This document shows, piece after piece, positions 1 to 45,917 of a stretch of DNA of 45,917 bases; positions within the stretch are counted from its first letter, which is position 1, and each line of letters begins with the position of its first letter. The stretch spans positions 1 to 45,917 of the forward strand of contig QQSJ01000061.1 of the NCBI GenBank assembly GCA_003602635.1, read 5' to 3'. The notes beneath the pieces are model-generated. The model was not told where the DNA came from. It was given only the letters and a program-made list of their open reading frames with translations, and did not search any database. The DNA comes from Candidatus Poseidoniales archaeon (GTDB lineage: Archaea; Thermoplasmatota; Poseidoniia; Poseidoniales; Poseidoniaceae). Both the position numbers and the translations under genes were made by a program.

Positions 1-485
1 CCGCTGCTCTCCTCGGTGCCGAACACGGCGACCTGCGCGAGGGCGTAGCCGTGTGGGACGTAATTCTCGAAGATGAACTCGCCACGGCCCGGACTCACGA
101 CGTTGGTGGGCAGGGATTCCGAGCCCTGTGGCCCGTAGGAATAGTAAGGGGAGATGACGGCGATCACCGGCACCTGCTCGCCGGCCTCGGTGTTGGAGGG
201 GAGCCAGTATGAGAGGTGTACTTCGGAGGTCGGTGGGCCGGTTTCCCAAATGTCTGAGGTGTCCACCTCAATGAGGGCTTCTTGCACGGGAAGGGCCGTG
301 TGTGGCCCGTCTTCGAGGACACGGCTGTAGGAGCCGGTCCAATTCCATTCGACAAGATGGCGGTCTTCGAGGCGAAGGCGGTCGTCGTCGTCGCCGTCTC
401 CTTCGGCCGACGGAGCATCGCTCAAACACCCCGAGAGCGGCATGCAGAGGACAAGCAACGCCAGCACCGCGGCACGCCCTCGCAT
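1..485 (-). CDS. CocE/NonD (S15, Xaa-Pro dipeptidyl-peptidase-like) hydrolase lipoprotein, N-terminal part; runs off the window
   Basis: Own translation from ATG at 485: MRGRAAVLALLVLCMPLSGCLSD... (lipobox LSGC), then VPVIAVISPYY and FIFENYVPHGYALAQVAVFGTEESSG, typical of the S15/CocE N-terminal core. Not in the ORF track because it has no stop in the window. Confidence 0.75.
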   Translation of the reverse strand, partial: MRGRAAVLALLVLCMPLSGCLSDAPSAEGDGDDDDRLRLEDRHLVEWNWTGSYSRVLEDGPHTALPVQEALIEVDTSDIWETGPPTSEVHLSYWLPSNTEAGEQVPVIAVISPYYSYGPQGSESLPTNVVSPGRGEFIFENYVPHGYALAQVAVFGTEESS

Positions 486-593
486 GAAGGGGCCTCGAGG
501 TTGCCCTTCATCACGCTGACGCCCTCCCCTGAACGCGTGCAAGGGCGCCCGTCAGACGGGAAACGTCAAGCCAGACCCGTTCGACCACGGACC

Positions 594-1181
594 ATGGGCG
601 CTGGTCCTGCCGAGGCCGGAAAGAAGTGGTTCATGCGCCAGTATTGGCGCTTGCAGCAATCGCAGAGCCTCATTTCGATGGGGTTCTGGTGCGTCACGCT
701 GACCCTGTTGATTTGGCCCTACGTGTCCTGGCGTTTCAACGCGGACACGCAATGGGCGGGCATCCCTGCCACCTACGTTGGCTTGGCGTCGATCGCCATG
801 ATGGTGTTGCTCACCGTGCTGCTCGTCGGTTACATCTACGACCAATTCCTCTCGTTGTGGAAGGAACATCAGAACGTCATCATCGAGCGGAACCCCTTCG
901 CGACCTACCTTTTGACGCCACGCGATGCCGTCATCATTGGGCAACTGTCGGCGCTGATGAAGACCATGCATCCTGATGACGAGCGCATTCAGGCCCAAGC
1001 CGAGTGGATGGAACGATGGCTGGCCTCCATGCCGGAACTGGAAGTGTTTGAGCGAATGGTGACCGAGCTTGACGAGCGCCTCGGCACACCGGTCCCCGAA
1101 TTCACCTTCCTGCCCGACGGCGCGGTCGAAGCTGCGCGGCAGTCCGCTGCTGCTCGGCGCAACGGTGACGAGGGGGCATGA
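594..1181 (+). CDS. Hypothetical membrane protein (2 TM)
   Basis: ORF 282..1181 trimmed to ATG 594, which has CGTCAAG 23 nt upstream. Two hydrophobic segments; ends 1 nt before the next gene. Confidence 0.7.
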   Translation: MGAGPAEAGKKWFMRQYWRLQQSQSLISMGFWCVTLTLLIWPYVSWRFNADTQWAGIPATYVGLASIAMMVLLTVLLVGYIYDQFLSLWKEHQNVIIERNPFATYLLTPRDAVIIGQLSALMKTMHPDDERIQAQAEWMERWLASMPELEVFERMVTELDERLGTPVPEFTFLPDGAVEAARQSAAARRNGDEGA

Positions 1182-1182
1182 C

Positions 1183-1731
1183 ATGGACTGGCCAAGCGAT
1201 TGGTGCCGCCCATCGCCTGAGGTGATCACCCGCTTGGCGGGACTCGAGATGTTGCTCCTCGATGTCGACGGCGTCCTGACCGACGGTACCGTCCTTCGAG
1301 GCGCGGACGGTTCGGAAGCGCGCCGCTTCTCGGTCATCGACGGTCATGGCCTCGGCATGCTTCGTGACGACGGCATGACCATCGGCGTGGTCAGCCGCGA
1401 GGCGTCCGAAATCACCCGCGGGCGAATGGAGAAGCTGCAGATGCCAGAAATTCACGTCGGAGCCTCGGACAAGGCCTTGGTCGTCGCAGACATTCGGGCG
1501 AGGCACAATCTTGGCCCTGGAACCATCGCGTTCGTCGGCGACGACATACCGGATCTGGCAGCCTTCGCAGAAGCCGATTTCTGCATCGCGCCAGCCAACG
1601 CACATCCGGCGGTGAAGGCAGCGGCGGACGTGGTGCTGTGCCGCCGTGGTGGCCATGAGGCCGTCCGTGAATTGGCTGAACTCATTCGTGCAGCGAAGGG
1701 CCTCGGGCCGATGGCTCACCTGTTGTCGTGA
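1183..1731 (+). CDS. KdsC/YrbI-family HAD phosphatase (KDO-8-P/KDN-9-P phosphatase-like)
   Basis: LLLDVDGVLTDG, RRFSVIDGHG, AFVGDDIPDL and GGHEAVRELAELI are C0 HAD/KdsC motifs. Confidence 0.9.
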   Translation: MDWPSDWCRPSPEVITRLAGLEMLLLDVDGVLTDGTVLRGADGSEARRFSVIDGHGLGMLRDDGMTIGVVSREASEITRGRMEKLQMPEIHVGASDKALVVADIRARHNLGPGTIAFVGDDIPDLAAFAEADFCIAPANAHPAVKAAADVVLCRRGGHEAVRELAELIRAAKGLGPMAHLLS

Positions 1732-2424
1732 TCAGGCTGGAGCGAGGCCGCGCTCGGCCACCACGTGTTCCAAGCGAGCCCAATCGTTCTCTGTGTCGAT
1801 TTCCCAAGCCTGCCATGGCCGCATGACGTAGGCGCCGGTCCGTCCTCCAAGCCTGCAGGCGGCGTTGCCCCATACCTCGCGGGTGGCGATGTAGAAGGCA
1901 CCGTTTTCCGCCACCCGGTCAGGAATGTCCTGGCGGCGGGGGCGATGTTGTGGATCATAGTTGAGCGGAGTGGCCGTGCCGTCCGTCCCAATCGACCATT
2001 GGAACACGTGATTTTCAACCACCGACAAGAGGCTGTCCAGACCTTCTTTGCTCATCTGCGTCAACGCCGCGTCGAGATCACTGGGCATGGTCAGCGGCGA
2101 CGTGGCCTGCATCAGCACCACGGTGCTGGCCTTCTGGCCTACGGGGTGGTGGGAAAGAACGTCGATCACCACCGGCTCTGTTCCCGCTTCGTCCGTGGCG
2201 AGGGCTTCGGGACGACGGTGGATTTGAGCCCCGCAGGATTCGGCTACGGCCAAGATCTCGTCGTCTTCGCTTGAGAGGACAACGTGGTCAATGCCATCTG
2301 CCGCCAAAGCTGCACGAATCGTCCACGCGATGAGCGGGTGCCCTGCGAAAGAGCGGATGTTCTTGCGCGGGATGCCTTTGGACCCGCCGCGAGCGCAAAT
2401 GATGGCCACGACGGACACGGTCAA
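1732..2424 (-). CDS. neuA: Acylneuraminate cytidylyltransferase (CMP-nonulosonate synthetase)
   Basis: IICARGGSKGIPRKNIRSFAGHPLI, QATSPL, RPRRQD, ENGAFY, EIDTEND. Start may be GTG at 2418. Confidence 0.92.
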   Translation of the reverse strand: MTVSVVAIICARGGSKGIPRKNIRSFAGHPLIAWTIRAALAADGIDHVVLSSEDDEILAVAESCGAQIHRRPEALATDEAGTEPVVIDVLSHHPVGQKASTVVLMQATSPLTMPSDLDAALTQMSKEGLDSLLSVVENHVFQWSIGTDGTATPLNYDPQHRPRRQDIPDRVAENGAFYIATREVWGNAACRLGGRTGAYVMRPWQAWEIDTENDWARLEHVVAERGLAPA

Positions 2425-2427
2425 CCC

Positions 2428-3303
2428 TCACTGAACGCGTCGGAGTTTGGCGCGCATCGGGACTTCTTCGTCGTAGACGCGCTTGACGCCGTCGCCGAGG
2501 GCCACTTCGAACGCTCTGACGTCGCGCACGAGTTTCTGCAGGCCTGGCACTTCCAAACTGGCCGCGTGATCGCTGCCGCGCATCGCCCGGTCAAGCGTGA
2601 AGTGACGCTCCAGAACCTTCGCGCCCATCGCCACAGCGGCGATGTCGATGGCGATGCCTTGGTGATGGCCAGAGAACCCGAGGATGAAGTCCGGGTACCG
2701 CTCTTGGAGGGTGGCCATGTACGCGAGGTTGAGTTGTTCGAACTTCGCAGGATACGTCGAAGTGCAGTGGAACATCACCTTTGGCTGCGCAGAGGAGCGA
2801 AGCCATTCCGCGCAGGTGTGGATTTCTTCTTCCGTGCTCATTCCAGTGGACATCATCATCGGGACGTCAGCAGCAAGCATGGCCTGGACGGTTTCCTGAT
2901 CGGTGATGCTGGCGCTGGCGATCTTGAACATCGGAATGCCCGCTTCAGCCATCTGACCCGCGCTGACGGGGTCCCATGCCGATACGAAGTACGCCACACC
3001 GCGGCTGGCGGCGTGGGCCATGAGCTCCATGTGTTGCTCGACCGAGAGTTCGAGGGCGTCACGATGAGCCCCGTACGTGTCAGCAAATGCGTTCGGCGAA
3101 GCGTAGGGTCGGTCGTACTGTTCTGGCGTGAGCAGCGTCCTGGTGTGGCGCTTTTGGCTCTTGATGGCGTTGACGCCGGCTTCAGCAGCCGTGTCGATCA
3201 GCCGCTTGGCGATCTCCATTTCGCCCTGGTGGTTTTGGCCGATTTCGGCGATGATGTAGGTCTGCCCTGCGGTGACGGCTTCGGCGATGTCGCTGATGGC
3301 CAT
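2428..3303 (-). CDS. neuB: N-acetylneuraminate/nonulosonate synthase, short form without the C-terminal AFP/SAF domain
   Basis: YIIAEIGQNHQG, FKIASAS, MSTGMS, HCTSTYP, GFSGH, ERHFTLDR, GSDHAASLE. Start set at ATG 3303 (GATGATA 24 nt upstream). Confidence 0.92.
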   Translation of the reverse strand: MAISDIAEAVTAGQTYIIAEIGQNHQGEMEIAKRLIDTAAEAGVNAIKSQKRHTRTLLTPEQYDRPYASPNAFADTYGAHRDALELSVEQHMELMAHAASRGVAYFVSAWDPVSAGQMAEAGIPMFKIASASITDQETVQAMLAADVPMMMSTGMSTEEEIHTCAEWLRSSAQPKVMFHCTSTYPAKFEQLNLAYMATLQERYPDFILGFSGHHQGIAIDIAAVAMGAKVLERHFTLDRAMRGSDHAASLEVPGLQKLVRDVRAFEVALGDGVKRVYDEEVPMRAKLRRVQ

Positions 3304-3351
3304 GCTTCCGGGCACCGGACATGAGGTTATCATCCTGTGGACCGATGTGCT

Positions 3352-4533
3352 TCATTCTGCGTCGGTCCATGCTTCAGGCGCACCACCTTCGGCCAGCCAA
3401 CGCGCCAAAGAGGCCACTCGGACCCCATTCTTCCCATCGGCGCGGTGCCCCAACCGGGCAAATGCACGGTCACACGCCGCCTCTGTGGGGCGAAGGCCCT
3501 CGTCGAGGATGGCCATCAAATCCCCCGGTGAAAAGACGGCATCGCCCAACACGTCAAGCAACGCTTCCACCTCAGCGGCAGGAGCTGCACCGTCCTCCGG
3601 GCGGATGCTGTTGACAAAGGGCGTGCGGAACGCCAGCGCTGGGATGACGACCGAGGTGGCTGGAGACAGCACCACCTTCGCATGGCGTAGCAAGGGCAAG
3701 TAGAGGTCCTGGTCCAACGTCGTGATCACGCCGTCGGGCATCGAAATGGCCGTCCCTTGGCTCACTTCAACCGGATGTGGTTTGTGGACGAAGGCCAGGT
3801 CAGAGCGGTCTCCAAATCGGGCCAAGGCCTCTTGGAAAAGGGCGTCTGCAGGGCCCTTGACCGGCAAGCGGTGAGAGCCGAGCATCAGCACAATGCCCCG
3901 GTCCGCGTCGAGGCCAAGACGAGCGTGAACGTCGATTGAACTGGCGGCGTCCAACCCGTCCAGCGAGGGTGAACCCGTGATGATTTGTCCCTTGGCGGGT
4001 GCGCCGACGCCGACGTTGATGTCCCGGCAGACCTCGGACCACACCGCATTGGCGGTGCACCCCATCATGCTCCCCCTGTAGTCCAGCCATGGCCATGTGA
4101 GGGTGGGTGAACCGTGGTCGATGGAAAGGACCGGTATCTCCTCGCGCTGGGCCCAAGGGACGACGCTGTGCTTTGTCCATCCTTGGTTTGGAGTCACCAC
4201 AATGATCACGTCGGGGCGCCATGGGAGGCGCCCGCGGGCAGGTGGGAAAGGCACCGTCCAAGCGACGTCGTTCGAATCCATCTCTCCGCCGTCCGCGTCC
4301 TCCCACGACCATTCTGAGCCGCGGTACGTGTTTCGAGCCCACCTCAATCGGGCCCACAGGAAACCGTTGACCATGCGGCCGAGCTTGGTTCGCGCTTCGT
4401 AGGCGTGGGGGCCCGGGGTCGTGCGACCGATGATCATCAGCGCGTCGTCACCGCCCTGCGCAAGGGCCTCCAGAACCGTCGCCACGTGCTGGCGGTTGGT
4501 CGGAGCTTCACCGGCCACCACGAGCGCTCGCAT
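3352..4533 (-). CDS. GT-B fold protein, putative nonulosonate (sialyl/KDN) transferase
   Basis: Start MRALVVAGE at 4533 with GGAGGT SD and TATAAG upstream. IDHG, ITGSPSLD, VHKPHP and SPATSV resemble the HP and S/T-S/T motifs of bacterial sialyltransferase/glycerophosphotransferase-like GT-B proteins. Lies upstream of neuB-neuA. Confidence 0.55.
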   Translation of the reverse strand: MRALVVAGEAPTNRQHVATVLEALAQGGDDALMIIGRTTPGPHAYEARTKLGRMVNGFLWARLRWARNTYRGSEWSWEDADGGEMDSNDVAWTVPFPPARGRLPWRPDVIIVVTPNQGWTKHSVVPWAQREEIPVLSIDHGSPTLTWPWLDYRGSMMGCTANAVWSEVCRDINVGVGAPAKGQIITGSPSLDGLDAASSIDVHARLGLDADRGIVLMLGSHRLPVKGPADALFQEALARFGDRSDLAFVHKPHPVEVSQGTAISMPDGVITTLDQDLYLPLLRHAKVVLSPATSVVIPALAFRTPFVNSIRPEDGAAPAAEVEALLDVLGDAVFSPGDLMAILDEGLRPTEAACDRAFARLGHRADGKNGVRVASLARWLAEGGAPEAWTDAE

Positions 4534-4613
4534 GACCTCCCCGTCCACACGACGGCCTTCCTGCTTATAGCGACCCAAGCCTTGATGAACGCCTCCAGAA
4601 GGTCTTGCGCTGC

Positions 4614-5468
4614 ATGTCGGGTCGTTTTGCAGGCCTGCGGGAAACCTACCGCCGGGACGGGTTCGTCGTCGTGCGGGGTTTGCTCGACGTGGAGGAGGCG
4701 ATGGACCTCCGCCGTCGCCTTGTGGAGCATTCTGGCGTGACGGACGCTGATTTCGATGACGTCGAAAACGGGGTGCCCCGAAAATGGACCTCGCCGGGCG
4801 GGGTGGCCAAAACCCCAGAATTCCAACATCTGCTCTTCGATGAACGGCTGATCGAATTGGCCCGCGAGGTGCTCGGCCCCGAGGCGGTGTACCTGCACCA
4901 CAACGACTTGCATGCAGGGTATTCCTCACCAGGGTGGCACCGCGACAACGTCCACCGCACGTTCAGCAAGGGGGACGATTGGGACGAGGAAAAGGCCCCC
5001 TACCGATGCGCGCGCATCGCTCTTTACCTCCAGACGCATGCAGAATCCGGATTCAAATTCGGATTGATTCCTCGCTCCCATCGACGGGAATCGCGCTTGG
5101 TTCAGTGGGAACGGGGAGCGCCGCGTTTCTCGACCGTACGCCGCTTGGTGATGGGACAAGGGTTGGCCTTTGCACGGGCCCGATGGATCGCCACAGAACC
5201 CGGTGACGTGGTCATCTTCGACCACCGCGTCTTGCATTGTGGGGGTCGAACGCGTGGGCCGAAGTACTCCATCTACCTTGGAGCGGGCGTGCAAAACGAA
5301 CACTTCGACCGCCATTGGTCCTACTACCGTGACCTGCGGACTGACCTCGACTATCCAGAGGTCCCGGAGGCGTTGCAGGCACGTTTGCTCGACGAAGGGT
5401 TGTGGCCTTCAGAAGAGGTCCCCGCGCTCGGCCATGTCGACCACGCCTTCCTGCCGCCTGCGGCGTGA
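4614..5468 (+). CDS. Phytanoyl-CoA dioxygenase (PhyH)-family 2OG/Fe(II) oxygenase
   Basis: YRRDGFVVVRGLL, GWHRD (HxD), EPGDVVIFDHRVLHCG (distal His). Confidence 0.85.
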   Translation: MSGRFAGLRETYRRDGFVVVRGLLDVEEAMDLRRRLVEHSGVTDADFDDVENGVPRKWTSPGGVAKTPEFQHLLFDERLIELAREVLGPEAVYLHHNDLHAGYSSPGWHRDNVHRTFSKGDDWDEEKAPYRCARIALYLQTHAESGFKFGLIPRSHRRESRLVQWERGAPRFSTVRRLVMGQGLAFARARWIATEPGDVVIFDHRVLHCGGRTRGPKYSIYLGAGVQNEHFDRHWSYYRDLRTDLDYPEVPEALQARLLDEGLWPSEEVPALGHVDHAFLPPAA

Positions 5469-5528
5469 TGGGGGTTTGGCCGCCTCAGGGCCCACCACGC
5501 TCAAAGGGGTCGGAGCGAAGGCAGGGGC

Positions 5529-6764
5529 GTGAGCACCCGCCGCCTCTTCGCCGCAGTGCGTGACCTCGATCCACCAGGAGGTGGTGCGGAGCGTTCCTTG
5601 GCGGCCCTCCTGAATGGGATTGCGGTCCCCGGGCCAACGCTCGAAACCGCACCGCTGTTTGTGCCAATGTCGCCCGCTGCGGATGCTCCAACGCATCCTG
5701 CGTGGACGGTCCGCGCCTTCGCAAGCCACGATCGAGGCGACCCTATTGGTTTGCTCGAGCCTGAAGTGGACTTCACCACCACAGATCTCCCCATCGAAGG
5801 ATTCTGGTCGAAGGTGGCCTGGGGTCTACGGGAACGAAAGGGCGAGCGCCGAAGGAGAAAGTGGGCTCATGACCGGCACATCGGCCGGCGAAGCCCTCAG
5901 TTCGCCGCTCGTGTCGGCTCGTGGTTGGACCGGCAGGAGCACGCCGGCGGCATCGGATTGACCCAGCTTGAATGGGCGCCTGGAGCTGCACAAGCCTTCA
6001 CCGCCCGGGGCATGCCCTACGTCATGTTTGTTCGGGACGACACGGTGTTCCGCCTCGAAGAACGGTTTCGACCCGTGATGGAAGGGGCCGCTCTGGTGTG
6101 CGCAGCTGGAGAAGGCTTGCTCACCGACATTCGGTCCAGGTTTGCCATTCAACACGGCCACAGCGTGCCGCTGCCCATCGATTTCGGTGGACGCTTTGGC
6201 AGCATGGACGACGTGACCGCCCTGCGGTCGGCCGAGCAAGCGAAGCGCCCGGATGGAGCACCGCCCACGATCGGCATCATGGTGGTCACACCAGAGAAGG
6301 GGTTGCGGATGTATCAGCGCCTGCTGCCAAAATTGCTTGAGCGCTGGCCAGAGGCGGAAGTCCACATTGCAGGAGGGAGCGTGTACCCACAGGAGCTCGC
6401 ACATCATCCGAATGCGCGTGTGGTGGGACACGTGGACGCTGCGACCTTCTTCGCCGGAATCGACCTTCATCTCATCCTCTTCGAGACGACCGGATCATGG
6501 GGCCGGGTCATTGGCGAGGCGGGGTTGTTTGGGGTGCCAAGCGTGACCTCAGACGTGGGTTCGCAGAAGGAGGCCTTGGGCGAGGGGGGCCTTTTGGTCG
6601 ACGACGGCCATGATGCTGATGCTGTCATCGACGCCCTGCAAGCCGTGTACGCCGACCGTGAGCGCTACGGTGCCCTGGCCCGTGAGCACACCCGGATGGT
6701 GGACCATCGGCGTTCTGTGGCGGCCTTCCGCAGCGGGCTTGAGGCCCTGTTTGAAGGCCGTTGA
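5529..6764 (+). CDS. Glycosyltransferase family 4 (GT-B)
   Basis: GGGAERSL, PEKG, SWGRVIGEAGLFGVPSVTSDVGSQKEAL. Confidence 0.85.
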   Translation: MSTRRLFAAVRDLDPPGGGAERSLAALLNGIAVPGPTLETAPLFVPMSPAADAPTHPAWTVRAFASHDRGDPIGLLEPEVDFTTTDLPIEGFWSKVAWGLRERKGERRRRKWAHDRHIGRRSPQFAARVGSWLDRQEHAGGIGLTQLEWAPGAAQAFTARGMPYVMFVRDDTVFRLEERFRPVMEGAALVCAAGEGLLTDIRSRFAIQHGHSVPLPIDFGGRFGSMDDVTALRSAEQAKRPDGAPPTIGIMVVTPEKGLRMYQRLLPKLLERWPEAEVHIAGGSVYPQELAHHPNARVVGHVDAATFFAGIDLHLILFETTGSWGRVIGEAGLFGVPSVTSDVGSQKEALGEGGLLVDDGHDADAVIDALQAVYADRERYGALAREHTRMVDHRRSVAAFRSGLEALFEGR

Positions 6765-6803
6765 GCCGGAACCCTTGAGGGGGCCCGGCACGGCACCCCA
6801 ACC

Positions 6804-7607
6804 ATGGAGCCGGCGGAGGTTTGGGGTGAGCGATGGGCCGCCATGAACGCGCCCATCGCACGTCAATACATGACGGCGGCCACGCGTTCGCAAAGCCTGG
6901 TCTGCTTGGCTGCGGACCGAACCAAGATGAGCGATCTGCTGGCTTTGGTTCGCAGCGTTGGCCCTTCCCTGGCCGCCCTGAAAACCCACGTGGACGTCGT
7001 TGAAGATTGGACGAAGGAGGGGTGGGCCGAGGTTCGCGCGGCGGCCGACGAAGTCGACCTTTTGCTCTTCGAAGACCGGAAATTCGCGGACATCGGTGGC
7101 ATCACTCAGAAACAAATGCACGGCCTCTACGGCGTCGCTGAGTGGGCCGATCTGGTGACGGCGCACCTGATTTCTGGACCTGACATTGTGGACGGGTGCA
7201 TGGCCGCGTGGGCAGACGTTGGGCGTGACGGAGGGGTCCTTCTGTTGGCGCAAATGTCCAGCCGGGGCAACCTGCTTGCAGGACCATATTCGGATGCTGT
7301 GGTCGCCCACGGGCGCGGGCATGATGGTGTGGTGGGCTTCATCGGAAACGGAAGCCGACCCGAGGAACTTCGTGACTTACGCGGCCGTGTGGGTGAAGGC
7401 CGCATGATCTGGACGCCTGGCGTCAACCTCGCGGTTGGGGACGGAGCCATGGGCCAACGGTATGGACATCCACGAGAAGCGGTGTTGGCCGGTTCGGACG
7501 CCATCATCGTCGGTTCTGGCATCCACAAAGCAGAGGACCCAGTCGCGGCGGCCAAGGCGTATGCAGAAGCATCATGGCAGGCCCTCCTCGAACGGAGCGG
7601 AGCCTGA
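6804..7607 (+). CDS. pyrF: Orotidine-5'-phosphate decarboxylase (URA3/UMPS-like type)
   Basis: CLAAD, LKTHVD, FEDRKFADIG (DxKxxDI), WTPGV, GQRY. Confidence 0.95.
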   Translation: MEPAEVWGERWAAMNAPIARQYMTAATRSQSLVCLAADRTKMSDLLALVRSVGPSLAALKTHVDVVEDWTKEGWAEVRAAADEVDLLLFEDRKFADIGGITQKQMHGLYGVAEWADLVTAHLISGPDIVDGCMAAWADVGRDGGVLLLAQMSSRGNLLAGPYSDAVVAHGRGHDGVVGFIGNGSRPEELRDLRGRVGEGRMIWTPGVNLAVGDGAMGQRYGHPREAVLAGSDAIIVGSGIHKAEDPVAAAKAYAEASWQALLERSGA

Positions 7608-7846
7608 TGGACGCCGTCGACCTCGTCGGGTGGATCCTTGCGGCCATCTCGATTGCAGCTCTTGTGTGGATGGTGCGGTCGGCCGCGCTTCGCGACCAGG
7701 CCCTCGATGACCGAATTGCGGCCGGTGATCTGTCGCTGTTTGACGAAGGCAACCTCGACATCGAAGAGGTCGTTCGTGCTCCAGCCGGCTCAACGGTTCA
7801 ACCCGGTCGCTTGATGGAGCTTGGTCCACAGCCACCGTTCAGATGA
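7607..7846 (+). CDS. Small hypothetical single-TM protein
   Basis: TGATG coupling to the pyrF stop; N-terminal hydrophobic helix LVGWILAAISIAALVWMV. Confidence 0.6.
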   Translation: MDAVDLVGWILAAISIAALVWMVRSAALRDQALDDRIAAGDLSLFDEGNLDIEEVVRAPAGSTVQPGRLMELGPQPPFR

Positions 7847-8735
7847 CCAAAAGACCGGTTTGGTAGGCGTATCCAGCGCCACCTACCGCTGCAAGAACGA
7901 GCATCAGGAAGAAGCGGAGGCCCCACCTTCGACGCTTCTTCGGTGGCGAGGCCGCGCCGTTGATGATTTGCCTGAACTCATCAAACGATACCTTCGAATC
8001 TCCATCGGTGTCGCCAAGGTGGAGCATCTTCCTCACCTTCTCGTCCGTCACCTCCCCACTGTCCAAGCTCATCTTGTTGAGCGCAAACCTCAGTTCCTCG
8101 AGTTCAATGTAGCCCGACTTGTCCCTGTCGATCTCCGAGAAGACCACGCGCAGCTCGTCATCAGCAAATTCGGGCTCGGGCCCCTTCGCCTTTCCACCCT
8201 TTGCGAGCGGAATCAATTCCGCATCCTCGGCCACCGCGGGCAAGGGCGGTAACGGAAGATCAGGGAGCGGAAGGTCGGGGAGTGGTAGGTCCAGAGGGGG
8301 TGGCGTCCGGTCTGGGTAGAGCTCTTCGAGGTCTTCCAGCCCCGGTGCTGCGGGCACGGGTCCCTCAACGGCCGACCAAATGGCGTCAAGTGCACTGCGC
8401 GTCACCGGCTTCTCCAGCACCGCCACGGCACCGGCGCTGAAGCCTGCGTCCTTGGCGAGCGAAAGCATGCGGCGAGGCGCGACGAAGATGATGCGTTCGT
8501 CTCCCCCGTGCTCGCGCATTTCCAGCGCGGCGAGGTGGCCGTCCAGGGACGGAAGATCCAGAGCGAGCACGACCAATTCTGGGTCGAGGCGGATGTATTC
8601 GTCCACCGCCTCGTCGCCGTCTTCGCACACGTTGACGTCGAAACCGCGGCCTTGCAGCAGTTCTGTCATCCGCAGCACGTTCATCGGATTTGAGTCGACC
8701 AGCAGGACGGTCGGGGCGACGTCCGAGGCGGTCAT
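7839..8735 (-). CDS. Pseudo-receiver domain + Pro-rich linker + EF-hand pair + C-terminal TM anchor
   Basis: REC fold (VLLVDSN...DGDEAV...PELVVLALDLPSLDG...LEKPV); EF loops DRDKSGYIELEE and DTDGDSKVSFDE; tail PKKRRRWGLRFFLMLVLAAVGGAGYAY. Confidence 0.85.
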   Translation of the reverse strand: MTASDVAPTVLLVDSNPMNVLRMTELLQGRGFDVNVCEDGDEAVDEYIRLDPELVVLALDLPSLDGHLAALEMREHGGDERIIFVAPRRMLSLAKDAGFSAGAVAVLEKPVTRSALDAIWSAVEGPVPAAPGLEDLEELYPDRTPPPLDLPLPDLPLPDLPLPPLPAVAEDAELIPLAKGGKAKGPEPEFADDELRVVFSEIDRDKSGYIELEELRFALNKMSLDSGEVTDEKVRKMLHLGDTDGDSKVSFDEFRQIINGAASPPKKRRRWGLRFFLMLVLAAVGGAGYAYQTGLLVI

Positions 8736-8784
8736 GTCTCCAACCCACCGCGTGGCCCGCCATGAAGGATGCGCCGGTTCGGCC

Positions 8785-9144
8785 TCAGAGGGACTCGCTC
8801 GGGCCGTCCCTTGGGGAAGCGAAGGTCTGCTTCACGGTCTCAGCGTCCCGCTCCTCTTCCTCGAGTTGGCGTTGGCGGGCCGGGGCTTTGACGAACTGCA
8901 GCCTCAATTCAGACAGCAAGCCGTCGAGCAACGCATGCGATTTCGCGTCCAAATTCCCTTTCGTTGTGGTTTGCAAGGCTCCGATCAAATCGATGGCTTC
9001 CTTCGCCTCGGGGAGGTTGAATCGGAAGCCGCCCTCGGGATGGGGAAGGTGCCCAAGGTTCAGGAGCGCGGTGCGCTGAAGCATGTGAATCAGTTGAAAC
9101 AGCCGTTCAGTGGACTCGTTGGGAAACGTGGCGTCCATCGGCAT
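8785..9144 (-). CDS. DUF1844-like small helical protein
   Basis: LIHMLQRTALLNLGHLPHP...NLPEAKEAIDLIGALQTTTKGNL...LSELRLQFV matches the DUF1844 pattern as recalled. Confidence 0.75.
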   Translation of the reverse strand: MPMDATFPNESTERLFQLIHMLQRTALLNLGHLPHPEGGFRFNLPEAKEAIDLIGALQTTTKGNLDAKSHALLDGLLSELRLQFVKAPARQRQLEEEERDAETVKQTFASPRDGPSESL

Positions 9145-9147
9145 CCC

Positions 9148-10485
9148 TCATTCGAAAATTTCCTCGATCAGCCAATCCGGATCGAAGGGTGTGAGGTCTT
9201 CGTATCCTTGGCCCATGCCTGCGAACACAATCGGGCGTCCGGTGGCGAAGGCGATCGACAAGCCTGCGCCGCCTTTGGCGTCGGTATCGAGTTTGGTCAA
9301 GACGGCCCCGTCAAATTGGAGCATGGACTGGAACATTCGAGCCTGTTCAACCGCGTCGTTGCCCGCCAAACTGTCGCCGACAAAGAGGGTCAGGTGAGGA
9401 TTTGCAACGCGCCTTACCTTGGCGAGTTCGTTCATCAGGTTCGTCTTGTTCTGCATCCTTCCTGCCGTGTCCACCAAGACCACGTCGATGCCTTTGGCCT
9501 TGGCCGAGGCGATGGCGTCGCGTGCGATGGCCGCGCTGTCTCCGCCGCGTTGGCTTGAGATGCAGCGAACGCCGAGGTTCTCGCAATGCTGTTCCAATTG
9601 CTGGATGGCTCCCGCGCGAAAGGTGTCTCCTGCTGCAGCGATGACCGTATGGCCCTGTGCCATCAGCCGATGGGCGAGTTTCGCCGTGGTGGTGGTCTTG
9701 CCCGTGCCGTTGACGCCGACGAGCATGATGACCACGGGGGCGTCGCCGGCCTCGAGGGCTTTCGCGACGGTGGCGTCAAAATCCCAGTATCCTGCTTCGA
9801 GGAGCGAACGGAGCGCACGCTTCAGGCTGGCCTCAAGCACTTTCGCCAAATCCGCACCACGGCGGAGACGTGCGCCGATCAGTTGGTTGCGCAAGGCGTC
9901 GACCACGCCGGTGACGGCGTCCGATGACACGTCCGATTCCAACAGGGCCCATTCGAGTTCTTCGAGCAGGTCGTCCAAGGCCTTGCTTGATTTGATGACG
10001 CGCCCGCCTTCGCTGACCACGCCACCTCCGAGATCGATTCGGATGTCGTCGCCCGATTCGGTGGTCATGTTGGCCTCAACGCTTGATCCGCGAGGTGCTT
10101 GGGCCACCTCCACCAGCTGCCTTCCAGTCGTGGACCGCATCATGCGGAGTTCGACCTTGGGCGCGGCGGGGGCTCGTCGCTTGGGTTTGGGAGCTGGAGT
10201 GGGTTGCGCGACCGGTTCCTCTTCTGGAAGCTCCCAATCGTCCTCCGGGGCCTCCCAATCGTCCTCGGGAGCCTCCCAATCGTCGTCTTCTGGATCGTCC
10301 CAATCCTCCTCGGTTGACGAGGGTGGGGTCGCCGAAGGGGTTTGAGCGGGTTGTGCCTGCGCTTCCTCGCGGGCGCGGAGGGCCGCCTGCGCTTCGTCCG
10401 ATCCGTCCTCGGCCAACATGCCTTCTGCATCGGATGCATCGACCGTTTCCTTGACGCGGCGGCGGAAGCGGTTGAACAGCCCCAT
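9148..10485 (-). CDS. ftsY: Signal recognition particle-docking protein FtsY
   Basis: GVNGTGKTTT, DTFRAGA, DTAGR, TKLDTDAKGG; MGLFNRFR N-terminus with a long acidic domain. Confidence 0.97.
   Translation of the reverse strand: MGLFNRFRRRVKETVDASDAEGMLAEDGSDEAQAALRAREEAQAQPAQTPSATPPSSTEEDWDDPEDDDWEAPEDDWEAPEDDWELPEEEPVAQPTPAPKPKRRAPAAPKVELRMMRSTTGRQLVEVAQAPRGSSVEANMTTESGDDIRIDLGGGVVSEGGRVIKSSKALDDLLEELEWALLESDVSSDAVTGVVDALRNQLIGARLRRGADLAKVLEASLKRALRSLLEAGYWDFDATVAKALEAGDAPVVIMLVGVNGTGKTTTTAKLAHRLMAQGHTVIAAAGDTFRAGAIQQLEQHCENLGVRCISSQRGGDSAAIARDAIASAKAKGIDVVLVDTAGRMQNKTNLMNELAKVRRVANPHLTLFVGDSLAGNDAVEQARMFQSMLQFDGAVLTKLDTDAKGGAGLSIAFATGRPIVFAGMGQGYEDLTPFDPDWLIEEIFE
10231..10313. repeat. Imperfect 21-bp tandem repeat in ftsY encoding (EDDWEAP)n
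   Basis: Units ctcccaatcgtcctccggggc, ctcccaatcgtcctcgggagc, ctcccaatcgtcgtcttctgg and a partial fourth copy. Confidence 0.85.
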
Positions 10486-10494
10486 GATGTCACC

Positions 10495-11055
10495 TCAGTC
10501 GTCCAACGTCAACTCAGAGCCGAAGCGCCTTCGGCGAGGGGCAGGGGCCCGCTTTGCTTCAGACTCGGGTTCTGGTTCGTCTGGGCTGGTCGTTTCAGCG
10601 GGGGCGGGCTCGGCCTTCGCGTCGCTTTCGATTTTCTCGGCCATGGCGTTGAAGGCGATCGCATGTTGTGCAACCTCCTCCTCCAATTCGCTCATGCGGG
10701 CTTCAAGATCGTTCACGATGCTTTCGAGGTCCTTCTGGCGCTGCTGAGTGACCTCCAATGCACCGGTCCAGGTGCGCTCACCGTACACGCCGCTGCCGAG
10801 ATCAACGATGGAGCGCCCTTCGGCGTCAGAGGGTGCGAGTGGGAGGCTGACGCCGGCCCCGATGCCCACGTGGCCGCTGGCGGTTCCTGCGGTAGCGGAC
10901 TCAAGCAGCGAGGTCAACACCGCTGCGGTTCGGCGGTGGTCTTCGACGACTTCAAGCACGCCTTGCTTGCGGCGATCGAGTTCCTCCAAGCGTTGCCTGC
11001 TGCGCTCAACAATGCGGGCCAGCCGCTGCAATTCAGCACGTGGTTCGGAGGACAC
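10495..11055 (-). CDS. pfdA: Prefoldin subunit alpha
   Basis: Coiled-coil arms around VGIGAGVSL...IVDLGSGVYGER beta-hairpins; conserved archaeal rplX-pfdA-ftsY order. Confidence 0.88.
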   Translation of the reverse strand: MSSEPRAELQRLARIVERSRQRLEELDRRKQGVLEVVEDHRRTAAVLTSLLESATAGTASGHVGIGAGVSLPLAPSDAEGRSIVDLGSGVYGERTWTGALEVTQQRQKDLESIVNDLEARMSELEEEVAQHAIAFNAMAEKIESDAKAEPAPAETTSPDEPEPESEAKRAPAPRRRRFGSELTLDD

Positions 11056-11097
11056 CGACCTTTCCGGGTCGGCCGCCCTTGATGAATGCCGCGACGG

Positions 11098-11367
11098 TCA
11101 TTCTTCTTCCGTAGGTGCGACCGGGCCGCCTGCGGCAGCGATGGCCTCGCGGAAGTGGTGGAGCACGCTGGGCTCTTGGGAGGTGCGGGGATCGATCTCC
11201 GCAACAGAATCCAGGTGGATGGAGCGGCGGGTGACGTTGTGGCGGGATCCCATGATGGAGTACACGCGGTGCTCCGCATCGCCCGCATCAGCGGCGGGGA
11301 GGTCCATCGAGAACGCTTGACGTTGCTGGCCGAAAGGCGCGGTGCCCTTGACGCGGAAGGCCTTCAT
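11098..11367 (-). CDS. rpl18a: 50S ribosomal protein L18Ae/LX (eL20)
   Basis: MKAFRVKG...AEHRVYSIMGSRHNVTRRSIHLDSVAEI; GTTTAAG box 24 nt upstream of ATG 11367. Confidence 0.88.
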   Translation of the reverse strand: MKAFRVKGTAPFGQQRQAFSMDLPAADAGDAEHRVYSIMGSRHNVTRRSIHLDSVAEIDPRTSQEPSVLHHFREAIAAAGGPVAPTEEE

Positions 11368-11452
11368 GAGGCCCGCGACCGGCCGTTCCGTCTTAAACGC
11401 GGCGGCGTGGCATCGCCGGGGGGCTGATAGAGGCAGAGCGTGTGCTGAAGGC

Positions 11453-14374
11453 GTGCGCGCCGCTCTGATGATCGTCCTGCTCCTCGGCGCAGGGCTTGGT
11501 CCAATGGCTGCGCCCGCCCATGAATCGGGGCTGGTCGTGCTCGAAGTCGAGGAAGGCGTGTGGACCCAAGCCACATGGACGGCCTTGACGGAAGACGGGT
11601 GGTCTCTCCTCCGACTGGCCACATGGACGGAAGCCGTCGTTTGGCACGATGGGGCGAGAGCCCCGCCGGAGGGATTCCTCATGCGCGCCGTGCCGGTGCC
11701 TGACGTCGATGCCTTGGTGGTGGATCAGCCGGTCAGGCTGGTGTTTGAACCTCGTCTGCCCGCTGAGGCGGTCGAACGGTTGGTCGCGGCCGGTGGCCCA
11801 ACGACCGTGGAACCGAACATGCGTGGCGTTCAAACCGTCATGGTGCCCTTTCACCCCACCCAACAACACTGGCCTGGCCTGCAACAAATCGAACCCGTCC
11901 TCCACACCGAGTCCCGGAACGACCGAGGCGCTGGCTTGCTACAATCCGGATCACAAAGCGACTTCCCATTGTGGGCGCTTGGTTTCAACGGAAGCGGCGT
12001 GGTGCTGGCCACCGCCGACAGCGGACTGGACATGGATCACGCTTGTTTCCGACAGGGAACGGACGTGATTGGAACACCGGGGCCTGACCACAGAAAGGTG
12101 GTCTTGCTCAACACCACCCTCGATGACGGGGACACACCCGGTCACAGCGATTACCGCCATGGGACCCACACCGCCGGCACGCTCGGATGTGAGCCAGTGG
12201 ACTGGAACCGTTCCAACGCGCCCGGCGAAGGGGTTTCGTTGGCGCATGGTGCTCGCCTCGTCGTCGCCGACATCGTTGATGCCAGTGGGTGGTCTCCGCC
12301 TTCGTTCGACGCCCTGTTGTCGGAAGCTGCGCTGCAGGGAGCCGTCATTCACGCCCACTCATGGGGCGATGACACAACGGAATACACGGCCAGGAGTGAG
12401 GCGCTTGATCGGTGGTCGTTGGAACACCCTTGGACCCTGGCGTTCATTGCACCGGGCAACGGTGGACAGGTGCTTGAGCCTGCCAATGCCCTCAACGCGG
12501 TGGCGGTTGGAGCCACGACGGTGGGCACCCCTGACGAGCGGTGGGTCGGTTCGCCTGAAGGTCCGACGGTGTTTGGCACCGATGGCATTGGTCTCCTTGT
12601 GCCCGGAGCGCACATCGTCTCCGCGAAAGCCGACGGAGATCCGAACAGCATGAACGGGGATTGGCGGGGTTCCAGCGGCACGAGCATGGCGACGCCCATG
12701 GCGGCCGCTGCGGCCGGTGTGCTGCAACAGATGATCGAGGACGGCGTGCTGCACGGCGGCTCGCCCAGTGAAGCGACCCTCAACCTCACCGCACACGCCC
12801 CGATGTGGGCGAGCCCGGACCCTTCTGGCCTGGCTTGGGCGTCCGATGGATGGACGCCGTCGGGCCCCATGCTGCGCGCAGCCTTGTCGCTAAGCGCCGA
12901 ACCGCTTCCCCCGGAACACGCCAACGGAGGAGCGGGGCCGGGAGGATTGAGCAACGCTCACGACGGATGGGGTCAACCACGGCTGGAGCGGTTGCTCGCG
13001 CCCACCCAGATCGATGGAGCGTGGGATTTGACGCCGCATGTGTTCCTTCACGACGCGTACCGGCTTCATGCCGGAACGCCACAAAGCCTGCTTGGCGAAC
13101 GTCTGAACCTCACTGGGAACACCGATCGTCTCGGTGAAGCCCCATGGAACGGTTCCGGGGCCGTGGGGCCTTTCCTCGCCGAAGGGGACCGTTACCAACG
13201 GACGTTTGACCTCCGACCGGGAGAGGACCTCGACGTGCGGTTGGCCTACCCTTCGCTGGGCGGTCAAGCCGTGGATGACCTCGTGCTCTACGTTCACTTG
13301 GACGACGGTCATACAGCGGCGTCGGGGATTGATTTCGGAGGGGCTTCCGTGTTGAGTGACGACGTCCCATCGCCTGAACGGTCAAACGAAACGCTGCGTG
13401 GAATCCACATCAACTCGGACGATCTTGGCAACGCCACGTCGGCGACGGTGGAGGTTGTCGCTCGCCACGTGGTGCCAGGAAACAGCCCGGGTGCTTTGGG
13501 TGCAGACGGGGATCGCATCGGTTTCGCACTGGCCGTCATGGGGGTGGAACGGGCGCCGCCGGGGCCACAAGACCTCGATGAAGACGGTGTCCTTGACCCA
13601 CTTGACGCGTGTGCGTCAGAACCCGCAGGGGCCGTCGATCTCGACGGCGACGGATGCCCTGACGACCGTGACATGGACGGCATCGACGACGTGGATGATG
13701 CGTGCCCGGACGAAGATGCTCGCCCGGCGGACGGCAACGCCGACGGATGCCTCGACGATTCTGATGCGGACGGCGTCGCCGATCACCTGGATGCTTGCCC
13801 GGCCACCACGGCTGACCCTGCATGGCCCACGAGGGCCGATGGATGCAGGCCCGCGGATGTTGTGCCCGTGGTGGAAGCATCGTTCCCCCAACCCAATCTT
13901 GCTCCTGACCAAGCGTTGGAAGTGGTGGTGATGGTGCGTGACGCCGACGGTGACGGGGGCGAACTTCTCGCCTCGTTGGTCGTTGACGGCGTGCCCCTCC
14001 CGGGCAGCCACATGCACGCCAACGGCACAGGACACCACATCCTCGTCTGGAACGCGACGGTATGGGCCGTGCCTTGGGTCGAGAACGGTTCGCTGGTGGA
14101 CGTGATCTTGACCTTCGAAACGTCGAACGCATCGCCGGAAGCGACGCTTGAGGTGGCCATGCCTGTGGGGGGCGTGCGTACCGTCGTCCTCCACCCTCCG
14201 CCTTCTGCCCCAAGCGAGGATATGTCGCCGTCCTTCCGACCGGCTCTCTTGGCTGGGCTGCTTTTGCTGCTTCTTGTGGCGTTGATTCGGTGGCGTGAGC
14301 CGCCTGAACGGGACCCTGCGGGACCACGCGACCCCTTTGTCACCTCGTCGAGGCCTCGAAAATCAGAAGAGTGA
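11453..14374 (+). CDS. Membrane-anchored S8 subtilisin-like serine protease with thrombospondin type-3-like Ca-binding repeats
   Basis: Signal peptide after GTG 11453; triad ADSGLD / HGTHTAG / GTSMATP; DxDxDG repeats; C-terminal TM LLAGLLLLLLVALI. Confidence 0.9.
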   Translation: MRAALMIVLLLGAGLGPMAAPAHESGLVVLEVEEGVWTQATWTALTEDGWSLLRLATWTEAVVWHDGARAPPEGFLMRAVPVPDVDALVVDQPVRLVFEPRLPAEAVERLVAAGGPTTVEPNMRGVQTVMVPFHPTQQHWPGLQQIEPVLHTESRNDRGAGLLQSGSQSDFPLWALGFNGSGVVLATADSGLDMDHACFRQGTDVIGTPGPDHRKVVLLNTTLDDGDTPGHSDYRHGTHTAGTLGCEPVDWNRSNAPGEGVSLAHGARLVVADIVDASGWSPPSFDALLSEAALQGAVIHAHSWGDDTTEYTARSEALDRWSLEHPWTLAFIAPGNGGQVLEPANALNAVAVGATTVGTPDERWVGSPEGPTVFGTDGIGLLVPGAHIVSAKADGDPNSMNGDWRGSSGTSMATPMAAAAAGVLQQMIEDGVLHGGSPSEATLNLTAHAPMWASPDPSGLAWASDGWTPSGPMLRAALSLSAEPLPPEHANGGAGPGGLSNAHDGWGQPRLERLLAPTQIDGAWDLTPHVFLHDAYRLHAGTPQSLLGERLNLTGNTDRLGEAPWNGSGAVGPFLAEGDRYQRTFDLRPGEDLDVRLAYPSLGGQAVDDLVLYVHLDDGHTAASGIDFGGASVLSDDVPSPERSNETLRGIHINSDDLGNATSATVEVVARHVVPGNSPGALGADGDRIGFALAVMGVERAPPGPQDLDEDGVLDPLDACASEPAGAVDLDGDGCPDDRDMDGIDDVDDACPDEDARPADGNADGCLDDSDADGVADHLDACPATTADPAWPTRADGCRPADVVPVVEASFPQPNLAPDQALEVVVMVRDADGDGGELLASLVVDGVPLPGSHMHANGTGHHILVWNATVWAVPWVENGSLVDVILTFETSNASPEATLEVAMPVGGVRTVVLHPPPSAPSEDMSPSFRPALLAGLLLLLLVALIRWREPPERDPAGPRDPFVTSSRPRKSEE
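13571..13850 (+). repeat. TSP3-like DxDxDG...D.CP peptide repeats in the S8 protease
   Basis: DLDEDGVLDPLDAC, DLDGDGCPDDRDMDGIDDVDDACP, DGNADGCLDDSDADGVADHLDACP. Confidence 0.8.
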
Positions 14375-14443
14375 GTCCACCTTTGTCAGGGTGAACCTTG
14401 AAGTCCGGACGCGCAGTCGAGGAACCATAGGACGCTGGATACA

Positions 14444-15448
14444 ATGAGCGAACGACTGTACATCGGCATTGACCTCGGCACGTACCAATCGACCATCGCA
14501 TCGAGCTCCGGCACCATCCACACTGTGGAAACCGTCGTCGGCCGACCCAAGGACCCGGTGGCCCGAAACATGCTCAAGCGTGACGTGCTTTTTGGCGCTG
14601 ATGCGCTCAAGCACAAGATGTCCTGCGACCTGTACCGGCCGATGGCCAAGGGCGTGACGCAAGACGATGAAGCCAACCTGGCGGCCGCGAAGGCCTTCAT
14701 GGGCCACCTCATCGAAACGATGGACCCCGAAGAGTACGACGAAGTCGTTGGCGTGGTGTGCTCGCCCTCCCACGTTTCCTTCACGGACAAGTCCAACCTT
14801 GTCGCCACCCTCCGTGGCCAAGTGAACGCCATCATGGTCGTGAGCGAACCCTTCGCCACCGCCTACGGAATCGGTGAATTCCACGGCACCATCGTCGTGG
14901 ACATTGGTGCAGGCACCACCGACATCGCTCGCCTCTACGGGACCTTCCCCAACGACGACGACCAGATCAGCATCGCCGAAGCCGGCGACTGGCTCGACCT
15001 CCACCTCATGGAACTGATTCGCAAGAAGTTCACCGGCGCTCAAGTCACGAAGGACATGGTTCGCCGCTGGAAGGAAGAGTCGTCGTACGTGGGCGGCGAA
15101 GCCCGTGAAGTCCTCGTCTCCCTCTCCGTCGAAGGCAAGCAACAGCGTGTCGACATCGGCGACCTCATCGGTGAAGCATGCGAAGCGCTTGTGCCCCTCC
15201 TCGGAAACGGCATCAAGAAGACGGTCGCTGGCGCCGACCCGGAATACCAGGAAACGTTCCGCCAGAACATCATCCTCTCTGGTGGCGGCTCCCTCATCGA
15301 GGGCATCGCTGACCGCTTGGCTGCGGAGATCGCCGACATCGGAAACGTCGCTGTTCGCTGCGTCGAAGAGCCGATTGACAAGGTCGCCGTTGGCGCTGTG
15401 GCGCTCGCGCAGGACATGCCCGAAGACATGTTCACCTCCATCGAGTGA
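14444..15448 (+). CDS. Actin-fold ATPase, MamK-like subfamily of the MreB/actin superfamily
   Basis: IGIDLGT (phosphate 1), VVGRPKD, VVSEPF, IVVDIGAGTTDI (phosphate 2), GTFPNDDDQI, PEYQETFRQNIILSGGGSLI (adenosine). These motifs follow MamK more closely than MreB. Confidence 0.88.
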   Translation: MSERLYIGIDLGTYQSTIASSSGTIHTVETVVGRPKDPVARNMLKRDVLFGADALKHKMSCDLYRPMAKGVTQDDEANLAAAKAFMGHLIETMDPEEYDEVVGVVCSPSHVSFTDKSNLVATLRGQVNAIMVVSEPFATAYGIGEFHGTIVVDIGAGTTDIARLYGTFPNDDDQISIAEAGDWLDLHLMELIRKKFTGAQVTKDMVRRWKEESSYVGGEAREVLVSLSVEGKQQRVDIGDLIGEACEALVPLLGNGIKKTVAGADPEYQETFRQNIILSGGGSLIEGIADRLAAEIADIGNVAVRCVEEPIDKVAVGAVALAQDMPEDMFTSIE

Positions 15449-15537
15449 CGGCGCCGCCGTTTTGCTCGGACAACGCAGGCCCTCAGGGGCTCGATTGAAG
15501 GAAGGTTCAAGTGCGGTTCGACGGGCTTCACGCTCAC

Positions 15538-16788
15538 ATGTCGTCCAGCGAAGCCGTTTCGACTCGTGGGACCCCAAGTGCTCGTGAGGAGCGTGCTGCC
15601 CTCGAAGGCATGCTCCGTGGGTATCCCGTGGAGCAATTGGTCGAGGAGGTCATGACCGCCTGGGAGGAACTTGCGGAACGAAACGACGAGGTCGTTGAAG
15701 CCAAGCAGCGCCTTCGGGTCATGGAACTTGATTTGGCAGAGCGGGCCGACGAGGTGGCTCCTGAAGTCAAGCGACTGAAGGAAGTCGAACAAGTCGCCAG
15801 CGAAGCGCAGGCCCGCATCGTCCACCTGGAGCGTTTGCTTGAGGACGCGAGAGAGGAAGCGGCCATGCATGCGGCCTCCGCCTCGGCCGAGGAACGAGCA
15901 AGGCTCACCGCTGAAGTGGAACGGCTTGGCGCCTTGTGCGAGGACCAAGACGAAGTCATCGGTGAAATGGAAGAGCGGGTGGAACGGATGGTCGTCGCAC
16001 TGGAGCGGGCGGCTGACGCGGGCTTGACCTCGGTCACCGCAGACGAAGTTCGACGTTTGAAGCAACTCAACGAAGAAGCGCAAAGCGCCCTGGCCGGCGA
16101 ACAAGCCAGCGTTCGCAGCCTCGAAGAGGAACGGCAGCGCCTTCGTGACATCGCCGACCGGCTCCGTGGATTGATCGACGTCCGAGACCAACGGCTCGCC
16201 GAACTCGAGGATCAGGTCGAGCGCGTCATGAGTGGCCCCAAGTCCATCTCAGCTGAACACGATTACCTCGTTGAGCAAATCGAGGACCTCAAGCGCCGTC
16301 TCCTCGAACGAAACCGCGAGTACGAATCGCTCCGACGCCGTGAGCGGCGCCTCCACAACGACGTGTTTGAGCGCGACGAGCGGTTGCAGCAGATGACGCT
16401 CACCATGACCGACCTCGAAGCGGCCTTGCAGGACCGTACCGCAGAACTGCGGGACCTCGAAACGCGCGCCAGCGACGCAGAAGACGAAGTGGCACGCCAG
16501 CGACGTGGTGAGCGCACCCGTGAAGTCGTGGGCAAGGCCTTCTCCGACACGCTCGGACTCGTTCGAGGTCACGATCAGCGTGAAGCCGCGCGTGCTGCGT
16601 ATGCTGACGCTCCAGACGTTGAGCGGCGCATCAGCAGCCCGACCGTCGAAGACATGCAGGACCTCGCTCAGGGCGGCCAACTCGATCTTGACGTGGACGT
16701 CGAAGCCGTTCCCGTCGGTGAAGCGCTTGACGAGGATCGTCCTCCCGCCCCCGGCGGCAAAGGCGACCCTGTGGTTTACGACGAGTGA
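15538..16788 (+). CDS. Long segmented coiled-coil protein with acidic/Pro tail
   Basis: About 300 aa of E/R/L-rich heptads broken by short linkers; no Walker motifs and no TM; GTTCAAG 26 nt upstream of ATG 15538. Confidence 0.8.
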   Translation: MSSSEAVSTRGTPSAREERAALEGMLRGYPVEQLVEEVMTAWEELAERNDEVVEAKQRLRVMELDLAERADEVAPEVKRLKEVEQVASEAQARIVHLERLLEDAREEAAMHAASASAEERARLTAEVERLGALCEDQDEVIGEMEERVERMVVALERAADAGLTSVTADEVRRLKQLNEEAQSALAGEQASVRSLEEERQRLRDIADRLRGLIDVRDQRLAELEDQVERVMSGPKSISAEHDYLVEQIEDLKRRLLERNREYESLRRRERRLHNDVFERDERLQQMTLTMTDLEAALQDRTAELRDLETRASDAEDEVARQRRGERTREVVGKAFSDTLGLVRGHDQREAARAAYADAPDVERRISSPTVEDMQDLAQGGQLDLDVDVEAVPVGEALDEDRPPAPGGKGDPVVYDE

Positions 16789-17594
16789 GCGGTCAGTCCG
16801 CTCAGCACATCGTCCAGTGCGTGGATCAATTCCGTCGTGTCCGCCGTCTCTTCGATCAACGTCCCGGTCACGACCCAGTCTGCTCCCGCGGCAACGGCCG
16901 TAGCGGCCGCGGCACCGTCGCGCAGTCCGCCACCGACCATCAAGGTCAGTCCGTCCACGTCACGTGCAGCGCGAATGAGCTCGGGGCTGACGGGAGCATC
17001 GGCCCCCGAGCCAGCCTCCAGATAGAGCAACTGGAATCCATACATGGAGGCCGTCAAGGCATTGGCTTTGACGCGGTCCGCGTCGCCGGCCTCCACGAGG
17101 TCCGCTTGGCCGACGCGGCCCACTTCGCCTCCCGGGGCCATCACGAGGTAGCCGGTCGGGACGGTGTCGATTCCAAACGCGGCGATGTGGGGGGCTCCGC
17201 GGACTTGTTCTGTGATGAGGAATCGAGGGTCTGTGCTGTTCATGAGCATCATGAACAGGATGCCGTCGGCGGCCGGTGAAAGGGCGTGAGCGCCTCCGGG
17301 AAAGAGGACGACCGGAACGCGCCACGTGTCTTCGTTCCCCTCGGGATTTTGCGAGGCGGCCATGGCCGCAAGGTCGAGGGCGTCCTGAATGGCGGTGCAC
17401 GTGGCGTGCACAACCTCGTTTGGCGTGTCGGTCGAACCACCCACAAGGATGAGTTGTGTGCCGCGTTCGACGGCAACAAGGGCCCTTCGTGCAGCGATTT
17501 CGACGTCCTGCTTGCCTGGGTCGATCAACAGGGCGTGGCGGGGCCCGACCTTTGCCGTCACGTGAGCCAACACATCGCCGTGCTCTGAACGCAT
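16776..17594 (-). CDS. Geranylgeranylglyceryl phosphate synthase (GGGPS/PcrB family)
   Basis: HALLIDPGK, ILVGGST, PVVLFPG, LLYLEAGSGA, VGGGLRD, GADWVVTGT. Start set at ATG 17594. Confidence 0.92.
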   Translation of the reverse strand: MRSEHGDVLAHVTAKVGPRHALLIDPGKQDVEIAARRALVAVERGTQLILVGGSTDTPNEVVHATCTAIQDALDLAAMAASQNPEGNEDTWRVPVVLFPGGAHALSPAADGILFMMLMNSTDPRFLITEQVRGAPHIAAFGIDTVPTGYLVMAPGGEVGRVGQADLVEAGDADRVKANALTASMYGFQLLYLEAGSGADAPVSPELIRAARDVDGLTLMVGGGLRDGAAAATAVAAGADWVVTGTLIEETADTTELIHALDDVLSGLTAHSS

Positions 17595-17680
17595 CTCGAC
17601 CGGTTGAACCACGGGACAGAGGACGATAGCCGTTGCCGACGCAACCACCACGATGAAACCCAATGGCGCGAGCGGCCACC

Positions 17681-19450
17681 ATGGAAGAACGAGGGCCGCT
17701 GCGGCGCCTCATGGGCCACGTCGCCCACCGCGCCGCCACCATTCGTTTGGCCGTGCTGTGTTCCATCCTCAACAAAATCTGGGACCTTGCACCGCCTTTG
17801 CTCATCGGTGTGGCCGTTGACGTGGTGGTCACGCAGGAAGACTCGTTGTTGGCGTCGTTTGGCGTGGTCGATCCATGGCATCAACTCCTGTTGCTCGCGG
17901 CCGTGACCGTGGCCATTTGGGCCCTGGAATCGATCTTCGAGTACTGGTACGGCGTCCTTTGGCGGAACCTCGCCCAAAGCGTCCAGCACGACGTACGCAT
18001 GGCGACCTTCGAACGCGTGCTGGGGCATGCGCCCTCGTGGTTCGATGAGCGGCGCAAGGGCGACCTGTTGGCGGTGCTCAACGACGACGTCAACCAGCTC
18101 GAACGCTTCCTCGACAAAGGCGCCAACGATCTGCTGCAAGTCGGCACCACCGTGATCGTGGTGGGTGCCATTTTCTTCGCCATCACGTGGGAAGTGGCGT
18201 TGCTGGCTTTCATGCCGGTGCCGCTCATCCTGTGGGGTTCCTTCCGTTACCAACGCGCGTTGGAGCCAAAATACCTCAGCGTTCGGGATGCAGCTGGTGA
18301 CCTGAACGCGCTGCTTGAGAACGACATCGGCGGCATGGCCACCATCCAGTCCTTCACCGCTGAATCCCTTGAAGCCACTCGGCTTACAGAACTCAGTGAG
18401 GCGTATCGGGCGCGGAACCGCGAAGCCATTCGCTTGTCGGCCGGCTTCGTGCCGCTGATTCGCATGGCGATCCTCGTCGGATTCACGGGCACGTTGCTGC
18501 TTGGAGGATGGTTCACGCTGGAGGGCACGCTTGAGGTCGGGGCCTACTCCGTCCTTGTGTTCATGACGCAGCGGCTCCTTTGGCCGTTGACGCGTCTGGG
18601 TGAAACCTTTGATCTGTACCAGCGCGCCATGGCTTCAACGGCGCGAATCTTGGACCTCATTGAGGCCCCTGACAGTTTGGTGGACGGTGAGGTCGACCCT
18701 CCGATGGAGGAAGCCGTGGCTTCGTCGCTGCGCTTGGAGAACGTCACCTTTGCACACCCGGGTCGGGAAACCGTCCTGGACGGAGTTGACGTGGAAATCG
18801 GTGCTCAAACCACCGTTGGCATCGTGGGGTCGACCGGGTCCGGCAAAACCACCCTCATCCGGTTGCTGATGCGGTTCATTGACCCGACCGAAGGCGCCGT
18901 CACGTGGTGTGGTCACGACCTTCGTTCATGGTCCACTGAATCGCTTCGTTCCAAAATGGCCCTCGTCGATCAGCACGTCACCCTCTTCCCGACGAGCGTG
19001 ATGGAGAACATCCGCTACGGCCGACCGGGGGCAAGCGACGACGACGTGGAGGCGGCGGCCAAAGCAGCAGAGGCTGATGCATTCATCCGATCTTTCCCCG
19101 ACGGCTACGCCACCATGGTTGGCGAAGGGGGGCACCGTTTGTCCGGTGGGCAACGGCAACGGCTGGCCCTGGCACGCGCGGTGTTGAAGGACGCCCCCGT
19201 GCTCATCCTTGACGAAGCCACCTCGGCGGTGGACAACGAAACCGAGGCTGCCATCCAGCGTTCCTTGCGCCGTGTTGCAGAAGGCCGGACCACGGTCATC
19301 ATCGCGCACCGCTTGTCGACGGTGCGCCATGCCGACAGGATCCTCGTCCTCGACGGCGGGGCGGTGGCTGAAGCCGGGTCGCACGAGGAATTGCTGGCCG
19401 AGGAAGGCCTCTATCACCGGCTCTGGTCGGTGCAAACCGGTTTGCGGTGA
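17681..19450 (+). CDS. ABC exporter, fused permease + ATPase (MsbA/Atm1-like half transporter)
   Basis: TM domain; [35 protein letters not shown]. Start 17681 (GATGAAA 22 nt upstream) or 17663. Confidence 0.93.
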
Positions 19451-19456
19451 ATCGGA

Positions 19457-20470
19457 TCAGGCCTTCGAAAGGGCGGATTCCAGCGACCAGGGTCGAAACC
19501 GTTCGGGCCAGAGGGCGGCCAAAGGCCACCACATCAGCGTGCAGAGCAGCACAAGGAGGGTCGAAACCGTCACGCTCGGTGCATCGACCGAGCGGTGCAG
19601 GACCCACAGGAGTGGCGTGTGCGCAACGTACACCGTGAGGCTGAAGCGTCCAAGGTCGGGCAACGACGGTGCTCGGGCCAGCCATGTGCCGATGGCCCAC
19701 AACAGCAACACGCCGGTGCTTGCGGCGATCAGGAATGACCCGTTGGCGGGGAAGAAGGTGAGCAGGGCTTGACCGTCTGGACTGGTTGGCGCGGCCCAGG
19801 GGACGTTGTTCTGGGAGGCCCGGACAAGTTGGATGACACAGAAGAGGAGTCCTGCTGCCGCCGCCACCGCGCCCGGGCGGTACAGGCGTGAGCCATGAAC
19901 ACGAAGCATGACGCCCAACCACGCAAGGGCGCACCACGGCACCAACGGATAGAGGCCGGTCAGGAGCAGGTGGGAGGCGAACCCTTCGAAGCCGTTCACC
20001 GTCACGCGGCCGTCCCACGAGGACGGTCCTTGGAGCGCAGGTGAAAGCATGACGGTCAAGGGGGCCAACAACGCCACCGCCCGGGTGCACCGCTGCACGT
20101 GTTGGCTGGGATGCGTCCACGGCACGAGGGCCAAGAGCGCGAACAGGGAAAGCACACCTGGTGTGAACGGACCGTAGAGGTGTGGTGCACTGAGGTTGAC
20201 CACCAGTTGTGCACACAGAAGCAAGCCAGCCCTCCGAAACCTCGAGGTCCATGCCCGATGCTTTCCTGCGGATCCCCAACCGGCCAGCACCACAAAGAGA
20301 GGGGCTGCTAGGCCGCCCAAACCCGCCACAAGGTAGCCGATCGCCGTGGTCTGACCAAGGGACGGCGGGGGGACGGTCGCGGCCACGTGGACCATGACCA
20401 TCAGCAACACCGCAAGGCCTCGAAGCGCGTCGATGTCATCGCGGCGTGCGGTGACGGAATCCGTCGGCAG
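19457..20470 (-). CDS. DUF1624/HGSNAT-like multi-pass membrane protein (putative acyltransferase)
   Basis: IDALRGLAVLLMVMVH, AAPLFVVLAG, YPLVPW, LGRFSLTVYVAH. The conserved N-terminal motif lies upstream of the track start, implying a CTG start at 20470. Confidence 0.7.
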   Translation of the reverse strand: MPTDSVTARRDDIDALRGLAVLLMVMVHVAATVPPPSLGQTTAIGYLVAGLGGLAAPLFVVLAGWGSAGKHRAWTSRFRRAGLLLCAQLVVNLSAPHLYGPFTPGVLSLFALLALVPWTHPSQHVQRCTRAVALLAPLTVMLSPALQGPSSWDGRVTVNGFEGFASHLLLTGLYPLVPWCALAWLGVMLRVHGSRLYRPGAVAAAAGLLFCVIQLVRASQNNVPWAAPTSPDGQALLTFFPANGSFLIAASTGVLLLWAIGTWLARAPSLPDLGRFSLTVYVAHTPLLWVLHRSVDAPSVTVSTLLVLLCTLMWWPLAALWPERFRPWSLESALSKA

Positions 20471-20479
20471 AGCACCACC

Positions 20480-21355
20480 TCAGCTGGAGCGGTTTCGGAC
20501 GTGTTCAACGGCGTTGCGGAACATCTGCAGCCCCTCGCCTTCCCATTCGCCGAGGCTTCGCTCGTCCACCGGCACGCTGGCTTCCGCCTCAGGTGCCGTG
20601 TAGCGGGTGTGATCCGGATGGAGCCATTTCGCGTAAATCGCCTCTGGATGAGGCATCAGGCCGAAGACCAGCCCGGTGGCATCGCACACGCCTGCGATGT
20701 TGCGCGCGGAACCGTTTGGCGACGTGGGGTAGGGCAGGCGTTCGTCGGTCCGCCCCTCGCCTTTCGGCGTGGCGGGGTCGACGTACCGGACGACGAGTTG
20801 GTGTGCGGCGTCCATTTCGTCCAGCACGCTCTCGTCTTCGACGACGAATCGGCCCTCTCCGTGGCGCACCGGGCAATCGATGCGGGTCAGGCCTTGCGTC
20901 CACACGCACGCGCTTTCGGGATCAAATTCGAGCGTCACCCACCGGTCTTCGTAACGGCCGCTTTCGTTCATGGCGAGGGAGGCGCGTTGTTCGAAGTCGG
21001 GGGTCGTATCGCCGCCCGCGGGTGGACCCGGGAGCAGGCCCGTCTTGACCAGGACTTGGAAGCCGTTGCAGATGCCGATGACGGGCCCTCCGTTCGCCAC
21101 AAAGTCACGAAGAGGGTCACGAAGGGCGAACCGGAGTCGGTTGCCGAGCAATCGACCGCTTCCAAGATGGTCGCCAAAGGAAAAGCCACCAGGAATGGCG
21201 AGGATGTCGTAGGAGGACAACAGGTCCGGCGATTCGATGAGTCGGTTGACGTGCAAGCGGTCGGCTTCTGCTCCAACGAGCCGGAACACGGCGGCCGTTT
21301 CATGGTCGCAATTGATGCCAAACCCGAACAAGACCGCGACGCGGACGGTCTTCAT
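20480..21355 (-). CDS. purQ: Phosphoribosylformylglycinamidine synthase glutaminase subunit
   Basis: GINCDHET, PGGFSFGD, GICNGFQ, RHGEG, GLMPHPE. Confidence 0.96.
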   Translation of the reverse strand: MKTVRVAVLFGFGINCDHETAAVFRLVGAEADRLHVNRLIESPDLLSSYDILAIPGGFSFGDHLGSGRLLGNRLRFALRDPLRDFVANGGPVIGICNGFQVLVKTGLLPGPPAGGDTTPDFEQRASLAMNESGRYEDRWVTLEFDPESACVWTQGLTRIDCPVRHGEGRFVVEDESVLDEMDAAHQLVVRYVDPATPKGEGRTDERLPYPTSPNGSARNIAGVCDATGLVFGLMPHPEAIYAKWLHPDHTRYTAPEAEASVPVDERSLGEWEGEGLQMFRNAVEHVRNRSS

Positions 21356-24300
21356 CAGCGCTCACCTCCCACAGGGAGGGCCAAAGGAGCCTTCCAAGCC
21401 TCGACCATGTCGTCAACGGCGACGTCGATGAGTGCATCGAACCCGTCTTCAACGACAAGCCGGTCGCCCTTGACCACGAGGCCGATGAGGGTCAATCCGT
21501 GCTCCTCAAGGGCGTTGCACACCTCCGCTTCGTGCATCGCTTCCACACCGATCACGATGCGTCCAAGCGATTCGCCCCAAAGTTGCCCGAAGGTGTCTGC
21601 GCCGTCAAGCCCGAGGCCGTCGAGGTCGATCATGGCGCCGCGGCGGCCACCAATGCACATCTCGGCCAGCGCGACACCAAGGCCGCCTTCCGAGCAGTCG
21701 TGGGCCGTGCGGATGCGCCCGGCGGCGATCTCGCCCGACAAGGCTGCGTAGGCTTCCCGTTGCGCTTCGGGGTCGTCCATGGCTGGAACCGTTCCTCCAA
21801 TGCCTTCCGCCTCGCCGCTTTCGGTCAACATGCTCGCGACTTCCGAAGCTCCGAGTTCCTGACGGCAGCGGCCGAAGAGGTAGAGGCGCTCACCGGCGCG
21901 CTTGAGGTCGGAGGTCGCCGTCATTCGCACGTCGGGATGGTCTCCGAAGAGGGAGAACAGCATCGTCGGGGGGATGGAAATCTTGTCTGCGCCGGTGCCG
22001 TAATCGTTCTTCATCGAGTCTTTTCCTGACACGCAGGGGACGCGGTAGGCGCGGCACATGCGTTCCAGTTCTCGGTTGGCACGAACGAGTTGCGCGAGTT
22101 TGAACCGCCCGTCGGGGGTTTTCTCCGACACGATGGGGTCGGGCCAGCAGAAGTTGTCAAGGCCGGCCATTCGGTCCACGTCCACGCCGACGCACACGGC
22201 GTTTCGAACCGCCTCGTCAACGGCCGCGACGACCATGGCTCCTGCGTCGATGTCTGCATACCGCGGAACGATGCCGTTGCTGACCACAAGGCCACGGCTG
22301 GATCCGTGCACTGGAGCAATGACGGCCGCATCGGCGGGGCCGTCTCGCTCAACGCCGACGAAGGGTTTGACCGCGGTTTGAGCGATCACTTCGTGGTCGT
22401 ATTGGCGCACCCAATCCTCCTTGCTGGCCACGTTTGGTCGACCGAGAAGTCGGAGCAAGAGGGCGGTGTGGTCCACGTGTTGAGGGGGGACAAAGGCGGG
22501 ATGGGTCGGCGGAGACCAGACGCTCTCAAGGCGAAGCTGGGGTACGCCGTCGTGGAGGAATTCCAACGGCAGCAGGGCCACCACGTCCTCGCCATGGCGC
22601 ACCAAGAAGCGCCCGTCGTCGGTGAAAGTCGCCACCACCGTGGCTTCGACTTCGTGAACGGCAGCCATGGCCTCGAAGGCTTCTGCATGCTCGGGATGCA
22701 CGGCGACCGTCATCCGTTCCTGCGATTCTGAAACGAGGATTTCCCACGCTGAGAGGCCCACCTGCTTGAGGGGCGCGGCCGCGAGGTCGATTTCCACGCC
22801 ACCGGTTTGTTCCGCCATCTCGCCGATGGACGAGGAAATGCCGCCAGCGCCGTTGTCGGTGATGCTTGCGATGAGGCCCGCATCGCGTGCCTCAAGGATC
22901 ATGTCAAGCATTTTCTTTTGCGTGATTGGGTCGCCGATTTGCACGGCGCTCGAAGGCGAGTCTTCGGTCAATTCCAGGGACGAGAAGGTCGCGCCGTGGA
23001 TGCCGTCGGCCCCGATGCGCCCGCCAACCATGTAGACCAAGTCGCCGGGTTCCGCGGTCTTGGCGTGGCCGGGCCGGCCGTCTGGCAGCGTTGCAGGCAT
23101 CAGGCCGACGGTCCCGCAGTACACCAGCGGTTTGCCGATGTAACGGTCGTCGAAGACGATGGCTCCGTTGACGGTGGGGATGCCCGATTCGTTGCCGCCC
23201 ACGCGAACGCCAGCGTGAACCCCGCGGAGGACGCGGCTGGGGTGGAAGAGGTTGGACGGCAGGTCGCCCTCCCAATTTGGTGGTCCGAAACAGAACACGT
23301 CGGTGTTGGCGATCGGGCGGGCGCCAAGGCCGGTGCCCAGAATGTCTCGGTTCACGCCTACGATGCCGGTCATTGCACCGCCGTACGGGTCGAGGGCCGA
23401 CGGGGAATTGTGGGTTTCCGCCTTCATGCAGACGCTCCATTCATCGTCCCAAGCGATGACCCCCGAATTGTCGTGGAACACCGAAAGCAGCCATGGCATC
23501 TCCTCCTGCATGTCGAGGGTGGGCCTCATGATGTGGGTCTTGAACAGCGAGTCAATCTCCACATCTTCCCCGGTCTCCTCGTCGCGGTGATGGATGTGTG
23601 CGGCGAAGATCTTGTGCTTGCAGTGCTCACTCCACGTTTGCGCCAAACATTCCAATTCCACGTCTGTCGGAGCGTGTGGAGGCAGCCCGAGGGCGGTGCG
23701 TGACGCCTGCACGGCGGGGTCCCTGTAGTGGTCTCGAATGGTTTGCATCTCCTCCAGGTTGAGGGCGAGCAAGCCGTCCTCGGAAAGCCGGATGAGGGTT
23801 TCATCGTCGACTTCGAGGTCGACGGTCGCCGGCGGTTGTGCTTCCACGGCCGGGCGTTCCGGGTACCCGAGGAGGTTCCACCCGTCGGGGCCCGGCCCTG
23901 TTTGGATCAAGGCTCGCTCAATGAGCGGATTGTGGAGCGATGCTGCGATGGCGTGGCCGTCCGCATCGGCAGGAAGGCCGTAGAAGGCGAAGGTCAGGTC
24001 GGTGGACACGCCCGCCCCCTCGACCCTGGCTTCGGGGAAGAGCGTACGCAATCCGTCAAGCGCGGCGCTTCCTGCGTTGTCCGTTACACCGGGCTTGAAG
24101 CCAATCGTGATCACAAGGTCAGGGGCGTCGGGAAACTGGGTGGAGTCGCCCAACCATGCCGAGCCCAGCAGGCCCGTTTCGATGATCGGATCCACGAACA
24201 GGTCGTCGACGCGTTCGCCGAGCGTGGCGGCGTCCATCGGGCTGCGGACCACAAATCCGCAAATGGAGCGCACCCGAGCCACGTTGAGGTTCAAGTCTTG

Positions 24301-24387
24301 CAAGAGGCGCGCCTTGACCACGTTGCCGCGCACGTCAACGGCTTGGCCATCGAGCCTCGGGGTCACCTCCACGCGGACGTCGTGCAT
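21355..24387 (-). CDS. purL: Phosphoribosylformylglycinamidine synthase PurL with N-terminal PurS-like extension
   Basis: QTWSEHCKHK, KAETHNSPS, DGIHGATFSS, DNGAGG, SESQERM, QYDHEV, SGKDSM, HDCSEGG. Confidence 0.96.
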   Translation of the reverse strand: MHDVRVEVTPRLDGQAVDVRGNVVKARLLQDLNLNVARVRSICGFVVRSPMDAATLGERVDDLFVDPIIETGLLGSAWLGDSTQFPDAPDLVITIGFKPGVTDNAGSAALDGLRTLFPEARVEGAGVSTDLTFAFYGLPADADGHAIAASLHNPLIERALIQTGPGPDGWNLLGYPERPAVEAQPPATVDLEVDDETLIRLSEDGLLALNLEEMQTIRDHYRDPAVQASRTALGLPPHAPTDVELECLAQTWSEHCKHKIFAAHIHHRDEETGEDVEIDSLFKTHIMRPTLDMQEEMPWLLSVFHDNSGVIAWDDEWSVCMKAETHNSPSALDPYGGAMTGIVGVNRDILGTGLGARPIANTDVFCFGPPNWEGDLPSNLFHPSRVLRGVHAGVRVGGNESGIPTVNGAIVFDDRYIGKPLVYCGTVGLMPATLPDGRPGHAKTAEPGDLVYMVGGRIGADGIHGATFSSLELTEDSPSSAVQIGDPITQKKMLDMILEARDAGLIASITDNGAGGISSSIGEMAEQTGGVEIDLAAAPLKQVGLSAWEILVSESQERMTVAVHPEHAEAFEAMAAVHEVEATVVATFTDDGRFLVRHGEDVVALLPLEFLHDGVPQLRLESVWSPPTHPAFVPPQHVDHTALLLRLLGRPNVASKEDWVRQYDHEVIAQTAVKPFVGVERDGPADAAVIAPVHGSSRGLVVSNGIVPRYADIDAGAMVVAAVDEAVRNAVCVGVDVDRMAGLDNFCWPDPIVSEKTPDGRFKLAQLVRANRELERMCRAYRVPCVSGKDSMKNDYGTGADKISIPPTMLFSLFGDHPDVRMTATSDLKRAGERLYLFGRCRQELGASEVASMLTESGEAEGIGGTVPAMDDPEAQREAYAALSGEIAAGRIRTAHDCSEGGLGVALAEMCIGGRRGAMIDLDGLGLDGADTFGQLWGESLGRIVIGVEAMHEAEVCNALEEHGLTLIGLVVKGDRLVVEDGFDALIDVAVDDMVEAWKAPLALPVGGER

Positions 24388-24505
24388 GATGTTCCCTCGG
24401 TGCAATCCTCAGGCGCTGAGCACGCTCCTTGAACACTTTGACCGGGGGCGTGACCCGGCTGGCCCGCGACAGGCGTTCAAAGATGGAGGAGAGGTGCCGT
24501 GAATC

Positions 24506-24772
24506 ATGCATCCAAAGCGTCCCGAAGACGGTGGTATCGTTTGCCCGCATTGCCTCCACGTCATGACCGGTCGGGAAGCCGAGCCTCGCGGAAAACGAGA
24601 GGTGGTCCCTGAGCACACCACCGATTGGCCGCGGTGGACCTTGGCCAGCATCCGAAACCCCACAGACCCGCTCAACAAAGGTGCGGATGCCATCAAACAA
24701 GTCTGGTGTGGTGCATGCGAAGGTTTGCTGTACACCGCCTTTGTTCCGTGGCAACCAAAGCGAACGCACTGA
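24506..24772 (+). CDS. Small CxxC...CxxC (Zn-ribbon-like) protein
   Basis: CPHC and CGAC; GTTCAAA 24 nt upstream; divergent from purL. Confidence 0.6.
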   Translation: MHPKRPEDGGIVCPHCLHVMTGREAEPRGKREVVPEHTTDWPRWTLASIRNPTDPLNKGADAIKQVWCGACEGLLYTAFVPWQPKRTH

Positions 24773-25846
24773 TCAATGGGCGTGGCCGATGCCCAACACC
24801 TCGGCCACCAGAAGGAGCACGACCATGCCGCCGACGCCAGCCAGCACCAACAGCAAGTCGGTGGAGCCGGTTTCGGAATCATGAACGTCAGGAAGGGTGT
24901 CCAATGCAGCGACGCTAAGCAAGGTCCCTCCAGCAAAGAGCATGGCCAGACCAATCCATCCGCTGGGAAGGCCAGAAAGCAGGAAGTAGGCCAAGACGAT
25001 CATCAGAGGTGTTGATGCTGCAAAAATACCGACGTCCATGAACACTTTCCGCTCGTCGGTATGGTCGTTGAGACTGAACACGCCCAAGGTGAAGGCCTCG
25101 GGGAACTTGTGGATGACCACGGCGAACACAATCAGCAAACCGGCCGCCAAATCTCCGGTCGCTGTCGCAGCACCGATGGCCAGTCCGTCCGTGGCCGCGT
25201 GAATCGTAATTCCGATCACGGCAGACCTGTTCGAACCTGTTCCGTGTGCATGGCCGTGGCCGTGATGCGCATGTCCCGGACCGAAGGTCTGGAAGAGGAG
25301 CATGGACAAGAATCCGAGCGCGAGCGCGCCGCCCATCACCACGGCGCTCAATTCGTTGTCCTCGTCATCGTGGTGATGGTGATCAACGTCGTCCAACAAC
25401 ATACGAATGTCGTTGATCGCCGTGGTCGCGTTCACGCGTCCGCCGTCGTATTGGGCGATGATGTGTTTGAGGCGGTCCTCGAAGGTGGCCTCTTCACCGT
25501 GCTCATGGTCGCTGTGGTCCCCGTGGCCATCCCCGTGGACGACGGAACGTATCTCGCTCATCGCCGTTCCTGACGTGATGGCTCCGTCGTTGTATTCGAG
25601 CATGACCAACGCCACTGGGCCGGCGAGGTCATCTCCGCTTCCGTGGGCATGTCCGCCGCTTGCGGTGTGGAAGCCTTCGGGGATGACGACAAGCAAGGCT
25701 GAAGCGAGCAACAGGCCGGCCGCTACCGCAGTCGCGGCACGGAGGCGGGGTTGGTGACTGGCCAGGTTCAGCGAACTTGGAAGGAGTGCGCCGAGAAGGC
25801 CGACAATGAGCGTGAGCACTGCAAACAGCAGCGCCACGCCAAACAT
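24773..25846 (-). CDS. ZIP-family metal transporter with large His-rich insertion
   Basis: AAGLLLASALLVVIPEG, GITIHAATDGLAIG, VIHKFPEAF, FAGGTLLSVAALDTLP; several His clusters. Confidence 0.9.
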   Translation of the reverse strand: MFGVALLFAVLTLIVGLLGALLPSSLNLASHQPRLRAATAVAAGLLLASALLVVIPEGFHTASGGHAHGSGDDLAGPVALVMLEYNDGAITSGTAMSEIRSVVHGDGHGDHSDHEHGEEATFEDRLKHIIAQYDGGRVNATTAINDIRMLLDDVDHHHHDDEDNELSAVVMGGALALGFLSMLLFQTFGPGHAHHGHGHAHGTGSNRSAVIGITIHAATDGLAIGAATATGDLAAGLLIVFAVVIHKFPEAFTLGVFSLNDHTDERKVFMDVGIFAASTPLMIVLAYFLLSGLPSGWIGLAMLFAGGTLLSVAALDTLPDVHDSETGSTDLLLVLAGVGGMVVLLLVAEVLGIGHAH

Positions 25847-25865
25847 GATGCGTGCGCTGTAATTA

Positions 25866-25890
25866 TGTTTAAGTGAGTTATTATTAAACA
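25866..25890. promoter_or_regulatory. Palindrome TGTTTAA-N11-TTAAACA overlapping the ZIP TATA box; candidate NikR-like operator
   Basis: Perfect 7-bp arms at 25866-25872 and 25884-25890 in a strongly AT-rich patch; CTTAAAC box about 20 nt upstream of the ZIP start. Confidence 0.6.
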
Positions 25891-25914
25891 ACGGCGCTTC
25901 AACGGCCGCCGCAT

Positions 25915-25938
25915 GTTGCTCATCTAATCAGGAGCAAC
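25915..25938. promoter_or_regulatory. Second palindrome GTTGCTC-N10-GAGCAAC in the ZIP/nikR intergenic region
   Basis: Perfect 7-bp inverted arms at 25915-25921 and 25932-25938. Confidence 0.4.
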
Positions 25939-26026
25939 GTTCGTGGCGCTTCTATGCGCCGGTTTTGCTTCTCGGTTCTTCGCTGTTCGGACATTCGCCT
26001 ATTAATCAGAACCGTTACGGCCCGTT

Positions 26027-26446
26027 ATGGCGAGGGTCCTCTCCTTCAGCGTCGACGACGATTTGGACATGGAAGGATTGGTCCTGAAAGCGGGCTACAG
26101 GAACCGTAGTCGCTTCTTGAGGGACGCCGCCACGCACTACGCTGAGGTTTTGTCGAGCGGGGATCTTGTTGATCGCCCGGCAGAAGAATCGGTGGAGGGG
26201 ACGCTTGTGTTGTATTACCAGCACACCGTCGCGGAAAAGCTCCCTGATTTCCGACACCACACGAACATCAGCCTCATCTCCTCCACGCACGCCTGCATGA
26301 CGGACAGCCATACCTGTGTGGACACGCTCCATTTGTCTGGGGAGGTTGGCACCATTCGTGATGCTGTGGAAGGGCTGCGCCGCCTGGAGGGCGTGGACCG
26401 TGTGGCCTTCGTGACCGCGCCCGCCCGCGAGGACGGGTGTTGCTGA
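26027..26446 (+). CDS. NikR-family (RHH + ACT-like) metal-responsive regulator with a variant metal site
   Basis: VLSFSVDDDL...GYRNRSRFLRDA (RHH); GTLVLYYQH...FRHH...STHAC...TCVDTLHLSG; C-terminal CC. Confidence 0.82.
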   Translation: MARVLSFSVDDDLDMEGLVLKAGYRNRSRFLRDAATHYAEVLSSGDLVDRPAEESVEGTLVLYYQHTVAEKLPDFRHHTNISLISSTHACMTDSHTCVDTLHLSGEVGTIRDAVEGLRRLEGVDRVAFVTAPAREDGCC

Positions 26447-26520
26447 ACCCTCCTCTCGGCGCTTTCGGGCGCCCTTGGACTCGGCCCGGGGCGTATTGCA
26501 CGGCCGTTGGCGGGGCGCGC

Positions 26521-29500
26521 TCAAAACTCTGGGAAATATTTCCGCGTATAGGCCAGGGCGTCTTCTTCGCTGTAGCCTTGTTCGATCAAGTCCGCATGGT
26601 ACGCGAGAGCCTCGGGGTCATGCACAGAAGCATGGTCCAGCGAATCGGGGGATGCATCGACGTTCGCTTCAACGGCGGAGGCCGTCCCGGTCTCATGGTC
26701 GTCCTCACGCTCCTTGGCCTGTTGGGCGGCCACACGCAACGTCAGCATGAGTGAGCCGACCCCCAACAGCACCATCGCTCCGACGATGAGTACGAATGAG
26801 AACGCGTCCCCTGACGTGCCTTTGGCTGAATCATCGAGGCCGTCTTCCTCCTCATCGTCCAAGACGGGTGGCGCGAACGAGTAGGTCCCATCGTGAAGCA
26901 CCGTAGCGGGCCCTGATGGATGGGACGCAGTCATGCTCCATGTCACGTTCCAGGCCACCGAGGAACGGTGGGCTTCGTTGTACTTGATGAAGGCAGGATT
27001 GGCTTCCCAGATGGTCCACTCCATTCCAGGTTGGACGGTGATGGCCCATCCGTCCTCGGTGCCGTCAACGGCGGTCTGCCAGGTCAACGTCACGGGCCGG
27101 AACCCGTTGTTGATGATCTGGCACATGATCACGTCCGTGGCGTTTCCGTCTGGGACGGCGTCCAAACAACTTCCTCCCAAGCCGAGGCTCTGGAGTTCGG
27201 TCAAGTCGAGCAGGGTGACGTTGGTCAAGCAGCCTGAATCGTTCGTATGGCAAAGGGTGACCGAAAGGTTGGCTTCCATCGCACCGGCCATGAGAACGTC
27301 GTTGGCGACGGTCAGGAGGTCGAACGTCTCGTTGCCCTGTCCTTCGGCCACCTCGGCTTCGTGGAAGAGCGTCCCGTTCAGGGCGATCGACAAGAAGGCG
27401 GTGGGCTGATCGGTCTGGAAGTCCCATCCGACCGACACTTCCGTTGGGGTTGTACGGGTGGCCAGAAGGCGTCCAAAGACGCCAACGGGTTCCGCGACGA
27501 GGAAGTCGGCCTCCACCGGTAGGGCCGAGTTCCCTACCTCGTCAAGCACCTCGAGTCGAACGCGGTGCATCCCCTCAACCAACGCGCTCGCCGAGAGGAT
27601 CAGTTCGAGGTTCGTCGCCGGACCCATTCCGGTGCCTTTCGAATCGATTTCGCCGCCGTTTGGTCCAAACACCGTGATCGAGGCGATGGCGTGCTCATCG
27701 GGGCTCAGGGACCACGAGCCTGTGACCGTCACGTCTTCGCCAAGCAGCGCGGCAGGGGGGGTTGAGATGGAGAGGTCGGCCGGGGCCGTTCTGTCCACCA
27801 ATTGAAGGGTGGCGTCATGGCCGGGGCCGAGTCCGTCGTCGTCGGATGCTCCCGCACCGGTGGATTCTGAGAGGTGGACCTCGATCGTCCAAGCACCAAG
27901 GCCTTCGCGGCCCGGGGCCCACGCGGCAAGGTAGGCGCCCTCGGCCGAGTCCCACGGCGCATCCAGCGTGGTGGTCACGCCTTCACGGACGAGATCCATC
28001 GATGCGGTGAGGTCGCTGCGGTTTCCTGCATCGGTCACGCGGAACGTGAAATTCGGGGCATCGCCCTCCCAAGTTCCGGCAAGTTCGGCCCCTTCGAGCA
28101 ACGCGGTGCCCTCGTCCGCAGACACCTGGAGGGTGGCCACTTCGGGCATGCGATCCAGCACTGGGAAGGTGTACGCCGAGGGCGTGGACATGGCGTTGCC
28201 GCGCTCGTCGGTCATCCGGACGCTGACGCTCATGGTGCCGGGCGTGTCACGGTGGTCGGCCGTGTCGATGGAGGCCATCCAACCTCCAATGCCAGCGTTC
28301 CAAGACGTTTCGACGCGATCGGCTTCCGCACCGACGTTCGTTCCGAACCACAGATCGACCGTGGCCGTGGTTTCGTCAATGAGGTCCTCGACGACGATGA
28401 CGGTGCGTTCTCCAAGGCGAACGTCCGGTTCGTCGACGCCCCCGTAACGGTGAATGACACGATCGAGCCGCGGGGGTTCGTTGTCGAGCCACGACAAGGA
28501 AGGGTCGGAGAGAGAGATCTGCACGCCCGTGTCTGTCCCTTGCCCGGTGGCGTAGAGCACGTCATGGGATGACGACAAACCGCAGGTGGTGCTGAGGTAC
28601 ACGCTGCCGCACGTTTGGACGATGCTCGCGTTGGTTGCTGCAGCGAGGGAGAGTGGGGTTTCCATGGACCATGGAACGGCCACGTGCTCAACCGTCAAGC
28701 CAAGGTCACTCAGCGCCGTGTTGGACGAGAGGCTGAGGGTCACGTCGAGCCAAGCGCGCCCATCGCTTGCCGTGCGAGGCGTGGCGGTGGTCAACATCGA
28801 GCCAAGGTGCGCTTGCGACAGCACGAGGTCCCCGCCAGGGTTCACGTCGGTGTCGGCGTCGAACAGAGGTCCGAAGGTTGGGTGGCTCACCGTAAGATCC
28901 GCGTCCGTCAGTGTCCAACCGAGCCACAGGTGCCCGTCGTCGGCAGGCGTTGCATCGGCAGGGAGGCTGAACTCAAGCGTTGCATTGGTGATGTCCAAAC
29001 TTGCTGAAGAAGACGAGAGGCTCATGTCGGTTGGCGCTGAGATGGGTTGGTTGTCGACGGAGAGTGAAAGCCCGTCCACCGTTGTCCATCGGCCCCAATC
29101 AAAGGTCACGTCGACAACGGACGGAGAGGCCGTGCCGTTTCGGGTCATGGCGTACGCCATCTGAACGAAAGTGGCACGGCCCAAGGAGGCGTTTTGAACG
29201 GGCGCTGTGGTCCATGCAGACCACGATGGAGCTGACGTTCCCGGCGCTGACATGGAGGTCCGGACGAGGACGTCCAGCGTGCTGTTGGCCGGAACCGTGG
29301 TGCTGTGGTTCATCCAAAGCGGCCCACGGGCTTCTGGGAACGCGATGGCGTCGCCGATGAACGCCCCGCTCGGAGCTTGGAAGGAGCCCGTGGCATATCC
29401 TGACCATGTGCCGGCGGTCACGGTTCCAGCGGACCCAACGTCGCCGTCGAATCCGTCCACTCCCGTGCCGTACTTCAGGCCCTTCAAGCCGCCGCCGCCT

Positions 29501-30627
29501 GCGGTGGCGCTGATCAAACCAAGAGAGGTGCTGCCACCAGAAGTGGTCCGTGTTTGGACGTACCCGCCACCGCCGCCACCGCCGCCGTCGCCGCCGTCGT
29601 ACATGCCGAATCCTATGCCGCTTTGCTGCCCGTCTTCGCCGTCACCACCGGCACCGCCGTTGGCTGAAATGACGCCGGTCGAGCCGACGGAGAGGGTGTT
29701 GACCTGCACGTCAATGCTCCCGCCTGAACCGCCGCCGCCACCTGAACCGCCTGCGCCCGTGCCACCGTTCGGTGAAACACCTGCATCGCCACCTGCGCCG
29801 TTGGCGAGCAGGGAGCCGTTGACCACGAGGGACCCTGCGCGGATGGTGAGAAGGCCCCCTCCATGTCCGCCGTATGCATCGCCGTAGTTGCTGCTGCCGA
29901 ACACGTCGCCGCCGGGGCTTCCCATTTCTGTGCCGTTCCCGTACGTCGTGCCGCCTGTGCCCCCGTTCGTTCCTCCGCCAGCGCCACCGGCGCCGTTGTG
30001 GCCGCCACCGCCGCCGCCGTCGCTTCGACCGTTGGACGGGGTGGTGACCGAAGAGCCCGCGCCCGAACCGGAGCTTGCCGCCCCCTCGACCGAGATTGAC
30101 GTGCCTGTTTCAAGGATGATTTCACGTGCGTAGATGGTGAGGTTGGTGCCCGTGACAGTGCCGCACACACCGCTGTTGCAGATCAGGTGGAGCGTGTCAA
30201 AGGATTTCGTTCCGGTCCATTGAACGGCGGTAGAGACCTGTTGGCTTGTGTTTCCTGCTTCTGGAGGACCTCCCAGCGTGCTGGTCAAGACCAGTCCAGA
30301 TGGGGTGATGCTCGTGTTGGTGGGTGTCCCGGTGATGGTCCCTGAGGTGAAACTGTAACTCGCTTGTTCAGCGAGGGCGGCGGGGGTCAGCGTCAGATTG
30401 ACCGTACCAGAGGTCATTTCCGCTCCGGGGACCGTGTCGAAACGAACCGACCCTCCGCAACCTGCACAGAGCACGTCGTCGTGCTGAGTGCTGCCGTCCT
30501 GGAAGGAGGTTTCTGTGGCCGTCCATGAGGTTGCAGGAGCGCGTGGGGCCTCCTCCAGGAGGCTTGGGGCCACCGGAAGAACAAGGGCCGTGAACATGAG
30601 CAAGACCAACGCCACTGCGGCTCTCAT
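26521..30627 (-). CDS. Large secreted, membrane-anchored surface protein with Gly-rich domain
   Basis: Signal peptide MRAAVALVLLMFTALVLP; poly-Gly GGxGG region; T/S/D-rich beta-sandwich-like repeats; many NxS/T sequons; C-terminal TM and acidic tail. Confidence 0.8.
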   Translation of the reverse strand: MRAAVALVLLMFTALVLPVAPSLLEEAPRAPATSWTATETSFQDGSTQHDDVLCAGCGGSVRFDTVPGAEMTSGTVNLTLTPAALAEQASYSFTSGTITGTPTNTSITPSGLVLTSTLGGPPEAGNTSQQVSTAVQWTGTKSFDTLHLICNSGVCGTVTGTNLTIYAREIILETGTSISVEGAASSGSGAGSSVTTPSNGRSDGGGGGGHNGAGGAGGGTNGGTGGTTYGNGTEMGSPGGDVFGSSNYGDAYGGHGGGLLTIRAGSLVVNGSLLANGAGGDAGVSPNGGTGAGGSGGGGGSGGSIDVQVNTLSVGSTGVISANGGAGGDGEDGQQSGIGFGMYDGGDGGGGGGGGYVQTRTTSGGSTSLGLISATAGGGGLKGLKYGTGVDGFDGDVGSAGTVTAGTWSGYATGSFQAPSGAFIGDAIAFPEARGPLWMNHSTTVPANSTLDVLVRTSMSAPGTSAPSWSAWTTAPVQNASLGRATFVQMAYAMTRNGTASPSVVDVTFDWGRWTTVDGLSLSVDNQPISAPTDMSLSSSSASLDITNATLEFSLPADATPADDGHLWLGWTLTDADLTVSHPTFGPLFDADTDVNPGGDLVLSQAHLGSMLTTATPRTASDGRAWLDVTLSLSSNTALSDLGLTVEHVAVPWSMETPLSLAAATNASIVQTCGSVYLSTTCGLSSSHDVLYATGQGTDTGVQISLSDPSLSWLDNEPPRLDRVIHRYGGVDEPDVRLGERTVIVVEDLIDETTATVDLWFGTNVGAEADRVETSWNAGIGGWMASIDTADHRDTPGTMSVSVRMTDERGNAMSTPSAYTFPVLDRMPEVATLQVSADEGTALLEGAELAGTWEGDAPNFTFRVTDAGNRSDLTASMDLVREGVTTTLDAPWDSAEGAYLAAWAPGREGLGAWTIEVHLSESTGAGASDDDGLGPGHDATLQLVDRTAPADLSISTPPAALLGEDVTVTGSWSLSPDEHAIASITVFGPNGGEIDSKGTGMGPATNLELILSASALVEGMHRVRLEVLDEVGNSALPVEADFLVAEPVGVFGRLLATRTTPTEVSVGWDFQTDQPTAFLSIALNGTLFHEAEVAEGQGNETFDLLTVANDVLMAGAMEANLSVTLCHTNDSGCLTNVTLLDLTELQSLGLGGSCLDAVPDGNATDVIMCQIINNGFRPVTLTWQTAVDGTEDGWAITVQPGMEWTIWEANPAFIKYNEAHRSSVAWNVTWSMTASHPSGPATVLHDGTYSFAPPVLDDEEEDGLDDSAKGTSGDAFSFVLIVGAMVLLGVGSLMLTLRVAAQQAKEREDDHETGTASAVEANVDASPDSLDHASVHDPEALAYHADLIEQGYSEEDALAYTRKYFPEF

Positions 30628-30708
30628 GGCCGGCCGTCGAAGGCTTCGGTTTTCACAAACGTGGTGATTTTGTTTCACAGGCGGGTGATGCTGCACTGGC
30701 CGGCCCAC

Positions 30709-33651
30709 TCAGGAAAGGAGGCCTGCAAGGAAGCGCCCGGTGTAACTGGATTCGTTCGCAGCGATGTCTTCTGGTGTGCCCGTGGCGACCACGGTACCTC
30801 CCCTTCCGCCGCCTTCTGGTCCGAGATCGATGACGTGGTCGGCGCACTTTACCACGTCGAGATGGTGTTCGATGACGACCACGGTGTGGCCTTTCCCACG
30901 CAGTTCGAGCAGGACGTCCACGAGTTTTTGCACGTCGCTGAAGGACAGCCCGGTGGTCGGCTCATCGAGGATGTACACCGTGTGACGGTTGGGCGGGCGA
31001 CGCAGTTCGCTGGCCAACTTCACCCGCTGGGCTTCACCGCCAGAAAGCGTGGTCGCGGGTTGGCCAAGCCGGATGTAATCCAGTCCGACCGCGGAAAGCG
31101 TGGACAAGGTGCGGTGAATTTTCCTGTGGTTGGCGAAAAACTCCACGGCCTCCCCAACGGGCATTTGGAGGACGTCATGGATGGTCTTCCCCTTCCACGT
31201 CACTTCGAGGCACTCGCGGGTGTACCGCTTGCCTTCGCAGTTGTCGCAGGTGATCCAGACGTCTGGGAGGAAGTTCATCTCGAGCTTGATCGAGCCGCCG
31301 CCCTTGCACGCTTCGCACCGTCCGCCCTTCACGTTGAAGGAGAAGGTGCCGGGCGTGTAGCCTCGTTCCTTGGACAGCGTGGTCTTGGAAAAGAGGCTGC
31401 GGATTTCATCGAAGACCTTGGTGTAGGTCGCGGGGTTGGAGCGCGGGGTTCGCCCAATCGGTGACTGGTCGATGATGATCGCCTTGTCCACCTTTTCGAT
31501 GCCGTCGATGCTCTTGTGCTTCCCCGGAGCAGCGTCCGCGTTGTGCAGGTGGCGCTGAAGCGCGGGGGCGAGGATGCCAGAAATCAGCGAGGATTTCCCC
31601 GAGCCGGAAACGCCCGTTACGGTGGTGAGCAAACCCAGAGGGAGGTCAACGTCGATGCTCTGCAGGTTGTTGTGGGCTGCGCCTTTGATGCGCAAACGGT
31701 GGCCCCGCTTTGCCTTCGTGCGCTTTTCAGGCACTTCGATGCGCCGCCGCCCGGCCAGGTAATCGCCGGTGATCGACCCCTCCGTGGCCATGACCTCTTC
31801 CGGAGGCCCGTTGGCCACGATGGCTCCTCCTTCGAGGCCCGCGCCGGGGCCGAGGTCGCACAACCAATCGGCCTGCCGCAACGTGTCCTCGTCGTGTTCG
31901 ACCACCACGAGGGTGTTGCCAAGATCAGAAAGTTCGCGTAGGGTTTCCAACAATCGCTCGTTGTCACGCTGATGGAGCCCAATGGACGGCTCGTCAAGCA
32001 CGTACATCACGCCCGTCAAGCGAGAGCCGATTTGGGTGGCCAAACGGATGCGTTGGCTCTCGCCACCAGACAAGGTGTTCGCGCGGCGGTCCAGCGTCAG
32101 GTAATCCAAACCGACGCTGTCGAGGAAGCTTAGCCGTGATTCGATTTCCTTGAGGATCTCGCGTCCGATGAACAGGCTGCGTTCGTCAAGCGTTTCTGCG
32201 CTGTCCGCCCAGGCTTCTGGTGGGCCGGCCTCCGCGTCAGGCCACCAGGCGCGGACCAGCGCCAAGGCCTCGTGAACGGCGGCCATCGAAATTTCCGGCA
32301 ACCGAAGGCCGCCGACGGTCACGCTGCGCGCGGCGGGGTTGAGTTTCTCGCCATGGCACGTGGGGCAGGGAAGGTCCGTCATGCAGGCGATGAGGCGCGC
32401 GCGCGTGCGCTCGGACGTCGTCTCGGTGTAGGTTTTCTCAAGGCGGGCGATGATCCCCTCCCAAGGGCGGTTCATCTGGTAGACCGACCCGTTGTCGGAT
32501 TCGAAATGGAAGTGGATGACCGTGGAACCGGACCCGTGCAAGAGGATGTCCCTGTGGTCCTCGTCCAAGAGATCGAAGGGCGTTCGTGTGGGGATGCCGT
32601 AGTGTTCGGCGACCTGAATCATCAGGCGTTTGTACCACGCAGGAGACATCGACTGACGCCAAGGAAGCACCGCCCCCTGTTCGATGGTCAGGGTTCCGTC
32701 CACCACGAGGTCTTCGCTGAAGCGGCGTTGAACGCCAATACCTTGGCAATCCGGGCATGCGCCAAGCGGCGAGTTGAACGAAAACACGCGGGGGGAAAGT
32801 TCGGGCATGAAGGCCCCGTGATCCGGGCACGCGAAGTCCTCGGACCATGCGATGGTCTCGCCTGCCGCGGTCAAACGCGCCCGGCTGCCCTCGCTCAATT
32901 CTACGTCCTCGTCCGGCGCCTCGAGGCTCTCGACATGGACGGTGCCCGAGCCCAAGCGAAGGGCCTGTTCGATGGCTTCCGTGAGGCGTTGGCGTCGTTC
33001 CCGTGTGCAGCGGAAGCGGTCCACCCGCGCATCGACGTCATGGCGGTAGGCCTTGTCGAGGGTTGGGGGTTGTTCGAAATCGGCCTCATGGCCGTTCACG
33101 CGCCCCGCCAGCAACCCCTGCTCGACCAGTTGGCGGAACAGGTCTGCATGCGTTCCTTTTCTCGCCCGGATGATGGGGCTCCACACGGCCACAGCGTGTC
33201 CTTCGAGTTGCCAAAGAACGTCGTCCACGATCTCCTGAACGGTGCGTCGAGCAACCTCTCGACCGCACACCGGACAGTGGGGTTTGCCGACGCGCGCCCA
33301 GAGAAGTCGAAGATAATCCTGGATTTCCGTGACCGTCGCCACGGTCGATCGAGGGTTGTGTGACCCTTGCTTCTGGTCGATGGAAATGGCCGGAGAGAGG
33401 CCTTCAATCCCGTCACAATCGGCTTTCTTCATCTGGCCGATGAACTGACGAGCGTAGGATGAGAGGGACTCGACGTAACGCCGTTGCCCTTCCGCATAGA
33501 GGGTGTCGAACGCGAGGGAGGACTTCCCGGAACCCGAGACGCCGCTCACCACCACGAAGCAGCCTCGTGGCAGCCGGACGTCGACGTCTTGCAGGTTGTG
33601 GGTCCGCGCACCGCGGACCTCAATCCATCCTGCATCGCCGGGTTTCGACAT
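30709..33651 (-). CDS. uvrA: Excinuclease ABC subunit A
   Basis: GARTHNL, two [10 protein letters not shown] Walker A motifs, Zn fingers, [28 protein letters not shown]. Confidence 0.98.
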
Positions 33652-33701
33652 GGGCCTCAGGCGAGGTTCCGGTCAACGGTTCTTGAATCCCTGCCTGCTG
33701 T

Positions 33702-34580
33702 TCAGGAGACGAAGGGCACGGGTGCTTCGAAGCGAACTGGCTCCTCGGATTCGGGGTGGAGGAACTCCAACGCGTGGGCGTGCAGGGCAACGCGGCCAAG
33801 CGGATCGGCGCTCGCTCCGTGCAGATGGTCGCCAACGATTGGGCAGCCCAATTTCCGCAACGCCATTCTGATTTGGTGGCGGCGGCCGGTCTCGATGAGC
33901 AGTTCCACGTCGGCCACAAGCCCGTCCTCGTCGAGGACGCGGTAGTGGGTGATGGCCTCCCGCGCTCCTCGATAGCCGGCCTTCATTTCCCGCACGTTGA
34001 GATGGCTGTCTTCCACGAGGTGGGCCACGACGGTCCCTTGGTTGGGTTCTGGACACCCCTCGGTCAACGCGCGATAAATGCGGTGAACGTCGCGGTCGGC
34101 GAACTGCCGTTGGAGGTCGTCTTTGTGGCGGGCGTGACGTGCGAAAACCATCACCCCTGAGGTCTCTCGGTCCAGGCGATGCACGACGTGAACCCACGCC
34201 CGCTCCCCGTGGTGAGCGCGTACATGGGCGACGCAGCGGCTGTGGAGCGTGTCGTCCTCAAGTTTGTTCGTCGCCACGGAGAGCAATCCTGCGGGTTTGT
34301 TCACCACCAGGATCGCTTCGTCCTCAAACAGCACGTCCAACTTCGGGCCCTTGGGCCGTTTTTGGGGCGCAGGATGCTGTTCTGTCGCGACGGTGCGCGC
34401 CACGACCTCCACGCGCTGTCCTGCAGAAAGCACGGTTTTTGCAGCATGCACCGAGTCGCCGTCCACCTGCACACGGCCTTGCGTGAGCATCCGACGAAGG
34501 GTGCCCGTGGAACTGTCTGGATGGATGCGCCGCAAGGCGTCGAGAAGGGTCTCGCCTTCCTCGGCCTGCGTCTCCTGCAT
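33702..34580 (-). CDS. RluA-family pseudouridine synthase with S4-like N-terminus
   Basis: VVNKPAGLL, VHRLDRETSG, TGRRHQIR, PIVGD, LHAHALEF. Confidence 0.92.
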   Translation of the reverse strand: MQETQAEEGETLLDALRRIHPDSSTGTLRRMLTQGRVQVDGDSVHAAKTVLSAGQRVEVVARTVATEQHPAPQKRPKGPKLDVLFEDEAILVVNKPAGLLSVATNKLEDDTLHSRCVAHVRAHHGERAWVHVVHRLDRETSGVMVFARHARHKDDLQRQFADRDVHRIYRALTEGCPEPNQGTVVAHLVEDSHLNVREMKAGYRGAREAITHYRVLDEDGLVADVELLIETGRRHQIRMALRKLGCPIVGDHLHGASADPLGRVALHAHALEFLHPESEEPVRFEAPVPFVS

Positions 34581-34700
34581 GCTCGTCCATCGGGGCCTGA
34601 GGGATGAGGCATCCGGTGCAATTCGGTGTGCGCTGTTTCACTTAACGTTGAAATATTCTCGCCGAAGAGTGCTTTCGTCCGCCTGGACAGGAGATGAAAC

Positions 34701-34781
34701 ATGGCCGTCGAATCCGCAGAACACCACCAAACCCTGGTGGGCTCGGGTCACGGCCAGTGGCATCGTCGTCGCTTCAATTGA
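34701..34781 (+). CDS. Candidate 26-aa small protein (MAVESAEHHQTLVGSGHGQWHRRRFN)
   Basis: AGGAGA SD 6 nt before ATG; GTTGAAA box upstream; hairpin right after the stop. Below the ORF-track length cutoff. Confidence 0.35.
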   Translation: MAVESAEHHQTLVGSGHGQWHRRRFN

Positions 34782-34790
34782 CGTCGATGC

Positions 34791-34809
34791 GTCGCCCATG
34801 TCGGGCGAC
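34791..34809. other. Hairpin GTCGCCC-ATGTC-GGGCGAC (possible terminator or processing site)
   Basis: Perfect 7-bp stem with a 5-nt loop between the small ORF and the tRNA promoter region. Confidence 0.4.
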
Positions 34810-34858
34810 ACCCACAGAAGGTCAAGCCACCCAATGGGTGCCGTGGCCTTCGTTTCAG

Positions 34859-34933
34859 GGGGGCATGGTGTAACGGAGAGCACAACAGGCTGCGAAGCTG
34901 TAGATCCGGGTTCGATTCCCGGTGCCCCTTCCA
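34859..34933 (+). tRNA. tRNA-Arg(GCG) with encoded CCA and atypical features
   Basis: Acceptor GGGGGCA/TGCCCCT, D-arm GTGT/GCAC, anticodon loop CT-GCG-AA, T-arm CCGGG-TTCGATT-CCCGG, then T-CCA. Confidence 0.85.
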
Positions 34934-34958
34934 CTCACGACCACATGGAGGGAAGACC

Positions 34959-35615
34959 TTGACAGACAACGATGCATGGGACGGCGTAAATTGGGACTTG
35001 GATTTCGAGTCCTTCGAATGGATGGTTCACCTGGCCGCGTGCTTCAACCGCCACCTTCCAGCCAACGCGTCTTGGACGGTGTGGCCAGACTGGTCCGCCG
35101 ACATGCCTGGCTTCGTGGTCGACGAACATCGCCCTGGGTGGCTCTCAGCCTGCCACTTTGTTCACACGCACCCAAGGATTTCAGTCAAGGGAAATTCGAT
35201 CACCGTCATCGATTCGCGTGGCACGGCAAGGGTGTTGGAGGACGTGGACGTCAGTTCGAGGTGGTGGCACGTGGATGTGTGTTCAGAATGGAACGTCCCG
35301 CTTGAGGTGGTGGCTGCGCTCGACGCACGCCATGGCCACTCGCCGTCTCACAGGTTCGTCCCGGGGCAGATGGAGCAGGTTTGTTTGGGGGTCGACGACG
35401 ATGCGCTCTCGTATGGCCTCGGTCTTGCCGTGGTGCTTCAGACGATGCTCGACGAGGTGGCGTTGTTTGACAAAGCCACGGATTTTCACGCCGCAAGGTG
35501 CCGCTTCTGCCGCGAAACAACGTACAGGCAAGGCCTCAGAGGCCAGGGGTTCGAACCCGGAAAGGAAGTGGTGTTCACCTGCGGGTCCTGCACGCGTGAA
35601 CCGTTGACGAATTGA
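34959..35615 (+). CDS. Hypothetical protein with C-terminal Zn ribbon
   Basis: GGAGG SD before TTG; Trp/His-rich; CRFC...CGSC. Confidence 0.65.
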   Translation: MTDNDAWDGVNWDLDFESFEWMVHLAACFNRHLPANASWTVWPDWSADMPGFVVDEHRPGWLSACHFVHTHPRISVKGNSITVIDSRGTARVLEDVDVSSRWWHVDVCSEWNVPLEVVAALDARHGHSPSHRFVPGQMEQVCLGVDDDALSYGLGLAVVLQTMLDEVALFDKATDFHAARCRFCRETTYRQGLRGQGFEPGKEVVFTCGSCTREPLTN

Positions 35616-36935
35616 TCAGACTTCGACGAAACCTGTCGCCACGGCGAACACCATCAGCACAAACAGGGCTCCCCCGGTGACCGCGTGTGCGGTCAGGTGG
35701 AGGAGGATGCGCGCGCCCCGTTCGTCGGTGGCCGTGAACGGCCAGAGTTTCTCGGCTTCCTCCCGACCACCTCGTAACCCGACCAAGGGCCGCAAGTACG
35801 CCGTACGACGGAACAAGATGAAGCACGCCAACACACCTGCCACCACGAAGGGTGTGCCAAGGGCCGTTGACGTCCACCAACTCATGCCAAGGATGCCTGC
35901 CACCGCCATCCATGGAAAGGTGATGTGGAAGTGCATGATGTAGGTCGGATACACCGCCTCGTTCAACCACGACAAGGCGCGGCTTTTCCGGTTCAGCAGC
36001 CGCGCTCCCCATGCGAAGATCAGGAGGCACCACATCCACGCATGGAAGGTTTGCAGGACCGTCCCGCCCGTGGTCAGAAGGGAGAAGGGGTCCCGCCCCC
36101 ACATCGCCCAGCCGCCTTCCATCAGCCCTCCTGGGCCGTCGTGTTTGATGGAAAACCAAAGCACGCTCAGTGGGAGGGTGGTGGCCAACAGCCACCAGCG
36201 CAGGGCTTCGATGCGCTCAAACCACGCAGCGCCTGTCTGGATGGCCAAGTAACCGAACAACGTGAACAAGAAGTAGTGAGGGAACTCCCACCACATGCCG
36301 ACCTCGCCGTAATGCCAAGGCTTGGTGAGCACCGCAGAAGCGGCAAGGATGAGGGCGGGCACGATGATGAGAGCAAGCCCTCGTCCGGCGTCGACGGTCC
36401 AACGCGCCGCACGCACCGGTCCTGATTCTGGGTTGCTTCGGACGTACGCGAACAATGGCGCGAGCATCACCGAGTACAGGAGCAGGTTTCGAAGAAACCA
36501 CAGGTGCGCATACGGCATGGCGTCCACGCCAGGGAACGGTACGAGCATGAGCCACAGCGTCTCGATGGGCGCGATCAGTCCACCGAGCAAGACGTACGTG
36601 GCGAACAACAGCGGGACGCCAAGGCGGATGAGGCGTTCGTTGAGGAAGGTCTTGAGATCCCTTCTGCGAAAGGCGAAGGCCGTGCCCATCCCAGAAATGA
36701 GAAACAGTGCGGCTAACCGCCATTGGTGCATCACGTCCACCACAAAGGCCACGCCAACGGGCGCCTCGCCGTCAGGGAACAGCCAGAAGGTGAACACGCC
36801 AAGGTGGAACCAAATCAGCAGCCCAAACAGAATGACGCGCAGCCAGTCCAGATCGTGCCTCCGGGTTGGCGTTCCCGCCGAGGGAGCGGGATGTGGCAAC
36901 ACAGACAAGGTGTTGCTGGGCAGCGTTGGCTGCAT
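35616..36935 (-). CDS. Acyltransferase-3 family (OpgC/MdoC-like) membrane protein
   Basis: RRHDLDWLRVI, WRLAALFLISG, ERLIRLGVPL, HLWFL, LNEAVYPTYIMH. Start 36935 has CTTGATA 23 nt upstream. Confidence 0.87.
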   Translation of the reverse strand: MQPTLPSNTLSVLPHPAPSAGTPTRRHDLDWLRVILFGLLIWFHLGVFTFWLFPDGEAPVGVAFVVDVMHQWRLAALFLISGMGTAFAFRRRDLKTFLNERLIRLGVPLLFATYVLLGGLIAPIETLWLMLVPFPGVDAMPYAHLWFLRNLLLYSVMLAPLFAYVRSNPESGPVRAARWTVDAGRGLALIIVPALILAASAVLTKPWHYGEVGMWWEFPHYFLFTLFGYLAIQTGAAWFERIEALRWWLLATTLPLSVLWFSIKHDGPGGLMEGGWAMWGRDPFSLLTTGGTVLQTFHAWMWCLLIFAWGARLLNRKSRALSWLNEAVYPTYIMHFHITFPWMAVAGILGMSWWTSTALGTPFVVAGVLACFILFRRTAYLRPLVGLRGGREEAEKLWPFTATDERGARILLHLTAHAVTGGALFVLMVFAVATGFVEV

Positions 36936-36993
36936 GGCCGCGTGCTGGCTCGGAGAGATATCAAGCAATGGGGACAACGGTGCCTTTCCGTGC

Positions 36994-38205
36994 TCAGAGC
37001 AAGAGCACGTCGATGGTTTCGCCCGCTTCGCCTGAAGCCCCGGGTGGGAGCAGGGTCAGCGCATCGGCGCTGGCCAAGCTTTCGAGGTTGCCTGAGCCTT
37101 GATGGCGAGGTTGTCGAGCGACCATTTCGCCGTCCTCAAGGGTCACCGTCACGCGTCTCAGTGTCAAGCAATCCTTCGTGCTCTTGACCGGGTCGAGAAG
37201 GCGTGCGCGAACGGTGGTCTCACGAGGGCCTTGTGCACCGGTCCACGCCCGAATGGCATCGGCCACGAGCAAACGGAACACAACGTGACTGCTGACAGGA
37301 TTCCCGGGGAGGCCGAAGAGAGGTGTGCCCTTCCACAAACCGAAGAGCGGGGGCGAGCCGGGTCGAATCTTGACCCGCCAGTACCGGAGGTCGCCTTCCT
37401 CTTCCATCAGACGACGAACAAGATCCCACTCGCCCATGGAAACGCCGCCGGAAGTGACGATCATGTCGGAGGCGTTCGCGGCGGCATCGAGGGCTGCACG
37501 CAGCCCGTCCAACGTGTCCTCAACCGCGGGATGATGGTGCGCTTCGTGTCCCATGCCGCGCACCAAACCCACCAACCCATGCGAATTCGATTCGTACACC
37601 TCGCCGTGGCGCAAGGGTTCGCCCGCGGGTCTTAGCTCATCGCCGGTGGGAATGATCGCCACGTTGAGCCGCTGGACGACCGGCACCTCTGGATGACCCA
37701 TGGTGGCGCACAAACCGACCTTGGCGGGCGTCAGGTGGGCGCCGGCCACCAGTCCCACGGCGCCCTTGCGGAGGTTTTCGCCTTGCTTTCGCACGAATCC
37801 CGTTCGTGCCGCTGCGGTGAGCGTCACGTTCCCATCGCCGACCTCGCAACGTTCGATGGGGAGAATGGCGTCGGCGCCCGGGGGCATTGGTGCGCCAGTC
37901 ATGATCCGCACCGCGTGGCCGGGTTGAAGCGGGGGCAGATCGTCGTGAGCGGCCGCCGCCACCGTGCTCTGAATGGGAAGTGTGGTGGGAACGGTTGGAA
38001 CGTCCGCTTCTCGCATGGCAAAGCCGTCCATGGCCGAATTGTCGAACGGGGGGTCGTCCACGCGCGATTGAAGGGATTCGGCAAGAACCCGGCCGTGTGC
38101 TTCGCTGAGTGGAACGTTCACCGTGGCGGGGCCGGGGAGCGCCTTGAGGGCGTTCGCTGCAATCCTGCGGGCCTCATCCACCTCGATGAAGTACGGGACG
38201 TCCAT
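36994..38205 (-). CDS. moeA: Molybdopterin molybdo/tungsto-transferase (gephyrin E-like)
   Basis: PPFDNSAMDGFA, RIMTGAPMP, TGDEL, TSGGVSMG, GLPGNPVS, QGSG. Confidence 0.95.
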   Translation of the reverse strand: MDVPYFIEVDEARRIAANALKALPGPATVNVPLSEAHGRVLAESLQSRVDDPPFDNSAMDGFAMREADVPTVPTTLPIQSTVAAAAHDDLPPLQPGHAVRIMTGAPMPPGADAILPIERCEVGDGNVTLTAAARTGFVRKQGENLRKGAVGLVAGAHLTPAKVGLCATMGHPEVPVVQRLNVAIIPTGDELRPAGEPLRHGEVYESNSHGLVGLVRGMGHEAHHHPAVEDTLDGLRAALDAAANASDMIVTSGGVSMGEWDLVRRLMEEEGDLRYWRVKIRPGSPPLFGLWKGTPLFGLPGNPVSSHVVFRLLVADAIRAWTGAQGPRETTVRARLLDPVKSTKDCLTLRRVTVTLEDGEMVARQPRHQGSGNLESLASADALTLLPPGASGEAGETIDVLLL

Positions 38206-38206
38206 G

Positions 38207-38235
38207 CCTCAAGGGAGACTCGGCCGCGCTTGAGG
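38207..38235. promoter_or_regulatory. Bidirectional promoter box CTTGAGG/CCTCAAG within inverted repeat CCTCAAG-N15-CTTGAGG
   Basis: The box at 38229-38235 lies exactly 23 nt from both the moeA start (38205) and the tupBC start (38259). Confidence 0.55.
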
Positions 38236-38258
38236 ATGGTGGTGCGTCCGCCGTCATC

Positions 38259-39599
38259 ATGATGGCGGGGGTGGTGCAGGGGGCCTTGGGGGCAGCCATG
38301 GCATCCATTGTGGCGACGACGCTGCTCACGAGCGGTTCTGCGACCTTGCTCGCATCGCTCATCGGCATCCCCCTCGGGGCGCGCTGCGCCCGGCGTGGTG
38401 GTTTGAACGGTTTGCGGGTGGTGGTGCGCACCTTGTACGGCCTGCCGCCCGTCGTGGTCGGGGTCCTGGTCTACCTCATGCTGTCCAACCAAGGACCGCT
38501 CGCCTCGCTGGATCTGCTCTTCACCGTTCCAGCGATGGTGTTGGCGCAGACGTTGTTGGTGTTGCCCCTCGTGTGGGGTGGGACGTGGTCAGCGTTTGAC
38601 GCGATCACACGCGATCACCGCGAGGCCCTCGATTTGCTTGGCCTCGACGCACGGCGAAGGCTTCGCATCGAAGTAGGTCTGGTCTGGCGCGGGGTGTTGA
38701 ACGGAGTCGCATTGGGCTTCGGACGAGCCATTGCTGAGGTCGGTTCTGTCCTCATGGTCGGCGGCAACATCGCGGGACAAACGCGGGTGCTGACGACCAG
38801 CATTGTGCTGGAAACCAGCCGCGGCGACCTTGGTGCGGCGGTGGCTCAAGGTGGCCTGCTCTTGTTGTTGGCGCTGGCGGCGATGTTCCTTGTCGAAGGT
38901 GCGCTGAAGGTTCGCCCAAAACGCCGTTCACCGCTTTCACATCATGAGGAGGGCCTCGAGGCTGTATCAACGGCGTACGACGAACATCGGTGGCCGCGCA
39001 TCGGCGTCGTTCGTGACGGGACCACCGTGCTCGACGTGGAGGACGTTGTCGTTCGCGGAGGCGAGGTGGTGGTGATCATGGGCGCTTCGGGCGCGGGAAA
39101 ATCAACGCTGTTGCGCGCCGTCGCAGGTCTGCTTCCCGACGTTGACGGCGTTCCTGTGCCCCGAGGCCAGGGGGGAGTTGGTCGTGTGGCTCAACACCCT
39201 GTGATGCTCACCGCCCATGCCACGGCCGAGGTAGAATTGGTTCAATCTGGCCGCACCGGTTTGCTGGCTGCGCTCGAATTGGAAGGCGTGGCCACCCGGC
39301 CCGCAGCGGTCTTGTCTGGGGGGGAGCGGCAACGGGTCAGCCTTGCACGTGCGTTGGCGCTCAAGCCCTCGGTGCTTGTCTTGGATGAATTCACCTCGGG
39401 GCTGGACTTGGCGACGACCTTGGCGGTGGAAGCCGTGGTGCGGCGAGCTGCGGACGCAGGCGCCGCCGTGGTGTTGGCCACGCATGACCTTGCTCAAGCC
39501 CGGCGAATGGGTGACCGTCGTATGCTGCTCGCGGCAGGCCGGACCGTCGAAGAGGGCAGTGCAACGGCGGCCCTGATGCTTGGAGAGCCTCAGGGCTGA
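38259..39599 (+). CDS. Tungstate/molybdate ABC transporter, fused permease (TupB) + ATPase (TupC)
   Basis: LPPVVVG, GPLASLDLLFT, FGRAIAEVGSVLMVGGNI, TRVLTT (TupB); GASGAGKST, LSGGERQR, LVLDE, ATHD (ATPase). Confidence 0.87.
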   Translation: MMAGVVQGALGAAMASIVATTLLTSGSATLLASLIGIPLGARCARRGGLNGLRVVVRTLYGLPPVVVGVLVYLMLSNQGPLASLDLLFTVPAMVLAQTLLVLPLVWGGTWSAFDAITRDHREALDLLGLDARRRLRIEVGLVWRGVLNGVALGFGRAIAEVGSVLMVGGNIAGQTRVLTTSIVLETSRGDLGAAVAQGGLLLLLALAAMFLVEGALKVRPKRRSPLSHHEEGLEAVSTAYDEHRWPRIGVVRDGTTVLDVEDVVVRGGEVVVIMGASGAGKSTLLRAVAGLLPDVDGVPVPRGQGGVGRVAQHPVMLTAHATAEVELVQSGRTGLLAALELEGVATRPAAVLSGGERQRVSLARALALKPSVLVLDEFTSGLDLATTLAVEAVVRRAADAGAAVVLATHDLAQARRMGDRRMLLAAGRTVEEGSATAALMLGEPQG

Positions 39600-40396
39600 C
39601 CTGGCGTGAACATCGGCTCACCGGACACGGTGTGTGCTTCGATCAACGCCGTGGCGTCGTCCAGAAGGAAGGATCGGAGCGCTTCGGCCGCGGCCCCGTG
39701 TGGCCCCTCGAGCGGGATGATGCTGTACGGATTCAGGAGGACGGTGTCGTTGTACCGTTGCAGCTCAAGGTCGACCGTGTCCGAACGAAACAAGGCCGTT
39801 CCGAGGTCGCTGAGGGTCACGCACCGCTTTTCATCGGCCATCGTGATGGCCGCCCCCATTCCTTGGCCGATGGAAAGGTACCAGTCGCCGTCGGGGTGGA
39901 CGCCGGAACGGTCCTCAACGACCTCGCCGCGGCCCGCATCGGCCCATGCCTGCCAGAGCGTTTGCTCCTTCATGTGCGTCCCGGACGCGTCGCCACGGGA
40001 CACGAAGCAGCGTTCGTCTTCGACCACGGCGTCCAGCACGTCAAACAGGCTGCCGTTCATTGGTTCGGGCGTCAGGAGCACGAAGGTGTTCCACGCGAAC
40101 ACCGTTCGAGTCGTGCCGTGACCTTCCTCGAGGAAGTCGGCTTCGGCCTCGGGTGCATGGACGATGAGCACGTCGGCGTCGCCGCTTCGCCCAAGGTTGA
40201 GGGCGGCGCCGGTTCCGACGGCGACCACGTCAACCTCGTGCCCTGTGGCGTTGGTAAACGCCGGGAGGAGCACGTCCAGCAAGCCTGAGTCTCGCATTGA
40301 CGTGGTGGTCGCGAGGATCATCCGGTCGTCGTCGGGCGTGACGCAGCCTGGTGAGGCCATGAGCAAACAGAGCAACACGGCGAGCAGGGCTCGCAT
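39590..40396 (-). CDS. tupA: Tungstate ABC transporter substrate-binding lipoprotein
   Basis: Lipobox SPGC; LATTTSMRDSGLL (TTTS), VGTGAAL, VHAP, FVSRGDASGTH. Confidence 0.88.
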   Translation of the reverse strand: MRALLAVLLCLLMASPGCVTPDDDRMILATTTSMRDSGLLDVLLPAFTNATGHEVDVVAVGTGAALNLGRSGDADVLIVHAPEAEADFLEEGHGTTRTVFAWNTFVLLTPEPMNGSLFDVLDAVVEDERCFVSRGDASGTHMKEQTLWQAWADAGRGEVVEDRSGVHPDGDWYLSIGQGMGAAITMADEKRCVTLSDLGTALFRSDTVDLELQRYNDTVLLNPYSIIPLEGPHGAAAEALRSFLLDDATALIEAHTVSGEPMFTPGQP

Positions 40397-40405
40397 GGCG
40401 GGCCC

Positions 40406-40696
40406 TCAGCTGAAATCCATCGTGTGGCCGCACGACTCGTAATCGCACGTGATGGTGTAGCGCGTTTTCCTTGGCTTTCGCGCCTTCATCATGATCCCGC
40501 ACATTTCACACTGCACGGTGATGAATTCGGGCTCGGCCTCCTTGGGGGCGTCGCCAAGGGTCCGACCGACGTCGGTGGACCAGCCGAGGCTGTCCTTGTA
40601 GGAATCCGCGGTGACGTCCATCTTCTTCTGCTTGAGCGTCAAACGCATCTTGCGTCGTCGTCGCCCTTTCTTCTTCGCAGGAGGCTTGGCTGCCAT
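40406..40696 (-). CDS. Small basic Zn-ribbon protein
   Basis: KKKGRRRRK N-terminus; CEMC...CDYESC; ATTGAAG 24 nt upstream; stop lies 9 nt before the tupA start. Confidence 0.65.
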   Translation of the reverse strand: MAAKPPAKKKGRRRRKMRLTLKQKKMDVTADSYKDSLGWSTDVGRTLGDAPKEAEPEFITVQCEMCGIMMKARKPRKTRYTITCDYESCGHTMDFS

Positions 40697-40783
40697 GGTG
40701 GTTTACCCTCGTGCGGTTGACTTCAATGATTCGCACACCGGAGCCTGCGTCGCATTCATGAGCAGGGGGGGCAAGGGGGGGTC

Positions 40784-41851
40784 ATGCGCCGCGCGCTTCC
40801 GATGGGGGTGCTCCTCATGCTGTTGCTGGCGCCTGCAGCGTCTGCGTGCGAAACGGAGGTTGCGCGCCTCATCGACGGGGAAGCCCCGTCGCCTGAAGGC
40901 CTCAGTCCAGCGAAGGATGCGGCCATTCGCGAAGCCACCACCATCGCAGAGTTTGGTCAAGAGACCGCCCGATGGATGCTGTGGCGCGTGTTGATGGGCG
41001 AGGAATTCACCGAAGCGGAAATCGCTGAAGAGATCGATCGCGCCATGATTCGAAACGGTTCGAACCCCATTTGGCCAAGCTTCGAAACCATCGTGGCCAG
41101 CGGTCCAAACGGCGCCATTCCACACGGTGATCCAGAACACCATGGCGCCGGTCCGCGCATTGTGCAACCGGGCGATGTGGTGGTGGTCGATCTTGGAGCG
41201 CGGGTCCAGGATTGGGTCAGCGACGTGACGCGTTCCTACGTCGTTGGAGGCACAGACAACGAGACCATCATCAAAGCCTACATGGCCGTGTATGACGCTC
41301 AGAACCTGACCTTTCCCTTGATTGAATCTGGAACGCCGGCATGGGTGTTGGACGACGTGGCGCGGACGCACATCGAAGAGCAAGGGTTTGGTGAATACTT
41401 CATTCACAGCCTCGGGCATGGTTTCGGCGTCTGTGTGCACGAGCCGCCGTTGCTTTCCAGTGGGTTCGACGAACCGTTGTTTGGTTTGAATTTCAACAAC
41501 GAACCCTTGTCCCCGATCGACGCCATCACCATCGAGCCTGGCATCTACATCGAAGACTGGTTTGGCATCAGAATCGAGGACGATTACCTCGTGGATGTGG
41601 ACGGTCATGAGCCGCTGACCGAAGACTTGCCGCGCGATCTCGAGTGGTTCATGATCATGGAAGACGACTATCCGGCCTTGCCTCAACACAAAGCGGGCAT
41701 GGACCAAGATGAGGGTGGCGACGGTGTGCTCGAGGCCGTCCCGTTGCCCTTTGGCATCGTGGAAACGTTGGCGATCGCTTGCGTTGTGGCCGTGTTGGTT
41801 CCACGCCGCGCAGAACCGGAACTGGAAGACGACGTTAACGGGACCCGTTGA
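40784..41851 (+). CDS. M24B Xaa-Pro peptidase-like metallopeptidase with signal peptide and C-terminal TM
   Basis: SFETIVASGPNGAIPHG, VDLGA, SDVTRS, HSLGHG.G..VHE.P, TIEPGIY, GIRIEDD. Confidence 0.88.
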   Translation: MRRALPMGVLLMLLLAPAASACETEVARLIDGEAPSPEGLSPAKDAAIREATTIAEFGQETARWMLWRVLMGEEFTEAEIAEEIDRAMIRNGSNPIWPSFETIVASGPNGAIPHGDPEHHGAGPRIVQPGDVVVVDLGARVQDWVSDVTRSYVVGGTDNETIIKAYMAVYDAQNLTFPLIESGTPAWVLDDVARTHIEEQGFGEYFIHSLGHGFGVCVHEPPLLSSGFDEPLFGLNFNNEPLSPIDAITIEPGIYIEDWFGIRIEDDYLVDVDGHEPLTEDLPRDLEWFMIMEDDYPALPQHKAGMDQDEGGDGVLEAVPLPFGIVETLAIACVVAVLVPRRAEPELEDDVNGTR

Positions 41852-42080
41852 CGAAGACCAGGTTCACAATGGACTGGAACACGAGGAACCAAAGCACACC
41901 AACGACGGTGATGTACCCTAAAGACGGGTCTTCGCCTCCTAGGGCATAGGAATAGACGATGATGGCGGCGGCGAGGCCGACCACAAAGAACACCCGGTAC
42001 GCGACCGTTGCGAGGATGCTCCCTCGGGTGGAAAGCTCCTTCCAGCCGTTGAAACCGAACCATTTCTGGACGAAGCCCAT
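41835..42080 (-). CDS. Small 2-TM hypothetical protein
   Basis: MGFVQKWFGFNGW... with two hydrophobic helices; CATCAAG 23 nt upstream of ATG 42080. Confidence 0.7.
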   Translation of the reverse strand: MGFVQKWFGFNGWKELSTRGSILATVAYRVFFVVGLAAAIIVYSYALGGEDPSLGYITVVGVLWFLVFQSIVNLVFVNGSR

Positions 42081-42232
42081 GATGGGTTGACGGTCTTTGC
42101 CTACTTGATGGCGCCCCCCACAAGACGTTCGGAACCCGGGATTACGCGAGCGTTGCATCGCCCTCGGCCATCGAGAATGGCCATCTTGCTCCGAGAACAA
42201 CGTTTGAATCCGTATCGTACGTGGTACCAAGC

Positions 42233-43243
42233 ATGGGTGAGCGCCCCACGCCGTTTGCCCCACACCTGCTGGGATTGATCAATCCGGGATTGGTCGTTGC
42301 AGGCAACCTTGTCGGCGGGCCAGCGGCCGCCATGGGGGCGGTATGGATGTTGGGCGTTGGTCCAATCTTGGATCGCGTGCTCGGTTCTCGTCCTCGCACG
42401 CAAGGACGGCCGACCTCTGGTCGGCCGTTTCGTTCGTTGCTCTACGTCCACACGGCACTGCACGTATGCGCCATTGTCGCCTTGGTGCGGCTCGCGTTCC
42501 TCGGCGAAGCCCCCCAGTGGATTGTGGCGGCGGCCGTGTCCACCGGCATTTGTTCGGGCGTGAGTGGGGTCATCGTTGCGCATGAACTCGGTCACACGCG
42601 GCCCAAATCCATCTCAGCACGCTTGGCCCGACTGAACATGCTGCTGGTGCTGTACGGGCATTTCACCGAAGAGCACAACGTGACCCATCACAAGCATGTC
42701 GCGACCGGGGCCGACCCTGCGTCGGCCGAACAGGGCGAGTCGGTGTGGGGCTTTGTCGCCAGAACCGTTCCAAGACAGCTCCGGGACGCGTACGCGCTGC
42801 ACGCCAAACGTGGGGCGCACGGCTGGCGAAACCGGGTGGTCCGAATCCTGCTGCTTGAGGTCGCGGTCGTCGTTGCCTTGGCGGTCGTGAGCGTCCCTGC
42901 GGGCCTGGCCTTCATCGGTCAAGCAGCGGTAGCGGTCTTCCTTCTGGAATACATCAACTACGTGCAGCATTACGGCCTTCGGCGAGCAGAGGGAGAACGG
43001 CAGAACAAGATGCACAGTTGGCAATCTGAACGGCGGTGGTCGTGTTGGACCCTGTTCAACCTCAGCCTGCATCCAGCCCACCACCTGAAAGCAAGCGAGG
43101 GATGGTGGGATTTGCAGCCCTACGATGGGGCTCCAAACATGATCAGCGGCTACTACGGCTGCTTTTGGCCGGCGTTGGTCTCGCCGTTGTGGAAACGGTG
43201 GATGAAGGCGGAGTTGGCGACGCATGGGCGGCCCAGCGCTTGA
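42233..43243 (+). CDS. alkB: Alkane 1-monooxygenase (AlkB)-like membrane diiron hydroxylase
   Basis: His boxes HELGH, EHNVTHH, NYVQHYG, LHPAHH; DPASA; HSW. Confidence 0.85.
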   Translation: MGERPTPFAPHLLGLINPGLVVAGNLVGGPAAAMGAVWMLGVGPILDRVLGSRPRTQGRPTSGRPFRSLLYVHTALHVCAIVALVRLAFLGEAPQWIVAAAVSTGICSGVSGVIVAHELGHTRPKSISARLARLNMLLVLYGHFTEEHNVTHHKHVATGADPASAEQGESVWGFVARTVPRQLRDAYALHAKRGAHGWRNRVVRILLLEVAVVVALAVVSVPAGLAFIGQAAVAVFLLEYINYVQHYGLRRAEGERQNKMHSWQSERRWSCWTLFNLSLHPAHHLKASEGWWDLQPYDGAPNMISGYYGCFWPALVSPLWKRWMKAELATHGRPSA

Positions 43244-43315
43244 CCCGTCCAACTTCGTGGTTCACTCCGAACGTTTGGAGATGCGGATAAGTACTGCATC
43301 GGTCAAATCAAACCA

Positions 43316-44920
43316 ATGTCGGAATCCGGTGTCGAATTCCTTGACGAAATCGGCCTCGTGCTCAACGTGTTCGTGCTGCTCTTCGTCATCCTCTTTCACG
43401 TGGTTCCTTTTCAGACCAGGCAACACATTCTGGCTTGGACCGAGGCAAAGGTGCGATCCTTTCGTGGAAAGATCGGGGCCAGATCTGGTGAAGATGTTGC
43501 TTTGGACGAGCCGAAAAAGCGGCAGAAGAAGCCGGCTCCCATGTCGTGGGAACGGCGCGTCGGTGCATGGTTGATCATCTGGCTGCTCGCCTATTTCATC
43601 CACCTTCAGATGAGCCTCTACGAGTCGATGGCGTGGCTCAGGTACGATTGGGACGGTTCGGCCGTTTCCAGCGCCATCTTTCGAATGGAAAGCATCGCTT
43701 CGTGGTTCAATTTCATGATCATCTGCACGCTGCTGATGCTGCTTATTCCCATCCCCATCCTCCGCCGGATCTGGATGATTCCGTTGTTTGCCGTGTTGGC
43801 CATCGTGACGCGGATGGTCGATTCGTGGGGGATTGAAAACGGATGGAACCTCAACCTCGCCATCCTGTTCGTCTTGATGGTCGCCATGACGAACATCATC
43901 ATGTCGTTGCGCACGATGTTCTTCCTCCCTGAGCGTTCAGACAGGTCCCCAGAAGCGTTGGCGCTGCGACGAAGTGGGTACTTCGCCTTGGGGGCGACGG
44001 TCATTTTGAGCGATTTCATGGTCTTCCTTGTCCCGGGATTCTTGAGCGGGGAGTCGTCCACCTGGTGGTATGGGAATTTCATGAATTGGACGGTGGTCTT
44101 TCACGGCCATGGAGGCTTGTTGACCACGCATGTGCTCACGAGCGTCATCATGGGAACCTTCTCCCTGTTCATGCTTGGGTTGGCCGTTGGCGGAATCTAC
44201 CATTTGGTGAGGGTGGTGCAAAAGAAGCGGGACTTTGGCGTCGTTGGAATTTTTTCCGTGTATTACCTCTTCATGTGGGCCCTGATTCTCATCCGTTTCA
44301 CGGCGAACGTGACCGATTTCGCGCCCTTCTTGAACATGTCCGGGCGGCCGATGGAAGCGGGCGTGTATTGGGACGGAGCCTATGTGGTCACGGAGGAACA
44401 GGTCTCGCGCGCCGTGCTCATCGACGCCTTAACGCGGGGGTTCACCGAACATCTCGTTTACCCGATCATCGCCTTGTTGCACGCGGTCAAATTTGGTCTG
44501 ATTCGCATTGAGACGGATTTGGAAAAGAAAGCGTTGCGGGGATTGGCCCTCGTGTTGCTTCTGGCCATGGCGGCGGTGTTCACCGAAGTGCTCCAAGAAG
44601 TGTTGAGCATGTTGGACCTGTACAACAACGACATCATCTTCGCCATCATCTGCGGCGCGGTCTTGGCCACGGGTTGGGAACGTCTGCTCATCGAGGCCAT
44701 GATGCCTGAGAAAGAGACGTTGACCATCACGTGGAAATTCCCAGGCAACGAGACGGTGTTGGTGTGGACGGTCAACCTGATCGTCGGTGGAGCCTTCCTC
44801 TTGCAGGTCGTGATCGGGATCTTCAGCCCCATGTCATGGGGTGCCGTGATGGGGGTGTTCGCCGCCAGCGTGGCGGTGATTGCGTTGGCCCGTGAACTGC
44901 CAAGGAGGGTGTTTTCATGA
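43316..44920 (+). CDS. Hypothetical polytopic membrane protein (about 12-13 TM)
   Basis: 534-aa ORF with many hydrophobic segments; GGATAAG box 24 nt upstream; no family motif recognised. Confidence 0.7.
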   Translation: MSESGVEFLDEIGLVLNVFVLLFVILFHVVPFQTRQHILAWTEAKVRSFRGKIGARSGEDVALDEPKKRQKKPAPMSWERRVGAWLIIWLLAYFIHLQMSLYESMAWLRYDWDGSAVSSAIFRMESIASWFNFMIICTLLMLLIPIPILRRIWMIPLFAVLAIVTRMVDSWGIENGWNLNLAILFVLMVAMTNIIMSLRTMFFLPERSDRSPEALALRRSGYFALGATVILSDFMVFLVPGFLSGESSTWWYGNFMNWTVVFHGHGGLLTTHVLTSVIMGTFSLFMLGLAVGGIYHLVRVVQKKRDFGVVGIFSVYYLFMWALILIRFTANVTDFAPFLNMSGRPMEAGVYWDGAYVVTEEQVSRAVLIDALTRGFTEHLVYPIIALLHAVKFGLIRIETDLEKKALRGLALVLLLAMAAVFTEVLQEVLSMLDLYNNDIIFAIICGAVLATGWERLLIEAMMPEKETLTITWKFPGNETVLVWTVNLIVGGAFLLQVVIGIFSPMSWGAVMGVFAASVAVIALARELPRRVFS

Positions 44921-45917
44921 GCGAAGAAGGCTTTGTTGAGGGGGTTGAACAACCCGCTGAGGCCGAGAAAGAAGTGGAAGCACCGATCCGCCGTGCCGTC
45001 AAACGACGTGTTCCGAAGCGCCGTGGAAAGGATGGAAAGGCACGTCGTCCCAAACGTCGCCGAAAGAAGAAGCCGGCCCTTCGAGAAATCGAGGAGCTGC
45101 CTTCGTTGACGTACCTGATCGGAGGCGAACAAGCACGCTGGTTGATTCCAGCGGCGTTTGCGGCCATGCTGCTGTTGTCTGCATGGGGCGGCATCATCGA
45201 CTGGCGGCGAGAATACACCGACGTGCCCGAGGGGTTCGATGGAACGCCAAAGGAATACCACAATTGTATCGTGGTCCACAACCTGTACGGTGATCGAAAT
45301 TCGACCTCACACGACCCGTCGCATCCAGACAACATCGCGTGCTCTGAAAAGCACGGCGAGGACCCGAATTACTCCGAACTTGAATACCAAGCTTGGCTGG
45401 ATGAATTCCTGGCCAGTGTGGCCGTGGACACGGGCAACCATTCGGGTTACGTATGGACCGAGGGGGGCATCGCCACGATGGCGTACCTTGGCAGCACCAT
45501 GGGTTCGAACATGAGCGTCTACTACGACCCCGCGCCGGGCGACGAATTCAACGCCACGCACCTCGCCATTTGGAATTCCGCGACCACCGCTTTTGGTGGA
45601 GGGAACGACTCCTTCGCAGACTTGCTTCCCGGTGGAGCCAGTGCCATGTCCATGTACATCGGCGCGGGTGGAATCGTCGAAGACAAGCCGACCGGGTACA
45701 TGTGGACCGAGGTGGGCATTGGGACGATGACGTACCTGTGGGCGTTGAACGGTGCCAACATGAGCATGTACGGGGATCCAGAACCTGGTGACGTGTTTAC
45801 CGAAGCTCATCTTGGCATCTGGAACGGTGCTACGGTTGCCTTCGGCGGTGGAAACGACTCCATGGAGGATCTGCTGCCCGGCGGCGGTACGGCGTTGGCG
45901 CTCTATGTCGGAGCCAC
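44917..45917 (+). CDS. Hypothetical single-TM protein with 83-aa tandem repeats; runs off the window
   Basis: ATGA overlap with the previous stop; own translation is open to the window end (MSEEGFVEG...KRRRKKKPA...TM...repeats). Confidence 0.75.
   Translation, partial: MSEEGFVEGVEQPAEAEKEVEAPIRRAVKRRVPKRRGKDGKARRPKRRRKKKPALREIEELPSLTYLIGGEQARWLIPAAFAAMLLLSAWGGIIDWRREYTDVPEGFDGTPKEYHNCIVVHNLYGDRNSTSHDPSHPDNIACSEKHGEDPNYSELEYQAWLDEFLASVAVDTGNHSGYVWTEGGIATMAYLGSTMGSNMSVYYDPAPGDEFNATHLAIWNSATTAFGGGNDSFADLLPGGASAMSMYIGAGGIVEDKPTGYMWTEVGIGTMTYLWALNGANMSMYGDPEPGDVFTEAHLGIWNGATVAFGGGNDSMEDLLPGGGTALALYVGA
45445..45917 (+). repeat. 249-bp (83-aa) diverged tandem repeat, at least 2 copies
   Basis: GYVWTEGGIATMAYL...HLAIWNSATTAFGGGNDSFADLLPGG from 45445 versus GYMWTEVGIGTMTYL...HLGIWNGATVAFGGGNDSMEDLLPGG from 45694. 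Confidence 0.85.

What the first reader, a model, noticed from the sequence alone, without database searches (positions are those of the whole stretch)
14444..16788. MamK-like actin next to an intermediate-filament-like coiled-coil protein: candidate archaeal cytoskeletal system
Seen: an actin-fold ATPase with VVGRPKD, VVSEPF, IVVDIGAGTTDI, GTFPNDDDQI and PEYQETFRQNIILSGGGS, with no mreC/mreD, parR/centromere or mam genes nearby. It has a 5' leader (CTTGAAG 40 nt upstream) and strongly C-ending codons, suggesting high expression. Directly downstream on the same strand is a 416-aa protein with a short head, coiled-coil segments split by linkers (APE, ASASA, GLTSVTA, SGPKSISA) and an acidic/Pro tail. 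Known: these motifs match magnetosome MamK (VVGYPKD, VVSEPF, IIVDIGAGTTDI, GTVP..EDQ, PEYQ....QNIVFAGGGS) better than MreB; MamK works with an adjacent acidic adaptor (MamJ), and haloarchaeal salactin is a related archaeal actin. Inference: a filament plus adaptor/scaffold pair for positioning DNA, vesicles or inclusions, or for shape, in a non-magnetotactic planktonic archaeon.
Basis: partly seen in the sequence, partly recalled or inferred. Interest (0 to 1): 0.8.

Follow-up and report, generated by a model that had tools for sequence, protein, structure and literature searches.

The report
Archaeal MamK-like actin with coiled-coil partner
Abundant ocean archaea of Marine Group II keep an actin-like filament gene, related to the bacterial magnetosome actin MamK, together with a long helical rod protein found only in this group; this is probably an unstudied internal skeleton whose job in the cell is still unknown.

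Summary
Both genes are real. The actin (14444-15448, 334 aa) scores 331 bits on NCBI's MamK model, against 77 on the best MreB model. That is below the MamK cut-off of 400. Its best solved relatives by sequence and by fold are MamK, then BeeR.

In my trees it sits in an archaea-rich branch apart from true magnetosome MamK. An AU test does not reject joining the two (p 0.105).

The 416-aa neighbour is a heptad-patterned, very acidic helical rod. It has no Pfam family and was found only in Poseidoniales.

In 151 genomes of the order, the actin and the full-length rod occur in exactly the same 99. In 35 of the 52 actin-less genomes only the rod's first ~155 residues survive, as a small gene. A shared 11-base motif lies upstream of both genes.

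A second actin paralogue pairs with a zinc-ribbon protein. Binding, polymerisation and function are not shown. No paper was found.

This scan has already reported the same module at least seven times on other Poseidoniales DNA.

The parts
14393..14403 (+). Conserved upstream motif GAACCTTGAAG (extended form GGTGAACCTTGAAG), 40 nt before the actin ATG. Likely promoter (TATA-like) element.
   Evidence: sequence; the same or a near-identical motif is seen by eye upstream of the actin in most of 15 orthologous loci; one of only 2 matches to GAASSTTSAAG in the window; 12 matches in the whole genome against 14 for the reversed control, so it is not a general consensus. Its role as a promoter is inferred.
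14444..15448 (+). actinA: 334-aa MamK-like actin-fold ATPase, the presumed filament subunit.
   Evidence: ORF. MamK NF040964 331 bits, BeeR 208.5, MreB 77.1. PDB MamK E 4.7e-59; model pLDDT 78.3, best fold matches MamK 5ljw/5ljv; 78% mean column identity over 13 orthologues.
15449..15465 (+). GC-rich palindrome followed by TTTT, directly after the actin stop codon. Possible archaeal terminator.
   Evidence: sequence. T-runs follow the actin stop in several relatives. Function inferred; the simple terminator scan did not flag it.
15501..15511 (+). Motif GAAGGTTCAAG, 26 nt before the ATG of the coiled-coil gene. Likely its own promoter element; it overlaps the alternative GTG start at 15511.
   Evidence: (G)GAAGGTTCAAG is seen by eye upstream of the coiled-coil gene in most of 13 orthologous loci.
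15538..16017 (+). Coiled-coil protein, head plus coil 1 (aa 1-160). This module survives alone as a 141-189 aa gene in actin-less relatives.
   Evidence: helices 15-26 and 31-160. (mini form, colinear, ends where the first linker starts).
16018..16251 (+). Conserved linker 1 (AGLTSVT, aa 161-167), coil 2 (aa 168-231) and conserved linker 2 (GPKSISA, aa 232-238).
   Evidence: helix breaks. (both linkers nearly invariant). (a/d positions 0.67 hydrophobic against 0.11 elsewhere in coil 2).
16252..16608 (+). Coil 3 (aa 239-357). Its start (around SAEHDYLVEQ) is the most conserved stretch of the family.
   Evidence: run of invariant columns, aa 233-281.. (a/d 0.56 against 0.11).
16609..16788 (+). 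Acidic, proline-rich disordered tail (aa 358-416) ending in a conserved short motif (PGG.GDPV plus an aromatic and acidic residues), then the stop codon.
   Evidence: P405, G406, G407 and P411 invariant after a variable linker. (pLDDT below 50). (net -12, 7 Pro).
11342..14374 (+). Context: 1010-aa S8 subtilase with a C-terminal membrane anchor, conserved directly upstream of the actin.
   Evidence: Peptidase_S8, 79.4 bits. (upstream of the actin in 24 of 24 loci). No functional link shown.
16776..17663 (-). Context: GGGP synthase (archaeal lipid synthesis), convergent with the coiled-coil gene and overlapping its end.
   Evidence: it stays beside the coiled-coil gene, or its mini form, even where the actin is elsewhere or missing.

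Best explanation
This is a lineage-specific cytoskeletal module of Poseidoniales (Marine Group II archaea).

actinA is a MamK-type actin. It most likely binds and hydrolyses ATP and polymerises into filaments. The gene after it encodes a dedicated, highly acidic coiled-coil rod, about 46 nm long if fully extended (my estimate from about 313 helical residues).

I read the rod as a modular adaptor or scaffold. Its C-terminal two-thirds (coils 2 and 3 and the tail motif) serve the actin filament. Its N-terminal third (head plus coil 1) contacts some other, actin-independent cell component.

Each gene has its own similar upstream element, so the two are probably co-regulated but separately transcribed. 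The actin may be made in larger amounts.

The module is one of two parallel pairs in these genomes; the other is actinB with a zinc-ribbon protein. It is dispensable, because genome-streamlined Thalassarchaeaceae have lost it.

Shown: the family relationships, the fold, conservation, synteny, co-occurrence and the motif. Inferred: polymerisation, actin-rod contact, which half of the rod does what, and the cellular role (positioning or shaping; cargo unknown).
For: The actin is MamK-like:
- MamK HMM 331 bits against MreB 77.
- PDB MamK E 4.7e-59 over residues 3-329, with the residues that align to MamK E143 and D161 conserved as E135 and D153 (their catalytic roles are recalled, not tested).
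- Fold: MamK filament 5ljv TM 0.89/0.91, BeeR next, MreB later.
- It is strongly conserved: 60-78% identity across the order in the genus-distinct loci. That exceeds the neighbours: ABC 65-68%, GGGPS 49-61%, S8 33-42%.
- No other MreB-like gene was found in this 69%-complete genome.

The partner is a rod:
- Three long helices with two invariant linkers and heptad periodicity.
- No Pfam family.
- 271 confirmed loci; 76 of the 80 kept carry archaeal/Poseidoniales titles and 4 carry bacterial MAG titles.

The two are linked:
- Adjacent on the same strand in 22 of 24 loci, and in 10 of the 12 loci from other genera.
- In the two exceptions the rod gene is retained elsewhere (G015), or starts 8.4 kb downstream at the contig end, where only a 40-residue piece is seen (G025).
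- In 151 genomes, actinA is in 99 and the full-length rod in the same 99. None of the 52 without actinA has the full-length rod.
- 35 of those 52 keep only residues ~5-157 as an intact small ORF, still convergent with GGGPS in the three loci I examined.
- The GAASSTTSAAG motif occurs twice in the window, upstream of each gene; 0 of 100 shuffles reach 2. It is conserved in relatives.

Pairing with a partner recurs across the clade:
- actinB with a zinc-ribbon protein: adjacent in 8 of 8 loci, present together in 29 of 41 genomes and both missing in the other 12.
- Other Thermoplasmatota actins are followed by another charged partner family.
- The nearest bacterial relatives carry a coiled-coil plus acidic extension fused to the actin.

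Expression: contigs from RNA libraries of two studies cover the actin at 90-95% identity. DNA carry-over is not excluded.
Against: - No experiment or prediction here shows that the two proteins touch.
- Adjacent genes are lost together in assembly gaps, and kin are not independent. The 99/99 co-occurrence therefore reflects few evolutionary events. actinB and its partner vanish in the same lineages, so the loss may be general streamlining.
- The rod gene is tied to GGGP synthase at least as firmly as to the actin. In G015 the break falls exactly between the actin and the rod gene, and in G025 8 kb are inserted there.
- The two genes do not form a tight operon: an 89-nt gap, a T-run after the actin, and a separate upstream element.
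- The motif test is post hoc, because the pattern was derived from these two sites.
- The residue aligned to MamK A278, whose A278D change gives the non-polymerising crystal form (title of 5ljw), is Glu here and Pro in 9 of 14 orthologues (crude pattern match). MamK's longitudinal contact is therefore not conserved in detail.
- The rod profile does not match the partners of other MamK-like actins (best E 0.43; 0.011 at 4.9 bits). 'Actin plus charged partner' is a theme, not a homologous system.
Confidence: 0.55

Rival explanations
1. The two genes are functionally independent. The coiled-coil protein does something else (envelope, division or chromosome organisation), and it sits beside the actin only through conserved gene order in this order of archaea.
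For: - The whole block S8 protease - actin - rod - GGGPS is syntenic, so adjacency alone is weak evidence.
- The rod stays with GGGPS when the actin moves away (G015).
- Each gene has its own upstream element and the actin has a T-run after its stop.
- The N-terminal third of the rod persists without any actin in 35 genomes.
- The actin shows codon bias (C3 0.56) and the rod does not (0.39).
Against: - Strict co-occurrence of the full-length rod with actinA: 99 of 99, and 0 of 52.
- It is the C-terminal two-thirds of the rod, not a random part, that disappears with the actin.
- The two upstream motifs resemble each other and are rare in the genome.
- Other actins of the same clade have their own dedicated neighbours.
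Confidence: 0.25
2. The rod is itself a filament former of the crescentin or intermediate-filament kind. Together with the actin it sets cell shape, as crescentin depends on MreB in Caulobacter (recalled).
For: - Head-rod-tail layout with conserved linkers.
- After its own family, the language-model look-alikes are crescentin rod clusters: score 0.92, 6 of 30 hits.
- Pfam Rod_CreS gives weak hits in 4 of 11 family members, best E 0.016.
Against: - Only 147 shared features, below the 170 typical of the same family.
- No Rod_CreS hit for the window's own protein at E up to 1, and many unrelated coiled-coil families score alike.
- Nothing here tests self-assembly.
- No information on cell shape was gathered here.
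Confidence: 0.12
3. The pair is a DNA-segregation machine of the ParM/ParR or salactin kind. The rod would be the adaptor that binds a centromere or the chromosome.
For: - Actin plus adaptor gene pairs are the ParMRC layout (recalled).
- Salactin, whose nearest actin subfamily in its authors' trees is MamK, was reported as a dynamically unstable archaeal actin (PMC10746226; passages). Its link to DNA partitioning is recalled.
- JGI's automatic name for the rod is 'chromosome segregation ATPase'.
Against: - No repeat array or centromere-like site near the genes.
- The rod has net charge -40 and no recognisable DNA-binding domain.
- The JGI name reflects weak SMC coiled-coil similarity only: 27.9 bits against a cut-off of 567.
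- The genes are chromosomal and conserved in place.
- Salactin model: 25.8 bits against a cut-off of 400.
Confidence: 0.07
4. actinA is a non-polymerising actin-fold ATPase (enzyme or chaperone-like), and no filament is involved.
For: The residue aligned to MamK A278 is Glu or Pro rather than Ala. Polymerisation is untested.
Against: - All close solved relatives are filament formers: MamK, BeeR, MreB, actin.
- Hsp70 (17.6 bits) and EutJ (17.7 bits) score far lower; no sugar-kinase family appears among the Pfam or NCBIfam hits.
- The model matches the filament-state MamK best.
- The A278 position varies across the MamK-like family.
Confidence: 0.05

Closest known systems
MamK with its partners in magnetotactic bacteria: MamJ; McaA/McaB; the coiled-coil Mad20/23/25/26 and the actin-like Mad28 of Desulfovibrio magneticus RS-1
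   Same: Closest solved relative by sequence and fold. It is an actin that works with acidic or coiled-coil partner proteins encoded nearby (PMC12748827, abstract and outline; PMC13170167, search listing only; the role of MamJ is recalled).
   Different: - Score below NCBI's MamK cut-off (331 < 400).
- In the best tree, a different clade from named MamK and MamK-like proteins, though not excluded by the AU test.
- Archaeal host, with no magnetosome genes beside it.
- The partner is not homologous to any family in Pfam. I had no Mam or Mad partner sequences to compare directly.
BeeR (Verrucomicrobiota; three-stranded tubular actin; PDB 8r2n)
   Same: A MamK-related actin of non-magnetotactic organisms with unknown function (PMC11929497, passages). 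It is the second-best match here: 208.5 bits and Foldseek E 1e-26.
   Different: BeeR-like proteins form the outgroup clade in my trees. The disordered N-terminal domain that the paper calls the BeeR hallmark is absent: actinA's first strand begins at residue 4. Cut-off 530 not met.
Crenactin with arcadins (Pyrobaculum)
   Same: An archaeal actin encoded with lineage-specific partner genes, one of which regulates the filament (PMC5173319, search listing and start of abstract only; that arcadin-2 acts through a short C-terminal peptide is recalled).
   Different: Crenactin is the eukaryote-like actin branch, whereas actinA is MamK-like.
MreB with crescentin (Caulobacter)
   Same: An actin homologue plus a coiled-coil rod with head, rod and tail. 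Crescentin clusters are the nearest named look-alikes of the rod.
   Different: actinA is not MreB (62-77 bits against cut-offs of 293-366). Rod_CreS is not met. No mreC or mreD. The crescentin-MreB dependence is recalled, not checked.
Salactin (Haloarchaea and other Methanotecta)
   Same: An archaeal actin whose nearest actin subfamily in its authors' trees is MamK (PMC10746226, passages).
   Different: Only the last ~60 residues match the salactin models, below cut-off (Pfam 21.7 against 27.1; NCBIfam 25.8 against 400). Salactin has a long charged N-terminal tail (same paper), which actinA lacks.

Membership tests
MamK family (NCBIfam NF040964) | Whole-protein score at or above the curated cut-off (400 bits) | tested here: not met
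   331 bits, E 7.4e-99, covering profile positions 1-330 of 335. The paralogue actinB scores 357.7.
MamK family (NCBIfam NF040964) | Groups with named magnetosome MamK / MamK-like proteins in a tree | tested here: inconclusive
   In the best trees the Poseidoniales actins (100/98*) lie apart from the clade holding P0077 (MamK-like of Paramagnetospirillum magneticum) and P0052 (annotated magnetosome MamK), which has support 98/93*. Forcing them together costs 14.7 log-likelihood units, p-AU 0.105, so the grouping is not rejected.
MamK family (NCBIfam NF040964) | MamK-type actin fold with the nucleotide-site acidic residues | tested here: met
   Foldseek: 5ljv_A TM 0.89/0.91, rmsd 2.4, E 4.8e-32. 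E135 and D153 align with MamK E143 and D161 (their roles are recalled).
MamK family (NCBIfam NF040964) | Magnetosome gene context | tested here: not met
   Neighbours are an S8 protease, GGGP synthase and an ABC transporter. A genome-wide search for mam genes was not run.
MreB (TIGR00904 / PRK13927) | Score at or above cut-off (365.75 / 293 bits); mreC/mreD context | tested here: not met
   63.2 and 77.1 bits. In the own genome only the two MamK-like genes hit TIGR00904, at 81.5 and 62.4 bits. No mreC or mreD beside the gene.
BeeR (NF053558) | Score at or above 530 bits; disordered N-terminal domain | tested here: not met
   208.5 bits. No N-terminal extension. The hallmark is as described in PMC11929497.
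Salactin (NF053533 / PF25229) | Score at or above cut-off over the whole protein | tested here: not met
   25.8 bits against 400, and 21.7 against 27.1; only residues 267-324 match.
Crescentin / bacterial intermediate-filament-like rods (PF19220 Rod_CreS) | Match to the rod-domain model | tested here: not met
   No hit for the window protein at E up to 1. 4 of 11 family members hit, best E 0.016, among 59 unrelated coiled-coil families. Atlas look-alike 0.92 with 147 shared features, a lead only.
Crescentin / bacterial intermediate-filament-like rods (PF19220 Rod_CreS) | Self-assembly into nucleotide-independent filaments | not testable with these tools
   Needs purified protein.
ParMRC-type partition system | Centromere repeats and a small DNA-binding adaptor beside the actin | tested here: not met
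   No repeat array in 14250-16900. The neighbour is a 416-aa acidic rod.
Polymerising actin (any family) | Nucleotide-dependent filament formation | not testable with these tools
   Inferred from relatives only. The residue aligned to MamK A278 differs.

The most novel reading that the evidence does not exclude
Poseidoniales possess a genuine multi-filament cytoskeleton built from two diverged MamK-type actins. Each has its own dedicated, lineage-specific adaptor: a modular acidic coiled-coil rod for actinA and a double zinc-ribbon protein for actinB.

The rod's C-terminal two-thirds, with its tail peptide, dock on the filament. Its N-terminal module anchors to a conserved cell structure that persists even in lineages that discarded both actins.

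This would be a new archaeal filament-adaptor system in one of the ocean's most abundant archaeal groups. It would be evolutionarily closer to bacterial organelle-positioning actins than to the crenactin or Asgard actin line.
Probability: 0.35. Interest if true: 0.75.

Novelty: new variant of a known kind. Interest (0 to 1): 0.6.

Why it matters
Marine Group II archaea are among the most abundant archaea of the surface ocean and remain uncultured, so almost nothing is known of their cell biology.

The archaeal actins I know of as described (crenactin, salactin, volactin, Asgard actins, Ta0583; list recalled) do not include a MamK-type system with a dedicated partner. None of my four searches of the held library found one. 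Of the two Marine Group II papers I opened, neither mentions actin or the cytoskeleton.

If the pair is a filament plus adaptor, it offers three things:
- a defined, testable two-protein system, with both genes small enough to express;
- a natural domain dissection, full-length rod against the mini form;
- a case showing that MamK-like actins are a broad, mostly non-magnetosome family shared by bacteria and archaea.

Databases label these genes 'MreB' or 'rod shape-determining protein', and the partner 'hypothetical' or 'chromosome segregation ATPase'. Both labels mislead.

Tried and rejected
**Complex prediction.** I folded actinA (alignment A2) with the full rod (A1). Verdict: 'no answer', score 0.00 in both runs against a mark of 0.32; controls were not run. 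This counts neither for nor against binding.

**Archaellum link.** Rinke et al. report the archaellum operon in all Poseidoniaceae and half of the Thalassarchaeaceae genera (PMC6461757), which resembles the actin's distribution. I compared archaellin (PF01917) with any MamK-like actin in the 14 genomes of family f3:
- both present: 1
- actin only: 3
- archaellin only: 2
- neither: 8

There is no association, so I dropped the idea.

**General promoter consensus.** The motif has 12 matches in the genome against 14 for the reversed control, so it is not a common promoter signal. A longer form, GTGAANNTTSAAG, with up to 1 mismatch hits only the actin site.

**Homology between the rod and other actin partners.**
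- Against the partners of other Thermoplasmatota actins: best E 0.43.
- Against the N-terminal extensions of the fused bacterial actins: best E 0.011 at 4.9 bits.

Both were rejected.

**RNA evidence for the rod gene.** None of the four runs laid has a contig beyond 15616. These are contigs chosen through the actin, so this says nothing about expression of the rod. One RNA-library contig starts at 14427, about where a start site would fall if the motif is a TATA-like box. Contigs cannot show transcript ends, so I do not use this.

**Other negatives.**
- The sigma-70 promoter scan found none, as expected for an archaeon.
- Pfam scans of the actinB partner and of the other lineages' partner proteins found no family.
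- Nothing had been noted earlier near this place in this genome.
Full report
**What is there.** The window carries two same-strand ORFs exactly as described: 14444-15448 (334 aa), and 15538-16788 (416 aa from ATG; 425 aa from a GTG at 15511). The flanking genes are:
- a 1010-aa S8 subtilase with a C-terminal membrane anchor, upstream;
- GGGP synthase, convergent and overlapping the end of the second gene;
- an ABC transporter.

GGGP synthase marks an archaeon. The record titles of related loci name Candidatus Poseidoniales/Poseidoniaceae, that is Marine Group II.

CTTGAAG lies 40 nt before the ATG. The actin has the strongest C-ending codon bias of 20 window ORFs, C3 0.56 against 0.33-0.49; the second gene is average at 0.39.

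**What the actin is.**

| Model or structure | Score | Cut-off |
|---|---|---|
| NCBIfam MamK | 331 bits (E 7e-99, full length) | 400 |
| NCBIfam BeeR | 208.5 bits | 530 |
| Best MreB model | 77 bits | 293 |
| NCBIfam salactin | 25.8 bits | 400 |
| Pfam MreB_Mbl | 79 bits | 27 |
| PDB MamK (5ljw, 5jyg, 5ljv) | E about 5e-59 | - |
| PDB BeeR (8r2n) | E 1e-35 | - |
| PDB MreB | E 3e-13 | - |

Pfam has no MamK model and sees only MreB_Mbl. An AlphaFold model from 13 orthologues (pLDDT 78.3, pTM 0.78) matches the MamK filament subunit best (5ljv_A, TM 0.89/0.91, about 33% identity), then BeeR, then MreB and actins.

The residues aligned with MamK E143 and D161 are conserved as E135 and D153; their roles are recalled. 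The residue aligned with MamK A278 is Glu here and Pro in 9 of 14 orthologues. The A278D mutant is the 'non-polymerising' crystal form according to the title of 5ljw. The longitudinal contact therefore cannot be assumed identical.

The own genome (69% complete) has no true MreB. Only this gene and a paralogue hit the MreB model, at 62 and 81 bits.

**Where it sits in the family.** A search of 1.84 billion cluster representatives found 1053 relatives at E up to 0.001, and 120 at E up to 1e-30. I scanned 69 proteins against NCBIfam (68 full-length representatives and actinB). All are MamK-like or BeeR-like, and many non-magnetotactic ones fall on either side of the MamK cut-off.

Named anchors:
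- P0077 is the MamK-like protein of Paramagnetospirillum magneticum.
- P0052 is an annotated magnetosome MamK, which also carries an FtsZ domain.
- P0007 is from a candidate division KSB1 bacterium.

In a 97-row quick tree and a 48-row careful tree:
- The Poseidoniales actins form two sister clades, A (this gene) and B. Each has 100/100 support, and together 100/98.
- Next come long KSB1-type proteins, in which a coiled coil and an acidic disordered stretch are fused in front of the actin (93/81).
- Then come actins of other Thermoplasmatota.
- The clade holding the named MamK proteins is separate (98/93).

However, forcing Poseidoniales actins and that clade together is not rejected (p-AU 0.105). 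I also named the group after seeing the tree. I therefore call the gene MamK-like and do not file it as MamK.

**The partner.** The 416-aa protein has no Pfam family. It gives only weak SMC-type coiled-coil hits (27.9 bits against a cut-off of 567).

Eleven orthologues align with 65% mean column identity. There is a run of invariant positions at the start of the third helix (around SAEHDYLVEQ), two nearly invariant short linkers, and a conserved terminal motif (PGG.GDPV followed by aromatic and acidic residues) after a variable acidic linker.

The model (pLDDT 78.6, pTM 0.32) shows helices 15-26, 31-160, 168-231 and 239-357, then a disordered tail. Hydrophobic residues follow a heptad pattern: a/d positions 0.67 against 0.11 in helix 168-231, 0.56 against 0.11 in helix 239-357, and weaker in the first long helix. 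Net charge is -40.

Relatives were found only in Poseidoniales:
- 271 confirmed loci in one-genome-per-species contigs. Of the 80 kept, 76 carry archaeal titles and 4 carry bacterial MAG names, probably binning errors.
- 1401 proteins in the large protein collection. The top 120 are all 421-447 aa and unnamed, 'hypothetical', or auto-named after SMC or SbcCD.

Both searches depend on shared exact words, so distant relatives could be missed.

A language-model search lists crescentin-rod clusters after the protein's own family (0.92, 147 shared features). Pfam's crescentin rod model does not reach threshold. 'Intermediate-filament-like' is therefore a description of layout, not membership.

**Are the two linked?** By synteny, the order S8 - actin - rod holds in 22 of 24 loci. 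Twelve of the 24 are from the window's own genus; of the 12 from other genera, 10 hold the order.

The two exceptions are informative:
- In G015 the rod stays beside GGGP synthase while the actin and S8 gene lie elsewhere.
- In G025 about 8 kb are inserted between them.

By co-occurrence, I sampled 151 genomes of the order, all at least 85% complete apart from the window's own. actinA is present in 99: the own genome, family f1 85 of 86, f2 1 of 1, f3 12 of 63. The full-length rod is present in exactly the same 99.

Of the 52 genomes without actinA:
- none has the full-length rod;
- 35 have a 141-189-aa ORF matching only rod residues ~5-157 (two of these are weak or cut);
- 17 have nothing.

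In three such genomes I looked at the locus. The short gene sits where the rod gene should be, convergent with GGGP synthase, and the actin and S8 genes are gone from there. Ten short forms from seven genera align colinearly with head plus coil 1 and stop where the first linker begins.

I read this as a domain-level signal. The C-terminal two-thirds go with the actin; the N-terminal third has a life of its own.

Caveats:
- Adjacent genes drop out together in assembly gaps. G399, G034 and G365 keep actinB only.
- The losses are few events among kin.
- actinB disappears in the same lineages.

**Regulation.** An 11-nt motif (GAASSTTSAAG) occurs twice in the 45.9-kb window, 40 and 26 nt before the two ATGs. 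The expected count is 0.13, and 0 of 100 shuffles reach 2. The pattern was derived from these sites, so this test is circular.

Independent support comes from relatives. The motif, often as GGTGAA..TT.AAG, is present upstream of both genes in most orthologous loci. It is not a general promoter signal: 12 matches genome-wide against 14 for the control.

It overlaps the GTG at 15511, which argues for the ATG start (416 aa). A GC palindrome plus TTTT follows the actin stop codon. I infer two similar promoters: a short leader with a GGTGA-type ribosome site for the actin, and a nearly leaderless message for the rod.

Contigs from RNA libraries of two studies cover the actin at 90-95% identity. One spans 15466-15616. 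This shows presence in RNA libraries, not a transcript structure.

**A second pair, and the wider theme.** Nearly every actin-bearing genome has a paralogue, actinB (about 46% identical; MamK model 358 bits). It is always preceded, on the same strand, by a 352-aa protein with zinc-ribbon motifs at both ends and no Pfam family: 8 of 8 loci.

Across 41 genomes the zinc-ribbon gene is present in the same 29 that have actinB. That includes three genomes lacking actinA, and excludes two that have actinA only.

Outside the order, 7 of about 235 other Thermoplasmatota genomes sampled have a MamK-like actin:
- In three of them it is followed by a 429-618-aa protein with a folded N-terminal domain, a charged helical region and a conserved C-terminal motif.
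- In two it lies inside a chemotaxis gene cluster, followed by a shorter relative of that domain.

None of these partners, nor the fused extensions of the KSB1 proteins, matches the rod profile. 'MamK-like actin plus a charged or coiled-coil partner' recurs, but with non-homologous partners. The same holds in magnetotactic bacteria (PMC12748827, abstract).

**Function.** I could not determine it.
- The archaellum idea failed.
- There is no centromere-like array.
- The rod is too acidic to be an obvious DNA binder.
- The module is dispensable in streamlined lineages. The actin-less f3 genomes are 1.2-1.7 Mb; the f3 genomes that carry actinA are 1.6-2.2 Mb.

**Literature.**
- Four searches found no paper on an actin or MamK-like system in Poseidoniales or Thermoplasmatota.
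- Two Marine Group II papers contain no mention of actin or the cytoskeleton.
- The salactin and BeeR papers discuss MamK relatives but not these archaea, in the passages I saw.
- I could not see the supplementary trees.

**Earlier work in this scan.** The scan has reported this same module at least seven times on other Poseidoniales genomes, with the same reading. I re-derived the core claims here. I added the order-wide co-occurrence table, the mini form of the rod, the actinB/zinc-ribbon pair, the negative archaellum test and the AU test.

Noticed in passing
L025 6980-8008 (-) and 8057-9115 (-) = G000:C114, outside the window: A second MamK-like actin (actinB, about 46% identical to actinA). 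It is always preceded by a 352-aa protein with N- and C-terminal zinc-ribbon motifs and no Pfam family. The two are adjacent in 8 of 8 loci, co-occur in 29 of 41 genomes and are jointly missing in the other 12. A conserved TTCATAAG-like element lies between the two genes.
   Followed up: partly
L124 4986-5474 (-), L125 4980-5474 (+), L126 4995-5462 (-); also L128-L134: Actin-less Thalassarchaeaceae keep a 141-189-aa gene that equals only the head and first coil of the coiled-coil protein. It is still convergent with GGGP synthase in the three loci examined. Found in 35 of the 52 actinA-less genomes sampled.
   Followed up: yes
L115 5908-9059, L116 161-3085, L117 4582-7038: In other Thermoplasmatota the MamK-like actin is followed by a 429-618-aa protein of another unnamed family. 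It has a folded N-terminal domain, a charged helical or low-complexity region and a conserved C-terminal motif. No Pfam family.
   Followed up: partly
L118 3459-8691 and L119 4379-10288: In two genomes of another Thermoplasmatota family, the MamK-like actin and a 318-341-aa partner sit inside what looks like a chemotaxis cluster. The CheA-, CheD- and CheC-like ORFs were judged by eye from the N-terminal sequences and were not scanned.
   Followed up: no
P0003-P0017 (representatives); P0007 is from a candidate division KSB1 bacterium: The nearest bacterial relatives of the Poseidoniales actins are 523-1232-aa proteins. In them a short coiled coil and a long acidic disordered stretch are fused in front of the actin domain.
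   Followed up: partly
P0052 (768 aa): A protein annotated as magnetosome MamK of an uncultured bacterium. It carries a full FtsZ domain (TIGR00065, 351.5 bits) fused before the MamK domain (446 bits).
   Followed up: no
window 11342-14374 (+): The large S8 subtilase with a C-terminal membrane anchor is upstream of actinA in 24 of 24 loci, a tighter linkage than that of the coiled-coil gene. In L116 a 1324-aa surface protein with a cytoplasmic C-terminal domain, and a small GTPase-like ORF, lie upstream of the actin.
   Followed up: no
L027 6986-8040 (G023, single-contig genome): actinB matches in two adjacent frames or pieces (residues 1-163 and 165-352). This may be a frameshift, an internal stop or a sequencing error.
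   Followed up: no
L018 and L024 (G027:C24 and G027:C4): One genome holds two diverged copies of the whole actinA plus coiled-coil pair (70% and 61% identity to the window's actin). With 6% estimated contamination, this may be two strains binned together.
   Followed up: no
L037, L062, L082, L099: Contigs carrying this Poseidoniales gene pair are filed in MAGs named Salinimicrobium, Microthrix, Rhodobiaceae and Salipiger. These are probably binning errors in the public records.
   Followed up: no

What the first reader, a model, noticed from the sequence alone, without database searches (positions are those of the whole stretch)
14444..16788. MamK-like actin next to an intermediate-filament-like coiled-coil protein: candidate archaeal cytoskeletal system
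Seen: an actin-fold ATPase with VVGRPKD, VVSEPF, IVVDIGAGTTDI, GTFPNDDDQI and PEYQETFRQNIILSGGGS, with no mreC/mreD, parR/centromere or mam genes nearby. It has a 5' leader (CTTGAAG 40 nt upstream) and strongly C-ending codons, suggesting high expression. Directly downstream on the same strand is a 416-aa protein with a short head, coiled-coil segments split by linkers (APE, ASASA, GLTSVTA, SGPKSISA) and an acidic/Pro tail. Known: these motifs match magnetosome MamK (VVGYPKD, VVSEPF, IIVDIGAGTTDI, GTVP..EDQ, PEYQ....QNIVFAGGGS) better than MreB; MamK works with an adjacent acidic adaptor (MamJ), and haloarchaeal salactin is a related archaeal actin. Inference: a filament plus adaptor/scaffold pair for positioning DNA, vesicles or inclusions, or for shape, in a non-magnetotactic planktonic archaeon.
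Basis: partly seen in the sequence, partly recalled or inferred. Interest (0 to 1): 0.8.

Follow-up and report, generated by a model that had tools for sequence, protein, structure and literature searches.

The report
MamK-like archaeal actin with coiled-coil neighbour
A marine planktonic archaeon (Poseidoniales) encodes an actin of the MamK kind beside a conserved, acidic coiled-coil rod protein found only in this order, a likely but unproven filament-plus-partner pair that the small-genome relatives have lost.

Summary
Window 14444-15448(+) encodes a 334-aa actin whose best family is MamK (331 bits, below the 400-bit cut-off), far above MreB (63-77 bits) and salactin (26 bits). Its model overlays filament-state MamK at TM 0.94. 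In trees it forms a Poseidoniales-only clade, separate from magnetosome MamK and from BeeR.

Window 15538-16788(+) encodes a 416-aa, very acidic rod of three predicted helices joined by two invariant linkers. No Pfam family or solved-fold match was found.

In a 61-genome sample of the order, the window-type actin was found in 39 genomes. The full-length rod was found in 38 of them, and the 39th holds a contig-end fragment. The rod gene follows the actin gene directly in 39 of 40 loci.

The 21 genomes without any actin (1.3-1.6 Mb) form one loss lineage on present evidence. Twelve of them keep only a ~150-aa N-terminal stub of the rod gene.

A second actin paralogue with its own Zn-ribbon neighbour shows the same genome distribution.

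Binding between actin and rod could not be tested because the complex predictor was unavailable. My verdict is a new variant of the actin-plus-cognate-partner theme. The cellular function is unknown, and I found no description of it in the papers searched.

The parts
   Evidence: Sequence. AASSTTSAA found in 29 of 39 orthologous loci, 50-64 nt before the ATG. Genome-wide, 14 of 25 GAASSTTSAA sites are followed by an ATG-ORF of >=100 aa at 21-57 nt, against 45 of 189 for 8 permuted control patterns. It is therefore a general promoter element, not a site specific to these two genes.
14444..15448 (+). MamK-family actin-like ATPase, 334 aa (paralogue P1)
   Evidence: NCBIfam MamK 331 bits / E 7e-99, BeeR 208, MreB 63-77, salactin 26. 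PDB MamK 5ljw E 4.7e-59 against MreB 3e-13. AF2 pLDDT 91.2; TM 0.94 / rmsd 1.5 A to the MamK filament 5ljv. 67-89% identical orthologues across the order, 61-62% for the divergent second f2 copy.
15500..15511 (+). promoter-like box GGAAGGTTCAAG upstream of the coiled-coil gene; the alternative GTG start (15511) lies inside it
   Evidence: AASSTTSAA in 19 of 39 loci, 35-44 nt before the ATG. The spacing implies a leaderless or near-leaderless mRNA from ATG 15538 (inference).
15538..16788 (+). acidic coiled-coil rod protein, 416 aa, found only in Poseidoniales in these searches
   Evidence: No Pfam family; only weak SMC/coiled-coil noise in NCBIfam. 1381 relatives, the 120 listed all close orthologues and those with a source name from Poseidoniales or unclassified euryarchaeotal MAGs. 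39-sequence alignment with 73% mean column identity. AF2 model of three long helices.
15538..16017 (+). rod protein residues 1-160: head plus coil 1A. This is the module that persists as a ~145-160-aa stand-alone ORF in actin-less relatives.
   Evidence: 9 of 9 loci from small genomes hold an ORF of 143-161 aa that aligns to residues ~1-156 and ends just before the AGLTS linker.
16018..16038 (+). linker L1, AGLTSVT (residues 161-167); A161 G162 L163 T164 S165 invariant
   Evidence: Helix break in the AF2 model; invariant columns.
16039..16230 (+). coil 1B, residues 168-231
16234..16380 (+). most conserved block, residues 233-281 (GP.S.SAEHDYLVEQ..KRRL..RNREY...RRRER.LH..VF.RDE), spanning linker L2 and the start of coil 2
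   Evidence: 34 invariant columns (33 of them in residues 233-281) in 39 sequences from three families; alignment shown.
16246..16608 (+). coil 2, residues 237-357
16609..16785 (+). acidic, Pro-rich tail, residues 358-416, with an invariant PGG (405-407) near the C-terminus
   Evidence: Net charge -12; pLDDT 47-75; P405 G406 G407 invariant.
11342..14374 (+). S8 subtilase, 1010 aa, conserved upstream neighbour (context, not claimed as part of the module)
   Evidence: Pfam Peptidase_S8. Found upstream of the actin in 8 of 9 f2/f3 loci examined; the ninth contig is too short.
16776..17663 (-). PcrB-family (GGGP synthase type) gene, conserved convergent downstream neighbour (context)
   Evidence: Pfam PcrB. 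Adjacent in 8 of 9 f2/f3 loci and in 8 of 9 small-genome loci.

Best explanation
Two separately promoted genes on the + strand most likely form one cytoskeletal module of a Poseidoniaceae (Marine Group II) archaeon.

Gene 1 is a MamK-family actin. Shown: its family, its fold and its intact nucleotide-binding motifs. Inferred: it polymerises with ATP into filaments, as MamK and BeeR do.

Gene 2 is an order-specific, very acidic rod. Shown: three long predicted helices and two invariant linkers. Inferred: it forms a dimeric coiled coil about 50 nm long. Its N-terminal third (head plus coil 1A) is kept everywhere in the order. Coil 1B, coil 2 and the tail occur only in genomes that also have the actins.

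Inferred mechanism: the C-terminal two thirds bind, bundle or regulate the actin filament, and the N-terminal module ties it to another cell component. The rod would then be a lineage-specific adaptor or scaffold, playing the role that MamJ, the Mad coiled-coil proteins or the arcadins play for their actins.

The cellular job (shape, polarity or positioning of some structure) is unknown. It is dispensable in the streamlined 1.3-1.6 Mb lineages.
For: Actin identity: MamK HMM 331 bits against MreB 63-77, salactin 26 and BeeR 208. PDB MamK E 4.7e-59. Model TM 0.94 to filament-state MamK. The phosphate-1, phosphate-2 and adenosine motifs are conserved (G8, G12, D153, G155, G280 invariant; E135 at 90% or more) in 57 sequences. 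By the alignment, E135 and D153 correspond to MamK E143 and D161; that these two are the ATPase residues is my recollection, not a tool result.

Rod.

Linkage: the rod gene lies directly downstream of the actin on the same strand in 29 of 29 other family-f1 loci and 9 of 9 f2/f3 loci, with a spacer of 74-717 nt, median 93.

Phyletic pattern in a 61-genome sample of the order: the window-type actin was found in 39 genomes. The full-length rod was found in 38 of these, and the 39th holds a contig-end fragment. All 21 genomes with no actin lack the full-length rod, and 12 of them keep an N-terminal stub.

The stub lies between the position of the lost actin gene and the lost 3' part of the rod gene. 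The actin and the rod's C-terminal part were therefore removed by separate deletions. The second paralogue and its neighbour, at another locus, are gone as well.

Precedent: cognate MamK partners are acidic, lineage-specific and encoded next to mamK. MamJ is 426 aa, and Mg-1g50 in strain MV-1 is a second example (PMC10653835, passages read). Coiled-coil Mad proteins act with MamK/Mad28 (PMC12748827, abstract).

Expression hint: 90-95%-alike contigs covering the actin gene occur in two RNA libraries from two studies. The actin also has the strongest C3 codon bias in the window.
Against: No test of binding was possible.

The whole block S8-actin-rod-PcrB is syntenic across the order. Adjacency may simply reflect slow genome rearrangement within one order.

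The actin-less genomes group together on a PcrB tree (SH-aLRT 80). The joint loss may therefore be a single historical event in a lineage that shed many genes.

The two genes have separate promoter-like boxes and different codon bias, so they are not an obligate operon.

In one genome (G001) about 8.4 kb separate the actin from the rod gene's start. In G049 the spacer is 717 nt.

The rod's N-terminal module persists without any actin, so at least part of the protein has an actin-independent role.

Other Thermoplasmatota MamK-like genes have different neighbours, with no homology to the rod (hhalign probability 0.1%). No actin-rod fusion was found.
Confidence: 0.5

Rival explanations
1. They are neighbours only. 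The actin forms filaments with other, unidentified partners. The coiled-coil protein has an independent job, for example in chromosome organisation or division as a generic SMC-like rod. It sits beside the actin because gene order in this block is conserved across the order.
For: The whole S8-actin-rod-PcrB block is syntenic. The two genes have separate promoter-like boxes and different codon bias. The N-terminal stub survives without actin. The joint loss fits one lineage. There are weak NCBIfam matches to SMC coiled-coil regions (E 5e-07 to 4e-04, far below cut-offs). JGI names some orthologues 'chromosome segregation ATPase'.
Against: The same 39 genomes carry the window-type actin and the rod (38 full-length, 1 contig-end fragment), and none of the 21 actin-less genomes has the rod's C-terminal two thirds. 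Loss of the actin and truncation of the rod needed separate deletions on either side of the retained stub. The rod has no Walker or ATPase domain, so the 'ATPase' name is unfounded.
Confidence: 0.3
2. The coiled-coil protein is itself a nucleotide-independent, self-assembling filament, like an intermediate filament or crescentin. It shapes the cell alongside the actin rather than acting as an adaptor for it.
For: Head, three-segment rod and tail architecture with invariant linkers and a strongly conserved block at a segment boundary. The nearest named language-model cluster is crescentin rod (0.92, 147 shared features; lead only). Conservation is as high as that of the neighbouring enzyme (62-66% between genera, against 62% for PcrB).
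Against: No Pfam match to Rod_CreS or Filament. No solved-structure match at E <= 0.001. The 147 shared features are below the level typical of true family members. Ordinary codon usage does not suggest an abundant structural protein.
Confidence: 0.15
3. It is a ParM/ParR-like DNA segregation system, in which the actin pushes DNA apart and the coiled-coil protein acts as the centromere-binding adaptor.
For: Actin plus a downstream adaptor gene is the ParMRC layout. This comes from general knowledge, not from a call.
Against: No iterated centromere-like repeats around the genes. No DNA-binding domain in the rod. The setting is chromosomal and housekeeping: FtsY, prefoldin, PcrB, PurL/Q, UvrA. 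The locus is vertically conserved across an order. ParM is not among the listed PDB matches, while MamK is at the top.
Confidence: 0.03
4. It is an ordinary MreB that guides wall synthesis, as current database names ('rod shape-determining protein MreB') imply.
For: Pfam MreB_Mbl 79 bits, above its 27-bit cut-off. Source names.
Against: TIGR00904 63 bits against a cut-off of 366, and PRK13927 77 against 293. MamK scores four times higher. E. coli MreB sits on a branch of about 2.45 substitutions per site from the whole MamK-like group. No mreC/mreD nearby.
Confidence: 0.02

Closest known systems
MamK with its adjacent acidic adaptor MamJ (magnetospirilla), or Mg-1g50 in strain MV-1
   Same: Closest actin family by HMM, solved-structure sequence search and fold. 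The partner candidate is adjacent, acidic, lineage-specific and about 420 aa; MamJ is 426 aa (PMC10653835, passages).
   Different: The actin scores below NCBI's MamK cut-off (331 against 400 bits) and falls outside the clade that holds magnetosome MamK. No magnetosome genes are near it, and MamP was not found in 5 genomes. The partner is a long coiled coil, not a repeat-rich acidic protein, and lies downstream rather than upstream. Homology to MamJ was not tested because no MamJ sequence or profile was available.
Coiled-coil Mad20/23/25/26 with actin-like MamK/Mad28 in Desulfovibrio magneticus RS-1
   Same: A MamK-type actin working with coiled-coil proteins to organise a cell structure (PMC12748827, abstract only).
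   Different: Those proteins organise magnetosome chains in bacteria. Here no cargo is known, and no sequence comparison with the Mad proteins was possible.
BeeR (Verrucomicrobiota; three-stranded tubular actin)
   Same: A MamK-related actin in non-magnetotactic organisms (PMC11929497, passages). Second-best PDB and fold match.
   Different: 208 bits against the 530-bit cut-off. A separate clade with 100/99 support. The window actin starts only 3 residues before the first strand, so it lacks BeeR's 30-50-aa disordered N-terminal extension.
Crenactin with arcadins (Pyrobaculum)
   Same: An archaeal actin encoded next to lineage-specific partner genes, one of which regulates the filament (title and abstract of PMC5173319 in the listing). 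That one arcadin is a coiled-coil protein is my recollection.
   Different: Crenactin belongs to the eukaryote-like actin branch. Here eukaryotic and archaeal actins match far more weakly (E about 1e-8).
Crescentin and other bacterial intermediate-filament-like coiled-coil proteins
   Same: Head, segmented rod and tail. The nearest named language-model cluster.
   Different: No Pfam Rod_CreS match. Self-assembly is untested.
Salactin and volactin (haloarchaeal actins)
   Same: Archaeal actins reported as related to MamK/MreB (PMC10746226, passages; PMC10869688, passages).
   Different: Salactin HMM 25.8 bits against a cut-off of 400. Pfam Salactin 21.7 bits, below 27.1. They are different subfamilies.

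Membership tests
MamK (NCBIfam NF040964, magnetosome actin) | Best-scoring actin subfamily model is MamK | tested here: met
   331 bits / E 7.4e-99, against BeeR 208, MreB 63-77 and salactin 26.
MamK (NCBIfam NF040964, magnetosome actin) | Score at or above the curated cut-off (400 bits) | tested here: not met
   331 bits. The paralogue P2 scores 357 bits.
MamK (NCBIfam NF040964, magnetosome actin) | Groups with magnetosome MamK in a tree | tested here: not met
   The window-type actins form their own clade (100/100). The magnetosome-labelled representatives (P0174, P0199; names) lie in another clade (98/94). Forcing them together costs 111.8 lnL, p-AU 1.35e-06 (the group was named after the tree was seen).
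MamK (NCBIfam NF040964, magnetosome actin) | Fold and nucleotide-binding motifs of MamK | tested here: met
   TM 0.94/0.96, rmsd 1.5 A over 325 columns to 5ljv. Motif residues conserved.
MamK (NCBIfam NF040964, magnetosome actin) | Encoded in a magnetosome gene cluster, with other mam genes in the genome | tested here: not met
   The neighbours are housekeeping genes. MamP was found in 0 of 5 genomes. The MamI search says nothing, because it hit nothing in any control genome.
MamK (NCBIfam NF040964, magnetosome actin) | ATP-dependent double-stranded filament | not testable with these tools
   Needs biochemistry or cryo-EM.
MreB | Score at or above the MreB model cut-offs; mreC/mreD context | tested here: not met
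   TIGR00904 63.2 against 365.75; PRK13927 77.1 against 293. No mreC/mreD nearby. Only the broad Pfam MreB_Mbl model passes, at 79 bits.
BeeR | Score at or above 530 bits; disordered N-terminal extension of 30-50 aa | tested here: not met
   208.5 bits. The first strand starts at residue 4. The extension criterion comes from PMC11929497.
Salactin | Score at or above 400 bits (NF053533) or 27.1 bits (PF25229) | tested here: not met
   25.8 bits and 21.7 bits.
ParMRC-type segregation system | Centromere repeats and a DNA-binding adaptor next to the actin; mobile or plasmid context | tested here: not met
   No iterons. No DNA-binding domain. Chromosomal block conserved across the order.
Intermediate-filament-like / crescentin (for the coiled-coil protein) | Head, segmented coiled-coil rod and tail | tested here: met
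   AF2 helices 31-160, 168-231 and 237-357 with two linkers. Heptad signal.
Intermediate-filament-like / crescentin (for the coiled-coil protein) | Sequence-family membership (Pfam Rod_CreS or Filament) | tested here: not met
   No Pfam family at E <= 0.01. The Atlas hit of 0.92 with 147 shared features is a lead only.
Intermediate-filament-like / crescentin (for the coiled-coil protein) | Nucleotide-independent self-assembly into filaments | not testable with these tools
   Needs purified protein.
MamJ-like adaptor (for the coiled-coil protein) | Binds the cognate actin and tethers cargo | not testable with these tools
No MamJ profile or sequence was available for a homology test.

The most novel reading that the evidence does not exclude
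The larger-genome Poseidoniales carry a previously undescribed four-gene cytoskeleton: two MamK-derived actins, each with its own lineage-specific partner (an intermediate-filament-like acidic rod for P1, a double zinc-ribbon protein for P2). It would build an as yet unseen internal structure, or set cell shape or polarity, in some of the most abundant archaea of the surface ocean. The rod would be a true archaeal intermediate-filament-like protein that co-assembles with actin.
Probability: 0.2. Interest if true: 0.8.

Novelty: new variant of a known kind. Interest (0 to 1): 0.55.

Why it matters
Poseidoniales (Marine Group II) are uncultured but very abundant planktonic archaea, and almost nothing is known of their cell biology. 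This locus gives concrete, expressible candidates: a MamK-family actin that public databases label 'MreB' or 'hypothetical', plus a conserved partner candidate with no known family.

It extends the rule seen in magnetotactic bacteria, where each MamK-type actin comes with its own lineage-specific neighbour, to a non-magnetotactic archaeon.

The clean presence/absence split also predicts a visible difference. The 1.8-2.2 Mb genomes have both actin pairs and the 1.3-1.6 Mb genomes have neither. That difference could be looked for by cryo-tomography or FISH on natural samples.

I found no description of this system: 0 papers for 'Marine Group II' plus 'actin-like'; 4 irrelevant papers for 'Marine Group II' plus MreB; 4 irrelevant papers for MamK plus Thermoplasmat; nothing relevant among the 15 listed of 70 papers for Poseidoniales plus actin. 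The library lacks most subscription journals, and I did not open the supplementary trees of the salactin paper.

Tried and rejected
Binding is therefore untested.
3. Foldseek of the rod model against the PDB gave 0 matches at E <= 0.001.
4. hhalign of the rod profile against the long N-terminal extensions of the KSB1-type MamK-likes gave probability 0.6%. Against the conserved neighbour of other Thermoplasmatota MamK-likes it gave 0.1%. There is no homology.
5. A search for longer (fused) forms of the rod, 729-2080 aa, found none at E <= 1e-5. This is weak evidence, as the tool itself warns.
6. Link to archaella: archaellin (PF01917) and actin disagree in 4 of 16 genera. Genera g7, g8 and g16 have actin but no archaellin; g14 has archaellin but no actin. 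Rejected as a strict association.
7. The promoter box as a shared regulatory site for the two genes: rejected. The motif precedes many genes genome-wide.
8. RNA libraries: contigs in X3 and X4 cover the actin gene and the first ~80 nt of the rod gene, and none lies beyond 15616. Contigs cannot show absence, level, strand or transcript ends, so the missing cover of the rod gene means nothing. X1 and X2 may be DNA.
9. The P1+P2 sister relation has SH-aLRT 98 in the 103-row quick tree, but only UFBoot 78 / SH-aLRT 98 in the 63-row careful tree. I dropped 40 of the 103 rows before the careful tree to fit the time limit: long-branched or near-duplicate representatives and some Poseidoniales rows. 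The sister position of the KSB1-type clade (SH-aLRT 95) was not recovered with support. The root rests on a single long MreB branch.
10. My GC3-based gene picker chose antisense ORFs over the two genes. I ignored its calls for that stretch.
11. The MamI search rang in no control genome and is uninformative.
Full report
WHAT IS THERE. The window (63% G+C) carries two co-directional ORFs at the reported place. One is a 334-aa ORF at 14444-15448(+). The other runs 15511/15538-16788(+), giving 425 aa from GTG or 416 aa from ATG. The neighbours are FtsY and prefoldin upstream, then an S8 subtilase (11342-14374). Downstream lie a convergent PcrB-family gene (16776-17663) and an ABC exporter, followed by PurQ/PurL, a ZIP transporter, NikR, UvrA, RluA and MoeA. 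This is a chromosomal housekeeping setting. There are no mreC/mreD or mam genes nearby and no iterated centromere-like repeats. One tRNA is the only Rfam match in the window.

THE ACTIN. NCBIfam ranks MamK first (331 bits, E 7e-99), but below its 400-bit cut-off. BeeR follows at 208 bits, MreB models at 63-77 bits and salactin at 26 bits. Pfam's broad MreB_Mbl model passes at 79 bits, which explains the public names 'rod shape-determining protein MreB'.

Against solved structures, MamK matches at E 4.7e-59, BeeR at 1e-35 and MreB at 3e-13. An AlphaFold2 model (pLDDT 91.2) overlays the MamK filament subunit 5ljv at TM 0.94/0.96 and rmsd 1.5 A. BeeR overlays at TM 0.88 and MreB at about 0.80-0.85.

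The nucleotide-binding motifs are conserved in a 57-sequence alignment. In the alignment, window residues E135 and D153 correspond to MamK E143 and D161. I recall these as the residues whose mutation stops MamK turnover, but I could not confirm it in the paper I searched (0 occurrences).

PLACE IN THE FAMILY. An exhaustive profile-free search found 1053 cluster representatives at E <= 1e-3 and 120 at E <= 1e-30. I scanned 77 full-length ones: 64 are best matched by MamK and 13 by BeeR. Public names anchor three clusters. P0174 is 'magnetosome protein MamK' of an uncultured bacterium. P0199 is the MamK-like protein of Paramagnetospirillum magneticum. P0129 comes from a candidate division KSB1 bacterium.

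In a 103-row quick tree rooted on E. coli MreB, the window-type actins (P1) form a clade (SH-aLRT 100). A second Poseidoniales paralogue (P2) forms another (100). The two are sisters (98), and next to them lies a clade of long bacterial proteins with a C-terminal MamK-like domain (95).

In a 63-row careful tree (40 rows dropped for time), the clades P1 (100/100), P2 (100/100), BeeR (100/99), the long bacterial forms (98/99) and a group holding the magnetosome proteins (98/94) all stand. The backbone between them is unresolved. P1+P2 get 78/98. An exclusive clade of P1 plus the magnetosome MamK set is rejected (p-AU 1.35e-06; the group was named after the tree was seen).

So this is a MamK-family actin in the broad sense. 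It is not an orthologue of magnetosome MamK, and it is not MreB, BeeR or salactin.

THE COILED-COIL PROTEIN. It has no Pfam family. NCBIfam gives only weak matches to SMC coiled-coil regions, far below the cut-offs. The AlphaFold2 model (pLDDT 81.6) shows a short head, then helices 31-160, 168-231 and 237-357, broken at AGLTSVT and SGPKS, and a poorly ordered tail. Heptad periodicity is significant over about half of the protein. Net charge is -40 overall and -12 in the tail.

It is unusually well conserved for a coiled coil. Mean column identity is 73% in 39 sequences from three families. The AGLTS linker, the block 233-281 (GP.S.SAEHDYLVEQ..KRRL..RNREY...RRRER.LH..VF.RDE) and a C-terminal PGG are all invariant.

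The 120 listed of its 1381 relatives are all close orthologues, and those with a source name come from Poseidoniales or unclassified euryarchaeotal MAGs. Foldseek finds nothing in the PDB. A language-model search puts crescentin-rod clusters nearest among named families, at 0.92 with 147 shared features. The tool rates that as a lead only.

PROMOTERS AND EXPRESSION. Both genes are preceded by a conserved box. For the actin it reads GTGAACCTTGAAG at 14390-14403. For the rod it reads GGAAGGTTCAAG at 15500-15511. The pattern AASSTTSAA occurs in 29 of 39 loci 50-64 nt before the actin ATG, and in 19 of 39 loci 35-44 nt before the rod ATG.

Genome-wide, 14 of 25 GAASSTTSAA sites are followed by an ATG-ORF of at least 100 aa at 21-57 nt. 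For eight permuted control patterns the figure is 45 of 189. The box therefore looks like the organism's general promoter element. It also favours ATG 15538 (416 aa) as the rod's start, because GTG 15511 lies inside the box.

The actin has the strongest C-ending codon bias of 21 window genes (0.56 against 0.33-0.50). The rod gene is ordinary at 0.39.

Contigs 90-95% alike to the actin gene occur in two RNA libraries from two studies (X3, X4). One X4 contig starts at 14427, and another runs across the spacer to 15551. Contigs cannot prove transcription, transcript ends or levels.

SYNTENY AND DISTRIBUTION. I searched a sample of 61 genomes of the order. The rod gene follows the actin on the same strand in 29 of 29 other loci of family f1 and in 9 of 9 loci of families f2 and f3. 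The spacers are 74-717 nt, median 93. In one further genome (G001; 83% complete, 300 contigs), about 8.4 kb separate the actin from the start of the rod gene, which sits at the contig end.

P1 was found in 39 genomes. The full-length rod was found in 38 of them, and G001 holds the fragment. G017 has only P2 contigs.

Twenty-one genomes have no MamK-like gene at E <= 1e-20. They are genera g9-g12 and g14 plus one g15 genome, 1.3-1.6 Mb and 86-97% complete. Twelve of them keep a short ORF beside pcrB that aligns to rod residues ~1-156 and ends just before the AGLTS linker.

The retained stub lies between the lost actin gene and the lost 3' two thirds of the rod gene. At least two deletions occurred at this locus, and P2 was lost elsewhere. 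On a PcrB tree the eight actin-less loci group together (SH-aLRT 80). All of this may therefore have happened in one lineage. I count it as one event with several steps, not as repeated independent co-loss.

A SECOND PAIR. The same genome holds a 46%-identical paralogue, P2 (contig C114; MamK 357 bits). A ~350-aa protein with zinc-ribbon-like Cys pairs at both ends lies directly upstream of it on the same strand. It has no Pfam family. The arrangement is found in 5 of 5 other genomes examined. Its distribution across the 61 genomes (40 with a match) matches that of the actins genus by genus, and its listed coordinates abut those of P2 where I compared them. Each actin paralogue thus has its own lineage-specific neighbour.

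BEYOND THE ORDER. In 301 Thermoplasmatota genomes, MamK-family matches at E <= 1e-30 occur in 57. These are 42 of 42 other f1 genomes, 7 of 21 f3 genomes, 0 of 8 genomes of the sister family f4, and 7 larger-genome members of other families. Four of those 7 score above the MamK cut-off.

Those genes have other neighbours. In three loci a conserved 425-443-aa charged protein follows the actin; it has no Pfam family and no homology to the rod. In two loci the actin sits among CheA/CheW, CheD and CheC genes.

Within Poseidoniales, archaellin and actin disagree in 4 of 16 genera, so motility is not the common denominator there. Two FtsZ genes and a third tubulin-like gene are present in 4 of the 5 genomes checked, both actin-bearing and actin-less; the incomplete G000 shows only one FtsZ-type match and the third gene. 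No canonical MreB exists.

HOW IT MOST LIKELY WORKS. Shown: a MamK-type actin fold with intact nucleotide-binding motifs; an order-specific, strongly conserved acidic three-segment rod encoded next to it; matching presence and absence of the actin and the rod's C-terminal two thirds. Inferred: ATP-driven filaments, and a dimeric rod of about 50 nm whose C-terminal part engages the filament while the N-terminal module (retained without actin) binds something else.

This copies the logic described for MamK. Its partners MamJ (426 aa, acidic) and Mg-1g50 are lineage-specific, unrelated in sequence, encoded beside mamK and needed for full function (PMC10653835, passages). It also echoes the coiled-coil Mad proteins that act with MamK/Mad28 (PMC12748827, abstract). 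I give this reading 0.5.

The main rival is mere conserved neighbourhood (0.3). Next comes a self-assembling intermediate-filament-like role for the rod (0.15). ParMRC-like and MreB-like readings are disfavoured by tested features.

LIMITS. The order sample is 61 genomes drawn from a larger group. The tree root is a single long branch. Literature searches cover only open-access papers and preprints, and I did not open the supplementary trees of the salactin paper.

Noticed in passing
outside the window: G000 contig C114, locus L051:6120-8252 (- strand): A second MamK-like paralogue (352 aa, 46% identical, MamK 357 bits). Directly upstream of it lies a conserved ~350-aa protein with zinc-ribbon-like Cys pairs at both ends and no Pfam family. 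The pair is adjacent in 5 of 5 other genomes examined and has the same genus-by-genus distribution as the actins.
   Followed up: partly
loci L042-L050 (small-genome relatives), beside pcrB: Actin-less 1.3-1.6 Mb genomes keep a 143-161-aa ORF homologous to residues ~1-156 of the coiled-coil protein. It ends just before the invariant AGLTS linker. The N-terminal module is therefore a self-standing unit with an actin-independent role.
   Followed up: partly
window 14390-14403 and 15500-15511; genome-wide in G000: GAASSTTSAA looks like the general promoter (TATA/BRE-like) element of this high-GC archaeon. Of 25 sites, 14 are followed by an ATG-ORF at 21-57 nt, against 45 of 189 for permuted control patterns.
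   Followed up: partly
loci L057:531-3698 and L059:321-3993 (other Thermoplasmatota, family f19): There the MamK-like gene lies inside a chemotaxis cluster (CheA/CheW, CheD, CheC by Pfam), followed by a conserved 318-341-aa protein of no known family. This hints at a role in positioning chemosensory or motility machinery in that lineage.
   Followed up: partly
loci L052:2700-3992, L053:94-1368, L054:1-1329: In three other Thermoplasmatota, the MamK-family gene (above NCBI's cut-off) is followed by a conserved 425-443-aa protein. It has a ~250-aa globular N-terminal domain and a charged, variable C-terminal part, with no Pfam family and no homology to the Poseidoniales rod.
   Followed up: partly
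proteins P0125-P0139 (representatives): A bacterial clade (one member is named candidate division KSB1) of 523-1232-aa proteins. Each has a short conserved helical N-terminus, a long low-complexity linker and a C-terminal MamK-like domain 40-45% identical to the window actin. P0174 is an FtsZ-MamK fusion labelled as a magnetosome protein.
   Followed up: partly
window 7839-8735 (-): A response-regulator receiver domain fused to a pair of EF-hand calcium-binding motifs (Pfam).
   Followed up: no
window 26521-30708 (-): A 1395-aa ORF with no Pfam match at E <= 1e-5, lying between NikR and UvrA.
   Followed up: no
G003:C1:1175447-1176441: In one complete single-contig relative, the P2 paralogue matches as two adjoining pieces (residues 3-151 and 153-333). 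This suggests an in-frame stop or a sequencing error.
   Followed up: no
L065 (G001:C23) and L033 (G049:C29): Exceptions to tight adjacency. About 8.4 kb lie between the actin and the start of the rod gene in G001, and the spacer is 717 nt in G049. The inserted DNA was not examined.
   Followed up: no
window 14427: A metatranscriptome contig (run X4) begins at 14427, 17 nt before the actin ATG and about 24 nt after the promoter-like box. That is where a transcript start would be expected, but contigs cannot show transcript starts.
   Followed up: no
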